64,000 nt of DNA from Podarcis bocagei (lineage: Eukaryota), in assembly GCA_964188305.1 (NCBI GenBank), contig OZ076899.1, one strand, 5' to 3'. This document shows, in pieces, positions 1 through 64,000 of the stretch (positions within the stretch are counted from its first letter, which is position 1; each line of letters begins with the position of its first letter). The notes under the pieces are model-generated. The model was not told the origin of the DNA. It made no database searches and saw nothing but the letters and a program-made list of their open reading frames with translations. A program made the position numbers and the translations under genes.

Positions 1-729
1 TGAGTTTGCCATATTGGTCCCCTACTTGAGAATACACACCATATCATGCGCATCCAGGCCATTTTGGAGCCACAAATCCTGCTCCCTATCTTGCACCTTT
101 GAGTGTTGGACCTGTGAACCTTAAGGCACTGTGATCACAAATTACCTATTTGGTGCTGGTTGTTGACGTGTGAGCATCTACTCTTGCGTTGTATTCTTTT
201 TAAGACTTGCAGCAGAGTTTCTTTAACAGTGAAACATTATTATTTACAAAAAAATTACACCGGTCAAATAAAACAATATAATTCCTTCTCCTCTAGCCAT
301 TTGGCCAGAGACTCAATTGCTGACTCATTTACAACTTTGTTCATTTACACGCCTTCTCCAGCGAGAAGAACATCATTTTGCCTGTTCTGACCTTACAGGC
401 AAGTATTTATTTTGTGGAGCGGAGGAGAGTGAAATAAAATGCCTTGTGGCTAAAGGGTGGGGCTCTTTCTCTGATAGAGCTGAGCATCAACAGGATGGAT
501 ACCCAAAGAGTTTCCTGTTTAGAATGTCAGAAAGTAGCTCTGTTGTGGGAAGAGTACTGCTCTGGGAGCTCTGCCCTGCCCTACGTGTATCTGGCTGAGA
601 GTGACTTGCCTGTGGGTGGATCCCTCTTGGGATCTGAAAGTGCTGGTCCTAGGGCATCTCTCCCCTTCTACCTGGCACCTGGCTTGGCCTTCCCTCCCTC
701 CCTCGAATCCCAGTCTGCTTTTCTTTCAG

Positions 730-3700
730 GAGAGAGAGGACCCCATCATGGAGTGCCAGGAGAGCGAGGTGGATGTCTCCCCCTCTCGTACAGGAGGCTC
801 TTCTTCGCTTGCCTCTGGAGACCTTGGTGACATCAGCTCCTTCTCATCCAAGGCCTCTGGCCTCCAGCGCATGTCCAGTGGAGGGAGCAGTGCCTTGTCT
901 GTCACACACAGTGGGACAAGTTCTGGGCAAGGAGGCACTCTTCTGAGAGGAGGGAGACCTTGCCAAGGAGCTGGGCCTGGAGACTTGGCCTTCCCTGGGG
1001 TCAGAAAGCTCAGGTGGGTGCAGGGCCTCTGGGAAAGGGACATCAGAGGAAGGCTTCACTTTGGGGGAGCAGCAGGGTGGAAGAGAGAGAGGCCATTTTG
1101 CATTCTTTGGTGTTTTGTTTCAGGTGGGGCATGAATATGACTGTCAGTATATTCTTTAACCAGTTTCCAAACTGAAAGCCTGTGCGATACTTTTAAAAGG
1201 CCATGGGTTCTAAAAAGAATTGAATTTATTCACAGTTGGCGAGTTAATATTTTTGATGTCAAGAAGGTTTTAAATACTTGAAGGTTGGTGTTGTATTGAG
1301 TGATGTTTCAAACTGGGGAAACAATGTGGCAAATCATGTTGGGTTGCCTTGTGAGCAGCTTTATTTGGGCTTTGCTGTTTACCTTGAAATGCAAGGGATA
1401 AATTCTTTGTGCCCACAGTTCTGTGCCATGACCCTGGGAGCATGTGGGGGGCCTCCAGGACATTGTGGCTGGCAGGCAGGCTGGCTGTGCAGAGGTTAAC
1501 GCTGCCTTTGGTTTTCCTAGCCCTAGGAAGGGGGGCAGCCAGCCTCAGTCTCCAGTCCAGCCTGACCATGCAGCAGTTCCTGGGGGGTGTGAGGAGGAAG
1601 CGCAAGGTGTGATCAACCAGAGGAGTGGCAGAGCCCCTCCAACTCCTCGTAGACGAGGGCGAAGGGGCCGCCTCACATCGCGATCGGCCGGAGCCAGGTA
1701 GCGTGGTGAAGGTCAGCTGATGCTGATGAGGGAGGTGACCCTGGTGGGGTGGAGTAGCAAGAGCTAAAGGCCCTTGCAGCTTCTCCAGCTGTTTCTCTCC
1801 CTGGATCTGCAGGGCCAACCTACCAGCTGTGGAGGATCTGTCAACTACAGCCTTGCCAGAAGAGGACTGCCACACGCATCGCCCTTTGAAGGGGCAGGAC
1901 CGCAGCATCTCCCCTGAAATCCCCTTGCAAGAGCGTCTGGGGGTTTCTACCAGCACAGAGCTTTCCTCTGCCGCCACCTCCTCTTCTGCGAACAGCTTTG
2001 TGGGCCTCCGGGTGGTGGCAAAGTGGTCCTCGAATGGCTACTTCTACTCTGGGACTATCACACAGGATGTAGGGGGTGTCAAATATAAGCTGCGCTTTGA
2101 CGATGGCTATGAATGTGATGTTCCGGGCAAAGACATCTTGCTGTGCGACCCTCTCCCCCTGGAAACAGAGGTGACGGCCCTTTCGGAGGATGAATACTTC
2201 AGCGCAGGTAACTTGTCTGGCTGGCAAGTGACCTGCAGTGTTTGGGGTGGGCGGTAGCAGAGAGTTGGGTCCCAGTCTGTGAGCTGCCCTTATGATGCCT
2301 TCTGCCTTGGCTGCAGGGGTAGTGAAGGGGCATCGGAAGGAGGCCGGGGAGCTGTTCTATTGCATTGAGAAGGAGGGCCAGCGGAAGTGGTACCGGCGGA
2401 GAGCAGTCATCTTGTCTTTAGAGCAAGGGAATCGGCTCCGAGAGCAATTTGGGTTGGGCCCCTACGAACCCGTCATGCCCCTGACAAAGGCGGCTGACAT
2501 CAGCCTTGGTAAGCAGCCTATAGGCAACTGCCCTGTGGGTCTGGCCAAGAGAAATGGGAACCCCTAGGAACCTCTTAATTGAGGGCAGGAGCTGCAGGGT
2601 GCTGGCCTTGGGTAAACTCTTCAGTTTTAAGAGGCGCAAGTGACTTCCTTCTGCTACCCTGCAGAAAACATGCAGGGGGGGCCCTTGGTGCTGCTGCATG
2701 TTGAGGTGGGAGCTAACAACATTCTCCTTGTGGGGCTAGATAACCTGGTGGAAGGAAAGCGGAAGAGGCGCAACCTTGGCTCCCCCAGCACCTCCAACAA
2801 CACAACACCAACCCGCAAGGGCCCTGAGAGCCCCCAGACCCCGCACAGGCTGTCTAGCAAGAGGAAGCTAGTTGCCTCAGAAGAGGAGAGATCCCCTGCC
2901 AAACGAGGGCGGCGGGCAACCCCTACAAAGCCAGGTCAGACTGTTTTATGTCTCCTTGCATTGCATCTCTTCTCCCTGGACCAGACTTTCCCTTCTTGGT
3001 CTTCTCCAGCCTTTCCTCCCAAACCAGAGGAGCTGGAGCTGAGCTCTTGCACCAGGAGGATCAAGGCTCCCCTCTCTCTCCATGAGAGAACTTCTAGGTT
3101 GAGGCTGCTGACCTGCTGTCAGGAGGCAGCCACAGGACTTTGATTTTCCTCCCTCCCTCCACAGGGGCTGCCTGTTCCAGGGAAGCAGTGAGCCCATCTG
3201 TCAGTGGAGTGGACTTGGGAGATATCCCGGCACCAGATGACCGATGGGGGCCTATGCCCCACAACAAGACTCTCTTTCTGGGCTATGCCTTTCTCCTCAC
3301 AATGGCAGACCCCACAGATAAACTCTCCAGTTGCCAGGAGCCTGCAGTGAGCAGCGAAGAGGAAGGTGAGCACTCTATTGCTCCAGGGAGGTTGTTGGGG
3401 GCAGGGGTGGCCATCGTTGACTGAATCTGGTTTAGGGTGGTGAAACTCCAGCGGGTGACAGAAAAGGCAGAACTAGGAAGGGACCCAAGGGGGCCCACCT
3501 AGTTAAGCATCTTGTTCACATGGGGGCCAAAGGAAGGCAGCTTGGCCAAGGATCCCTGGTAGGGATTCTGCTAGCTGCGGTTTCTGTCCTCTTTGCAGGA
3601 TAGTGGTGTGCCTACAAGGGCTAAGGAAGTGGCAAGTTGTGGGGCTGCAAGAACTTGAAGTCAACAAGCCAGTATCTTACTGCACTTTCCAAAGTTAGTT

Positions 3701-6340
3701 TATTGAGGGGATAGTTGAACCTGGGACTTGGTAAGACTGGCTGTATCCTTGCACCTTGCCAGCCAGTGTGCAAGCACATCACAGGAGGGCTGTTGGGCAA
3801 CATGACAGTATGAAATCCCTTGAAGGCTACTTGAGGAGCCATACCAGGTGGCAGTCATGCCTTCTGCTATTCCAGGTCCTAGAAGCCCCAAAGATAAGGA
3901 ATGGCCAAGTGTGGGGCAGAACATGTTTGCCATCTTGTGGCCCTCTAAGAGAAATCAGTGATTTCGGAATGAGCTGCAAATCTCTCTTACAACTTTCATG
4001 CTCCTTACAGCTACCATTTGGGGCTCACTTTAGGGCTCAGAAAATAATTTCACTAACTTAACAGTCAATTTCTGAACATGGCTCCAAGTGTTGGTGCTTA
4101 CCTTTTAAAACCCTTTGCAGCAAGGGGCTTGGATTTTTGAAGGACCACCACCTTCTGAATGAATCAGCCCAGGTACTGAGGTCATCACTGAAGGGTCTTC
4201 TCTGGGTTCCCCCTCCTCTTAATTACATGGGTGCTGTCTTGAAGGTTTTCTTGGCAATAGCACACCCTTTTGGGTCACTTTCCTCACCTGTTACTACTAT
4301 CTCTTATGTCATCTTGGCACTAGGTGAAGACCTTTCTGCATTTCTCTAGGCATTTTTAAATGTCTAAATAATCTGCTGCTGTGCTGCACACACGTTCTTG
4401 TCAATTGTATTATTTTCTGTTGAGTATAAAAACAGTTCTTAGAGCACATTACTGAACAGTGAAGAATAATTTTTAAAGTGAATAGCTGTTCCTAATCATG
4501 TTTAGTCTCTGAACTGAATTTCAATGCAGTTGTTTTCATGTTCTTTATTTAACAAAATTCATAGTTTACAAAGAAAAATCAAAATACTAACTTAAAAATT
4601 GACAGAAGCAAGCATTTAAAAGAAGTCAACATGCAGCTTTTAAAATATAAATAAAATCTGAGATTTTATTGTGTGGGAATATTTCACAGTCCTCTTGCAA
4701 GGGAAGAGGTGTAGTGCTCTATTTATGCTAAAGAATTAACTCTGCTAACTTCATCCTGTTTTCTAGACTTCTTGGAGGTAACACCTTACAACAAACACTA
4801 CATTGGACTGCAGCTGCAAGCTGGAGGTGGTTTCATCCTGGATGACTTCAATGAAAGCCAGGTCAGGAGCCAGAGCTGGGGATGCATGAAGTAGCATCAC
4901 CCAGGTTGGCAGTGGAGATTTATTTGGAGAGGGTGTTGGTGCTTTGCTGCTGTTTTCCTTTTAATTATAAAATTGATGCTTTTCTGGGTGTGGTCCAAGG
5001 GTGGCAGGTGTGTGACGGGTGGCAGCTTCACCTGCACACAGGTTGTCAAGTGAGAATTGCCATTTGTTCTCCTTTCAAGAACTGGGATGAGGAAAGGAGG
5101 TGCCTGGCCATGATGCTTCTTGGAATGGGACAGATCTTGATAGGGGCTGCTTGAAGTAGAGGCAGAGAGAGCCTCTTTTCCTTCCAGTGGCACATTTCTC
5201 ACTTCTCTACTTCTGCCAGTACTGAGCCTTCCATTTTGCAGTTAGCCTGGCTGGCTAGTTGTCAAATAAGCATTTGACCACACTGGGTGTTTTATACTGA
5301 ACCTGCAGCCTCTTCCAGGGCTTTGTGTTTCTATGGAAGCCCAGGTCCCACCCTCCGCTTCCTTTGTCCAGTGCAGTGCAGCCTACCAGTGCTTCCTGAT
5401 AGCAGACAGACACTGCCGCAACCGGATTTACTTTCTGTGCCTTGCCCGAGGAATCCCCTGTGTGTCTCACGTCTGGGTCCATGACAGTTGTCATGCCAAC
5501 CAGCTGCAGAACTACCGGAATTATTTGTTGCCAGTTGGTTATAGCCTGCAGGAGCAGAGGTTGCTGGACTGGTAAGTCCATGAATGTTGGAGGGACCATG
5601 AGCAGCTTACCCACCTGGTGCAGGTGGAACAGGGTGGCATGTCCAGTTCCCTTGCAGTGGAGCTGCTTCTAACCTTTGCTTCCTTCTAGGCACTCTCGTG
5701 AGAACCCTTTCAGTAAGCTGAAGGTGCTTCTGGTGTCCAGTGAGCAGCACGACTTCCTGGAGCTCTGGTCTGAGATTCTCATGATGGGGGGTGCTGCTTC
5801 TGTTAAGCTGCAGGAATCTGCCTCATGGAGCAAAGGTACAAGCCCCTGGAAGGCAGCCAGCTGGTTTCTGTGGCGGGTATATTGGCAAGAGGCTCTCCGT
5901 TGCCCACTGAGACATACCAATCCCCCTGTGCAGAAAAGAGGCCTGGTGTGGGAGGAGCTTTAACTTAGATTCCAGAGGCTTGCTGAGAAGTTGGATGAGG
6001 CAGGGCAAGAATTGATTGGCTGCTTCACCCCTTTCCTTGTGTGGAGCTGCCATCCATCCTTTCCCAAAGGCAGCAAGATCAAGTACCTGGTGCTGTGAAC
6101 AAGCAAGAGGAAAGGTTTGACCACACAGGGCAATTCTTGTTTTCTATTTCCACAGATGTGAGTCTGGCTGTGTTTGATGTCGTGGTGACTGATGCTTCGT
6201 GCCCAACAGCTTTCTTGAAATGTGCTGAAGCGCTACAGCTGCCAGTGGTGACCCAAGAGTGGGTGATCCAGTGCCTCATTGCTGGGAAGAAAGTTGGATT
6301 CAAACACCCAAAGTATCAGCTTGATTCTGTCCCCAGTTGA
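730..6340 (+). CDS. TP53BP1: TP53-binding protein 1 (53BP1), last 10 coding exons (5' part lies outside the window)
   Basis: Exons 730-1013, 1521-1697, 1813-2207, 2317-2508, 2740-2934, 3165-3365, 4767-4861, 5372-5571, 5690-5835 and 6156-6340 (TGA 6338-6340). All are GT-AG and phase-consistent, 2070 nt in total. The translation contains the GAR motif (RRRGRRGR), tandem Tudor ([21 protein letters not shown]...FDDGYECDV), UDR ([20 protein letters not shown]), NLS ([19 protein letters not shown]) and BRCT repeats ([12 protein letters not shown]...[14 protein letters not shown]...[14 protein letters not shown]). Confidence 0.97.
4080..4345 (+). mobile_element. Old L2-like LINE 3' fragment
   Basis: Degenerate translation [25 protein letters not shown]...KVFLAIAHP resembles the L2 ORF2 C-terminus seen in the younger copies in this window. 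Confidence 0.5.
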
Positions 6341-6450
6341 ACCTTTTTGCTTTGTGGAGGCTGTCATTGTCACCCAGGTTTTAAATGTCTGTGTCACTTG
6401 AACTGTGCATGAAGTGCTGTATATAGTTTTAACTTCTGGACTTTTATGAT

Positions 6451-6456
6451 AATAAA
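6451..6456 (+). terminator. Probable TP53BP1 polyadenylation signal (AATAAA)
   Basis: AATAAA about 110 nt after the stop codon, followed by T/GT-rich sequence. Confidence 0.6.
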
Positions 6457-6971
6457 CGTCAATTTTCTTGTTGCAGTATCTAGGATTTCTCCTCTTACCC
6501 TCTCTAAAGTGGCCCAGCATGATTGCTTGCAGCTGCCAGTGGAGGGAAGAAGGGAAAGTTGCTCATTTAATACGCTGACATCAATTGCTGTAGATGGCCT
6601 GTCCTTTTTATCCCTTGGTCCAAGAACGGTCTCATTCAAGGGTTCCCCAGAGTTCCTTACTCAGTTATACCAGCCTACACTCTGTGTAGATGCAGACTAG
6701 GATCTGCCAACAAATGTGGAGGTGTTTACACATTGTTGGCGTAGGACAGCTCATGAGTGGGAGGGGCAATCTCCTTGTGGAGACTCCTGCCCCTCAGATA
6801 AGAAAAATATATATACACAGTGGATTGGGCACTAGCTAGAGTTCTTCCATGGTATGCCTTTGCTGCTGATCTAAAAAAGCAAAAATAAGGCTGATGGCAG
6901 AAGAAAATGAAACAAATAGGGGTGGAGGAGGACAGGTTACCTGAAAGGCACCAGCAGTCTTGCACCACTTG

Positions 6972-6977
6972 TTTATT
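6972..6977 (-). terminator. Candidate TUBGCP4 polyadenylation signal (AATAAA on - strand)
   Basis: TTTATT on + strand, about 600 nt past the TUBGCP4 stop codon. No transcript evidence. Confidence 0.4.
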
Positions 6978-7570
6978 CTCCTCCTCTCCCTCACCGTGTG
7001 TGTGAGAGGAAACGAAGCTGCACCACCCCCCACCCCCCCACAAAAAGTAGAAGGAACACTTTCATTGGCAGACTCAGCCCAGAATGGAAATATTCGGTAT
7101 CTTCTCCCTGCTTCCGTATTTAGAGACACGAAATTGCATTTTCAAAAAAGCAACTTTCCTGCAGTTAATCACACTTTCCCATTAAGAGCAGGTCAACGCT
7201 CACCCTGATTTGCACAATGTGGCTCCTGGATGATGAGGGCAATGAGACAACCTCCTTTGCTCGCAGCCTTACTTGCAGTGCTAGCAGTAGAAAGAGCCAA
7301 ATTCGCTGACAAGTGACAGCAGCATTTGAAAACAATTCAAAGCCAATGCTAAGCAGCACTTTCACTTCTGGAAAAACATGCAGCATAAGGAGAGCAGTAC
7401 TAGAGACACATATAATGAAGCACACACTGACAGAGTCCTTTCTGAGTGCCAGGATGAGGTCCTAATATCTCTCAGCACCTTCTCCTCCAGAAGTCAGAAC
7501 ATGTATCCTGACCAGAGCAGGTTTGCTTCCCAGAAAAGGTGGCAACGGCCTTCATTGTGAGACTGGTGGT

Positions 7571-10500
7571 CTATTCTAATCCCACACTGTAGAGAAAGAA
7601 GGGGCAGTTAATTAGAGGAAGGGCTCTGTGGCTGCAGAAGGGAGAAGGGTTGTGTAAATTGGGCACAGTAGCCAAAACTGTTAAATGTTAGAGATGCACA
7701 CACATATTATTTACAGACCACAGTGTGCAAAGTTTGAATTGCATTTTTGAACATAGCACACAGCTGGTTATAAATACATTTATATCCCACCTTCTGGGAT
7801 ATAACAAAACAGAAACAGCAGAAAGTCTAGATTATGCCTAATCATCACATCCCTCTCACCAGCAGCTCTCAAATAGGCTTAAGACCTTGTGTGTTTCTGG
7901 TTAGTAACAGGCCTGTGTAATTAAAGATTCCCAGTCCGTGGGAAACCTTAAGCCCTAGAAGGCAAGGAAACCCAGGCTAAGGATGGCTGTAGAAGAGTCC
8001 ACATTCAGGCAGAGCCCCCCACCTCCCACCACCAGCAGGAATATAACTAAAGGGGCTTGTGTGGTTTCCTGGCACTTGCCAAGGCCTACCTGCCCAAGGT
8101 GCCTCCAGCCTGGGTATAGTATTTGTTGTAATCAAGACGTAACAGCAACTGAGCCAAGTCTGAATTGATCTGGTGATTGTGAACACTGGAGAGGATCTTG
8201 AAAAGGAGTGAAGACTGACAGCTGAAGCCCTGCAAAGGTAAACGGCACCCATGAGCCATAAATTGAGGGCTCTGCCTTAGCAGAAAGGGCTGAACAGAGA
8301 GGACTAGAAGGCCACTCGAACCCATATGGGGAGGAAGCATCCCAGGCAGCTGCCCCACCTCATCGCTCACCCTTTGGGAACTGCTGTCCTGGAGGAGGAA
8401 AGGCCCCAGCTGTTGCTGCCAGTATGTCACAAGGGCCCGACCAAGGCTGTTTCTGATGAGCTGCATAGAAGAGCAATGGCCAGACTTCTTGTGTTCCTAC
8501 CCCCACCTCATGCTGAATTCATCAGAGAGCTGCCTGCTCTGAGTTTCCAACATGCTTCCACAGGAGAGATGCCCCAAAAGCTTTGGGCGATGTTTTTCAG
8601 GTAGAAAAGTGCAAGACGCACCTTGGCCAGGATGCTCAACTGGGCCGTCCCCCGCTCATCCAATGGTCCCCGGTTCTGGCTGACAAGTGAGCAGAAGCTA
8701 TGGCATAGATCCAGTATTTCATTCAGACAGTGGAAAGCCTGCAAAACCAAAGAGCAGAAAGGAGATGGAGGGCCTCACCAGAGCAGAAGCTTCTCGTCTT
8801 GCCCTTCCGCAGCCTGAGATAATGACAAGATTCAGCAGGATTATTGGACTGGTTTACTCAAACTATTTCACTTCTTGCTTAGTAGAGCAATTCTTAAGGT
8901 CTAATGGAGCTGATGCAAACAAACAAAACAAAACAAAAATCTTCATATACTGCACAGCGGCTACCAAAGCCCGAAATTTCTGTTCAAGCATCATAAGCTA
9001 CTCTAAACATGAGTTTCCAAGACCAATGAACATACAGTGGTGCCCCGCAAGACGAATGCCTCACAAGACGGAAAACCCGCTAGACGAAAGGGTTTTCCGT
9101 TTTGGAGGTGCTTCGCAAAACGAAATTCCTATGGGCTTGCTTCGCAAGACGAAAATGTCTTGTGAGTTCCTGCGGGGTTTTTCCCCCCCCCCCTTTCCCA
9201 AGCCACTAAGTCGCTTAACAGCTGATCCGCTAAGCCGCTTACCAGCTGATCCGCTAAGCCCGCTATCAGCTGATCCGCTAAGCCGCTAATAGCGCTAAGC
9301 CGCTAATGGGTTTGCTTCGCAAGACGAAAAAACCGCAAGACGAAGAGACTCGCGGAACGGATTCTTTTCGTCTTGCGAGGCACCACTGTACTTTGATAGG
9401 CTTCTCCAGATTGCCAAATGCTACCAAGTCACCAGGAAAACACTCCCCCCAAAAAACACATGATGAAGGCAAACTGACACAGTTGCAGTTCATTTATTTT
9501 CTATCCTGCTTTTCTATACAGACCTGTACCTCATTATTCACTTTAGCAGGTAAGGGCTTTGGTTGTGCTCATGGCCAAGCAACACAGCCATGTTCACAAG
9601 GGTCTGGCTTTTGCTTTAGTTCCTTCTTGCCGTGTTTGACTGAAGTGAGCTAGGAGTGCTGTACTGGATGGGCATTTGGACTGTTCGAACAGGACCAGTT
9701 CTCCTGGGGACACAAGGCAAACAAACTATGGGGATCACTCACTGGTTTCAGCAGAATGAAGGACTGTGCTAGGAGATTGCTCAAGAAGTGATCATGTGCC
9801 AGTCGAATGCTCTCAAAGTCACGGGTGGAGTTGATCTGCTGCAGAAGTTGGGAGAACTGAGACTCCAGAACATCCACCTGAGGATACGGAAAAGTGAGGG
9901 AGAAGATACTGCCTGCTGTTTCCAGTCATTTCCGGCCACCAATTTTGGGTGGGAAATTTAGGGTATCGCTGGGAGAAGTGGCTGGTGCATATCCCCTGGA
10001 GGAGCAGCACCGAAGCCTCAGAGTTAGCCCCTGAGACCTGTGTTGCTGCTCACCTGCAGGTAGTACTGCAGATTGTCTACAAGGAAAGTCATGTGATGGC
10101 GTAGTTGCCACTTGATGGCATCTGTCCTGTTGGATTCCAGGCGCTTGCACCACATCTGTAGAGCCCAGCAGTGCTGCAGTTCAGCCTGGACTCGACGCAC
10201 ACTTAGCAGATACTTGAAGACCACATTGTACCTGCAAGCCAAGAGGAAGGCAAGCAAAAGATAGCTGGGTCAGACCAGGCCAGCATTTCCTCCTCCCACC
10301 CAGGAAATGTGTGCTCTGCTACAATCAACCTTTGACACCAAAATGCCACAGAATCCACCTGGAAACAGAAACAGGGATAAAGCGGCCCTCACTTTTCCAG
10401 GACGGCAGGAGTAAAGAGGATATGCAGGGGCCACTGCACTCTGTAGGAGAGCCCCAGAGCAGCCCAGCCTGATGCAGGGGATTCATGGGGAGACAGTTCC

Positions 10501-13500
10501 CGAGAAGGCGTATCTCGAGCTTGAGCGGCATCTGAAAAGGAAGCCAGGAGGCAGGTGGGCAACAATACGGCTGCAAGGCTTGCTGGACCTCACCCTCCTT
10601 CCCTGCCACCCTCCTTCTCATTTTATCAATGGGCAGCCAATGCAGGTGAGAGACTTGCTCCAGGCCACCCAGGGGGTTGATGAGACTGGCATTGGCTTTC
10701 AACTCCCAGCTTCCCAGACCTAGGGCTGCCATTCTGCCTCTATGGAACCAAATTGGCTTTGTGGCTCTGTGCTTGGAGTTGTGGTGGGGCCTAAAGCTGC
10801 CCTGCTCAGGGCTGCTTGGCTCCCTGGCACCAGCACGCACCTCGGTGCTCCTTTCCATAATAGTGGATGGTCAGGTGAAGAAGAGGAAGCAGGTTGTCAT
10901 CGTCAAGCAGCACTTTGTGGGCAGATTGCTGGAAGGCGACATTCACATCTGAGGAGAAAAGCCAGACCAGAACGACTTACTCCAGATGAGCGCACAGTGA
11001 GCAAGGAAGGCACAGTCACCTGTTTCCACTCTCCCACCCCCATGCCCTTTTCAGAGTTTGTGCCACAACAGCTTACAGAACCAAACTGTGCCTATGCAGG
11101 AGCCAAGAGTCTTGGTAGAAAGGCTTGGGAAGCAGGGAAGTATCTGAGTAGAGAGTTGTCGGTCTGATCCACCAACCTCACCAGCTCAGCCTAACGGAGA
11201 AGCCAGATCCCATGAAACTCACCATGTTCTGTCACTGCGGTGGGAGGTGTCTTCAGCATCTGCTGTGCGGTGTCAATGAAGGCCTGAAACAGTTCTCCTC
11301 TCCCCAAGAGATAAAAATCTTTAATAATCTAGAAAGGAGGAGAGAATGACTAAATGCATCAGGATACAGAACCCATGGGCCCCTGCAAGCAACACTCCAC
11401 TGGCAAGAGTGAGTCTCCTCCTGCACAAAGAGAGAGGAACAGCTTTGGAAGCTCCATATGGGGGGTTTGCATGTACCTTCAGTTGTCCTATTAAATCCGA
11501 TTCTTCCACCATGAGCTTCCATAAGTGCTAAGGGAGAGAGAACAGTCCATCAGCATCAAGAACCAGGAATCCCCAGCAGCAGCAGCAGCTCCGAGTTGCT
11601 GCTGGGACCTTCCGCCCCACTGCAGCCAGGACTTGATCTGTTTGCTTTGAGTGACAGAGACTACTTGCCCATTGCTGGGCAGGCTCTCCATGCTCTATAT
11701 GGCAGGACTGACAAACAGCCGGTCTATGGGATATTGTAACAGTTGAGGCTTTTAAAAAGCTTAATTATTGTGCAGGGTGCATTAGCAAGAGACAAATGTT
11801 AATTCTGGATCCCCACCTGTCACCCCTCCCCCCGCACCAATTAGACTTTTGAAAAGCAGGGGAGAGGACTAATATCACCTCACTCTATGAATTGATCTGC
11901 CATTAAAATCAAATCTCCCACACAGAGATTAGGCTTTATTAAAGCTTTTATTGTTGCTAATGGGAGCTTTTAACATAGTGAGGCTTTCTTGAGAGGGAAG
12001 AGAATTCACTGAATGGGTGCTGGTGGTGGTGATCAGGTTGCTCCGGCATGGCATGGCACTTTTGACTCCATTCCAGCAAGTAATCCCAAGAAGGAATGTG
12101 ACCCTCAGCCTGAAAAATGGTTTCCAACAAGCTCTGGCAAGGGGTTTGCAAATGGCTCTCTGCTGCTACCTCACAAAGAACTTAGTGCATGCAAATCTAG
12201 AGCTACGGCTGACCTCTGCCACAGTGCTCCGTATCCAGTCCACCACTGTCTCAAAGTCCACCAGGTTGAAGAGAGGCTGCTGTTTGAGGCGATGCAGCTC
12301 AGCTGCAAAGGTGTCCTCCTGGTTCTTCAGGATGGAGCCTGTGAGGCAACGAAAGGCAAGGAAGAGTGGCCTAACCTCGACACAAGATGCCAGTCATGGC
12401 CTCCATCAGCAGAGCTTTGCAGAGGACAAAGGCTGTTCAAGGTTGCATCAAGATCCAGCTTGGAAAAGTGGAGGAGAGGAAAAGGGGGGGGGAATTGCTC
12501 TCCCACTTTTTCAAGCAAGTTCTTGCATAGGTCAGATTTTAAGACTGGAGAGTGTTTGCATTGTAAGAATTGGAAGCCTTTCAAGCTTCTGAAACACATT
12601 GAGCTTCAGTGAAGTTTTGCATCCGTGAGCACCAGAGCCTGTTCTCCTTTTTGCTTCGTGGCTGACAGATGCCAACAACCCGAGCTTATAGACGACCAAA
12701 ATGCTTGAAATATTTTAAACAGAGGGAAATGGAAAACTGCTTCACTCCAACCCACTGAGGACTGTGCAATGCACACAGTGATAGCAGCAGATGCAACTTC
12801 AATTTGGGAAACTGGTAACAAAGCAGACAATGGAGGTGGGCTGAGGACAGTCTTTGTTTTCTCCTGGAAACAGCTGGCTGGTATTAAGTCAAAAAACCTC
12901 TTGCTGTTCCAAAGTGGCCTTCCTGAGAGCAGGGTACTGTGGCTCCAAAATCTTTTCAGTGCTTCCCAGTCGTTCTGTATTAAGTACAAATACCAGAGCT
13001 AGGAGGAAGCAGGTCCTTCTTCGAACCTGTTTTAAAACGCACGCACACACACACATACACACACTCTCTCTCTCTCTCTATATATATATATATTCCCCTT
13101 TCTCTGGCAGAGTAGAGGGGTCCTTTACCTTTACGGAGCCGCCATACTCTACCTCAAGGAAAGAGTGGCAGAGCAAGGGGGAGGGGTGGCTCAAGTGCTT
13201 TGCAGGGAGGGTCCATTCCATCTTGCGCAGACCCCTGGTGAGGCATCCCAGCACTTCCCTGCTGTGTCCCAGGGTGCCCTTATGAATGGACAGCCAAGAA
13301 ACAACCACCCTGCAGTTTTCAAACCTTGCTGCCCTCACGCAGAATAAAATGAGTCAAAGTGTCTCCTACCTTTTTTGGTAAGGCTCACATTTTGACTCTC
13401 AAACATCTGGACAGACTCTCCCACAAAAAGGATCTTCTCAGCAACTCGCACAGGGATGTAGGATGGCAGCATTTCAATCCGCAGAGAGAACTGCTTTGGG

Positions 13501-16500
13501 GATGGTGCCAACATGTTCTCCTCTTCAATCAGCCGCTGTTGGAAGGAGAGGTGAAAATGGGGGAAAGTCAAAGAACCCCACGCACAAACATGGCGGCTCC
13601 AAGTAGAAAGCCCCATCCCCAATCCTGAAGACTGTCCATCAAAGGATAGGTGTGTGTTAAGACTTAGCTGGAACCATCAAGCTGTGTCAGCGGGGAGCAG
13701 AGCAGGATTTTTGATCCATGAAACAATGGCTGAGTCAGAAAAGAATACTTGAGCTATCAAAAAAGAAAGTTCTAGATCCAACTACAAAAAGATGACTGGA
13801 GGGGACTGAACAGGTTTCACAAGGCAAAAGAGCACCTGGCTTGATGGCTGAGCATCTGCTTTGCATGCAAGCAGCCTTGCATGTCCAACCCCCCAACATC
13901 TCCATGTGGGACAGGGAGAAGCCTGTGAAGCCCTAGGGAGGGGCTGCTAGGCAGTGTGGACTATGCTGAGCTAGAGGGATTGGGAGGCGGATTCAGCTTC
14001 CTTTGCATTTAGCACCCAAACCTCACCATGTCCTGCAGCTCTCGCAGCTGTTTCCCCGTCAGCCCTCCGATCCCCAGGTCCTCCTCCTCCTCTTCGGGCT
14101 GGGCAGGGACAGACCCCGAAGAAGGGCCTTGCTTGATGAAGAACTCCTCATGTTGGTCCAGGAGCAGCCCATGCAGCATCCAGGCAGAGAGCTGCTTGTA
14201 CATGGCAGCATGGCACATGGCCAAGACCCTGGAGGGGGACACAGCAGTAGAGGGAAGGGGGCTTGACCAGGCTGCAGCCACAATGGAGCTGCTGCCATTG
14301 GTGGCTGGGGGCAGGGAAACAAACACCATCCAAGGCAACAGTGGGACTTCAGGAACATTAACTTGTTCAGGGGGCAGGTTCCCAGGACCCATAACCTGGC
14401 ATTCCTCCTTAGCGCATGGGCTGGCCCCACCCAGGAGGGTTTCTTACTTTTCCAAAGCACGGCGCACAGGTGGCAGACCACCTCGGCTATGTCTGTGAAC
14501 CACCTCCAGGATTTGACAGCCATGAATCTGCAAAGGAAAAGCAGATCCCTTGCAAGAGCTGATGTTGCCATATGTTCCTACAACACTGGCTGGCAGCTGG
14601 ATTCTGGAAGGTCCAGAGACCAGCTAGCCTGGATGGAGGAAGCTCCTCATCCACATGCAGGCAGCATTTCCAGCTCCCTGCTCTACTTTTCTGTGGATGA
14701 TGGTACCAGAACTCCTACTTCCCATTTTTCACCTCTAGTGAGGTGAGAGAAATCAGCACCATCTCAGTTACACACAAAATTTGCCCTCTATTATCAAATC
14801 AAGCCAGGCAGGTGCCTGTGAAAACAGGGCCACCACCAAGGGAGATCAGGATTCTGAACTGTACCTTCTGGGTCTTTATTTGCTCCACCACAGTCATCAG
14901 TGAGGGGAAAAGGAGCTGGAACTGCAAAACAAGAATCAGCTGGTGAGGAATGATTTGCTAGTTTGAGACAATAATGGGGGAAAAAGAGAACAGAGTGTTG
15001 TACTTAATGTGACAGATGAGATCTTTTTCTAATGTGGGTTGGGAATCCTCCTATGAGCTGCTCCTCCCACTTACTCCAATAGGCAAGGCTATGAAACAGA
15101 CTGCGTGGGAAAGAGCCTTTCCTAATTTCAATGTCACATAGCAAAATGGAAGTATCTTCCTTCTTGCACATGGGCTTCATTTGTGTGTTGCTTTCATGTT
15201 TTGTCCCCCCCCACCCTGCAGTTGGGGCTCCCCTCGATAGTCCACCTAAATAAGTAGACACCTACTAAGATGACCTCCCTAACTTCATTAATTCTTCAAG
15301 GAATGTTATTTGCCCCCTTTTAAGGTGCAGACACTGTACCTGCTGTGTAGATAAAAGTGTCAGATTTCTCTTGCTTAGGACATCAGAAATTGGAAATGGC
15401 TGCCAAGATTCTACTCACAGAGATTCACTCTGCCACAGTATGTTTCCTAAACCACACACAATTACTTGCACCACACTTTAGGTTTTTGCAAACTTTCCGC
15501 ATGATCAGGATTATGTTCCTTAAGATAATGCCTGTGCAAGCCTTTTTCTCAAAACGGGAAAGGAAAGGCCTTCCATGTTGCCTATTGAACATCAGGCAAG
15601 GATGCAATAACTAACAAGGATCAACATCAATGCAGGCTATAAATGCAGTTCAGAAGACTAAGCTTCCCTTCAGACCCAAAGTACATATTAAATACTGCAC
15701 ATTAAGATGTGCCACCTTAATGAACCAGTTGGAGGAGGCATGTGGATTGCAGCCTCCTAGTTTCTCTGTGTGTCTACAGAGTTTCCTTGTGAAAAGCTCT
15801 GATGCTGCTACCGCCGCCACCTGGCCTGGGTCCAGAATTTTGCTATTATCACTGAAAATGGCCATCTGCCTAAACTAATGTTACCTTTCCTGAGGAGGCC
15901 CTTTGCTCATAGGATGGGTACTCTAGCAAAAACTGAGCTTGCCTAGGCAGCCCCCTGCCCCACAAGAATGTGGTCTGATTAACCCCCTTGTCTTCCTTCA
16001 GTGCAGCCTGCAATGTAGAATAATTTTCAGTGGAAGGCAGCCAACAGGAGTTAAGAGTGATGCATACATAATCATCCCTAGGCAGCTCTCCTTTCTCTTT
16101 GGCGGGAAGAGAGACTGAGTCCCCTGTCAGGATCCGGAGCCTCTCCAAACTGACTAGGTGAATAAAGGTGCTCTGGGGGAAAGCTGGTAAGTGGCCCCTC
16201 AGATGGAGCCAGAGCTCTTGTATAAGACCCTCCATTCTCATATTCTAGCCACTCAGGATGATAAACCTTTTATCTCTCTTTCCAAGCTTCCTGTGTCCCA
16301 AGAGCCTCTCTCTGAGAGACTCAAGAAAGTACTGTATTTTTCGCCCTATAGGACGCACTTTTTCCCCTCGAAAAATGAAGGGGAAATCTGTGTGCATCCT
16401 ATGGAGCGAATGCAGGCTTTCGCTGAAGTGTGGAGAGCGAGAGGGGTCGGCGCACACCGACCCCTCTCGCTCTCCAGGCTTCAGGAAGCTATCAGCAAGC

Positions 16501-19500
16501 CTGGGGAGCCCGCGGGAGTTCCCGCAGGGCTCCCTAGGCTGCGGATAGCAGCCTGCTGCCCAGAGCGCGCCGAAGCAGAGCGCCCCGCGCTTCGGGCAGG
16601 TATCCGCAGCCTAGGGAGCCCTGCAGGAGTTCACGCAGGGCTCCCTAGGCTGCGGATAGCAGTCTGCTGCCCAGAGCGCCGGGCGTGCTGAAGCAAAGCG
16701 CCCCACGCTTCGGGCAGATATCTGCGGTGGGGGGGGGGAATAATTTTTTTTATTCCCCCCCCCAAAAAAGTAGGTGCGTCCTATGGGCCAGTGCGTCCTA
16801 TAGGGCGAAAAATACAGTACTTGCCCATTGCTCACACTGGCAGTTCACAGGATGTCCCTTGGGGCAGGAGGGCCCTTACAGAGATTGGGATAGCCAATGA
16901 ATCAGACTGAGGGAAGGAAGAGAATCCTTGCCTTTATGGAAGTTGTGTCAAGGCTTGCTCCTGCCTCAATTTTTTTATTTATTCCACTGCAGGAAAAGGA
17001 TCGGAGACAGGAAACTGGCCGTGGAGCCCCATCCCTTGTGCTAGAGCTCCAGGGCTCAGCCAGACAAGAACAAGAGCAGTTGAGGTCCTGCCCTTCAAAA
17101 CAGACCTCCAGATCTTATTCAAGGCAGTCAGTGTGAACTAATACAGCTCACTCATATAGGCAAGCCTCTTTTCAGCAGGCAACCATGAAGAGAAGGCACC
17201 ATCCAGAGAAGGCAGCTCCTCCAACAGAAGGGAGGTATGGGCAGGGAGAACTCACTTGATCCAGCGAATAATTGACATGCGAGATGGTAAGGTGAGGATC
17301 GGCCAGAAACTGGAAAAAATGAAAGGTGGGTGAGAGACTGGAGTAAGTCTTTGTTTTGACTTCTTGTTTTGCAAATCCTAAGTTGCACAAGCAGGAAAGG
17401 AGCACTCTCTGGAGCTTTTTGAATATAGCAGTTATACAGATGGCACTGTTTCCTACAGAGATCCAACATACATGGGTGGAATTAGCAATGCATGACACTG
17501 GCTGGCATGTCAAGAACTGTCCGTGTCCAGACCTTTTAGGTCAAAGCAGTGGGATAACAAAGCAAGGTTTATTCAGTATACTCGTTACCTACACTGGCCT
17601 GTTGCTTTTAAATTACAAATTGGTAAGTGCTGATTTGAGGCACAGACAATCTTTGGCTGTGGAGCCCTACGCCTGAAGCCAGGAAAAATACAGCAATTTG
17701 GTGCAAGTTGGCTTGTCAGGTAAGCACCTGCTGGGTCTGGAACCACCTCCAGCCAAGGCCCCTGCTTCTGTGGAGAAGGGAAACTCCTCCAGCCTCAGCT
17801 TTCAATATTACATTAAGCTCCTCTTCCCCATTCTCTCAACTAGCCTTTTCTCACCTCCTCCTTCTGCTCCTTGCCTGCTCTTCCCCCCCAAAAAAACTTG
17901 CATGTTGCTGCCTGTTTGGGAGATTCCTTCATCCTCTTCAATTGTGCTTTCCCTGCTCTTGCCTTCCAGTACTGTGTACCTGGGAGATCATGAGTTGGTG
18001 CTTTGGGCATCATGGTCAATAAGTTGCCCCAGCCCTGCACTCACTCTGGGCTCATTTTGGGTCTGTGGCTGCTGCCGACCCTTGACTTACACCCAGAGTA
18101 CTAGGCTGGAACTGATTGGCTGCCAGTAACCAGATCCCCTGGGGCATTTTAGAGCTTGGTGTTAGAACTGCTGTCCTTTTATAGCCATGTCTCTCTCCCC
18201 ATGCCCCCACCACCACACCAAAGTTCAGGAGGTAGCTGCAACCAGTTCTTCTCTCTGAGCTTCAATTTTGCAACTGGCTCAGATGGGTGGATGCCGTGCC
18301 CTTGCTGCTTACCAGAAGAGAAGCTTGTCTTCTCTTGCTTCAAGGGTCCAACACCTCCTCTATGGTTTAGCTGCTACAGAGCTACGCAGCCATGGTGCTG
18401 GAATTTAATGCTCATCAGCATTTTTGTCTGCATGGCTAATAATTTTGTCTCTGTTAATAATGAAGGACACCATCAACAGATGCAATCTGATTGGTGCCCT
18501 CTCTGCTAAACAAGCAAGTAGTCACTTATGCTCTATTCTTGTACAATGTCTAGTTGTGGGGTGGCTTAGTGAAAAGGAGTCATGAATACAGATTAACAAA
18601 CCACTATTACTGACAAAAACCTGCAGTTGGATTTGATGGGCAGAGCATCATGCAATATTTACTACAGAAACCCACTGTGCCCTGCTTACCTCCTGCTCCA
18701 AGTCAAGCAGGGCCTGCCGATATGGACGCAGCACGGCATCAAGCCCAGTGCAGAAAGCCCGCAGATAAATCCCTTGCTGGGAGGGGTGCAGATCCTGAAA
18801 GTGGATCAAGGAAGGGTTAATCTCCTGGCATGCATAAGGCTCTAGAACCACCTCTATTGCCATGAGTGGAAGCGACCCAAAGGCAACGCAACCCCCCCTC
18901 CCTCCATTGTTCTAGGACTGCATCCTGCCACAAAAGCCCTTGCACAGGAGGTGCAATTAGGAGAAGGGCTTGTTCAATAAATGCACACATTGCTTTTCAA
19001 GAAAGCTCCTCCACAAACATCACTGTTTTTTGACAGCAGTATTACAGACAACGTTCTTCCATAAAAGCAGCCAAAACAATGAACACCCCCAAGGCCCAGC
19101 AATTGAAAAAAGAAAGCCAGGGGGAAAATAAACCTCGGAGGACCTCATGGACAGGGATGTGGGGCCCTTCTGGGTATTGAGGGGCAGGAGAGAGAGAGAT
19201 GCGGAGGCGGCGGGCTGCAGCCCTTGATGTCCTGGCTCTTTTAGGCCTCGAGAATGGACGGAGAGAAACAGCCTGTGAGGGAAAGGGCCGAGTCGCTTCC
19301 GCAGAGGGTCACTGCCCATAAACGGCCGGAGAAGTGACAGGCAAGCGGGCAAAAGTGGGGGCCTCGCTTGCCTAACGCCCTGACGCGCCCGCGGGGAAGG
19401 CGCTCTGCACATGCTCAGGGGACCGCTCACCTGCGGCTGCACGGGCAGGGCTGCTGCTGCTGAAGGGGCTGACGGGGCGCCGGGGGGAGGCTGCTGCTGC

Positions 19501-19859
19501 TGCCCGCCCTGCGAGGGGCCTCCTTGCGAGGGCGGCGGCTGGACGTGCTCGGCTGCGAACTGCTCGACGAAGTCGCTGAAGCGAATGTAGAAGGCGCCGA
19601 GGCGGCAGACGCGGGCCAGGAGGGCGGCCTCGCTCGGGTGAAGGAAGGGCGGCAGCACCGGCTCCTGAGGCACCTGCGGGAGAGGAGGGCAACGAGAAGC
19701 CGGTTAGGGTGGGAGGCGGAGGCGGAGGCGGCCTGGGGCGCCTCTTCCCCAGGGGGCGGAGCGGGACGCCACCTGCAGGCAGACGCTGCCGCCGCCTCCA
19801 ACGGTGACGAAGAGGCCTCCGGTGTAGCCGCGCAGCGCCAGCAGCAGCTCGTGGATCAT
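7571..19859 (-). CDS. TUBGCP4: Gamma-tubulin complex component 4 (GCP4), complete 18-exon CDS, 702 aa
   Basis: Exons in - strand order: 19859-19773, 19673-19431, 18794-18690, 17309-17256, 14921-14865, 14527-14448, 14228-14027, 13535-13370, 12338-12214, 11527-11477, 11328-11223, 10948-10841, 10531-10393, 10231-10054, 9877-9743, 8738-8622, 8229-8090, 7586-7571. Total 2109 nt, all GT-AG and phase-consistent. Starts [12 protein letters not shown]. Contains [94 protein letters not shown] and [14 protein letters not shown]. The terminal mini-exon (SVGLE*) is the least certain part. Confidence 0.96.
9035..9388. mobile_element. Tc1/mariner-pogo type MITE with internal tandem repeats
   Basis: TIRs CAGTGGTGCCCCGCAAGACGAA and TTCGTCTTGCGAGGCACCACTG, with TA on both sides. 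Repeated CGCAAGACG motifs and a GCTGATCCGCTAAGCC array at ~9205-9305. Confidence 0.9.
13845..14003 (+). mobile_element. Degenerate squamate SINE
   Basis: tRNA-like start (GAGCATCTGCTTTGCATGCA) and a GCTGAGCTAGA...CAGCTTCCT tail. A related reversed fragment lies at ~28714-28800. Confidence 0.4.
16332..16817. mobile_element. Pogo/Tigger-like MITE with a GC-rich internal ~110-bp dimer
   Basis: Perfect 27-bp TIR CTGTATTTTTCGCCCTATAGGACGCAC / GTGCGTCCTATAGGGCGAAAAATACAG, flanked by TA. Two internal units start at 16498 and 16608. Confidence 0.92.
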
Positions 19860-20350
19860 CGCGGCGGCCGGCGAAGAGCGAACGACGGCGCCCCGCAAGG
19901 CCCGACGGGAAAAGGAGGGGGTGCGCGCGCCTACCGCCTCCGAGCGCATAGAGCTAGCAAAAGGTTGGGAAGGGCAGGCGGCCCTCACCGCGCGTGGCTC
20001 GTTGGCCGAGCACTTGTAAAGCTGAGCGGGACAGCGCTTCAAACCGCGAGGAGAGCGGCAGCAGATCTGTGCGCGGCTTTGCAAAAAAACGAAACACAGG
20101 CGGGGAAGCCAATCGCAGCAGGCGCTGCAGGGAAGATTGGGGGGGGGGGGCGAGGCGGGAATGTGCTTTCAATGCACTGCTTGTACGTGTAGAGCTAGCA
20201 AAAGATAGCAGAGGCAGGAGGCTCTCGGCTGCGGGACTGCGTTCAAACCGCCCGCGATTTTGGATGGAGGAAGGGCGGGTTTCAGAATGGAATTCGTAAG
20301 GTGCCCCGCGTGGGCGTAGCTAGGATTTGGGGGGCGGGGGGGGGGCAGGA
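19300..20350 (-). promoter_or_regulatory. CpG island / promoter of TUBGCP4 with CHR, CCAAT and E2F-like motifs
   Basis: Very GC- and CpG-rich over exons 1-2. TTTGAA on the - strand at 20038-20043 and 20242-20247, each preceded by GCGG. CCAAT at 20109-20113, ATTGG at 20136-20140, GGCGGGAA at 20154-20161. Confidence 0.75.
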
Positions 20351-21218
20351 CACTCACCTGTCATCATCCTCTGTCTGGCTCTGTCTAGCAGATTCGGAAT
20401 TAAATGTCCCAACTACAGTTGTTTTAAATTACTTTATTTTGGCCCCAAGTGTTCAGGAAAATCTCAAAATCTTCAGTCATTTGAAAACTAGAAAGTTAAA
20501 TTAAAAAATTAACATCAGGAAGTACCTTTCTTGCGGTTAACGAATATATTTCGCAAAATTACAAAGCACTCGCTTTTTAGACACTAGGGCATTTACCACA
20601 GGTTCCGATAAAGCAGAATATTTGGCTAACAGAGCGGCAGCAAAGATGAATTGAGCTTTGGTGGCAGCAGAATCTAGCTGGAGTGTCCATTTCCCCGTGT
20701 TGCCATTTCCTTCTAGTGATAATCTCTCCAACCCTTCAATGATGCTCATAAAATGCTCTTTAAATTGCTCTTTGAAAACTGCAATAGTTTTAATTATTTG
20801 ATTTGGGGGCAGCAGCTGCCCCCCTGCCTACACCCATGGTGCCACGACGGGGGGCAGCAATGACAGCCACAGGTGAACTGCACGTGGCTATGTAAAAAAG
20901 AAACACTTTCCAACCGCCTGACAGATATATGGGGGACTCCCATTAGTGGAGACACGATTTTGAGGGGGGGGCAGGCTTTTGTGTCCGGATTTTCACTTTT
21001 TTAAATATGGAAACTCTATAGAGGGTATTATAAGCAGCTCTCAGTCGGAGAACGATGGTGGACTGGCTGCATTTGCAGGGTCATTTTAAAAATCTGAATT
21101 GTAGCCTGAAATAATATATCCGGAGGTTTAAATCAGAACTAAGTTACAAAGAGGAGGGACTCTGATATTGGCTGCTACACGCGCATGTGTAAGTGTGTGT
21201 GTGAGAGAGATTGCTACC

Positions 21219-21724
21219 CAGCGCTTTTTTTCAGGGGGTATGCATACCCCTAAACATTTTGTGAATCTAAGTTTGGCCTCATTGAGGGGCAGTATTTCAA
21301 TGAGTAGGAAAATGAGAGTACCCCTAAAAAAACCAAAAAACCATTTATTTAAGGTAGATAAGGACAAGATGAAATTATACAATTGAATATAAATATAGAT
21401 GGGAAATGGCTATGTATTGTGAGTACTTATCTACTTTAAAAAATTTTCACTTATGATATTTTTCTCTTACTTCTTTATTCTTTCTTTGTTCTTTTTTCCT
21501 TTTTCCTGATATCTTCCATTTCACTGCTTTATTGTGAATAGCATTTTATAGAGGTATAAATAACTAAATATGAAAAGAAACAAAATATTCTCTAATTTTT
21601 TCCCCTTGGTTAGATGTATTTTCTTTTGTTGTGAATATGTATGTTTTCTAATTTGTACTTAATAAAAATATATTAAAAGAGAGAGAGAGTACCCCTAAAC
21701 ATTTTTTAAAGAAAAAAAGCACTG
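21219..21724. mobile_element. hAT-type MITE carrying a nested retro-insertion
   Basis: TIRs CAGCGCTTTTTTT / AAAAAAAGCACTG. Perfect 8-bp TSD TTGCTACC at 21211-21218 and 21725-21732. Confidence 0.85.
21329..21684 (+). mobile_element. AT-rich L1-like 3' end inserted into the MITE
   Basis: Flanked by a 15-bp duplication GAGAGTACCCCTAAA (21314-21328 and 21685-21699). T-rich body with AATAAA at 21661 and an A/AG-rich tail. Confidence 0.65.
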
Positions 21725-21897
21725 TTGCTACCTAATAAAAAAAAATCTGAATTTTTCTTATGGTTTCCAGTTGGCAGCAGGATTGCCAACTTGAATAAAA
21801 TATGGGAGGGCAGGCAAGCCCCGCCCCCATAATCGATTACATGACAGGGTGCAGGCACACAATTTGAATGGCAATAACCATCAACTAGGGGGGGGGG

Positions 21898-22075
21898 CAT
21901 AGCTGTCAACCTTCCCTTTTTTTGCGGGAAATTCCCCTATTCCAGCGCTGTTTCCCGCTGCTATCCCGGATTGTTAGATATTCCGCAGGCTGTCCCCGGG
22001 ACAGGTGAGGCTGCTGATCGCTTATTTTTGAGGCTGCTGATCCCTTATTTTCAAATCTGAAAGTTGACAGCTATG
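21898..22075. mobile_element. Short MITE (probably hAT)
   Basis: 13-bp TIR CATAGCTGTCAAC / GTTGACAGCTATG, inserted in a G-run. Internal ~23-bp tandem duplication TGAGGCTGCTGATCSCTTATTTT. Confidence 0.75.
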
Positions 22076-22229
22076 GGGGGGCTGGACCCCTCAAATATTT
22101 TATTGGGGGGCGGCGAAGACTCATCGGCTTGACTCCTATGAGGGGAGGGGGAAAATTCCAGCAAACCGAATTACGGCCTTGTTTCTTCTTGGGCTCGCCA
22201 AAATCCGCCATCATTGAAGGAAACGAACC

Positions 22230-23900
22230 TTCCCCGCCCCTCTTCTATCAATGTGCCCCGTTGTGAGTTTGATTCCTCCCGCTTTGAGGTGCCATCCCCA
22301 CCCCCGAGCATGCGCAGAATGTCTCCTCTTTCCTTAGGGAACAAGCAACCGATTTGCTACCAAGCAGGGCTGAAGCACTCCAATGCCTCTCATCACCGCA
22401 TAGTATAACTAGATCGCCCTGGAGCTGCCTTTATATCGGTGGGGCTCCCTCCTTCCCGAGGAAGCGGAGGCAGCTCACTCCGCGGTGGCGTCCGCCTGTT
22501 TGCTGCAGATCCTTCGCGATTGCACTGGGCGAGGAGTTAGCAATGCAGAGTTGCAAACTGCAACGGTACAGAACACCACCCCCGCTTCCCAAATGGGTCC
22601 CTTTGCCCCAGTGTCCTGTTTCCAACCGCAGCTAGCCCGGAGCCGCAACAAGGAGGCGGAAAGCGGGCAATACGAAGGCAAGACCTTCCTCGTCGGCAAC
22701 AGCGGGGTATCCTGCCTCTGGACATGGAGGTTCTCCGCGGAGTCGCGCGTCTTCAGGAAAGGGGCCGTGCATTGCCTCTCGGGCTCTTCTCCGGTGGGAG
22801 CCCTTTCCCCGCTGCGGTGCTCCCGTAGTGGCTCCAGCCGCCGCTTCTTCCAGCAAGTGCCCACTGGGCGGGGCGACCTGGCGGAGGCTCCTGCCAAGCT
22901 GGTTGGGCTGGGAGGTGCAGCCGGAGACACACCCCGCTGGGCTGGCCCGACCGCCGCGCCAGGAAGGAGAACGGGCGGCCGCTCCCTACCGCCTTCCCCT
23001 CCGCCTCCACCTCCTCGCCGCCGCCCAACGGACGGAGCGGACACTCCCCTCCCGCGTTCCGAGCAGCCGCCGCAGCCTGAGAAACAGCAGCAGCCTTCTC
23101 GTCCCGGCCGGACGACCGACGGGCTCCGACTAGACGGAACCGCCGCCGCTCCCTCTGCCTTGGCTCGTCCTCATGGCCACCCCGGAGGAGATCGACGGGG
23201 CGGGCGTGGCCCGGCCCCACTACGGCTGTGAGTCTCGGGCCGAGGGAGGGAAGGGCGCGTTGCTTGCGGCTTGAGAGATGCCTCGGGCCGTCGGTTTGCT
23301 GCCAGCGTCTCCTCCTCCGCCGGGGCCGCTTTGTTGGAGCCCAGGCACAGCCCTTACTGGGCCCGGAGGAATCGTTCCGACTGGCGGGGAAGGAGGACGC
23401 TGGCTCGCTTGGCCCGGGGCTGTGGGTTTATTTGGCCGAGCAGGAAGCCGGGCCCGCTGTGAAAGTCTCGGCGCCCCCTGCCTCCCCATCGCCCCCTCAA
23501 CATGGCGGGCGGGCGGGAAGCAGCGCTCCCCGGATTGCTCGTGTGAACGGCCTGCCTCGCCGAGCGGCGCGCGTTTCTCTCGGGCTCGTTTGCACGCGCT
23601 GTCGCTTTTCGCGGGGTTACGGGCTGGGTCCCCTGTTGGGCATCTTTGAGCGAAGCAGCCGCTTTCTCTCGCGCTCTTTCTTTTCCCGGGAGGGCCGGGG
23701 GGGGGGGAGAGGAAGAGGGGGAGGCCCGATTTTAGGGGCCATGGGGCGGGGTAAGGACCGCTCCCCTCCCCGAGCAGGAAGGGCGGCGACGTGCAGCTCC
23801 TGGGGCGGGTCCTCGGCACAAACTGCCCGTTCTCCCAGCTCCATGGATGCCTCGCTTCACCAAGCGCAGGAGGCTTGGCTCCCACCGAGCAGGGTGGCAG
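22230..23900 (+). promoter_or_regulatory. CpG island / promoter of IQGAP1
   Basis: GC- and CpG-rich block spanning exon 1. Sp1-like CCCCGCCCC near 22232 and NRF1-like GCATGCGCA near 22308. Confidence 0.75.
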
Positions 23901-26900
23901 CCTTTGGGCAAATAAAACCTCCATGATTGAGGGCAGTCTACCTTTCCACGTGGGCGTCAGCGGATAACTCGCTGGTCCTGTGAGGAGGAGTTTCAGGGCT
24001 GGACTAGATGCAAAAGGTGTCATACCAGCGAGGCAGTGCTTAGCCGCCCTCACATTTTGTAGGAGACACCTTGGCATCCCAGGGAAGTACTGAGAGCTAG
24101 AAAACATTTGGAAGAGTCCCAATATTTCAGTGTTGCTGGGCTCAGGCAACTGTGTGTTCCCTATTTCTTGTGAACTCTGTGGATGACACTCCTTTGTGCA
24201 AGTGGATGAAGCTCAAGGTTTCTGCCTGCAGCTGAGTGCTGGCTTTAGGCTGGAAATGGGTCTGTGTAGGGGGGCGGCAAGTTAAAGAGCTGAACCTTTG
24301 CTATAACCTGTTGGATTTCTGCCTGCTAATCCAAGCTACCCTTTCCATGTAGAAAGTGGGGGAAATGAGCTGTCCATTTTACATTGTTTGCCAGCATTCC
24401 TGCAAAGACCTGAAGGTTCTCCCTACCCCATTTCATCCTCCCAACAACCCTGTGAGGTAGGTTAGGCTGAGAGACAGGGCTGACCAGGGATCAGCCAATG
24501 AACTTTTGGGCTGATGGGCATTTGAACCTGGATCTCCCCACCCCAATCCAGCAGTCGGTAACTATTACTGTACATCAGTCTGGCTCTCTGTATTGGTGGC
24601 AGAAGGGGGATTTTTAAAAATGTCGAAGCCGTACTTTAAAACCCACATTCTTTCATAAGTCATTGTTGCTACTTTTTGTGGGTGGGCTGCATGAATAATG
24701 CTGCTGCCAAGTTCCTGCTGTGTCAAACTGCCAGGAAATGGCAGCATCGAAAACAGCCACAGGATCTGTCTACAGGCAATAAGGATGGTGGCTCTGTCCT
24801 TTCCTATCTCTCCAGGCATAGTTTCAAAGCTGGCAGCAGGAAGGGATTCCTCTTTGGCGGTTCTGGAACTGCCGTCTATAGAATCAGGCCTGGCTGGCGA
24901 GGTGCAAAAGAGGCTATTACTATTATTTATTAAATTTGTATACCACCCTTCATCCTTAGGCCTTGGAACGATTCACAGACAGTGGGGTTTGTCTGTTGCA
25001 GGGAATGTTTATGAGCATCACCAGTTTTTCTTCTGTGAAATGGGTACTTCGTGGTGGCCCTGACAGATTTTAAAAAATATATCCCTGGGCCCAGAAATGC
25101 TGGGGACCCCTGCTTTAGGGAGAGTACAGCCCTTCCAGAGCACGTGGAGCACCACCATCCTATCAGATGGTTCTTCTACCTTGTCAGGTTGACTTTTCAG
25201 TTTACTGGGCCTCATCCAGTCCATTATTGTTTCCAAACCCTTGCCCGACAGATATGGTTTTCACCAGTGGATGAGCTCATTCAGTAGCTTCACATATAAA
25301 GGTTGAAAAACATGGGGGCAGAATGGCAAATATCATGGGACAGAAGTACAGTCATACCTTGGGTTATAGCCGCTTCAGGTTGCGTGTTTTTGGGTTGCGG
25401 ACCGCTGAAACCCGGAAGTACCGGAATGGGTTACTTCCGGGTTTTGGCGGTTGCACATGCGCAGAAGCACTAAATTGTGCATTCGCAGAAGCGCTGAATA
25501 GTAACCCGCGCGTGTGCAGATGTGTGTTGCGAACACTGCGGGTTGCGAACGTGCATCCCGCACAGATCACGTTCGCAACCCGAGCATCCACTGTATCCAC
25601 AAACCTCTACCTGGAACTGGCCCAGCAGGTAGGAGTGGATGACCCTGTTAGAGGCAGTGAGGCATATGTGGGTGTATATATACTATTCATTTAAACACAC
25701 CCCAGAAATAATCCCGGGAACTGTAGTTTGCTATTCACTGAGCTACAGTTCCCAGCACTCTTACCAAACTGCAGTTCTTTGTGGGATGGTATAGGAACGT
25801 GCTGTCAATTACAGCGTGCAGCTGTAATCTGAGCCAGGACTTTTCAGCTCCAGGGTTGGAACTGGAGCATCTTGTGTGCAAGTCTTGCTCATCCTGGCTG
25901 CTCAAGGGGTGTCAGGATTGTCTCATTCGGATGACTGAAGCAATGAGTGTGTCTTGAACTGAGGATCTTCTCCCAAACAACTATGTTAAAGGAAGCTATT
26001 TTAGGATCCTCTGATTTAAATAGTTGCCTCGGAATATAATGTGCACTTGTAAAATATAATAGAATTGTGGAGCTGGGAGGGACCCCAGTGGTCATCTAGT
26101 CCAACCCCCATGCAGTGCAGGAATCTTAGCTAGAGCATCCATGACAGATGGCCATCCAACATCTTCTTAAAACCTCCAAGGAAGGGGAGTCCACAACTTC
26201 CCGAGGGACACCTTTCCACTGTCTTATCTTGGGTCCTGCAGGACTCGTTGAGAGGCGCAGGGCCTTTTTGGTTGTGGGGCTAGTGCTGTGGAGTACCCTC
26301 CCACTGGAGGTCCTCATTACCCCACCATTATTGCCTTATCTCTCCAACTAGATTTGATTGATACTTTTTTAAATGTGGAGCATGGGACTGTTACCAAAGT
26401 CACTGAACTAAAGCTGACTTTCCTACACAAAGGGAATCAGTGGGGATCTTACACCTGAGGCAAAGTGTTATAAATGTTACGATCTGTCAGATATATTTCT
26501 GTGGCAAATTATGAATATTTACCACTGTCAGCCAAACAGCCTGGTATTTTTAGATGCAGGGAGGGAAGGTGCCCTTCGCTCTATTCTCCCAGAGGAGTCA
26601 GCAGAGCATTCTCATGCCTCACTTTGGCCGGACCATTCCTTTTCTGACTCATGGAGAAACGCGTTTCTGCTCACAAACTATCCTCCCATGCTTCTGGAAG
26701 GTTCTGGGCACTGACTGGTCAAGATCTCAAAGTTTTATACAGAAAGTGCCACTGAGAAGCCCCGCCCATTTCCCAAAAGCTCACTTTGCCTCAAATCAAG
26801 TAGTTCTGTAGTGCAGAATCTCAGGTGTTGGTCTTTAAGGTGTCGCAAGACTCCTTGTCTGATGCAAAAGGCATGTGGGCTCCAGGGGCCGAAGTCTGCT

Positions 26901-29900
26901 TTTTGCTTACAGGATTTGGAGTGGCTCTGTTTCATGGCAAACCAGGATGCTGTAATTATTATAACATTCAGTTAGTAAGCTGGCTTGTTCAGCAAAGAGA
27001 GGAGGATGGTGATGATGATGATAATAATAATAATTATTATTTTATTTGTACCCTGCCCATGTGACTGGTTGCCCCAGCCACTCTTGCTGCCTCTGCAAGA
27101 GTCACTGATTTGTGTCTTGTCTCCCCCCAAGGCATGGGGTTAGTTTGTCTATTTCTTGTGAATGGTTGTGAGCATAGTCAGGAAGTCTCAGAAGAACTTT
27201 CAGTTTCAGGCAGTGCAGTGGCTTTATGTTGTCATCAGCTTGTTTTTTATTTGTGGAGGGGGGGGAAGGGAGCACACTGAATGTAAACTGCTCACCCTGT
27301 TGTCACAGCAGGTGTGTGCACCTGGCAAGTCTGTCCTTGGACTGGCTCTCTGGATTAGCTTCCTCCTCTGCTGGAGCCTTGGGCCTCTGCTCTGCGTGGT
27401 GGAGCCTTATTTTAGTACTTTCTAGGGTGGGCAGGATGCTCCCTGCACTGTGCTTTTGGTTGGCGAGCGTCTTCCCAGCGGAGTCTGGGGTTAAAATCCT
27501 GCTCCTGGTTTTTGCAAACAAGGCAGCCCTGGCAATCTTCTTGCCTAAGGGGTGAGAGGGTGGGTAAAAATGCTTTAAATTAAATACATAGTAAAGTGGT
27601 ATAGGGGGGGTTGACTCCCCATTTGTTGCTTGTATTGAGGTGGGACTTGGAGGGAACAGGTGAGCTATTCAAAAAAAACCAAAAACAAACCCTTGGCACT
27701 AGCTGTCCTGTTTGGGGGGAGTGGGTGGGGTGCCGGACCTTGGGCACTTCTGGGCATCCAGTGAGGCTTTGCTCCTTCAGCTCCCAACACCTCCCACTTG
27801 AGGACGACCCCCTGTTGAGCTGCACTTTGCCTCGGGGCCTTCTGGCTTCCCTGGACTGACCCTGTCCTGCCTTTTTGCAGCTGTCCTGGATAATGAGAGG
27901 ATGACTGCAGAAGAGATGGATGAGCGGAGACGGCAGAACGTGGCCTACGAATATCTTTGCCACCTGGAGGAAGCCAAGAGGTAAGGGGGCCCTTTCAGAG
28001 GGGTGGTGAGCCCCATGCTGCTAACATGCCCAAAGGGTATCATTGGCTTAAACCACCAGTGGTGCTCATTGCAGCTTCCAGCTGGGGTGGGGAGAGGAAC
28101 AGAGCATCTCTGAGCTGTTCGACTTGCTGCTTTGTTGCCAGGCCTAACCTTTTGCAGAAACAGCTGCCCCGTTTTCTGGCACCTAGAGACAGGCCAATTA
28201 AGCTGCTCCGTTGCTTTCTCTTTGGCTGTGCCACTCCCACCTTCAGTACCCAGTGGATTATTTTTGACCTCTTTTTACTCCTTTTGCTTTCAAAGAAACC
28301 ATATTTTCGTATCATCTGAAGCTGCTCTGGAAACAAATAGTATTTTAAGCATAAATCAGCATGTGGTCGCCAAATTAATGAGTGCGATTACGGGGCAGAA
28401 TAATACTGCTGGATACGAAAGCAAAAGGGTAGTGGTTAATAGCCTGGAAGATAAATCAGGTTTGTGGGATATGTCAGAAGGTGAGGGAAGCTTGGGGTTT
28501 AATAGGGAAGCTGCTTCCTGCAATGGGGGGGGGGATGTATCAAGTGTGTTTTGGGGTTGGTTATGGGTTGTGTTTGATCTCTGAACTGGCCATGGAACTA
28601 CAGGAGTGGAGAGGATTTAAGAGCAGGTTCAACACTGCTTTTGCGGTTACTTGAGGTGGATTGATGATGTCTTACGGTCCAGAGGCAGTTCAGGTTCTCC
28701 TGCTCTAGGAAGAGAGGAAGCTGCCTCATACCATTGGCCCATCTAGCCCAGTGTTGTTTACAAGGCAAGCCCAGGATTTCAGGAAGTGGTCTGTTCTGCC
28801 TGGAAGTGCTGTGGATCAAACCCAGAGACCTTCCCAAGGTAGAGTGGAGCCACCAAGAAGCCTTGCCCTGGAGCATCTTTCTCTGAGCATCTTGCCCCCT
28901 GCCCCCTTGGGGCTTCGTGGGAGCCTTTTCTGTGACAAGGCAAGCCCTGGAACAGGAACCAGAGCAAGGGGTTATCTCCACTTGCCAGACTGGTGTCCGG
29001 TCTCCCCTCCAAGCAGCACCTGAGATTTGGGCTGATGGGGAATCCCTGGCCCACAGCTCCCATGAGTTCACCCCCCACCAGCAACATTTGCTGCCCAAAT
29101 TTGTGCGATGTGGTTGATCCTAACCACCTCCTTCCTCTGTCTCTCTCTCTCTCTCTTCCTAATATGACACAGGAACTGTTGGGCCAAGAATGAGATGAGG
29201 AAGTGACTCACGTTTTCCTCCCTCCTTTCTTTCTTCCGGGCCCAAAGTGCAGAGCCTGCAGCAGCCTTGCAAGAGGCTTTGCGCTTCTGCAATTTGCGAA
29301 GCCTTTCCAGTTAGAAATTTTGGTTTGGTTAGTTGGCAATAGAGTGCCCTCTAGGCCCTTCTCAGCTAGTTTCCATCTCTTAAAGCTGTTGACAAAGGGC
29401 TCTCCTCTGAAGGGTGGAGAAGTTGTGGGGAAATAGCTGGCCGGGCTCAAGTGTTTCGTGAACTTCGCCTTGGATTGAGTAAATCTGTGGAGCCTGAAGC
29501 TATGATGGTTCCTTTGCCCAGTGTTGTTGAAGTGGATGCAGTTTGTAATCCACAGGGTAGGCAGCTTGTTGGATTGTCTGATTCGGGCAGCCAGGTGAGA
29601 GACCCTTTGATGCCGCCTGTCAACCAGTAGTGGGACCAAATACTTTCGAAACGGGCCATAACAAATGGATCAGCACTGCCCACAGAGTCATGTTGGTTTC
29701 CATTTATTTCATTGGCCAATGAGAGAGCGTCTCTCTTTTTCTGTGGGTCATTAATCATTCTGATCTGACGTGAGCGATGGATGTGAGAGACTCTCTGATT
29801 GGATTCTTAGTGTCTGTCTGGATTTCCTGCTGCAGTCATAAATGTGCTTGGACATTCCTCTTTTCCCTTGTGTTCGATCTGGCTTGCTCTCGTGGTGTTT

Positions 29901-32900
29901 TCTGAAAAATCTGTAAAAGTAGTTTGCAAAAATAAAACTAAACCTTGGTTTTACCAAGGATCCTCTTGTGGTTGTTCTGCTGCTTTGCCATGTGCAGCAA
30001 AAGGTCGGTATTTTTGGCTGGTAAGAGCATCTGCCCTGTGAAGCGTCAGTGGGCTCTGCTTTGTGGACACTGTAGTTGCGGAGCAGCAAAGGCAAAACTT
30101 TCACTCCTGCCCTCATGCTGATCCGCAGTTGATCCATCTGGGGACGACAGCCTTATTTTGTGGATGACCTTCTGTTCCTTTGGGGAATAGACTTGGCATG
30201 TACAGAACTGCTGGCAAATAAACAGCCAATTCCAGTTTGCTGCTGTTGCAGTTTGAGGCTTAAGTTCCTAGAATCCTCACAGTCTGAAGAGACCTGGGCG
30301 GCTGGCACTGATGCAGGATGTCCTCGACTTCATCATCCTTGGTCAGAGGTCGCTGTCCGGGAAGGTGTCCTCTAAGGAAATGAATCTGCCACCTTCCAGC
30401 TGCTCCTGGACAGTCCATGCCTCCAGGAAGAACTATTGCATAATATATGCATATTATTTGTATGCTGCGTTTTCATAGTTATAACTATGTACAAGGTGAC
30501 TTACATGAATAAAACCCACATAATTACAAACGTAATAAAAGTAGTCATAAACAATAAGACCATCAAAAGTACACAACCCATTTAAATAATTTTCATGTAA
30601 GTCCTAATAAGATCTAAAATAGACAGTTTTTTCTTCTTTTCTCTATTTTTACTTTTTCTCTTTTTCCTTTTCTCCTTTTTTATCTTTGTTCTTTTTCTTT
30701 TTTCTAATTTTCTTTTTCATTTTTTAGTACATGTTTTTTCCCCTCCTTGTTATTTGTACAATTGTTTTCTTTTTGTACGTATGTAATAAACCACTGAGCC
30801 TAGGGCTTGCCGATCAGAAGGTCGGTGGTTCGAATCCCTGCGACGGGGTGAGCTCCCGTTGCTCGGTCCCAGCTCCTGCCAACCTAGCAGTTCGAAAGCA
30901 CGTCAAAGTGCAAGTAAATAAATAAATAGGTACCGCTCTGGAGGGAAGGTGAACGTCGTTTCTGTGCGCTGCTCTGGTTTCGCCAGAAGCGGCTTGGTCA
31001 TGCAGGCCACATGACCCGGAAAACCTGTCTGTGGGCAAACGCCGGCTCCCTTGGCCAGTAAAGCGAGATGAGCGCCACAACCCCAGAGTTGTTCGCGACT
31101 GGACTTAACTGTCAGGGGTCCATAACCTTTTAATATGTATATTGCAAATAAAATTCTTTAACCCCCCCAATAACCCCCACCAAACAGTACCCACAACCCA
31201 ATGGTTAGCCGTAGTTCCTTCTCCTTGTAATTTGAGCCCATGTTGGCCCTGTTCTGGTGCAACCTATGTCATAAGGGATGAAGGCCAGCTCAGCTGATTC
31301 AGCCCTTTACTTTTCAGCTTTTGGGACATGCAAGGTTTCCACTGCTGTGCCATTCAGAAGTTCTAAGCTTGTTCCCATTTTTAAATCCTTTCTCTACAGC
31401 CTGATAGATAAAAGCAACTCCTGTGTGGAGGCACCAGGCCCTTCCATCGCCTGAAATGCTGCTCTCTGCTTCCATGGCCAGGGTTGGGAGGGAGGTGAGC
31501 TGGGTTGTGTGTGCCATATTCATTCATATACTTCATTAATATCTCAGATGTACCAGCAGGAGCCTACAAAGCAATTTTTTTAAGCTTCTGTAATTTTTTC
31601 TTTGAATTGCTGTGGACAGGTGCTTATCAGTGTGCCGTACTTCTGCCCAGAGGTGCTGCACTTCTGCCCAGAGTTCCTCATTTTCTGGCTTGGCAGCCTC
31701 TCTTCCTTTCTCTAGCATACTTGGCACGATAGACACCGCCAGCCTGCTGCAGATTCCTTTTGTCCCCCTTTCCAATCTCACAGGGCTTCTCAGTGGTCCT
31801 TTTCCGAGACAGCAAAGTGGAGACCAGTAAATGGTAAAGTACTACTGCCAGGTTTGGTACTGTGATAACTGTCCCCTTAGCCCTAGTCTTTCTTCTTCTT
31901 TTTTAAAGCCCACTTTTGCTTGGGCGTGGAACAGCAGGTGCTTCCCCCCATGGGCCACTCCTGCCCTTCTCCTACATAGAGAGGTTGCTGCTTGCCTGAA
32001 CAGGATGAAGTTGAGATGGAAGGAAGCACAGACCAATTTCTTGGCTTCTTGGCCTTTTTACGGGGGGGGGGGGACTTCCATCTTCCTTGCCCACCTGGGT
32101 TTGCAGCTTTACTCTCCTAGTTTATAAACTGTCTGTAAAACTCTCAGTGCATTGATGTCACAGGCTCTCTGGGAAGTGGGGACAGGGATGGCTGCCCCCC
32201 CACCTCAATGCCTCTTCCCTGAACTTGCCTTGAATTCATAGAATTATAGAGTTGGAAGGGAGCTTGAGGATCATCTAGTCCGACCCACTGCAATGCAGGG
32301 ATATGCAGCTGCCCCATATGGGGATCAAACCTGTGACCTTGGTGTTATCAGCACCATGCTCTAACCAACAGCTATCTAGATTCAAGCCCCTCCTCTCTGT
32401 GTAAAGGTAAAGGGTAAAGGGACCCCTGACCATTAGGCCCAGTCGTGGCCAACTCTGGGGTTGCGGCGCTCATCTCGCTTTATTGGCCGAGGGAGCCAGC
32501 GTACAGCTTTTGGGTCATGTGGCCAGCATGACTAAGCTGCTTCTGGCGAAACCAGAGCAGCTCACGGAAACGCCGTTTACCTTCCCGCCGGAGTGGTACC
32601 TATTTATCTACTTGCACTTTGACATGCTTTCGAACTGCTAGGTTGGCAGAAGCAGGGACCGAGCAACGGGAGCTCACCCCGCCGTGGGGATTCAAACCGC
32701 CGACCTTTTGTTCGGCAAGTCCTAGGCTCTGTGGTTTAACCCGCGTCCCTCCTCTCTGTGTAGCTGGGAGTCAAATGGCTGGGGCGTCTCCTGGGGGCCG
32801 ATACTTCTGCCTTGGCTAGCATTTGCCTCCTTGTGCCTTCCTGGTTCCTCTGCCTCTGACTGCCTGTATCTTGCTGCTGCTCTTTGCAACACCCACCATC

Positions 32901-35886
32901 AAGACTGGATAAATCCCAGCAACTATCTAAATTAGGCAGCTGGTCCCCACCCCCCCACCCCCGAATCTAAAACCTGATGCTGGTCCTTAGCCATTTTTCC
33001 AGCTCTGAGCCCCAGCCCTGCATGTCTGGGGGATCCTGGGAGGCTTTGCAGTCTTATGCCCTCCAAGTTACTTGCTAGGGACTTGTACATGCTTGACAGT
33101 CGGGAGTTTTCAGCAGGTGCCTGGGCTTGTTATCGGTGGGGGAGGATCCTGCGTTTTGGCAGCTGACAACAATGGGGCTCCACACACCTGGCAAGGATCC
33201 TCCCAGATGTGCCGTTGGAGATTCTGAAGCAGCAGCAGCAGCAGCGTGCCCAGGCTGATCCTTTTCTTCAGCTGCCGAAGGAGGGCTGTTGTCTTCTCTC
33301 TCTCCTCGCACTTTGACTTGCTGTGTGAAGGCTGGCCGTGCGCACCAGTGTGGGCGAGCCAAGTGTGTCAGGAGGATTCAGGCCACATTGACGCAGAAAA
33401 GGGATCTCCCAATTCCCCACTCCCAGCTGCTTGAGCGCTGGCCTGGTGTTGCAACCACTGACCCTCAGACAGCCTTTGGAACAAAGCACTCGCTGCTTGC
33501 CTGAACAGGCCCTGTGGTGTGGGAACTAGACCTTGAGGCCTTCAGGGCAGAGATCCTGGCTTTCTTTCAAGCACAGCCCATGAAGGCCCCTTTGTGAGTA
33601 CCGAGTGAGGACAAAACACCTCTTGGAAGAGGAAGTAACGTTTCCCCCCCCCCCCCCGACATGCGTCTTGCACAAGAGAGCCACTCGCAGCAGGGTTTGC
33701 ACCATGTCTTCTAGGTAGGAGACTGTCACCTTCCTCCCAGCACTGGGTTCAGTTTCAGGCTCTGCTTTGGTTCTGGGCTTCTTCAGGGCCTGATGAGCAG
33801 TGGCTCATTTGGCCTTTGGAGTCCTTGCCCCTCTCTCTTCTCCCCTACCCCAGCTCTGGTCCACCCAGAGTTCTCGGTAACCGCAAAGCCTGTTGGTGTT
33901 CCACCTCCTCTGAAAAAAATATTTATGTCGGGGTAAGAACCTGTTGTGGCCCTTGGAGTGCCCTTGGTCACCAAAGTCCCTGGCCATGATGGCTCTGCGT
34001 AATGGCATAATGCCTTAGGCCAGTCCCCCCACCTTTCTTGTTGAAAACAAATACAGTGGTACCTTGGGTTACATACGCTTCAGGTTACAGAATCCGCTAA
34101 CCCAGAAATAGTGCTTCAGATTAAGAACTTTGCTTCAGGATGAGAACAGAAATCGTGCTCTGGTGGTGCGGTGGCAGCAGGAGGCCCCATTAGCTAAAGT
34201 GGTGCTTCAGGTTAAGAACAGTTTCAGGTTAAGTACGGACCTCCGGAACTAATTGAATACTTAACCTGAGATACCACTGTATTGACAGGGTTGGCTGCAG
34301 TCAGAGGTGGGCTCTTTGGTTGCCTGCCCAGTCAAGCTCAGCTTCCTGGCGGGACAGCGGGACAGCTCTCCAGCTGAGGCACAAAATACTGATAAAATAC
34401 TGCATAAACATGACTTAAAAGAACCCAGCTGTAACAAAAATTTAGTTGTGGTTTAAAACGAAACGTTTCCAGCCTATAGTTCTCACCAAGATGGCACTCT
34501 GCTGCTTTCTGCTCTATGACCCTGCTCCTCTGCTTGACTGTTTTCCCCTTGTGACACTGGAGGTTCTTTGCAGTGTCAGGTTGGAGAAGGGAGGTGGACT
34601 CATTGTGGCCCATTGTGAATTGGAAGATGACCTTGAAGAGGGCTTGGGCAAGGAGAAGATGTTGCTGCCTGCTGCTACCGCTCTGCACAGATCACTGCAG
34701 CTGCCAAGCGGCCATAATGGCCCTGGGGCCCAAGAACCAGGTGGTGGGTTCTGCTGCTGTGCTGAGGGAGAGACCCTGCCATGCATTTTGAGAAGCTGGG
34801 TGCTGTGGTCTTCAGGGCAAGATATTTGGGATCGTGCTGGAGGGGAGGACTTTGCTCCCTTGAACGGCTGAGAGCTGCTTTGAATCTCACGTGTCTCTGG
34901 TTTTATGGCTGTGGTTTATTTTTTCCATTGCATGCTGCTTTGAATACATGTTGGGAAAATGGAATGATACGCAAAAAGCACTAGGAAGCCTCAGCTGAGG
35001 AAGCTTCCAGATGAGAGGCGCAGCTCAGGACTCGGGCCTATGGTTGCCTTCACTTCAGGGCTGGCCCAGTGGTGTGCTTGTGTCTGGAGTCCCAAGACAA
35101 AGGACCTCTTGGGGGAGATCTGGGCAGAGAAGTGTTGATCTTTTGGGGGCCTCAGGGCCCCTCTAGCTGTTGTCAGACTCCAGCTCCCATTGCCCTGGAT
35201 GGAGGGCTGGGAGGGCAACAGACCTGGCCAGTCACCCACAGGCAGATGGGCTGGTGGAGGTCAAGCGCCTGAGGAGTGAGAGGCCAGAGGAGGTCAAGGT
35301 CCAAGGCAGTAATGGAGGGCTGAAGGTGTCAAAGAGAGGCAGGGGTCATGATCCATGGCAGGCGCTGTAGAGAGAAGGAAGTAGAAGGGCAGCCCACCTG
35401 GCTGGCAGGGTTTTTTTAGGAGGTCAGTTGCCTCCCCAAAGGATGGGGCTGCAGCAACTGCTCTCTAAGGCTGAGGCTGCTTGACCCCTCCCTCAGGGCA
35501 GGGGGATGGAGGCTGCCTCCTCCTTGCAGCTGATGAAGGTGGCTGGAACATCTCCCAGAACTACCTGGCGCTCCTCCTTCCTGCACCTAGTTTTCCCGCA
35601 CGGGGAGGGCGCTTCAGGGGAGGCCAAACAAGTTGGACGGGTTTGCTTTGTTCTTCTTGCCCTTCAGAGGAAACTCCTTCCCACTCCCATTTTGTCCCTG
35701 CTGTGATGACAGAGTTTTCTGGATTTGTTGGTTTTGATTATATGATGGGCCTTGATTACCGTTGCAGATGCCTTGCCTTCAATCTGTAGATCAAGGGTTG
35801 TGCCCCGTGCTAGTCTTCCTCTGAGTATGCTCGTTGAAATTAATGGGCACAGCTAACATAGGGCTGTGAATTTCAGTGGTGCAACA

Positions 35887-35925
<39 letters not shown>

Positions 35926-38900
35926 TATTATTATTATTATTTATTATTTGTACCCCGCCCATCTGGCTGGGTTTCCCCAGCCACTCTGGGTGGCTTCCAC
36001 AGAGACCAAAAATACACTAAAATGTCACACATTAAAAACTTCTCTGAACAGGGCTGCCTTAAGATGTCTTCTGAATGTCAGGTAGTTGTTTATCGCTTTG
36101 ACAACCGATGGGAGGGCATTCCACAGGGCGGGCGCCACTACCGAGAAGGCCCTCTGCCTGGTTCCCTGTAGCTTTGCCCCCAGCTCCTGCCAACCTAGCA
36201 GTTCGAAAGCATGCCAATGCAAGTAGATAAATAAGTACTGCTGTGGCGGGAAGGTAAACGGCGTTTCGGTGTGCTCTGGTTTCTGTCACGGTGTTCCGTT
36301 GCACCAGAAGTGGCTTAGTCATGCTGGCCACATGACCTGGAAAGCTGTCTGTGGACAAATGCCAGCTCCCTCGGCCTGAAAGCGAGATGAGCTCTCCAAC
36401 TCCATAGTCGTCTTTGACTGGATTTAACCACCCAGGGGTCTTTTACTTTACCTTTTTTACAGCTCAGCTGCCTGTAGAAATGGGAATTCTCCTGGTGCTG
36501 CTGACAGGTTCTTTTTCTGCACTTGGTGTCATCAGGCTCTTTTTAGATCATTTATATTATGATAACATATTAAATATGATATATTAAAAGTATCTCTAAG
36601 CTGTTTACAGAAAACTGAAGCAACTACAGTCAACTTAAACAAAATATTACAAAAAATACACAGTTACATGTAAAAACATATTAATGCAAAGTTTATAATA
36701 TATGAATAAATCAATATCAATTCATTTTCCTTCTGACACATCCTCCTCCTCTGCCTTCAGCATCCAAACAAACTCTCAGCTCACCCACAAAATTCTCACA
36801 ACGAGAAGGGTTCCTGGAAACAGTGAACCCTAGTCTCTCACTCTAAACTTGCTTTTTATGGGCAGGCTATATGCAGAAATTCTGATTTTAGTATGCTGGC
36901 TGTTTGCCATAATAAACATGGGTGATGGGCAGGCCCAAGATGGATGGCTGCCCACAGCTTTGTCCCATTCGGCTGTCCCGTCTGATGAGAGAGCTTGGGG
37001 GATGTGCCCCCCCAGCATCTGACCTCCTCTTCTGCCTCAGAGAGTCCTTTGCTTCCCTTTGAGAATCCCTCCTGCCCGGCTCCCCTTGGCAGGGCCGCTG
37101 TTTGCCCAGAGAGCACCCTTCTCTTGCTGCCTCCTTGGAGGCGGAGGGAGGAAGCAGTGCATGCATGAGGCTCTCCTGAGAGTTCAGGAAGGCTTAGCCT
37201 TCTAAGGCAGCCCTGTTTAGGGAAGCTTTTAATTTTTGATGTATTACTGTATTTTAATATTTGGTTGGAAGCCACCCAGGGTGGCTGGGGAAGCCCAGCC
37301 AGATGGGCGGGGTATAAATAATAATTTATTATTATTAGTATTGGTATTAGCCACCTTCTCAACAGGTGCTGTTGGCGTCCTGCAGCAGAGACTGGTGGCT
37401 GAAATGGGGAGGGGTTTTCCGGGTGGGGCTGGGGCTGCCCAGAGCACCTGTTTGTCCTAGCTGGGGTGCATGAAAATGGGGGTGTTTCCTCAGAGTGGGC
37501 CCTTTTCCCCTGCAGTGTTAAGAACAGAAAACATCTTGCCTGAGCGCTGGTCTTTCCCAGAGCCCAGCTGCGTTGCTTGGCCTAACTCTGCCAGCACATT
37601 CAATGCCACAGCAGCCACAGCAGGCCTGGGTGTGGCCTGGGATGATGTCATGCTTTAAATTTGGTAGCAGTGCCTGCCTGCCTGAGCCGCTCACTGGAAA
37701 GTTTCTTTCGGTGGGTGTAGGAGGAAGAGGTTGGAACTGAGCAATCTGAGGATTTGGCCAGAGTTTCTGTGAAATGTTGCTTCGTCCTTGGAAAATAACT
37801 TTCCGTTTCAGGACTGCCTCCGGGTGGGCTGGATTCCTTTTCCTAGCTGTTTCTCCGTGTGAGTCTAGACAAGGCAGTTTCTCTCGCACAGATTCACCCT
37901 TTCCAGAGGTGTTTTTAAGAGGCAGCCTTCCGCTCCCCGTGCCCCCCCAAAAGCTAACTGAAAGGAAAGACCTGTGCAACAGAGGAAGGGGTGTGGCAGT
38001 AGCTGCCCCACTTTCGGAGCTCATGGGACTGTCGGGGTGGAACAGCAGGCCTTCCAGCCACACTTTCCTTTCTGCTCCTTTTCCTCCCAGAGGCTTTTGG
38101 TGGCAGACCAAGTCCAAATCCTTCCCTACCTCTCTGCCTGGCTCAGAGGGCATTGGAGAGCTGGAGCCAGCCAGGACAGCCCACGAGCCTCTGGCTCGGA
38201 AAGTGGGGAATGGGCCTTTCTGGAGGCTCCTAAAAATAGTTGTTCTCAAAGGTTTTCAAGAGTGTGCCAGCCCTTCTGGAGCCTGCTAAATCAACCCCCA
38301 CCCCACATCTGCCACCTGCACTTCCTGTGCTGCTTCTTCCAGTTCCCTGCAGTGCCCCACCCCCAAATTGTCTGTCCAGCTGCAAGCTTTGGAGGGCTCT
38401 CCTCCTCCTTTCATGGTGAAACATGTCTGGCTGGCGTGTTTGGGTATGTTGGGTTCTGCCTCTCTTCCCTCCTCCTTTCCTGAGCATTGTAGACTTATTT
38501 GTCAGAGGCTTCAATGGCTGGTTTATTCCCCCCCCCCCCGCCACCCAGCATGAGGAGCTGACAGTAGGAGGCAAGTGCCCCTGTCCCCCCACGGGCACAT
38601 GCAGGTAGGGAAGCAGAGCCCTGGCCCAGAGGGAGGGAGGCAGGGAGGGCTGTGGGTCCCCCAGGGCTTCCACTCCACAGTTGGCCTGGGGAAGAGATGC
38701 CTCTGCTGGGGTCCTCATCAACGTTCCAAAACTTTCCCCACGTTAGGGCTGAGAAGGAGCTGAGGGTACCTGAGCTCCTGCGGCTCCCCCAGGCAGCTGC
38801 TAGTGGGGATCCAGCATGGATGGTTCAGGGAGGCCACAGCCCCCCCTGCAGAAGCCAGAGATTGGCTATTACAAAGGCAGCTGGGCCCCTTCATTCCCCT

Positions 38901-39732
38901 GCAAGAGACTTCTTTGTGGCTTAGACTCATTGCTCTATAGGAGACAGGAAGGGGCTCAATTGCACCCCCTCTTCTGGCATCATTTTACCCATGCAGAAAG
39001 CACCTGTGCCCACCTGCCCCACCATCTTGGAGGATGCCTTGTGGCTTGTTTTTGTAGCCCATAGATGGCCCTTGGCTTACATTTCTTCTTTGGATGTTGC
39101 CTCAGACCTGGCTGGAGCAGGCCGTGAAGAGAGGGAGGGGTTGGGCAGCTGCCTTCCCTGGCAATAAACAGGAAGGGGGGTGAAAGAGAAAAGCACCCAG
39201 CAGAGGAGGAAGTGCAGAGCTGTGGTTTCTGGGAGAAAAAGGATGGGACCAGTTGTCGCTGGTTCAGCCAAAGTCACCCCCTGCAGATGCGGTAATCCTG
39301 CTGCTTCCTGAGTCACCCTTTGCTGTTTAGTATTCTGTAGTCGGAAGGAAGTTGTTGCCAAAGCAGCTCTGCCTGGAAGGTCTTTTCTCGGTCCTTTTGG
39401 AATTGAGGGGGCAGAACCTGAAGCTAGCTGGATTGTCTTCACTATGACAGCTTGAGGGAAGCCAGTGCAGTGACTGAAACACACTGTACAACCAACACCC
39501 CTGCGAGGAGGGCTGCTGCTGCTGCTGCTCAGTCACTGGGCAAAGAGGCTGAGGGTCACCTCTGCTTATGCTCTGTGGGATGCTGTTCAGCTGTTGAAAC
39601 CCAAGGTGGTGAACAATGTTCTCAAAGGAGTTTGCCTTGGCTAGGGCTAGGCGATATATTGTTCAAAACTGGTTTGAAGTCCATATCATGATATTATATT
39701 GTTTTCCTAGTTTTTGACCTGGATTCAATATG

Positions 39733-39771
<39 letters not shown>

Positions 39772-42700
39772 GCAAAAATCACAACATGGGAAAAACTGTG
39801 AAGCCAACCAGTGCATCTATATATCTCCATCCGTATTTCAGTCATTGTGATATATCAGAATATTGAGATGTTTAGCTGGTGGTATATCACAAAGTTGAAA
39901 ACCAGATATCACCCAGCCCTACTGTTCACCTCTACATAGTTCCATCTTTATTTCAGACATCGTTATATATTGGTATATCACAATGTTTAACTGGTGATAT
40001 ATCACAATGTTGAAAACCAGATATCGGCCAGCCTTAGCCTTGGTGCCTGCCAGCTTGATTCTTGGCCATCTTTACTTATAACAGGTAGCTGGAGGGGACC
40101 ACTTGGCTAGAAGGGCCAAGAGACCATTATTAATGGCGGTGCCTCCTTGTGAGAACCGGCAGTGGCAGGTGACTGACCAAGGAAGCCTCTGCAGGAGAGA
40201 GAGTTCCTTTCTGGGCCAGGTGCTCAAGCAGGTGCTTTGTCTGTGTGCAGGTCCAGATGCTCTTGGATGAGGGTGTTTCTGGGCTGGACTCCCAAGTGGG
40301 GTCAGGAATGCAGTTCCACAGCCCTTCCCCACCGCAGCTGATCTTATTAATTCCTTATGAGCCATCCTTGGTAGTTAATTGTTGAAAGGCAGGCATGCAA
40401 GCAAGCATAAAGAATAAAATGCTAGAACTGGGTGGTCTCTTTCCCAACTCACGTCCTTCTTCCCCACCCCTCCCGCTTGCAGGTGGATGGAGGCCTGCCT
40501 CAATGAAGAGCTGCCCCCCACAACGGAGCTGGAGGAGGGGCTCAGGAACGGGGTCTACCTGGCCAAGCTTGGAAACTTTTTCTCCCCCAAAGTGGTTTCT
40601 CTCAAGAAGATCTACGACCGGGAGCAGACCAGATATAAGGTAGGCAAGCATTTTTCTTCTGTAATGAGGCATCTCGCGGGGGCAGGAATAAGCAATCGGC
40701 CCAACTGCAGCTGCTGGAAAGCCCAGAGCAGGATATATGAGAAGATGTGTCACAGTTGGTGTGCCCCAATTTTTATTTCATTTCCTAAAAATTGGTGCAT
40801 GGCTTTTCACTAGCAATAAGAAAGTATGCAAATAGTCTCAGTTTCGTTTGTTGATCACAGAAAGTCTTCCTTGGAGTATGGGATGCTTTCTGAAGGCCCT
40901 TGCAGCTACGGTGAGGCTCAGGCGGCAGCTTTTGCACAGAAATGTGTCAACACGACTCCCACCCCCACCCCAAATCCCTGGCTTCTGGGGTGAAGGGGGC
41001 TGATCCACCTGAACACAGTCTGTCTGTGTGCATGATGCTTCTCCGTTGTTTTATTTATTTACTTATTACCTGCCCTTCACCCTAAGGTCTCAGGGCAGGT
41101 TACAATACTAAAACACAATACCAAAAGCAGTTTTAAAGAAACTTACAATGCACCTTCCTTCACATCTCCCGCTTTTTCCTCTGCGTTTCAGGCTACGGGC
41201 CTCCACTTCCGGCATACAGACAATGTGATTCAGTGGCTGAATGCAATGGCAGAGATTGGCCTCCCCAAGGTAACTTTGCCTGGACTGGGAACGGAAGGAG
41301 TCTTTGAAGGTGGGGTGTTGGCAGAAGAAATAGGCACATGGGAACCAAGACCGGAGCACTCCAAACCACTTTACCTCTTCACTCCAGGTTCTTGGCATAG
41401 TCGTCATGTTTCTACGTCCTGCCAACTCTTCCTTGCTGCAGAGTGCCCCCTCTCTTCTCCCTGTTCCCCCCTCCCCACAAAAGGACTGAGCTTGTGGGCA
41501 CAGTGGAGTGAGCTCTGTTTTGCTCTGCCAAGCATGTGGCGGAATCAGTGAGCCTTTTTCTCTTTGCGTTCAGATTTTTTACCCAGAAACAACAGACATC
41601 TATGACCGGAAGAACATGCCACGCTGCATCTACTGCATTCACGCACTCAGGTAATCACACAGAGGGGGGGGGGCAGGTGAGGCGATACAACAGATGATGT
41701 TTTGAGGCTGGAAGAAACATCCTTGCCTGTCTGCCCCTTTCTCTTTCTCTCTGTCTCTTAGAAAGGTAACAGGCACCAACAGTCTGCTTCCCAGCAGAAT
41801 CAGTCAATTCTCACTTTCCTTGCTTTGTTGGCAAGGAAATGCATTCTTTTCAACTGCCTACTTAAACCCCATCTGGGCTTACATTATGTTTGTTGATTCT
41901 ATCAGAAATTAAACCATGCACCCATAGTTCCTGCCTGGAAAACTGAACATGCTAACGCTAACAGTATACAGTATTAGTTTCTAGGGTGGCCAGAAAAGAA
42001 ATTAAACTTTTTCTGCATCGGTCCTGAATCGGTTGTGCTAACTCAGCATGGATGGGTGATAAATCCTGCCCCCTACAGAACAATTCCCCCCCCTCCCGTT
42101 TCTGTCATGGTGAGAAGCTATTTATTCTTGGGAATTTAGGGAGTCTCCCTGCTTCTAATTTGCCCTGTTCTGGCAGGGGGAGATCTTCTATGTGCAGAAG
42201 ACTTAAGGGCAAGAGGCAACTTGAATCTAAAAGTCGTAAGAGGAAGAGATCCCAAAAATTTCCTTCAAACAGCATTTCTGTGGCTTCTCCTTTAATCTCC
42301 CCCAGGGGTTATTATTATTATTTTATTATTTATTGAATTTGTATTCCACCCTTCATCTCAGGAGGTTCATAACATAAAAGCAGTACAAAAACTCAAAATG
42401 CATAATAGAAGCAAGAGAAAGAACAAACCAAACCAACCCCACCCCACCCCACTGCCTGATCGTCCTTTATTTTCCCTCAGTTTGTACCTGTTCAAGTTGG
42501 GATTGGCCCCGCAGATTCAAGACCTGTATGGCAAAGTGGACTTCACAGGTGAGGGGAGCTCCTGCCTTCCTGTCCTTGAGTCGGTCATGGAGGAAGTAGC
42601 TCGAGTTTTTGTTTTTGGAAAGGGCACCGTCTGGCTATTGGGTTGGACAGCAGAGCCTCCCTTTGCTTTCTGCTAAAGATCAAACCCCAGACTTGGACCA

Positions 42701-45700
42701 GGCCTTGCCTTCTTGAGTAGGGGCCTTCCCAGGTGCTATCTCCTCCACCAGTGGCTGGACCTGTCACTGGGATTTGTGGATGGCAGGGGGGAAGGAGATG
42801 GGGAAATAACTGGCTGCCTTTTTGTTGAACCCTTGACTGGCTGGCTGGCTGCCTGCCTTTACCAGGTGTTTTCAAAAGGGCATATGGGCAAATCCTGGGG
42901 CTCACCTGCTGGTCCTTTTCCATTGTGCTATTCCAGAGGAGGAAATCAGCAACATGAGGCTCGAGCTGGAGAAGTATGGGATTCAGATGCCTGCCTTTGG
43001 AAAGATTGGTGGGATTTTGGCCAACGAGCTCTCTGTGGATGAAGCAGCACGTAAGGGGAAATGGGTTTCACCCTTTTCGGGTTGGTCGTATGAGATAGAG
43101 CACTGCCATGGAGACATAATCTATTGGAAGAATTAAATATGATGGAAGGGATTCAGTCTGTAAAAGTGGCAGAGATTTTATATCACGCAGGGCCTGGAGG
43201 TTGCCTTCTGAGATGAGCACCTGTTTTGCAGCCACGGGTGCTTGCCAGTGTTGTGCTGCCAGAGCTCCTGTTCTCTGCCCAAGTGCCCACGTTCTCCTCC
43301 CAAGAAAAGGAAGGGGCTTGGGCTTGTGGGGTTGGGTTGCTCATTGAGCCATCTCCAGGACTGTGACTGAGCAGAGCCTGTGCCTGGTGTTTCCTCCAGT
43401 GCATGCGGCTGTGATTGCAATCAACGACGCCATCGACCGCCAGATTCCTGTTGAAACGTTTGCGGCAATGAGGAACCCCAATGCCATGTTGGTGAATCTG
43501 GAAGAGCCCCTCGCGCCCACCTACCAGAGCACCCTGTACCAGGCGAAGCGGGACAAGACAGAAAATGCACGGAACAAGGTAAAGTTTATTTTGTATACCG
43601 CCAAATGACCCAAACCTCTATGAGGTTTGCACGTGGCACGTTCTGCTCCATATTGTGGAAGTGCTTAGACCTGCAGCTGGAGAGATTGCTTTGATGGCTT
43701 CGACCCACAGGTGCCTCAGGGTAGAGCAGGCTTGCCACAAGGTGATAGCTCTGTCTTGTGGGGAGGAAAGGCTTGCCGTGCCCTGCTCTTCTCTCACACC
43801 TCTCCAGGGCATGTGCTTGAATGAGCGCAGTGCCAGAACCTGCCGATGCACATGCCGCATTATGCTTTTGAATTAAAATGGGAAAAGTCTCTTTGCCTAG
43901 GAATCGGGACTTGCATGGAACTTGGCAGGAAAGTGACCTAAGCTGAATTTCTTTCTGTCTGTCTGCAAACCAGACTGTGATAGTTAACACACAGCTTTTC
44001 CTATAAAGCTCAAAGCAGTAAAGAAAGTGTGATTAAATTGTTACTCTCCCCAGGCCACCCCCCCCCTCCTAAGCCACATGTCTCCCCAGTCCAGTTTACT
44101 CTCCTTGAGTGTTTTTGTGTGGTAGGATGTGCACTTGATGTCTGGCAATGCAAATTCTAGGTTTGTGTAGTAACTAGCCTACTGTGAACTGTGCAGAGGT
44201 GAAATTTGCATCAGTTGCTCCACCCACTTTTGCCTCTGGCCCTGTGCGCTGCTGGTATGTGGCCTCTGGAAGATTGCCTAGATAGGAATGCTCCCTTCAG
44301 TTTAGAAATGCTCCCTGACACTGCAGTAAATTGATTGAATACACGTTTGCAGCGTTGGGATGCAGCTCTGAAAGCTGGTATTGCCTTGCAGCCACGTGTC
44401 TTGCACAAGATGCTTCAGTCATTTCTTGCTAGTTGTTTGGGAATGTGCCTCTGGCAGCGCTGCTTGGTCCGGGAGGAGGATTGGGGGGGGGACACCAGGG
44501 AATGTTCCCTTTCATTGCAGGAACTCGGTGTTGAGTCTCCAAGCACCTTCCTGCTTTTGGGCAGTGGGGAGGAAGGCCTAGAGGCCCTTGCAGCAGTGTT
44601 TCCATGTGGGTCTAGTGCATCCGCCAGCCCATTTAGCCCCATGCCAGCACCTCCCAGCTTGGGAAGCTTTTGCCGCCCCACCCCCCAGGCAGCTCTAAGG
44701 AGGTGCTCCTGTCCTGACTGCTGTTTTCTCCCTTCTTCCTTCAGATTGCCTCTGAGGATATGGAAAGGGAAAGGGACGTGTATGAAGAGCTGCTGACTCA
44801 AGCAGAGATCCAGGGCAACGTCAACAAAGTCAACAGTAAGCCCATCAGCCCCATCCTAGCACTCCTGGCTTCTTTATGAGACACTCTTTGCTCAAGAAGC
44901 TCCTTTAGGAAGCAGAAAATCCCATCTCTGGATGCCCACCCAAAAAAAGACTACACCCCTCCCCAAAAACTATGCTCCAACACCATCCTTCTATGTGGGC
45001 TCCATTTGCCTCATGAATGTGCCTGAGATGCTGAACTAGAGACTTAGCTGGGAGCAAGCAGCAGGATGGGGGAGGCAAAGTGCCAGGAGAGACCATCCTC
45101 TGTCCATATTGCCACTCCCTCCCCCACTGGCTTCTAGAACCTTCTGTTGTGCTCTGGGACATCTCAGGCATGGGGAGCATTTGGGGTTCTGCATGGGGTG
45201 GTGGAGGTGAAGAAGCCCTCCTGAGGAGGCCTACCCAAGGCCATCTCCCTCTAGCTTTCCTTCTCTTTCTCTCTCTCCTCAGCCCACTCGGCCTTGTCCA
45301 AGATCGACCTGATTCTGGACCAAGGAGACGCTGTCACATTGTACGCTGTCCTGTCATCGGCAGCCTTGGGTCTCCGGGGGCTGCGGCCGGAGAATAGCGA
45401 CTGGTACCTGAAGCAGCTTCTGAGGGACAAGCAGCAGAAGATGGAGGTAGGGGAGCCAGCGGGTGGGTGGTCCTGGCGCCTGGCTCACAAGGAGCTCCTT
45501 CCGCTGGTGTGCACTTGGGACCCAGGATGTCTTAAGGACCAACAACACAGACCCCGTGAATACATGGTGGCCCTGAGCAACTATTAAGTTTTTGTTCAGC
45601 ATTGGCCACTGGCTTCCTAATCCGGTTGGCCTGACCTATTCTTGGTCTCTTCTCCAAGAGCAAACTTCCTGTTCTGCTTTGAGATACTGCCCAGCTGCTG

Positions 45701-46199
45701 CTCTCCATGTTTGGCCAAGCGCTGGGAATTGTGGGAGGCGTTTCACAGAATGCTGCTGCTGCCTCCTCCACGTTCCCGGTCATGAATAAGGGGGTCAGCG
45801 GAAAGGAAATAAAGGGAGGTTCTGGATCTGCTGGGGATGTTGGAGGCAGTGCAGACAAGTCTACTCTTTCCCCTCTCAGGCCGGCAGAGCTGGGCCCTTG
45901 CAGAAGGAGGAGCTGCAGGCCGGGGTGGACGTGGCAAACAGCATGGCTCAGCAGTACCAGCAGAGTAAGTTCTCCTCAGTGGGGCCCCTGCAGTTTGGGT
46001 TTTGCAGCTGGACAGGGCAGGCCTTTCTTGTGCTTCAGCTGGAAAGCAAGTCCTCTATTCAGCCCTCCTTCCTCCCTTCCTGCAGGTTCTGAGGGGTGTC
46101 TGGGCAGGGGGCTGAACTCCCACCCAGTTTTCTTGTGACTGCTGTGAGAGCAACCTCCCCAGCTTCACTTTTCCTTCCATTAAGAACACGCCATCTCAC

Positions 46200-46246
<47 letters not shown>

Positions 46247-49200
46247 CCCCTCCTCATCTTTTTCTACCTTCATTTGTTTAATGTGTCTGTGGCTGACACA
46301 CCCGTCCATTTCCCCTCCCCTGTGGCCCAGGTGCCCTTGAGCATCTTTCCCTTGGGATGTACTGGCACTGCTGGGTGGGGTCAAGTCCTTCCCTCCCACT
46401 ACCTCACTCCCTTAGGGAAGAACCTCAGGTGAAGCATTGTTCCTGTTGTGAAAAAAGCAGTCCTGCAGCCCCAAAGGAACCGGTTGCCTTGGGCTCTGCT
46501 GTGGTTGAAGTGGACAGTTTCCCCGTGAGGGGAAGGCATGGTGCTTTGCTGCCTGCTGCTTAAAGCAGCCAGATCTCCTTGTTCACCTCTGTCCATTTGG
46601 AAGAGGAAGAAGCAGGTCAGCCTGGCATCCTCCCTAGGAGTTGTTCTCGGGGGCCAGCAATCTGCCATCGCTGTTATTCTTCTTGGTGCACCTGGCTTGT
46701 TCCTGGCAAAGGGGGGTGCCTCCCTGCTGGTATGCCCAGAAGCCTCCAGGGGAGCAAAAGCTTCAGCCTCTCACCTTTCCTTTCTCTCTCCTTGGGCTCC
46801 CAGGATTGGCAGCTGTGGGGAGGATCAACACAGCCATCCGCAACGGCCTCGCTGAGAAGACAGTGGTGGAACTGATGAACCCCGAGGCCCAGCTGCCTCC
46901 AGTCTATCCGTTTGCTGCTGAGCTGTACCAGAAGGAACTGGCCACCTTGCAGCAGCAGAGTCCGGATGTAAGTCCCTTGAAGGCTTTTGCTGATGGTTTG
47001 CTTTTAAGTTGCCCTTGTGAGACGTTGTTTGGGCATTCCTGCCAGGGCTGTGTGCATCCGTGAGAAATGCATGTTTCCCTACTGCATGTGTATGCAGTGT
47101 TGAACATGACCTTTGCAGGATGTGGGATGTGAACTTGACAAGAAGCTCTTCCAGGAGCTGCATGTGCAAGCATGCCGGCCACTCTGCCTCCCAGGGGCAC
47201 CTTCATCCTTCTCTCCTCCTGCAGCATCGCTGGGACTTCATGCTGGGATGAGCATTTGGGGAAGGTGGAACAAGCTGTGCTTGGCTGTGCCTGGCTCTGG
47301 GCGGGGGGCGGGGGGGCTTCTTGGCTGGCTGGCTGAACTTGGCGGGGCGGGGGGTGCTGAGGTTTTCTCCTACCATTTGCTTCTGAAATACCTCTGGTAT
47401 TTTTGCCGATGTGGTGTGGGCTTTTTCCTCTTGTCCATGTCTACTTAATGTACACAAGTAGATCCCTCCAAGTCAGGCTTTTAGTCCAGCCTTCCAGGGA
47501 TATTGCAGAATGCTTCTTTTGCTCAGAGAGAGGAAGAAATGATAAGAACCTTGAAATTGTTGACCCGGACCCAGATCCCCCCCTTCCCCCCCGGACATTC
47601 TGCCAGTGGAGTTTAGCCAGTACCATCACCCCTGAGGCCTTGCAGTCCTGGCCTCCCTTCCCAGACTCCCTTTCCCCACTTTGTGTGGTCAGCATGGTCC
47701 TCTTTCTCTGTCTCCTCAGGGTCACCTCACACACCCAGAACTGTCGGTGGCTGTGGAGATGCTCTCTTCAGTGGCCCTCATCAACCGAGCTCTGGACTCC
47801 GGGGATGTCAACATGGTCTGGAAGCAGCTGAGCAGCTCAGTGACGGGTCTGACAAATGTCGAGGATGAAAACTCCCAGAGGTCAGACCCCCACCCCACTC
47901 CACAACACACCCACCAGCCTTTCTCTCTTGAGAAGGGCCAAGTGCTGCTGCTACAGCAGCAGCTCAAGATGGCCGAAATGGGACCTGTTAGGCCCTCTGG
48001 CATCGTGACCCAGAGTCCTCTGAGTCCCAGGTGGAGGCTCTGGGGATGGACCAGAGGGCCCAACAGCACCTCCAATGGCCAGTAGGAAGGAAGTGACAAG
48101 TGGTTTCCGGGAAGTGGGGTAGAAATAGTGATTGGACAGTTCAGGCCTGCGAGAGCCCCTTTTGAGGCTCTGGCTTTTGGACCCTCAGGGTTAGGCCAGG
48201 GGAGCAGGACTTGAAGGGTTTCCTGCAGGCAAAGCCCTTTGCATTCATGTGCTCCAGATCATTGCCACTGGGAATGGTGCCTTTTGCGCAGGCCTTCCGC
48301 TTCCTTCCTCTCCTGTGGCCTTGCCTGCGTCTTCATGTTTTGTTCTCTCAGCGGCCAGCCCCTTGACGTGTGCTGTCTTGACTCTCGGCAGATACATTGA
48401 GGACTTGCTGAAGCTGAAGAGTCAGGCACGGAGTGAAGGGGCCGAGTTCGTCACCTGGAATGACATCCAGTCGTGCGTTGACCGGGTGAACGTGGCAGTG
48501 CATGAAGAGCATGAGCGTAAGTGGCTCTCGGGGTGTGGAAACTTCCCGGGGAGACGCCCTTCTTGCCCAGGCCTCCATCCAACCCCCATCAGGGCTAGTT
48601 GGTGGCTTGGGATCCGAAAGTCCTGCACTGAGATCACTGGTGAAATCAAGGCGCCATTCTGGGAATGGATGCGAAGGCATAAAAGCACAGAAGGGCATAT
48701 TCAGAGGTGGAGTGTGTGTCTTTTGTGTGGCCAATGGCTAGTTCAATTGGTGGCCACGCAAGGCAGTTTTCTAGCCCAGACTGTCATAGGTTAGTCAGGT
48801 GGTTGCTTTATCTATAAAAGTATCAGATCAACAGGAAGTTGTGGGCTGAAAATAACACGGTGCAACCCCAAACAAACACTTGGGATGCTAACCAGGCAAG
48901 ACAGCATGCCAGGATGTGCTGTTGAAAGTCTGGCCCATCTTGTCTTCCCTGTGCACTCGGCCTCTGTTAGGGCGAGGTCAGTGTCTCCCTTGAGAGAGGA
49001 GATGGTGCTCCCCCTCTCAGGGGCAGGAGAATGGGAGGACCTTCTTCAGCCCGGGAACGTCAGCAAGGGCGAAGTGGGTCTCATCAGAGGGAGGCAGCTC
49101 CTCCAGGGTCCAGCATCTCTTGTGTTCCACAGGTGCTTCTGTTGCTCTGAGGAACAAGATGCTAGAGGCCTTGTCAAGTTTTAGCTGCCTTGAACTCAGC

Positions 49201-51001
49201 CGGTCCTGTTAGGGTTTTTATGGCTGGTGTATGGTTTTTACAACGTCTTCTATAGCTCTATAAATTCATATTTAGGGCTAGTATATGACTTTTGTAATTC
49301 GTTTTATATTTTAATACTGCATGAAAGCCACCTTGGGAAAGTGGTTTCCCTAAAGGGTGGCATATAAGCCTTTAGAAGGAATAAACGGCAAAGTCAGCAC
49401 TCCCTGCCTGCTCCCCTCTGTGGGCTCTTCCAGTCAACCCTGGCTGCTCCCTCAGCCCTTTCAGTAAACTGGGGAGGGCTTTCCCTTTCCTTTCCTGGCC
49501 TCGTCCTCAGGTGCCTGGCCTAACAGTTGCAGTGTGTGGGTCAGCAGAGAGCAGGAGCAGAAGGTCTACCGGGTGGTGCCTCATGTGCCCCTAGGGATCC
49601 CCCTGCCTTCATCCTTCCTTTCTGTCCTGTTTACTCCAGGGATCTTGGCAATCGGGCTCATCAATGAGGCTTTGGACGAAGGAGATGCGAGGAAGACCTT
49701 GCAGGCGCTGCAGATTCCTGCAGCAAAGCTGGAGGGGGTCACCCCCAAAGTAGCACAGCATTACCAAGATGTGCTGCTCCGCACCAAGAGGGAGAAAGCT
49801 CAGGTGTGTTGGGCATCCCTCCCTGCATCCAGGGGTGGGGAGGTTTTCACTGTCTGACTCCTCCGCTGGGAGTGTTCCACAGCCCCATACTTTAGCAGGG
49901 CCAGTCCAGATAACCTGGGCCGTCCTTTGGCGCCCAGGGAGGATGGCAGTGATGCTTCTGTTGGCTCTCAGAGGCCTTTGAGTGGCCTCCTGTCTGTGCA
50001 CTGACAAGGTGTGCAACTTCTGCTGCAGCTTTGGGGTCCTCGTTGGAATGATATTGGTATGGAATGTTGATGTTTATTAATAGCATTGCTTGTCCCCAGC
50101 CCCCTTTATGTTCATGAGCTTCTGTTGGGTCTCGTTTGGCCCATCTGGAAAATTTCTGGTTCTCTGAGGGCAGGGACCCGGCCAATCTCCTTTCACCCAC
50201 TTAGAGCAAGGGGCAGCCAATATGGTGCCCTCAGGATACTGTTGGACTCCAACTTCCATCAGCCCTTGCCAGCAAAGCCGATGGTCAGGGATGATGGCAG
50301 GAGCTGCCACCATCCCTTTCGAAGAGAGACTATTTCACTCTTCATCAGTGCTTTGTTTGAGGCAAGCTGGACTGGGTGCCATTTAGCTAAATGGATTTTA
50401 GTTTAAAACTGAGCCAGTCTGCAGGTGGAGACAAATGTTGCTTTGCACGCCAGTCATCTAGCATGTCTAAATTGGACTGGCTGAGAGTGGGGTAGGCTGG
50501 GAAGATTGAGAGGCAAAGCAGGCCTTTTGCCCCTCCCCTGGGTATGATATCCTCTCTTCTGTTTGGCTTCAGGTTCTTGGCTGGGGATGAACCTTGCTTT
50601 GCTTTGCTTTCAGGAAACTCGGGATGAAACGGCTGTCCTCTGGCTGGATGAAATCCAGGGGGGTGTTCTCCAGTCAAACAGGGACACAGAGGAAGCCCAG
50701 CGCTGTGAGTCTCCCTGTCATCTTTTCAGCGGTTTTTTTGGGGGGGAGGAGGCTGCCAATCTCTGTTCCCATCTAAAGATGCAACCATGCCAGTGGGGTG
50801 GGAAGCAGGTTCTGTTTGTTTGAACACTGGCATTTCTCTTGGTCACGCTTCCCAGAAACCTGCTTCCTAATACCCAACTGGCATTAGGATCATTTTAGCC
50901 CTAGGGGTCAAGGATGTCTCTGTTTCGTCTCTTGGGAGGTTGCAGGTCTTAAGTCAGTAGCCTGAGACCTCCTTGTAAAATGGCCAGTGTTCACTGTGGT
51001 G

Positions 51002-51043
<42 letters not shown>

Positions 51044-52605
51044 TAAAAATAAATAATTTAATATTTATACCCCACCCATCTGGCTGGGTTTCCCCAGCCA
51101 CTCTGGGCGGCTTCCACCAAAACACTAAAATACAATAACCTATTAAACATTAAAAGCTTCCCTAAACAGGGCTGCCTTCAGATGTCTTCTAACAGTTTGA
51201 TAGTAGTTTTTCTCTTTGACATCTGGTGGGAGGGCGTTCCACAGGGCGGGTGCCACTACTGAGAAGGCCCTCTGCCTGGTTCCCTGTAACTTGGCTTCTC
51301 GCAGCGAGGGAACCGCCAGAAGGCCCTCCGCGCTGGACCTCAGTGTCCGGGCAGAACGATGGAGGTGGAGACATTTATTTTCGTGGCCGCTCAGACTCCC
51401 CTCCACCCTTTCCCTGCGTTTTGGCCTGTGTCTCTGCAGAGGTCGCAAGGGCTTCTCTTGCTTTTATCTCAGTTGCTGTAGGAATCCTGGCCATCAACGA
51501 GGCAGTGGACCAGGGAGATGTTGGAGTGACCCTGGGTTGCCTGCGTTCAGCTGATGTAGGGCTGTATGGCGTGACCCCAGAGTGTGCCGACACGTACCAG
51601 CAGGAGCTGGCGGAAGTCAAGAGGACGAAGCTGGCAGCAGGTGAAGGCGGGGGCTGGAGAGGAATGGGGAATGTGGTCTGCAGGGGCCTGGACTGGCGGA
51701 GGGGAGAGGCTGTGTTGGCAGCTAGGCTGTCTTTGGCCATCCAGGCCAGCTTTGCCTCCTCTCCCCGCTCTGCTCCTACCGGAGTACTTGCCTGGCAGTG
51801 TCTGCGCACATTGTGCCACAGAGCCCCACAGTTCTCGTCACGGAGGCAGAGAAGAAGGGCTTCCTTGTCCCCCGCCCCACGACATCCCATTTCTTCCAGG
51901 AGACAACGGCAGTGAGTGGGTGAAGCACTGGGTGAAGGGAGGCTACCATTATTACCATAACCTGAGGACCAAAGAAGGAAGCTGGGAAGAGCCCCAGGGA
52001 GGATTTGTGCCAAATAACACACAGCTCTCCCGGGAGGATATCCAGGTATGTTGCGCGTGTGCCGCCTCCTCTAGTCCTCAGCACCACCAAATCAGGGCCC
52101 TCTTGACCTGTTCAGTGCAAGGGAGGGGTGTCATCGCAGGGTATCAGGTTTGTTTTGCCCCCTCTCAAGTGATCCTTGATTTCTTTTGCTCAGTCACTGA
52201 CATGTGCAAGGCCCTTTATGACTTCAGGGGGCAGCTTTGGGTGCTTCTGCTGCAAGATTTTTTTTCGCTATTTCTTTAAAACAGAACTATGATAGAGTGG
52301 AGAAGTGGGACCCACCTGTCATTTGGTTCTTCCCCTCCCTTCCAGCTGCTCATTATAACAGCTATTACGTAACTTTAGCAATGGGTCTTAAGTTTGCTGG
52401 TTTTCCTCCTCCCTCCCCATCCCACTTTCCTTTTGTGCCAAGTCTGTTAGATTGTAAACCTGTGGGCACAGCCTGCTTTTCTAATCTTGGTACAATGCCT
52501 GGAAAATTGTAAGGTAGTAGCTATATGAGATCGTTGCAGCAAAAAGAATAGCCTCGTAGTACCTTAAACACTAAGAAATGTATTATGGCATAAACTTCAG
52601 GTGCT

Positions 52606-52651
<46 letters not shown>

Positions 52652-55600
52652 TGACAATAATAATGGTTTACATTCCAGATAAAAACCATAAAATACAATT
52701 ATATCAGCAAAATATTAAAATGACATTAAAACCTGGTAGTACCCCTACACAGTGGCAAAAGGGCAGCAAAGGCAAAGTGTTAAAAGGTCCCTGAAGGTAC
52801 AGTGAATAAACACTCCCTGAGGTGATGCCGGGAGCACCAGAGGCAGCAACTCCTTCCGTTGCAAGCAAAGGCCGTTCTCTTGGGTCACCCTGAGTCAAGG
52901 GACCTGCCTCTGGGGCAAGGATGGGTGTTGGTTGCCTTTTGGCTAGGTGCTGAGTGCGGCCTTTTTCCTCCCCCCCCCCCCACTGCCTTTCCCCGGGCCA
53001 ACGGCGGTCTAGAGCTCCATCTCCGCCGTCACCGCTGCGTACAACCGAGAGCAGCTCTGGCTGGCCAACGAGAACCTGATTACCAGGCTGCAGGCCTGTT
53101 GCCGTGGCTACCTTGTCCGCCAGGAGTTCAGTGGCCGGATGCGTTTCTTGAAGAAGCAGGTTCCTGCCATCACCTGCATCCAGGTACAGGGGGAACTGGT
53201 GGTGGGAGGGCAGGGAGAACTTGGGGAGAGAAAGCAAAGAGCTGCCGGGGGTGGGCATTGAGGGTGGGGAACTCTGGTTCAGGGATGTGTAAAGTAGCTG
53301 GTCTGTGGCGGTACCCACTTGGCAAAGCTTCCTTTGGTCTGTCGGCTGGGCTTCTTCAAGGTTCCCACAGTCAACCCTTTTGTTCTCATTCTGTTGTTTG
53401 CGGTTGCTGGTTGGGGATACCATGTTCTGCAGGCTGTACCTCACGGCTGTGGAGAATTTGAGGAGCCCAGTTCTGGTGCCAGAGTGATGGGCAGCTAAGT
53501 AAAGGGCCATGCAGCCCCCCTAAGTCCCCGCTTCTTTCGCCCCCACCAAGTCCTGCAGGAGAACAGTCCAGCATTGGCTTGGAAGAGTTTCTTGGTCTTT
53601 CCTTCTGGGGTAGGGGAGTGAGGTTGTTTAAGCTTTAAGCTCCCCCAGGGTATCTGTTGCAAGGGTGGTGGATATTTTGGTTCCTTGTTTTCAAATCTGG
53701 GTGAGAGATGCTCTTTGGAGAGAGCTGGCCATGCTACTGAAAGCCCAGATCCTGTTCATTACGGTGCCACAATCCTTGGCACTGTTTCTGTTCAGAGTCC
53801 CTCGTTTTGAGGTGGTTTGGCTTTCAATAGAGGCTGCTTTTGGTCCAGCAGCTGAGCAAAGCGAAGCAGTGGCTGTCCCCAGCTGAGATCAGTTTGGGGG
53901 TGCAGACTGGAGGGAAGTGGGGGGGTGGTGTGCAGAAGCATACAGGAGATGTAGCAGTCAGGCAAAGGAGGCTTCTAACCTCGTGTTGGGTTTGGTTTCA
54001 GTCTCAGTGGCGTGGCTACAAGCAGCGAAAGGCCTATCAAGACCGCCTGAAGTACCTGGAGGCCCACAAGGATGAAGCGGTGAAGGTAATTATCTTTCTA
54101 GGTCATGCTGCCCCCGCTCTATCTTTCCAGGATGGATAAAACTGGTGGTCTCCTTCCCCTCCCACTTCCTTGCCTCAGCCCAAGCCCTCTGGGACTCCTA
54201 GTGGCTGGTCTTTACCCCTTCGTACTCTAAATAACAGTTATACATATTTATGCTTGACAACAATTTTTCACACCCTTTTAGATGTGGCGGCCATTTTATG
54301 TTAGGCCATGCCCTCACAGCAGCCATTTTGTAACCAGCACCCACAAAATTCCCGTGTGCCCACTAGCTCCAAAGAGTTGGCAACCTCTGCTTTCAAACAG
54401 ACTTGATATGAGATCCTCTGGCCCATGGGTCTAATCCAGCCTTCCGGGCCTTTCCACCAAGCCCCAAGCCATGCCCCCTCCTCCTTGGCTGTGCTTGCTT
54501 CGCTTCCCCACCCTCTCACAAGAGGCCAGCAATATTCCCATGTCTCTTCCAGAAAAAGGCCGGCAGTGGTTGTCTGCCCTGATCCCCTTTTGCCTGATCT
54601 TCTACTTGCTTTGCCTCTCTCAGTTAACCTCTCACTCTCCCCCACCCCCCGCAAAAAAGAAAAGGAAAGGAAAAGAAGGTCCTCTTCCTCTTTTGGCCAT
54701 CTGCTTCCCTCTTCCTCACTGCCATGGTGCCTGCAGGCAAAACAAAAACAACATCCCCTCCGTAGGGCCAAGCACTACTCAGGCCAACTCCTTCCCAAAT
54801 GTGTCCACAGTAACCTCCTAGCAAATGACTTGGCCGCCTGCTTTGAAGCCTCCTTTCCCACCTCACGCCCATGCAAGGCATCTCCTGGCACATGGTGTGC
54901 TTCAGCCAAGATTGGAAAGCTCAGCCATGGATTGTCACATCACCTGGCATTGTAAGGATAGCAAAGGAGGGGGCTTCATCTGACCCATGTGCAGCCAGGA
55001 TGAGGATACAAAGCCAGGGGCTCCACCTACCCTTCTCTACCAGGAAGCAGGAGGTCCCAGAGCCCCATTCTCCATCCTCTCCCCCCTACTGAGCTTAGTG
55101 CAGCACCCATTTTCAATTTTTTCCCATCTTCCACAGATTCAAGCCATGACCAGGATGTACCAGGCCCGGAAACGGTACCGAGGTCGGCTGCAGTACTTCC
55201 GGGATCATGTAAGTGCATTGCAGGTGGGGCACCTGGGATTGCTGCATTCCCTCCCATCAGTCCTGGTGACCAGCAGGGCCAATGGATGATAGTGGTGTCA
55301 GTCATGATGATGATCGTGGAGGTTGTCCAGTGACATCCAGGGGTGGAGGGGTGTGGATGGAAGCACAGGATGGCAAAGGGTTTGCTTTTCTCTCTTGGCT
55401 AGATCAATGACATTGTGAAGATCCAGGCTTTCATCCGTGCCAATAAAGCTCGCGATGACTACAAGACGCTGAGTGAGTATTGCCAGGAAGGGAGGCCCAC
55501 ACAGCTAGTCATGTCCTGAAACTGTCCAAGAAGGGACTGTTGTGGCAAGCAGGAAGGCTGCCATTTTTCATTGGTTTCCTACAATCCAGTTGTCCCACAG

Positions 55601-58600
55601 GGGACATAAGGGGACAAAGCCACTCAGTGGAAGCTGATGGACCACCTTTTTCTCTGTAACTGGCATTGGGAGGTAACCATGGCAATATTCGGCCTGGCTA
55701 TTTTGGTCATGGAAGTGGGTTTGGCATGTGACCTCGCCAAAGCTTATTAAGAAGTGGATTTCTTCACTTGCCTGTCCTGCTTCTGCTGAGAGCCTGCCTT
55801 GGCTCCTTGGACCTCCCCACTCCCTCCCTCCCCTTCAAAACGGGGCAAAATGGAGGGGTTTGGGTTCTTTCCTTTCAGTCTGTCTGCTTCTTATGTACAC
55901 AAGAAAGAGCGATTCTCTCGTGAAAATAAATGAAAGGCCTGCTCCTTTTGTGCCATCAGCATTTGTCACCATTCCTTGGCTGGCGTCTTTCCCTCCACAG
56001 TCAATGCTGAAGACCCCCCAATGGCGGTTGTCCGGAAGTTTGTGCACTTGCTGGATCAGAGCGATCAAGATTTCCAAGAGGAACTGGACGTGATGAAGCT
56101 GCGTGAGGAGGTCGTGACCTTGATCCGCTCCAATCAGCAGCTGGAGAATGACCTCAACCTCATGGACATAAAAATTGGCTTGCTGGTGAAGAACAAAATC
56201 ACACTGCAGGTATATTCTCCACTGTCTGGGAGGGGAGCAATCCCCCTTGCCAAGTTCTCCTCAAGCAACAAGGACACAGTTGTGTATGGCAGGTTCTGAA
56301 GGTGTTTGTTAGAGCTCATAAAGCAACAGTCTCCCTCTCGTCAATAATTTCCCTGCCAGACCAAATTAGTTATCCATCAGTTGTCCTATGGCTGATGAGA
56401 AAGATGGCCACATCCACATAACGTGACAGTCGGGGGTATCCTGTGTCTCTGAATATGGTAGGTTGTTTATCTGTGAAGATAAGAGGCCCCAAACAATTCA
56501 AGGGATATCCAAATCCCCCAATTCGGCTATTGCCTTATGTAGCTTTGGTAAGCATCTTTGTTCTTTTTCTGTCCCAATATTTCCATTTCAATGATTGATA
56601 GATCTACTGATACTGCTCAGCAGGTAAGGAAAACTTGGATTTGAGGGCCAGAAGGGTGCTAGCTAGTATTTCCAAGTCTACTCTTAGATCAAATGTTCAT
56701 TCCCGTGGCCAACCCCGACCTCCCACCTGGAGAGTCAGCGGCAGGAGACGAGGCCAGGGTCCCAGGGAAACGATGGGTTGCTAAGCACAGGCTCTGAGTT
56801 CCCCTCTGCTCTTCCCTCCTTGCTGCAGGATGTCGTGTCTCACAGCAAGAAGCTTACCAAGAAGAATAAGGAGCAGCTCTCGGACATGATGATGTTGAAC
56901 AAGCAAAGGGGAGGCTTGAAGGCTCTGAGCAAAGAGAAGAGGGAGAAGCTGGAAGCCTATCAGCACCTCTTCTACTTGCTGCAGGTGAGGAGAGAGGAAG
57001 AGCTGTAGCGGGAGGTGACCCTTTGTCTTCTCTCCTCTTCTCTCCGTGAACTGCTCTCCATGATCCCCTCCTTGTTTCGCCGCAGACTAACCCCACCTAC
57101 CTGGCTAAGCTGATTTTCCAAATGCCCCAGAACAAATCCACAAAATTCATGGACTCTGTCATCTTCACGCTGTACAACTACGCCTCCAATCAGCGGGAGG
57201 AGTACCTGTTGCTGCGCCTCTTCAAGACTGCACTGCAGGAGGAGATCAAGTACGTTGGTTGGGAGTCTTTAATTCTCAGGGGCTGCATGGGGCGTAAAGA
57301 CAGCTCTTAGGCTACAGCTGTTCACCGCACTTTGGGCTCTCATTTTTTTAGTAGAAGTTCAGCCCTTGGTTACCATGGGGAGTCGTGGAGCCCAGACGCC
57401 TGTCACAGAGGGCAGCTTTCTTTGGGCTTCTGGTTCCTGCTTGTCACTTTTGGCTCCCAAGTTGGAAGGCCAGGCATGAGTTTGCCATGTGGTCAGCAGT
57501 AAATGCTCACATGTGGTTGTAAGGGGAGGAGCAATAAAGCTATTTAAACTATTAAACTGAAATACTCAAAAAGAAAAACATTACTTTTCCCCTGACTTTG
57601 CATTCTCAGTTATATTGGTGTGGGGGGCCCCTTTCACATTGGAATAAGTGCACCACCCTGAGGTTTTGTGATGAAGGGTGGTATGTAAATTGGATATAGA
57701 TAGACAGACAGAGGTACTTGTGCTTCCCTCTTGGTGGGAGGCTGGCCGGCCATTGACTAATAGGAGAGGCGGGGAGGAAACTCCTCCTGGTTGAAGGTTC
57801 TGAAACCACCTGCAAACAAAAGCTGGATCTGAAAACCTGAGGATGACAACAACAACAACAACAACAACAACAATAACAGGAATGTATGAAAGAGAAGCAT
57901 GAAAATTGGAAGGCCACCCTCTGGGCTTGGGTACCAGCATCTTCTGCTGGGAAAGTTAGCTGGTTTTCATCCACATGTGTTTCCAGCAAGCCTTTCTCGC
58001 CTTCTTCCAGATCAAAGGTGGATCAGCTGCAAGAGATTGTGACGGGAAACCCCACAGTGATCAAGATGGTGGTGAGCTTCAACCGTGGTGCTCGTGGACA
58101 GAACACCTTGAGGCAGATCCTGGCCCCGGTTGTGAAGGAGATCATGGAGGACAAATCTCTCAATATTAAAACTGATCCAGTGGACATCTACAAGTCCTGG
58201 GTCAACCAGATGGAGTCACAGACCGGAGAGGCCAGGTATGAGGGGCTGTTCATGCTCATAGGAGGTGCCAAAAGGGGTCTGGATGTTTTTCAGGGGAGAG
58301 AGAGAGAAGCCCGGGTTGGGTGGGTCATGCCCTGAATCAGCACACATCCTCATTTGGATTTTCACGTTTTGTGGCGGCTTGTATCTGAAAAGTTCCTTTC
58401 CCCCCTCAAAAGTTTTAAAAATAGATTCCATTCACTGATACGTAAGATTAAATATTTTGACTTGAAGGCCTCACAGTCATGGCCTTAGGAAAGGTCATGT
58501 AGTCATTCCAGGGCACAAAGGTGAGCTGAACCTGGCAAAAGGTTTAGAGCCATTTAAAAAACACCATGTTCTCAATAAAGAGCGATATAGAAAGCTGCTT

Positions 58601-59362
58601 CCTTCATTCCTCCCTTCTGCTTTGGGGGCATTTATCAAGGGTCAGATGGTCATAGGAGAGGAATGTCGGCAAAGACCTCAAAACCCAAAGCTCTTGCTGG
58701 ACCCCTTATGTTCCCCACCCCCTTGCCCTCTGGGCTACCTGCCACCCACCATCCTTTGGGAAGGATGATTGGGACAGAAGACTCCCTTAGAGCCCATACC
58801 TGAGGGCCTTTCTCTCTCCCCACCCCCCACCTCAAATAGGGCTGATCTGTCACCAGGTGCCCCCTGGGCAGGATCCAGATGGCTGTTTATGCACATGTGC
58901 TGTTTGTTGTGTCTGTCCAGCATAAGCTGGAGGGCTAAGAGGGGGATGCAAGCGGCAGCACCCTCCAGCCAACACTTCCCACCACTCACCTGCCTATGGC
59001 TTTCCCTTGACAGTAAGCTGCCCTACGACGTCACTCCGGAGCAAGCCCTGGCCCACGAGGAGGTCAAGACGCGCCTGGATGCCTCCATCAAGAACATGCG
59101 GGCCATCACCGACAAGTTTCTGCTGGCCATCATCGGCTCCCTGGAGAAAATCCCGTGAGTGTCCTAAGCTGCCCCTCGGGCGGATGCAGGCGGAGGAGGG
59201 TCCTTCTAAGCTTCTCTCCGCCTCTTTCCTCATTCCCGGCCTTGTTCTCCCTCTACAGCTATGGCATGCGCTTCATTGCCAAGGTCTTGAAAGATTCACT
59301 ACACGAAAAATTTCCTGACGCCAGTGAGGATGATCTGCTGAAGGTGAGGAAGCAGGGTTTCT

Positions 59363-59407
<45 letters not shown>

Positions 59408-59533
59408 CACTTGCTTCGTGCTCTCTTGGTCAGACCACCTGTCAATCACATTTGCAGCTCCAGTGACCTAGGTGAGCATGGAGGTGGGGGCTGCTTTGAG
59501 AGCAGAGGGGGTGGACTCGCTGCTTCTACTGCA

Positions 59534-59564
<31 letters not shown>

Positions 59565-62500
59565 CTGCTGGGCTTCTTCCTTCTCTCTAAAGAGCTGCAG
59601 CCAGTGGTCTCACTTGGTCTCAGCAGCAGCCTGTGCCACTTTCCTTTTTTTAAAAAAAGAGAGCTTTTCAGGTAGACAAACTTTTTTTCAAAAAATGTTT
59701 TTCAAAAGAGCAAGGATGTCTCTCTGGTGAATGGTCAGTGGCACTCTCTTCTCATACAAGTTTAAAGCCTGAGAGAACTCACGAGGATGGCCTTTCCGTC
59801 CAGTGGGTCTGCCCTGTTTTGGGGACTGTTGTGACCTGTGCCTGGCAGTTTCTCTCAAAGATAAAGAGCCATCTTGTGCCTTCTTCTAAAAAAGAGACCT
59901 GAATGCTGTTGTTTTCTTCTTCTCTTCTAGTTCTGTGCTTTCCCACACTGAAGCATCGAATCTAGGCTTTCTCTGCAGGTGAATTCCTTTTTTAAAGCAT
60001 GCCTTTAGGTGGGAAGCAGGCGGAGGAGCTTGCAGCGGCCACAGGGTAGCAGCAAAAAGTCAGGATGGAAGTGCACAATTCAGGGTGGGGGGAGCTGCTA
60101 GAGCAGCCAATGAGCTGAAACCATTCAACTTTTTCATTAAAGTGGCCTGTGAACTCCTGGCTTCTCCGTATCTCTGGGGAAAGAGCTGGGAGCCCTTAGC
60201 CCATGGATCACTGCCCATTCCCCATAGTCCAGCAGCGAAAACTTCCTAGCCTGTGGCTTTCTTTGACTACTGCCTTTTGAGGCTGTTGGGGAGGCAAGAT
60301 TATAGCTCCAAGGCACTTCCGTGGGAGCCAACCCTCCCTCCCTTTCTTTCCTGGCGTGTCTCCAACCAGACAAATGGCACCTGCTTAATGTAGCCACCCA
60401 GCGGAGCTGAGAAATGATCTGCCCCGGGGCGTCTGTGCTGGATGTTCCGTTTGCCAAGTCCTTGCCTTGTTTCTGGCTCTTCCTGGCTTTTTCCGCGTCT
60501 CAGCTGCATTTCCCAATGTGGCTAATTCTCTTCCAAAGTGAGGAAAACAGCAGCTGCCTGCCTGCCTGCTCCCAAATGCCTGTGGCTTCCTTTCCTTTCT
60601 AAAGCCCTATTGCCTCCCCTCTGCCTCTTTGTGCAACTGAGCAGGTTGGCGGTGGGGGACAGAATTGGTGAAAGTGGCTTCCTCCAGACAAGGTGAGGTC
60701 ACAAAGGACTCTTTCCCTAGATTGTAGGCAACCTTCTGTACTATCGCTACATGAACCCGGCCATTGTGGCTCCAGATGCCTTTGACATCATTGATCTGTC
60801 AGCTGGAGGACAGTTGACGACAGACCAACGGCGAAACCTCGGCTCCATTGCAAAAATGTTGCAGCATGCAGCATCCAATAAGATGTTCCTGGGGGACAAT
60901 GCGCACCTAGGCATCATCAACGAGTACCTTTCTCAGTCCTACCAGAAATTCAGGTAAAGTAGAGTGACAATGACTTTCAGCAAGGAATGATGGGGCCAAT
61001 GACAGTGAATTATTCAGAACAGATAGGAAGGAGGAGATCTGTTTCTCTGGTGGGGGGGACACATTTCCTTGTAAAGTCCCACAAGAAGTTGCCTGCTTCT
61101 GACATGGCACAGACATGGCTGACTGGCGTAAATTCACAGTCCAACCTTGCTTGGGAATTTCTCCTGAAATACACCATTGTATTTAGGTAGCCACAACAAC
61201 AGATTCCCCAAAAGTTCTGTCACCTGGGGAAGTAAGGTTCCTTTCTGAGAATTGGGCACGCAGAAATATTTTTAGCAGGGGAGACTCATTTGAGAACAAG
61301 TTTAGTTTTATCTTTTCTTTCACCAAATAGGGTGGGTGAGTGTGCTTCGTGGTCAAACTTAAAAGCCAAGGTTGTTGTGACTCCAGTTCCCATCATCCAG
61401 TGTGTTGCATTCCAGTTTTAAAGGATGCTGCTTGGGACTGTTCACCATAGTGATTTATGGGAAGTGTTATAATCGCCCCAGCTGAGAATTTCCTGGTGGA
61501 CAAATATGGTGCTTGTGAAGACCTATTTGGCCAAAATGGGGCAGAAAAGCATCACCAGCTGGGTTGGGGGTGGCAGGGGTGGGACATTCCAGATTAGGTT
61601 AACTCTCTTTTGCCTTTCTGAAGGCGGTTTTTCCAGGCTGCTTGTGAAGTCCCAGAGCTGCAAGAGAAGTTCAATGTTGATGAATATTCAGACTTGGTGA
61701 CCCTCACAAAGCCAGTGATCTATATTTCCATTGGAGAAATAATAAACACACACACTGTAAGTCTCCTTTGTGTATTGGACTGTTGTGGTGTAGACTTACT
61801 CTCTTGGTATAAATAAAAAAGTTTTCCTAAAGAATACCAGAAACTACACAAAAACATCACAAACATCACAAGCACAAATTATTATTATTCATCCTGTACT
61901 GTAGTGGTTCTCAACCTTCCTAATGCCACAACCTTTTAATACAGTTCCTCATGTTGTGGTGACCCCCAACCATAAAATTATTTTCGTTGCTACTTCATAA
62001 CTGTAATTTTGCTGCTGTTATGAATCGTAATGTAAATATCTGATATGCAGGATGTATTTTCCTTGTTACAAACTGAACATAATTAAAGCATAGTGATTAA
62101 TCACAAAACAATATGTAATTATATTGTGAAATATTTATTTCTAATTACAAATAAATGAAATTTTGTCTTGAAGCATGGTGTAGCATGGGTAGCCTGGTCT
62201 TAGGCAACCCCTGTGAAAGGGTTGTTCGACCCCCAAAGGGGTCGCGACCCACAGATTGAGAACCGCTGCTGTATTGTGTTTTTACTATTTCTTGTTGGGA
62301 ACTGCCCAGAGTGTCTGGGGCAACCCAGTCAAATGGGTGGCATATAAATAAGAAATTGTTATATTATTATTATTATTATCAGCTCACTTGCCTAATCTTT
62401 GTTACTCACAAACTAGCTGCTTTTGGACCATCAAGATGCCATCGCTCCTGAGCACAATGACCCTATTCATGAGCTTCTGGATGACCTGGGGGAGGTGTCC

Positions 62501-63003
62501 ACCATTGAATCTCTGATAGGTGAGCTTTTTTCTGATTTAGTAATGAGAAACTTAGTTCAAGTGTATCTATTGAGTGCTAAAACACTAGCCACAAACAATC
62601 CAGAAGCAGGGCTAATATGTCTCTCCACCAGCCTTACTCCTGCCTGCATATTGAGGCCTCTGTAGCCAAAGCTATGCAGACACATGTCAACATTGCTGTT
62701 CCTAAGGTGATTAAATAGTGTCCTCCAGGTAAGAGACACAGCTGGCACCCAGGAACACACACATTTAAAATCACTTACTTAAAAAATGAGTTTTCATAGG
62801 GGAAGAGACTAAATGAGCGAAGCAAACAACCACACTCTCTTCCTGTGCTCTGCTTTTCTCCAAGGAGAGGGATCTGGCAGCGTGAATGATCCAGCCAGTA
62901 AAGAGATGTTGGCCAAGACAGAAGTTTCACTCACACTGACTAACAAATTTGATGTTCCTGGGGACGAGAACGCAGAGATGGATGCCAAGACAATTCTGCT
63001 GAA
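23173..63003 (+). CDS. IQGAP1: Ras GTPase-activating-like protein IQGAP1, exons 1-32 (3' exons beyond the window)
   Basis: Exons 23173-23227, 27881-27980, 40483-40639, 41192-41269, 41574-41650, 42481-42548, 42937-43050, 43400-43578, 44745-44835, 45283-45446, 45880-45964, 46804-46967, 47720-47880, 48392-48516, 49640-49803, 50614-50704, 51473-51640, 51900-52045, 53013-53183, 54002-54085, 55137-55208, 55403-55472, 56001-56209, 56829-56984, 57086-57249, 58011-58235, 59014-59154, 59259-59343, 60721-60953, 61624-61756, 62417-62519, 62865-63003. Total 4172 nt, all GT-AG and phase-consistent. N-terminus MATPEEIDGAGVARPHYGSVLDNERMTAEEMDERRRQN is IQGAP1-type. Includes the CH domain, IQGAP repeats, WW (EWVKHWVKGGYHYYHN), IQ motifs, and the GAP-related domain with the IQGAP-typical Thr for the arginine finger (IVTGNPT) and YYR motif (LLYYRYMNPAIVAPD). 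Confidence 0.97.
24420..24570 (-). mobile_element. CORE/MIR-like SINE fragment
   Basis: Contains CAACAACCCTGTGAGGTAGGTTAGGCTGAGAG and ATTTGAACCTGGATCTCC, typical reverse-strand motifs of the squamate CORE-SINE. Confidence 0.55.
25349..25593. mobile_element. Tc1/mariner-type MITE
   Basis: TA-flanked with imperfect TIRs CAGTCATACCTTGGGTT / AACCCGAGCATCCACTG. CpG-rich interior with short internal inverted motifs (CCGGAAGTA / TACTTCCGG). Confidence 0.75.
26057..26223 (-). mobile_element. CR1 LINE 3' end
   Basis: - strand translation RQWKGVPREVVDSPSLEVL matches the CR1 ORF2 C-terminus, followed by a CR1-type tail (GGACTAGATGACC...ATTCTA). Confidence 0.75.
30787..31130 (+). mobile_element. Sauria SINE, slightly 5'-truncated
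   Basis: B-box GGTTCGAATCC, body GAGCTCCCGTTGCTCGGTCCCAGCTCCTGCCAACCTAGCAGTTCGAAAGCA, and an ACCTTT-type tail. Confidence 0.88.
32236..32376 (-). mobile_element. tRNA-derived SINE with CR1-type 3' tail
   Basis: - strand reads GATAGCTGTTGGTTAGAGCATGGTGCTGATAACACCAAGGTCACAGGTTTGATCCCC, then GGACTAGATGATCCTCAAGCTCCCTTCCAACTCTATAATTCTATG. The tail is homologous to the CR1 tail at 26057. Confidence 0.8.
32404..32749 (-). mobile_element. Near full-length Sauria SINE with target-site duplication
   Basis: 5' end GGGACGCGGG and (ACCTTT)n tail. 13-bp TSD TCCTCTCTGTGTA at 32391-32403 and 32750-32762. Confidence 0.92.
34054..34279. mobile_element. Tc1/mariner-type MITE
   Basis: TA-flanked TIRs CAGTGGTACCTTGGGTTA / TAACCTGAGATACCACTG, with repeated CTTCAGGTTA subterminal motifs. 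Confidence 0.85.
35887..36177 (-). mobile_element. L2-like LINE 3' end with (AAT)n/(TAT)n tail
   Basis: - strand translation RQRAFSVVAPALWNALP...FRRHLKAALFREVF. Homologous copies at 37198 and 51005. Confidence 0.85.
36178..36459 (+). mobile_element. 5'-truncated Sauria SINE fused to the L2 fragment
   Basis: CCCAGCTCCTGCCAACCTAGCAGTTCGAAAGCA body and TTTACTTTACCTTT tail. Confidence 0.85.
37198..37340 (+). mobile_element. L2-like 3' tail fragment
   Basis: CTAAGGCAGCCCTGTTTAGGGAAG...CCAGCCAGATGGGCGGGGTATAAATAATAAT, the reverse complement of the 35887 and 51005 copies. Confidence 0.8.
39642..40036. mobile_element. hAT MITE with duplicated right end and internal (GT)n
   Basis: TIRs TAGGGCTAGGCGATAT / ATATCGGCCAGCCTTA. 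8-bp TSD GCCTTGGC / GCCTTGGT. A second right-end copy ends at 39921. Confidence 0.85.
39735..39768. repeat. (GT)n microsatellite
   Basis: Read directly from the sequence. Confidence 0.95.
46200..46245. repeat. (TTTC)n microsatellite
   Basis: Read directly from the sequence. Confidence 0.95.
51005..51372 (-). mobile_element. L2-like LINE 3' end with (AAT)n tail
   Basis: - strand translation RTLRSSAEGLLAVPSLREAKLQGTRQRAFSVVAPALWNALP...RRHLKAALFREAF. Confidence 0.88.
52607..52650. repeat. (AAT)n microsatellite
   Basis: Read directly from the sequence. Confidence 0.95.
57846..57874. repeat. (AAC)n microsatellite
   Basis: Read directly from the sequence. Confidence 0.9.
59366..59405. repeat. 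(CA)n microsatellite
   Basis: Read directly from the sequence. Confidence 0.95.
61902..62268. mobile_element. SPIN/URR1-type non-autonomous hAT transposon
   Basis: Ends (T)AGTGGTTCTCAACCTTCCTAATG and GGGGTCGCGACCCACAGATTGAGAACCGCTG. 8-bp TSD CTGTACTG / CTGTATTG. The interior ACAGTTCCTCATGTTGTGGTGACCCCCAACCATAAAATTATTTTCGTTGCTACTTCATAACTG matches my recollection of SPIN/URR1. Confidence 0.9.
62270..62380 (+). mobile_element. L2-like 3' tail fragment
   Basis: GCCCAGAGTG...GGGCAACCCAGTCAAATGGGTGGCATATAAATAA...(ATT)n, related to the other L2 tails. Confidence 0.6.
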
Positions 63004-64000
63004 GTAAGTAGGGGCCGTGACAGCTCCTGAACCTGTCTCACTTTCACATCCAAGGCACCTGGGGTTGTCCCATTTCACTGAAGCATTTGCCCAGGCTTTA
63101 AGAAAAGGTGGCTGGAGGGAGCCCAAAGCTTATCAGTGAGCTTCATGGCTTAGTGGAGATTCTGAAGCTGCATCTCTCCACTCTGAATCCTCTACACAGT
63201 TTTCTAGGTAAAACACAAAAGATGGAAACACCCAGAAATAACAGAAGTATTCAGGGAAGTGAAATGACTAAAAATGTGTCTTGCTCTCAACATGTTGGGT
63301 TCCACTATTTGATGATCATGTATCTAAGAGGAGGAAGAGGGAGGGAGGGTCCTCAAAAGGATGGCAAAGTTGTTGTCCCAAGGTTCTGATCATCCACCAC
63401 ATGTAATTAGCAGCCATTTGAGGTGTACAGAAGTCTGCATCTCTTTGTACATGTTTGCTACATGTTGATACGTAGCAACTGCTGCGATATTCAGCAGCAC
63501 ACTGGGCTTTTATTAAGGAGTAGTTTAAATTCCTGTGTCCATACAACCTGTGTCCAGAAACTAGGGGTGTAGTGAGAGATAGTGTTGCCATCATGCTCAG
63601 TGTGTGAACTCCAAGGAGGAAATTGATTGACAGCTTTCTGAATAAGGAATGCAAACTTTTGATGCAATCCAGAATAATTCATACACATACTTACTAAATA
63701 TCAGGACTGCTGGGGTACATTCCTCATTCCTGATGTGTCAGTTCAGACTTCTTGTTTTCTTAGCCCAGTTTTCCTAGGAAAGATCCCTTTCTCAAGGGAC
63801 TCTTTATCCAGGCAGACTGCTGGAGAGCTTAGAATCTTCTGAACAGACTTCTGAGGCCCGCGGCAGGACTTGCAGCTAGCTGGCAGGGCTAACCCACTTG
63901 TGATTCACCTTAATGCTGAGCAACCCTAGATTAGGCAACTCGCTTCCCTTAGCCCAGTCATAAGGAACCAGTGGGACTGTACTGGAGAAGGCACTCCTTC

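Follow-up and report, generated by a model that had tools for sequence, protein, structure and literature searches.

Natural replacement of the phosphate-binding Thr-x-Lys motif in the tandem BRCT domain of lacertid 53BP1

What becomes of the BRCT pocket of 53BP1 when the lysine that clamps the phosphate is replaced in nature? The role of this pocket is debated: binding of gamma-H2AX and retention of pATM at breaks in heterochromatin have been ascribed to it, and the latest proposal is condensation driven by PI(3)P. To our knowledge, all work on it so far has relied on engineered mutants of K1814 and R1811, in human or mouse cells. The question is raised by a stretch of 64,000 nucleotides from the lizard Podarcis bocagei (GenBank assembly GCA_964188305.1, contig OZ076899.1), referred to here as the window, for which a preliminary description had proposed a 53BP1 naturally disabled for BRCT phospho-ligands and still competent for p53.

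The window harbours, on the plus strand, the 3' end of a functional TP53BP1 gene, the single one of this Podarcis-like lacertid. By exon alignment, three exons (1814–2207, 2317–2508 and 2740–2934, spanning 1814–2934) encode an intact tandem Tudor domain, the UDR region and the NLS. BRCT1 starts in the exon at 3165–3365, which retains Thr1737 (3299–3301) and Met1738, and proceeds through the exon at 4767–4861, which retains Lys1773 (4793–4795), the second phosphate-contacting lysine (PMC4688034). The exon at 5372–5571 completes BRCT1 with its second half and encodes the linker between the BRCT repeats, in which lie the p53 contacts N1845 (5519–5521) and D1861 (5567–5569), whose roles are established for the human protein (PMC5065530). 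BRCT2 begins at 5690–5835, where Asp at position 1883 (5751–5753) and Leu1887 (5763–5765) line the Tyr142 pocket, and ends in the last exon (6156–6340) with the stop codon TGA at 6338–6340. Every exon junction is GT-AG and the frame is open as far as the TGA. The exons are collinear with TP53BP1 of Podarcis, Lacerta and Rhineura (94–100% per exon), and the top protein-search matches are all named TP53-binding protein 1. The Pfam families 53-BP1_Tudor (E=2e-71) and BRCT_3 (E=7e-34) are matched by the orthologue of P. lilfordi, whose BRCT region is 98.5% identical to that of the window; over 250 residues the Podarcis orthologue matches the tandem BRCT fold of human chain 5ecg_C at E=4e-122, and the BRCT pair is ∼75% identical to human. 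An Rfam scan of the window gave zero matches, and the sole match in a Pfam scan of ten long downstream ORFs was a sub-threshold WW.

The replacement lies in the exon at 5372–5571, all 66 residues of which are matched by the human 53BP1 BRCT chains 1gzh_B, 1kzy_C and 5ecg_C (phmmer against PDB, E ∼5e-37). At the aligned place the human chains read HCRTRKYFLCL, and the chain offsets identify the residues of interest as T1812 and K1814. Direct reading of window positions 5417–5428 gives the in-frame codons CGC AAC CGG ATT, that is H-C-R-N-R-I against human H-C-R-T-R-K, equivalent to T1812N plus K1814I; the codons, alignment and numbering of the preliminary description are all correct. The threonine of the T-x-K motif, at the start of alpha2 and equivalent to BRCA1 T1700, is Asn (AAC, 5420–5422) in the window and in all six lacertids by alignment. 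The phosphate-contacting lysine is Ile (ATT, 5426–5428; alignment, DNA contigs and RNA of a relative), with Met in Lacerta and Zootoca and Leu in Rhineura. Arg1811 is kept (CGC, 5417–5419, from the alignment; CGG, synonymous, in the relative's RNA). At the human Gln1808 site stands an Arg codon, AGA (5408–5410), a basic residue whose gain is lacertid-specific and which precedes the lost lysine by six positions.

All other pocket residues are unchanged across the six lacertids. Residues T1737, M1738, K1773, R1811, R1813, N1845, D1861 and L1887 are kept in the window; for the five whose retention had been claimed (T1737, K1773, R1811, N1845, D1861) the alignment locates each codon. The LLTMA segment, which holds T1737 and M1738 (the end of beta1 and the next backbone NH), is preserved at 3299–3304. 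The p53-contacting linker is likewise intact: residues 1838–1862 are near-identical to human and differ only by E1855Q, I1859L and a private A1850V. Base 5535, in the Val1850 codon, disagrees with every read set, so that either the assembly errs at this place or a private allele is present.

That the Asn and Ile codons are an artefact, whether through miscalled bases, faulty assembly, a pseudogene or a silent TP53BP1 duplicate, has a negligible probability. At 5417–5428 the window is identical to DNA contigs that two separate studies obtained from this organism. In raw RNA-seq reads of a related species, 5420–5428 are unchanged and 5419 shows only a synonymous C>G (8/8 and 10/10 reads); 18/18 reads carry the same Asn and Ile codons, and six reads cross the 4861>5372 splice. 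Five further lacertid genomes, each assembled independently, agree (Asn1812, Ile or Met at 1814), which together with the contigs and reads rules out a sequencing or assembly error. A pseudogene or duplicate is ruled out by the intact frame, the GT-AG junctions, the spliced RNA and the lack of alternative letters at 5421 and 5427 in RNA, and the Tudor domain is strongly constrained. Each lacertid genome shows one TP53BP1 locus in protein searches. The artefact reading has nothing to offer on the two codons themselves, although the nearby base 5535 does mismatch the reads. The earlier judgement that a single base-call error was unlikely is borne out: N-R-I and never RTRK is found in both DNA sets and in the relative's RNA, and no second, canonical TP53BP1 copy appears in protein searches or RNA reads.

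The replacement is not peculiar to this genome, to which it had been attributed; the change is real, but clade-wide. Asn1812 accompanies Ile or Met at 1814 in 6/6 lacertids sampled, the window included: P. muralis, P. raffonei and P. lilfordi share N..I with it, whereas Lacerta agilis and Zootoca vivipara show N..M, the very residue of the engineered K1814M. The amphisbaenian Rhineura floridana (isoform X1) shows T..L. Lys1814 is kept in 32 of the 38 amniotes sampled beyond lacertids and Rhineura, in 112/120 sauropsid and marsupial representatives (90% clusters) and in 125/145 representatives family-wide; Thr1812 (ACC) is shared by Rhineura with 37 of the 38 other taxa. Given this conservation of the lysine, the comparison indicates that the site is not free to drift and that the change is far from chance. 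The possibility that N/I is common among sauropsids, which would have lowered the novelty, is dismissed by the same 112/120 count. Lysine is also missing from all five tinamous sampled (Thr, with R1811Q too in three), Candoia aspera (Gln), the teleosts Brachyhypopomus gauderio (Thr) and Periophthalmus (Pro), and the cyclostomes (Glu in lampreys, Ser in hagfish); Styela has Asn at the 1814 position. The losses in tinamous, Candoia, the two teleosts and cyclostomes are independent of that in lizards. These orthologues resemble the lacertid protein in lacking Lys1814, but their replacements are polar or acidic, and the combination of T1812N, Q1808R and a hydrophobic residue is found only in lacertids. 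Among the matches listed in protein searches there were no teiid, gymnophthalmid or further lacertid proteins.

How old is the loss? The codon at 1814 is AAG or AAA in outgroups, ATG in Lacerta and Zootoca, ATT in Podarcis and the window, and CTG in Rhineura. A shared Met ancestor requires three parsimony steps and separate origins four. The maximum-likelihood gene tree groups Lacertidae with Rhineura at 100% support, in keeping with NCBI taxonomy, which places both in Lacertibaenia; it also recovers Lacertidae, Lacertibaenia, snakes, Gekkota, birds and marsupials, and matches the species tree. Winning by that one step, the path AAG>ATG>ATT or CTG most likely reflects a single loss in the ancestor of Lacertidae and Amphisbaenia, on a sampling of Lacerta, Zootoca, Podarcis and Rhineura. 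It had been pointed out that Lys to ATT needs two nucleotide changes; this is so, but they are explained by a Met (ATG) intermediate that still exists in Lacerta and Zootoca. The K1814M/I state is presumably more than 100 million years old in this lizard clade.

The consequences can be predicted from human mutants. In human 53BP1 K1814 and K1773, along with T1737 and the backbone of M1738, contact the phosphate, and R1811 holds the alpha-carboxylate of H2AX Tyr142; gamma-H2AX peptide binding is abrogated by K1814E and also by R1811E (PMC4688034). K1814M is a standard phospho-binding mutant (PMC5065530, PMC7666136), as the preliminary description had stated in naming K1814 as needed for gamma-H2AX pS139. 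K1814M and R1811A abolish binding to PI(3)P vesicles (bioRxiv 10.64898/2026.04.18.710733), foci still form with K1814M 53BP1 (PMC7666136), and K1814M rescues Nutlin sensitivity as the wild type does (PMC5065530). USP28 binding is lost with R1811A and unaffected by K1814M, whereas both mutations enhance p53 binding, which suggests competing complexes (PMC5065530). The suggestion that USP28 binding might be affected in the lizard is therefore unsupported and can be set aside on the literature, since K1814M spares this interaction and R1811 is kept.

The explanation that we regard as probable is a single loss of the lysine in Lacertibaenia, with phospho-ligand reading lost or strongly weakened and the p53 and USP28 interfaces kept. 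Lys1814 would most likely have become Met (AAG>ATG) in the common ancestor of Lacertidae and Amphisbaenia; Met would have persisted in Lacerta and Zootoca, and given way to Ile (ATT) in Podarcis and the window and to Leu (CTG) in Rhineura, while T1812N and Q1808R would have been fixed afterwards on the lacertid stem. Because human 53BP1 with K1814M or K1814E no longer binds PI(3)P or the pS139 peptide of gamma-H2AX, canonical phospho-ligand reading by the lacertid tandem BRCT is predicted to be lost or strongly reduced, and by analogy with the same mutants p53 and USP28 binding would be spared. Recruitment to damaged chromatin through Tudor and UDR would be maintained, as would the binding of USP28 by way of R1811 and the interface with p53 at N1845/D1861, making lacertid 53BP1 in effect a fixed natural separation-of-function allele. 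The loss may be tolerable because phospho-reading is accessory to Tudor/UDR recruitment. Since K1773, T1737 and R1813 remain and Arg1808 is new, residual or re-specified phosphate binding could persist.

Selection on the gene is uneven. Among lacertids, dN/dS of the Tudor domain is 0–0.04, indicative of strong purifying selection; that of the BRCT pair is 0.29–0.46, below 1 and ∼3 times the values for a Gekko pair (0.12) and a tinamou pair (0.13), a rise built on 13–15 amino-acid and 8–13 synonymous differences (Fisher p 0.02–0.13 against the Gekko pair). The ratio of BRCT to remaining branch length reaches 0.71 on the stem of lacertids and 0.45 over the tree as a whole, similar values occur on some gecko branches, and tinamous, also devoid of the lysine, display no BRCT acceleration. 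Relaxed selection on the lacertid BRCT pair is only suggestive from these rates.

Instead of being disabled, the pocket might be re-wired, with Arg1808 joining Lys1773, Thr1737 and Arg1813 in binding phosphate, or with the groove accepting a different, possibly non-phosphorylated, ligand. We consider this unlikely, and attach the same low likelihood to its corollary that the changes at 1808, 1812 and 1814 form a coordinated shift of specificity. K1773 does touch the phosphate in the crystal structure, yet in the human protein a single K1814 substitution abolishes binding although K1773 is present (PMC4688034). The preservation of the remaining pocket residues in six lacertids suits a re-wired site, as does the fact that three of ∼11 lacertid-specific changes at otherwise conserved BRCT positions (∼250 residues) fall within 1808–1814; by a rough calculation, however, such a cluster within seven residues is not significant (∼0.4 triples expected) and was discarded as a signal of selection. 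A basic residue at 1808 occurs in 9/20 representatives without the lysine and 13/125 with it (145 family representatives; Fisher p=5e-4, kinship ignored), but several of those nine belong to a single group whose motifs are nearly the same, and Rhineura, tinamous and Candoia lost the lysine without acquiring Arg1808. From the alignment, it is possible that Arg1808 compensates for the lost lysine.

A selective account also deserves consideration. Because K1814M raises the co-purification of p53 with human 53BP1, a hydrophobic residue at 1814 might have been favoured by selection in lacertids, as opposed to a neutral loss of the lysine, for freeing the BRCT pair from competing phospho-ligands and boosting 53BP1-p53-USP28 signalling. 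The enhanced p53 binding of R1811A and K1814M (PMC5065530) agrees with this, as do the change of the p53 contact at 1861 from sauropsid Glu to Asp, the human state, and the uniformly hydrophobic replacements in Lacertibaenia (M, I, L) against Thr, Gln, Glu or Ser elsewhere. A BRCT dN/dS well below 1 tells against it, and the recurrence of loss in unrelated lineages, with various residues in place of the lysine, is read more simply as tolerated loss; such selection appears improbable. A broader proposal, that BRCT phospho-reading is evolutionarily dispensable in vertebrate 53BP1 and repeatedly lost (by Lacertibaenia, tinamous, a boa, two teleosts and cyclostomes), and that the lacertid groove was then remodelled (Q1808R, T1812N, Met/Ile1814) towards a new specificity or a constitutive p53/USP28 bias, strikes us as doubtful. 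If it were true, these lizards would be a natural model in which the repair role of 53BP1 can be told apart from its p53 role.

The lacertid state can be compared with known systems. Engineered human K1814M and K1814E (with R1811A/E) concern the same protein and residue, and Met1814 recurs exactly in L. agilis and Z. vivipara; unlike those mutants, the lizard change arose in nature, has been fixed in a clade, is combined with T1812N and Q1808R, and leaves R1811 unmutated. The BRCA1 tandem BRCT has a homologous S/T ... T-x-K architecture, and both T-x-K residues are replaced in lacertids; we take BRCA1 S1655, G1656, T1700 and K1702 to be the equivalents of 53BP1 T1737, M1738, T1812 and K1814. 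At the T-x-K positions, BRCA1 changes are known as disease-linked variants that lose binding, and are not known as differences fixed between species. MDC1 and yeast Crb2/Rad9 share with 53BP1 the fold and the reading of pS-Q-E-Y-COOH, with Lys for the phosphate and Arg for the carboxylate (PMC4688034 for the comparison of 53BP1 with MDC1); their main function needs the lysine, whereas in 53BP1 gamma-H2AX reading is accessory to Tudor/UDR recruitment.

No earlier report of a natural loss of Lys1814 from 53BP1 was found in the literature; the protein is known and the lacertid state is a new natural variant. The lizard clade with K1814M/I, together with the independent losses in tinamous and others, provides natural replicates for pocket function. 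These allow one to ask whether the function is lost, compensated elsewhere (MDC1, Arg1808) or re-specified, whether pATM foci and heterochromatin repair differ in animals lacking Lys1814, and whether the p53/USP28 arm is enough to explain BRCT conservation. They also call for caution in annotating 53BP1 orthologues, as the T-x-K pocket is not invariant. Elsewhere in the gene, a 3-nt indel at 5744–5750 is variable among Podarcis.

The last eight exons of TP53BP1 lie on the plus strand of the window, with an open frame and GT-AG boundaries at all junctions. The exons for the Tudor domain, the UDR and the NLS occupy 1814–2207, 2317–2508 and 2740–2934, and BRCT1, the linker and BRCT2 are encoded by those at 3165–3365, 4767–4861, 5372–5571, 5690–5835 and 6156–6340, the last of which ends in TGA. 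Over the BRCT region the protein is 98.2–98.5% identical to that of Podarcis muralis, P. raffonei and P. lilfordi and ∼94% identical to that of Lacerta agilis and Zootoca vivipara, which places the genome within the lacertids, in Podarcis or very close to it. The codons CGC AAC CGG ATT at 5417–5428 are in frame inside an exon whose 66 residues align along their entire length with the tandem-BRCT chains of human 53BP1 in 1gzh_B, 1kzy_C and 5ecg_C (phmmer against solved structures, E ∼5e-37). In this alignment the human counterpart of the translated 11-residue motif is HCRTRKYFLCL, and the chain offsets give C1796...R1811-T1812-R1813-K1814: both the codons and the human numbering of the preliminary description are correct. 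The substitutions with respect to the human protein are T1812N and K1814I, with a third, Q1808R, slightly upstream.

For the organism of the window, two public DNA runs from different studies yield contigs that cover 4700–6400 in a single piece and show no difference at 5417–5428; either data set could be the source of the window itself. Raw RNA-seq reads, which derive from a relative of the window's species, display a synonymous C>G at 5419 (8/8 and 10/10 reads in the two runs) and are unchanged over 5420–5428. Six of the relative's reads cross the 4861>5372 splice, and loose read ends fit the adjoining exons. An artefactual origin of the motif is ruled out by the contigs of the two DNA runs and the RNA reads of the relative, spliced ones included. 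The window has T at 5535 (GTT, Val1850) where both DNA contig sets, all RNA reads of the relative and all other taxa have C (GCT, Ala); the T is either an allele private to the window or a local slip of the assembly, and has no bearing on the motif. At 5405, G>A (Asp1807Asn) is present in three of ten reads of one RNA run (X24) and in none of the other, and is possibly a heterozygous variant. Both RNA runs also show steady coverage, in one read orientation, of the introns at 4871–5368 and 5840–6150, most likely unspliced pre-mRNA.

Residues 1811–1814 were compared across proteins gathered by a profile-free search over 1.84 billion representatives, by two word-indexed searches among named proteins and by cluster look-ups. 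R-N-R-I is shared by the window, P. muralis, P. raffonei and P. lilfordi, R-N-R-M by L. agilis and Z. vivipara, and the amphisbaenian Rhineura floridana has R-T-R-L, within a thin sampling of Laterata made up of these six lacertids and one amphisbaenian. R-T-R-K is found in most other lizards (skinks, most geckos, Elgaria, Varanus and iguanians), all snakes but Candoia, the alligator, non-tinamou birds but Passer, and marsupials. R-T-Q-K occurs in Gekko japonicus, G. kuhli and Passer montanus, C-N-R-K in Hemicordylus, R-N-R-K in Heteronotia and R-T-R-Q in Candoia aspera. Thr is present at 1814 in all five tinamous sampled, as R-T-R-T in Eudromia and Nothoprocta (genomic loci L005 and L009) and as Q-T-R-T in two Crypturellus species and Tinamus (proteins P0273, P0275 and P0283); with R1811Q added, both phospho-peptide contacts are absent from the latter two genera. 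The palaeognaths Rhea, Dromaius and Apteryx keep R-T-R-K. Among teleosts without Lys, residue 1814 is Thr in Brachyhypopomus gauderio and Pro in Periophthalmus magnuspinnatus; it is Glu in the lampreys Lampetra and Petromyzon, Ser in the hagfish Myxine and Asn in Styela clava (proteins without Lys1814, Candoia to Styela: P0163, P0040, P0041, P0060, P0062, P0067, P0078). As Lys1814 is kept in 112/120 90%-cluster representatives and in 125/145 family-wide representatives, its conservation is strong, not absolute.

Codons were taken from the genomic loci of nine species, with coding sequences spliced exactly. Residue 1814 is encoded by AAG or AAA in Tiliqua, Liasis and Gekko; at this codon Lacerta and Zootoca have ATG, the window has ATT, Rhineura CTG and two tinamous ACA. 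By parsimony, a shared AAG>ATG change with ATG>ATT and ATG>CTG thereafter takes three steps, against four for separate origins. Lacertidae and Rhineura are grouped at 100% support in an ML tree of the whole protein, and Lacertidae and Amphisbaenia both fall inside Lacertibaenia in the NCBI taxonomy. AAG>ATG most likely arose once, in the last ancestor shared by Lacertidae and Amphisbaenia, and would later have given way to ATT in the window and CTG in Rhineura. The two nucleotide changes between Lys and ATT, to which the preliminary description drew attention, are accounted for by the Met (ATG) intermediate. T1812N (ACC>AAC) is restricted to lacertids in the codon comparison of the spliced loci; Q1808R (CAG/CAA>AGA/AGG; window 5408–5410) is likewise found in lacertids only.

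The groove residues T1737, M1738, K1773, R1811, R1813 and L1887 are unchanged in all six lacertids, in agreement with the retention already described for T1737, K1773 and R1811. The p53 surface is indeed intact: N1845, D1861 and almost the entire linker match human in the alignment. At residue 1883 most non-snake lizards have Asp, which is therefore not particular to lacertids. Adjoining this groove residue, an in-frame 3-nt indel affects a Gln run (residues 1881/1882; window 5744–5750): the run is one Gln shorter in the P. muralis protein, the deletion is seen in about half of the RNA reads from the relative, and the Gln-Gln of P. raffonei and P. lilfordi corresponds to Gln-His in the window.

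T1737, K1773, K1814 and the backbone of M1738 contact the H2AX pS139 phosphate in the crystal structure, in which R1811 binds the Tyr142 carboxylate; with K1814E or R1811E, binding of the peptide and BRCT-driven recruitment are abolished and pATM foci are impaired (PMC4688034). K1814M spares USP28 binding in human, raises the amount of p53 that co-purifies and restores Nutlin sensitivity as wild type does, and R1811A loses USP28 binding (PMC5065530); the effect on USP28 suggested in the preliminary description is accordingly unsupported. Focus formation persists in K1814M 53BP1 (PMC7666136). Binding to PI(3)P vesicles is abolished by K1814M or R1811A, and early focus formation is slowed in the double mutant (bioRxiv 10.64898/2026.04.18.710733). 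Compensation for the lost Lys1814 by the Arg gained at 1808 in lacertids is an unlikely reading: across the 145 family representatives, 9/20 proteins without Lys have a basic residue at 1808, versus 13/125 with Lys (p = 5e-4, relatedness ignored), but Arg1808 is absent from Rhineura, tinamous and Candoia, which all lost Lys1814. By analogy with these human mutants, lacertid 53BP1 is predicted to lack canonical phospho-ligand reading, and should keep chromatin recruitment and the binding of p53 and USP28.

Estimates of dN/dS for the BRCT pair reach 0.29–0.46 in lacertid pairs (13–15 amino-acid and 8–13 synonymous differences), compared with 0.12 in a Gekko pair, 0.13 in a tinamou pair and 0.09–0.17 in deeper squamate comparisons; the lacertid Tudor/UDR value is 0–0.04. 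The ratio of BRCT to rest-of-protein branch lengths, computed on a fixed topology, is 0.45 tree-wide, 0.71 on the lacertid stem, 0.75–1.6 on the within-lacertid branches examined, 0.17 on the tinamou stem and 0.7–1.3 on some gecko branches. Fisher tests on BRCT difference counts give p = 0.02–0.13. Partial relaxation of the lacertid BRCT pair is weakly indicated, and the pair clearly remains under selection.

The protein, its fold and the role of the residue are already known; a full-text literature search (53BP1 in lizards or reptiles, BRCT evolution) found no report of natural variation at the 53BP1 pocket. The new elements are a natural K1814M/I state across a clade and the repeated loss of Lys1814 in vertebrates. 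Elsewhere in the window, an ORF at 51584–52276 (+) has a sub-threshold WW-domain match (25.6 bits, Pfam cut-off 26.9) and probably represents an exon from a gene further downstream, and the GC maximum of the window (0.64, at 22001–24000) probably marks a CpG island or the promoter of an adjacent gene.
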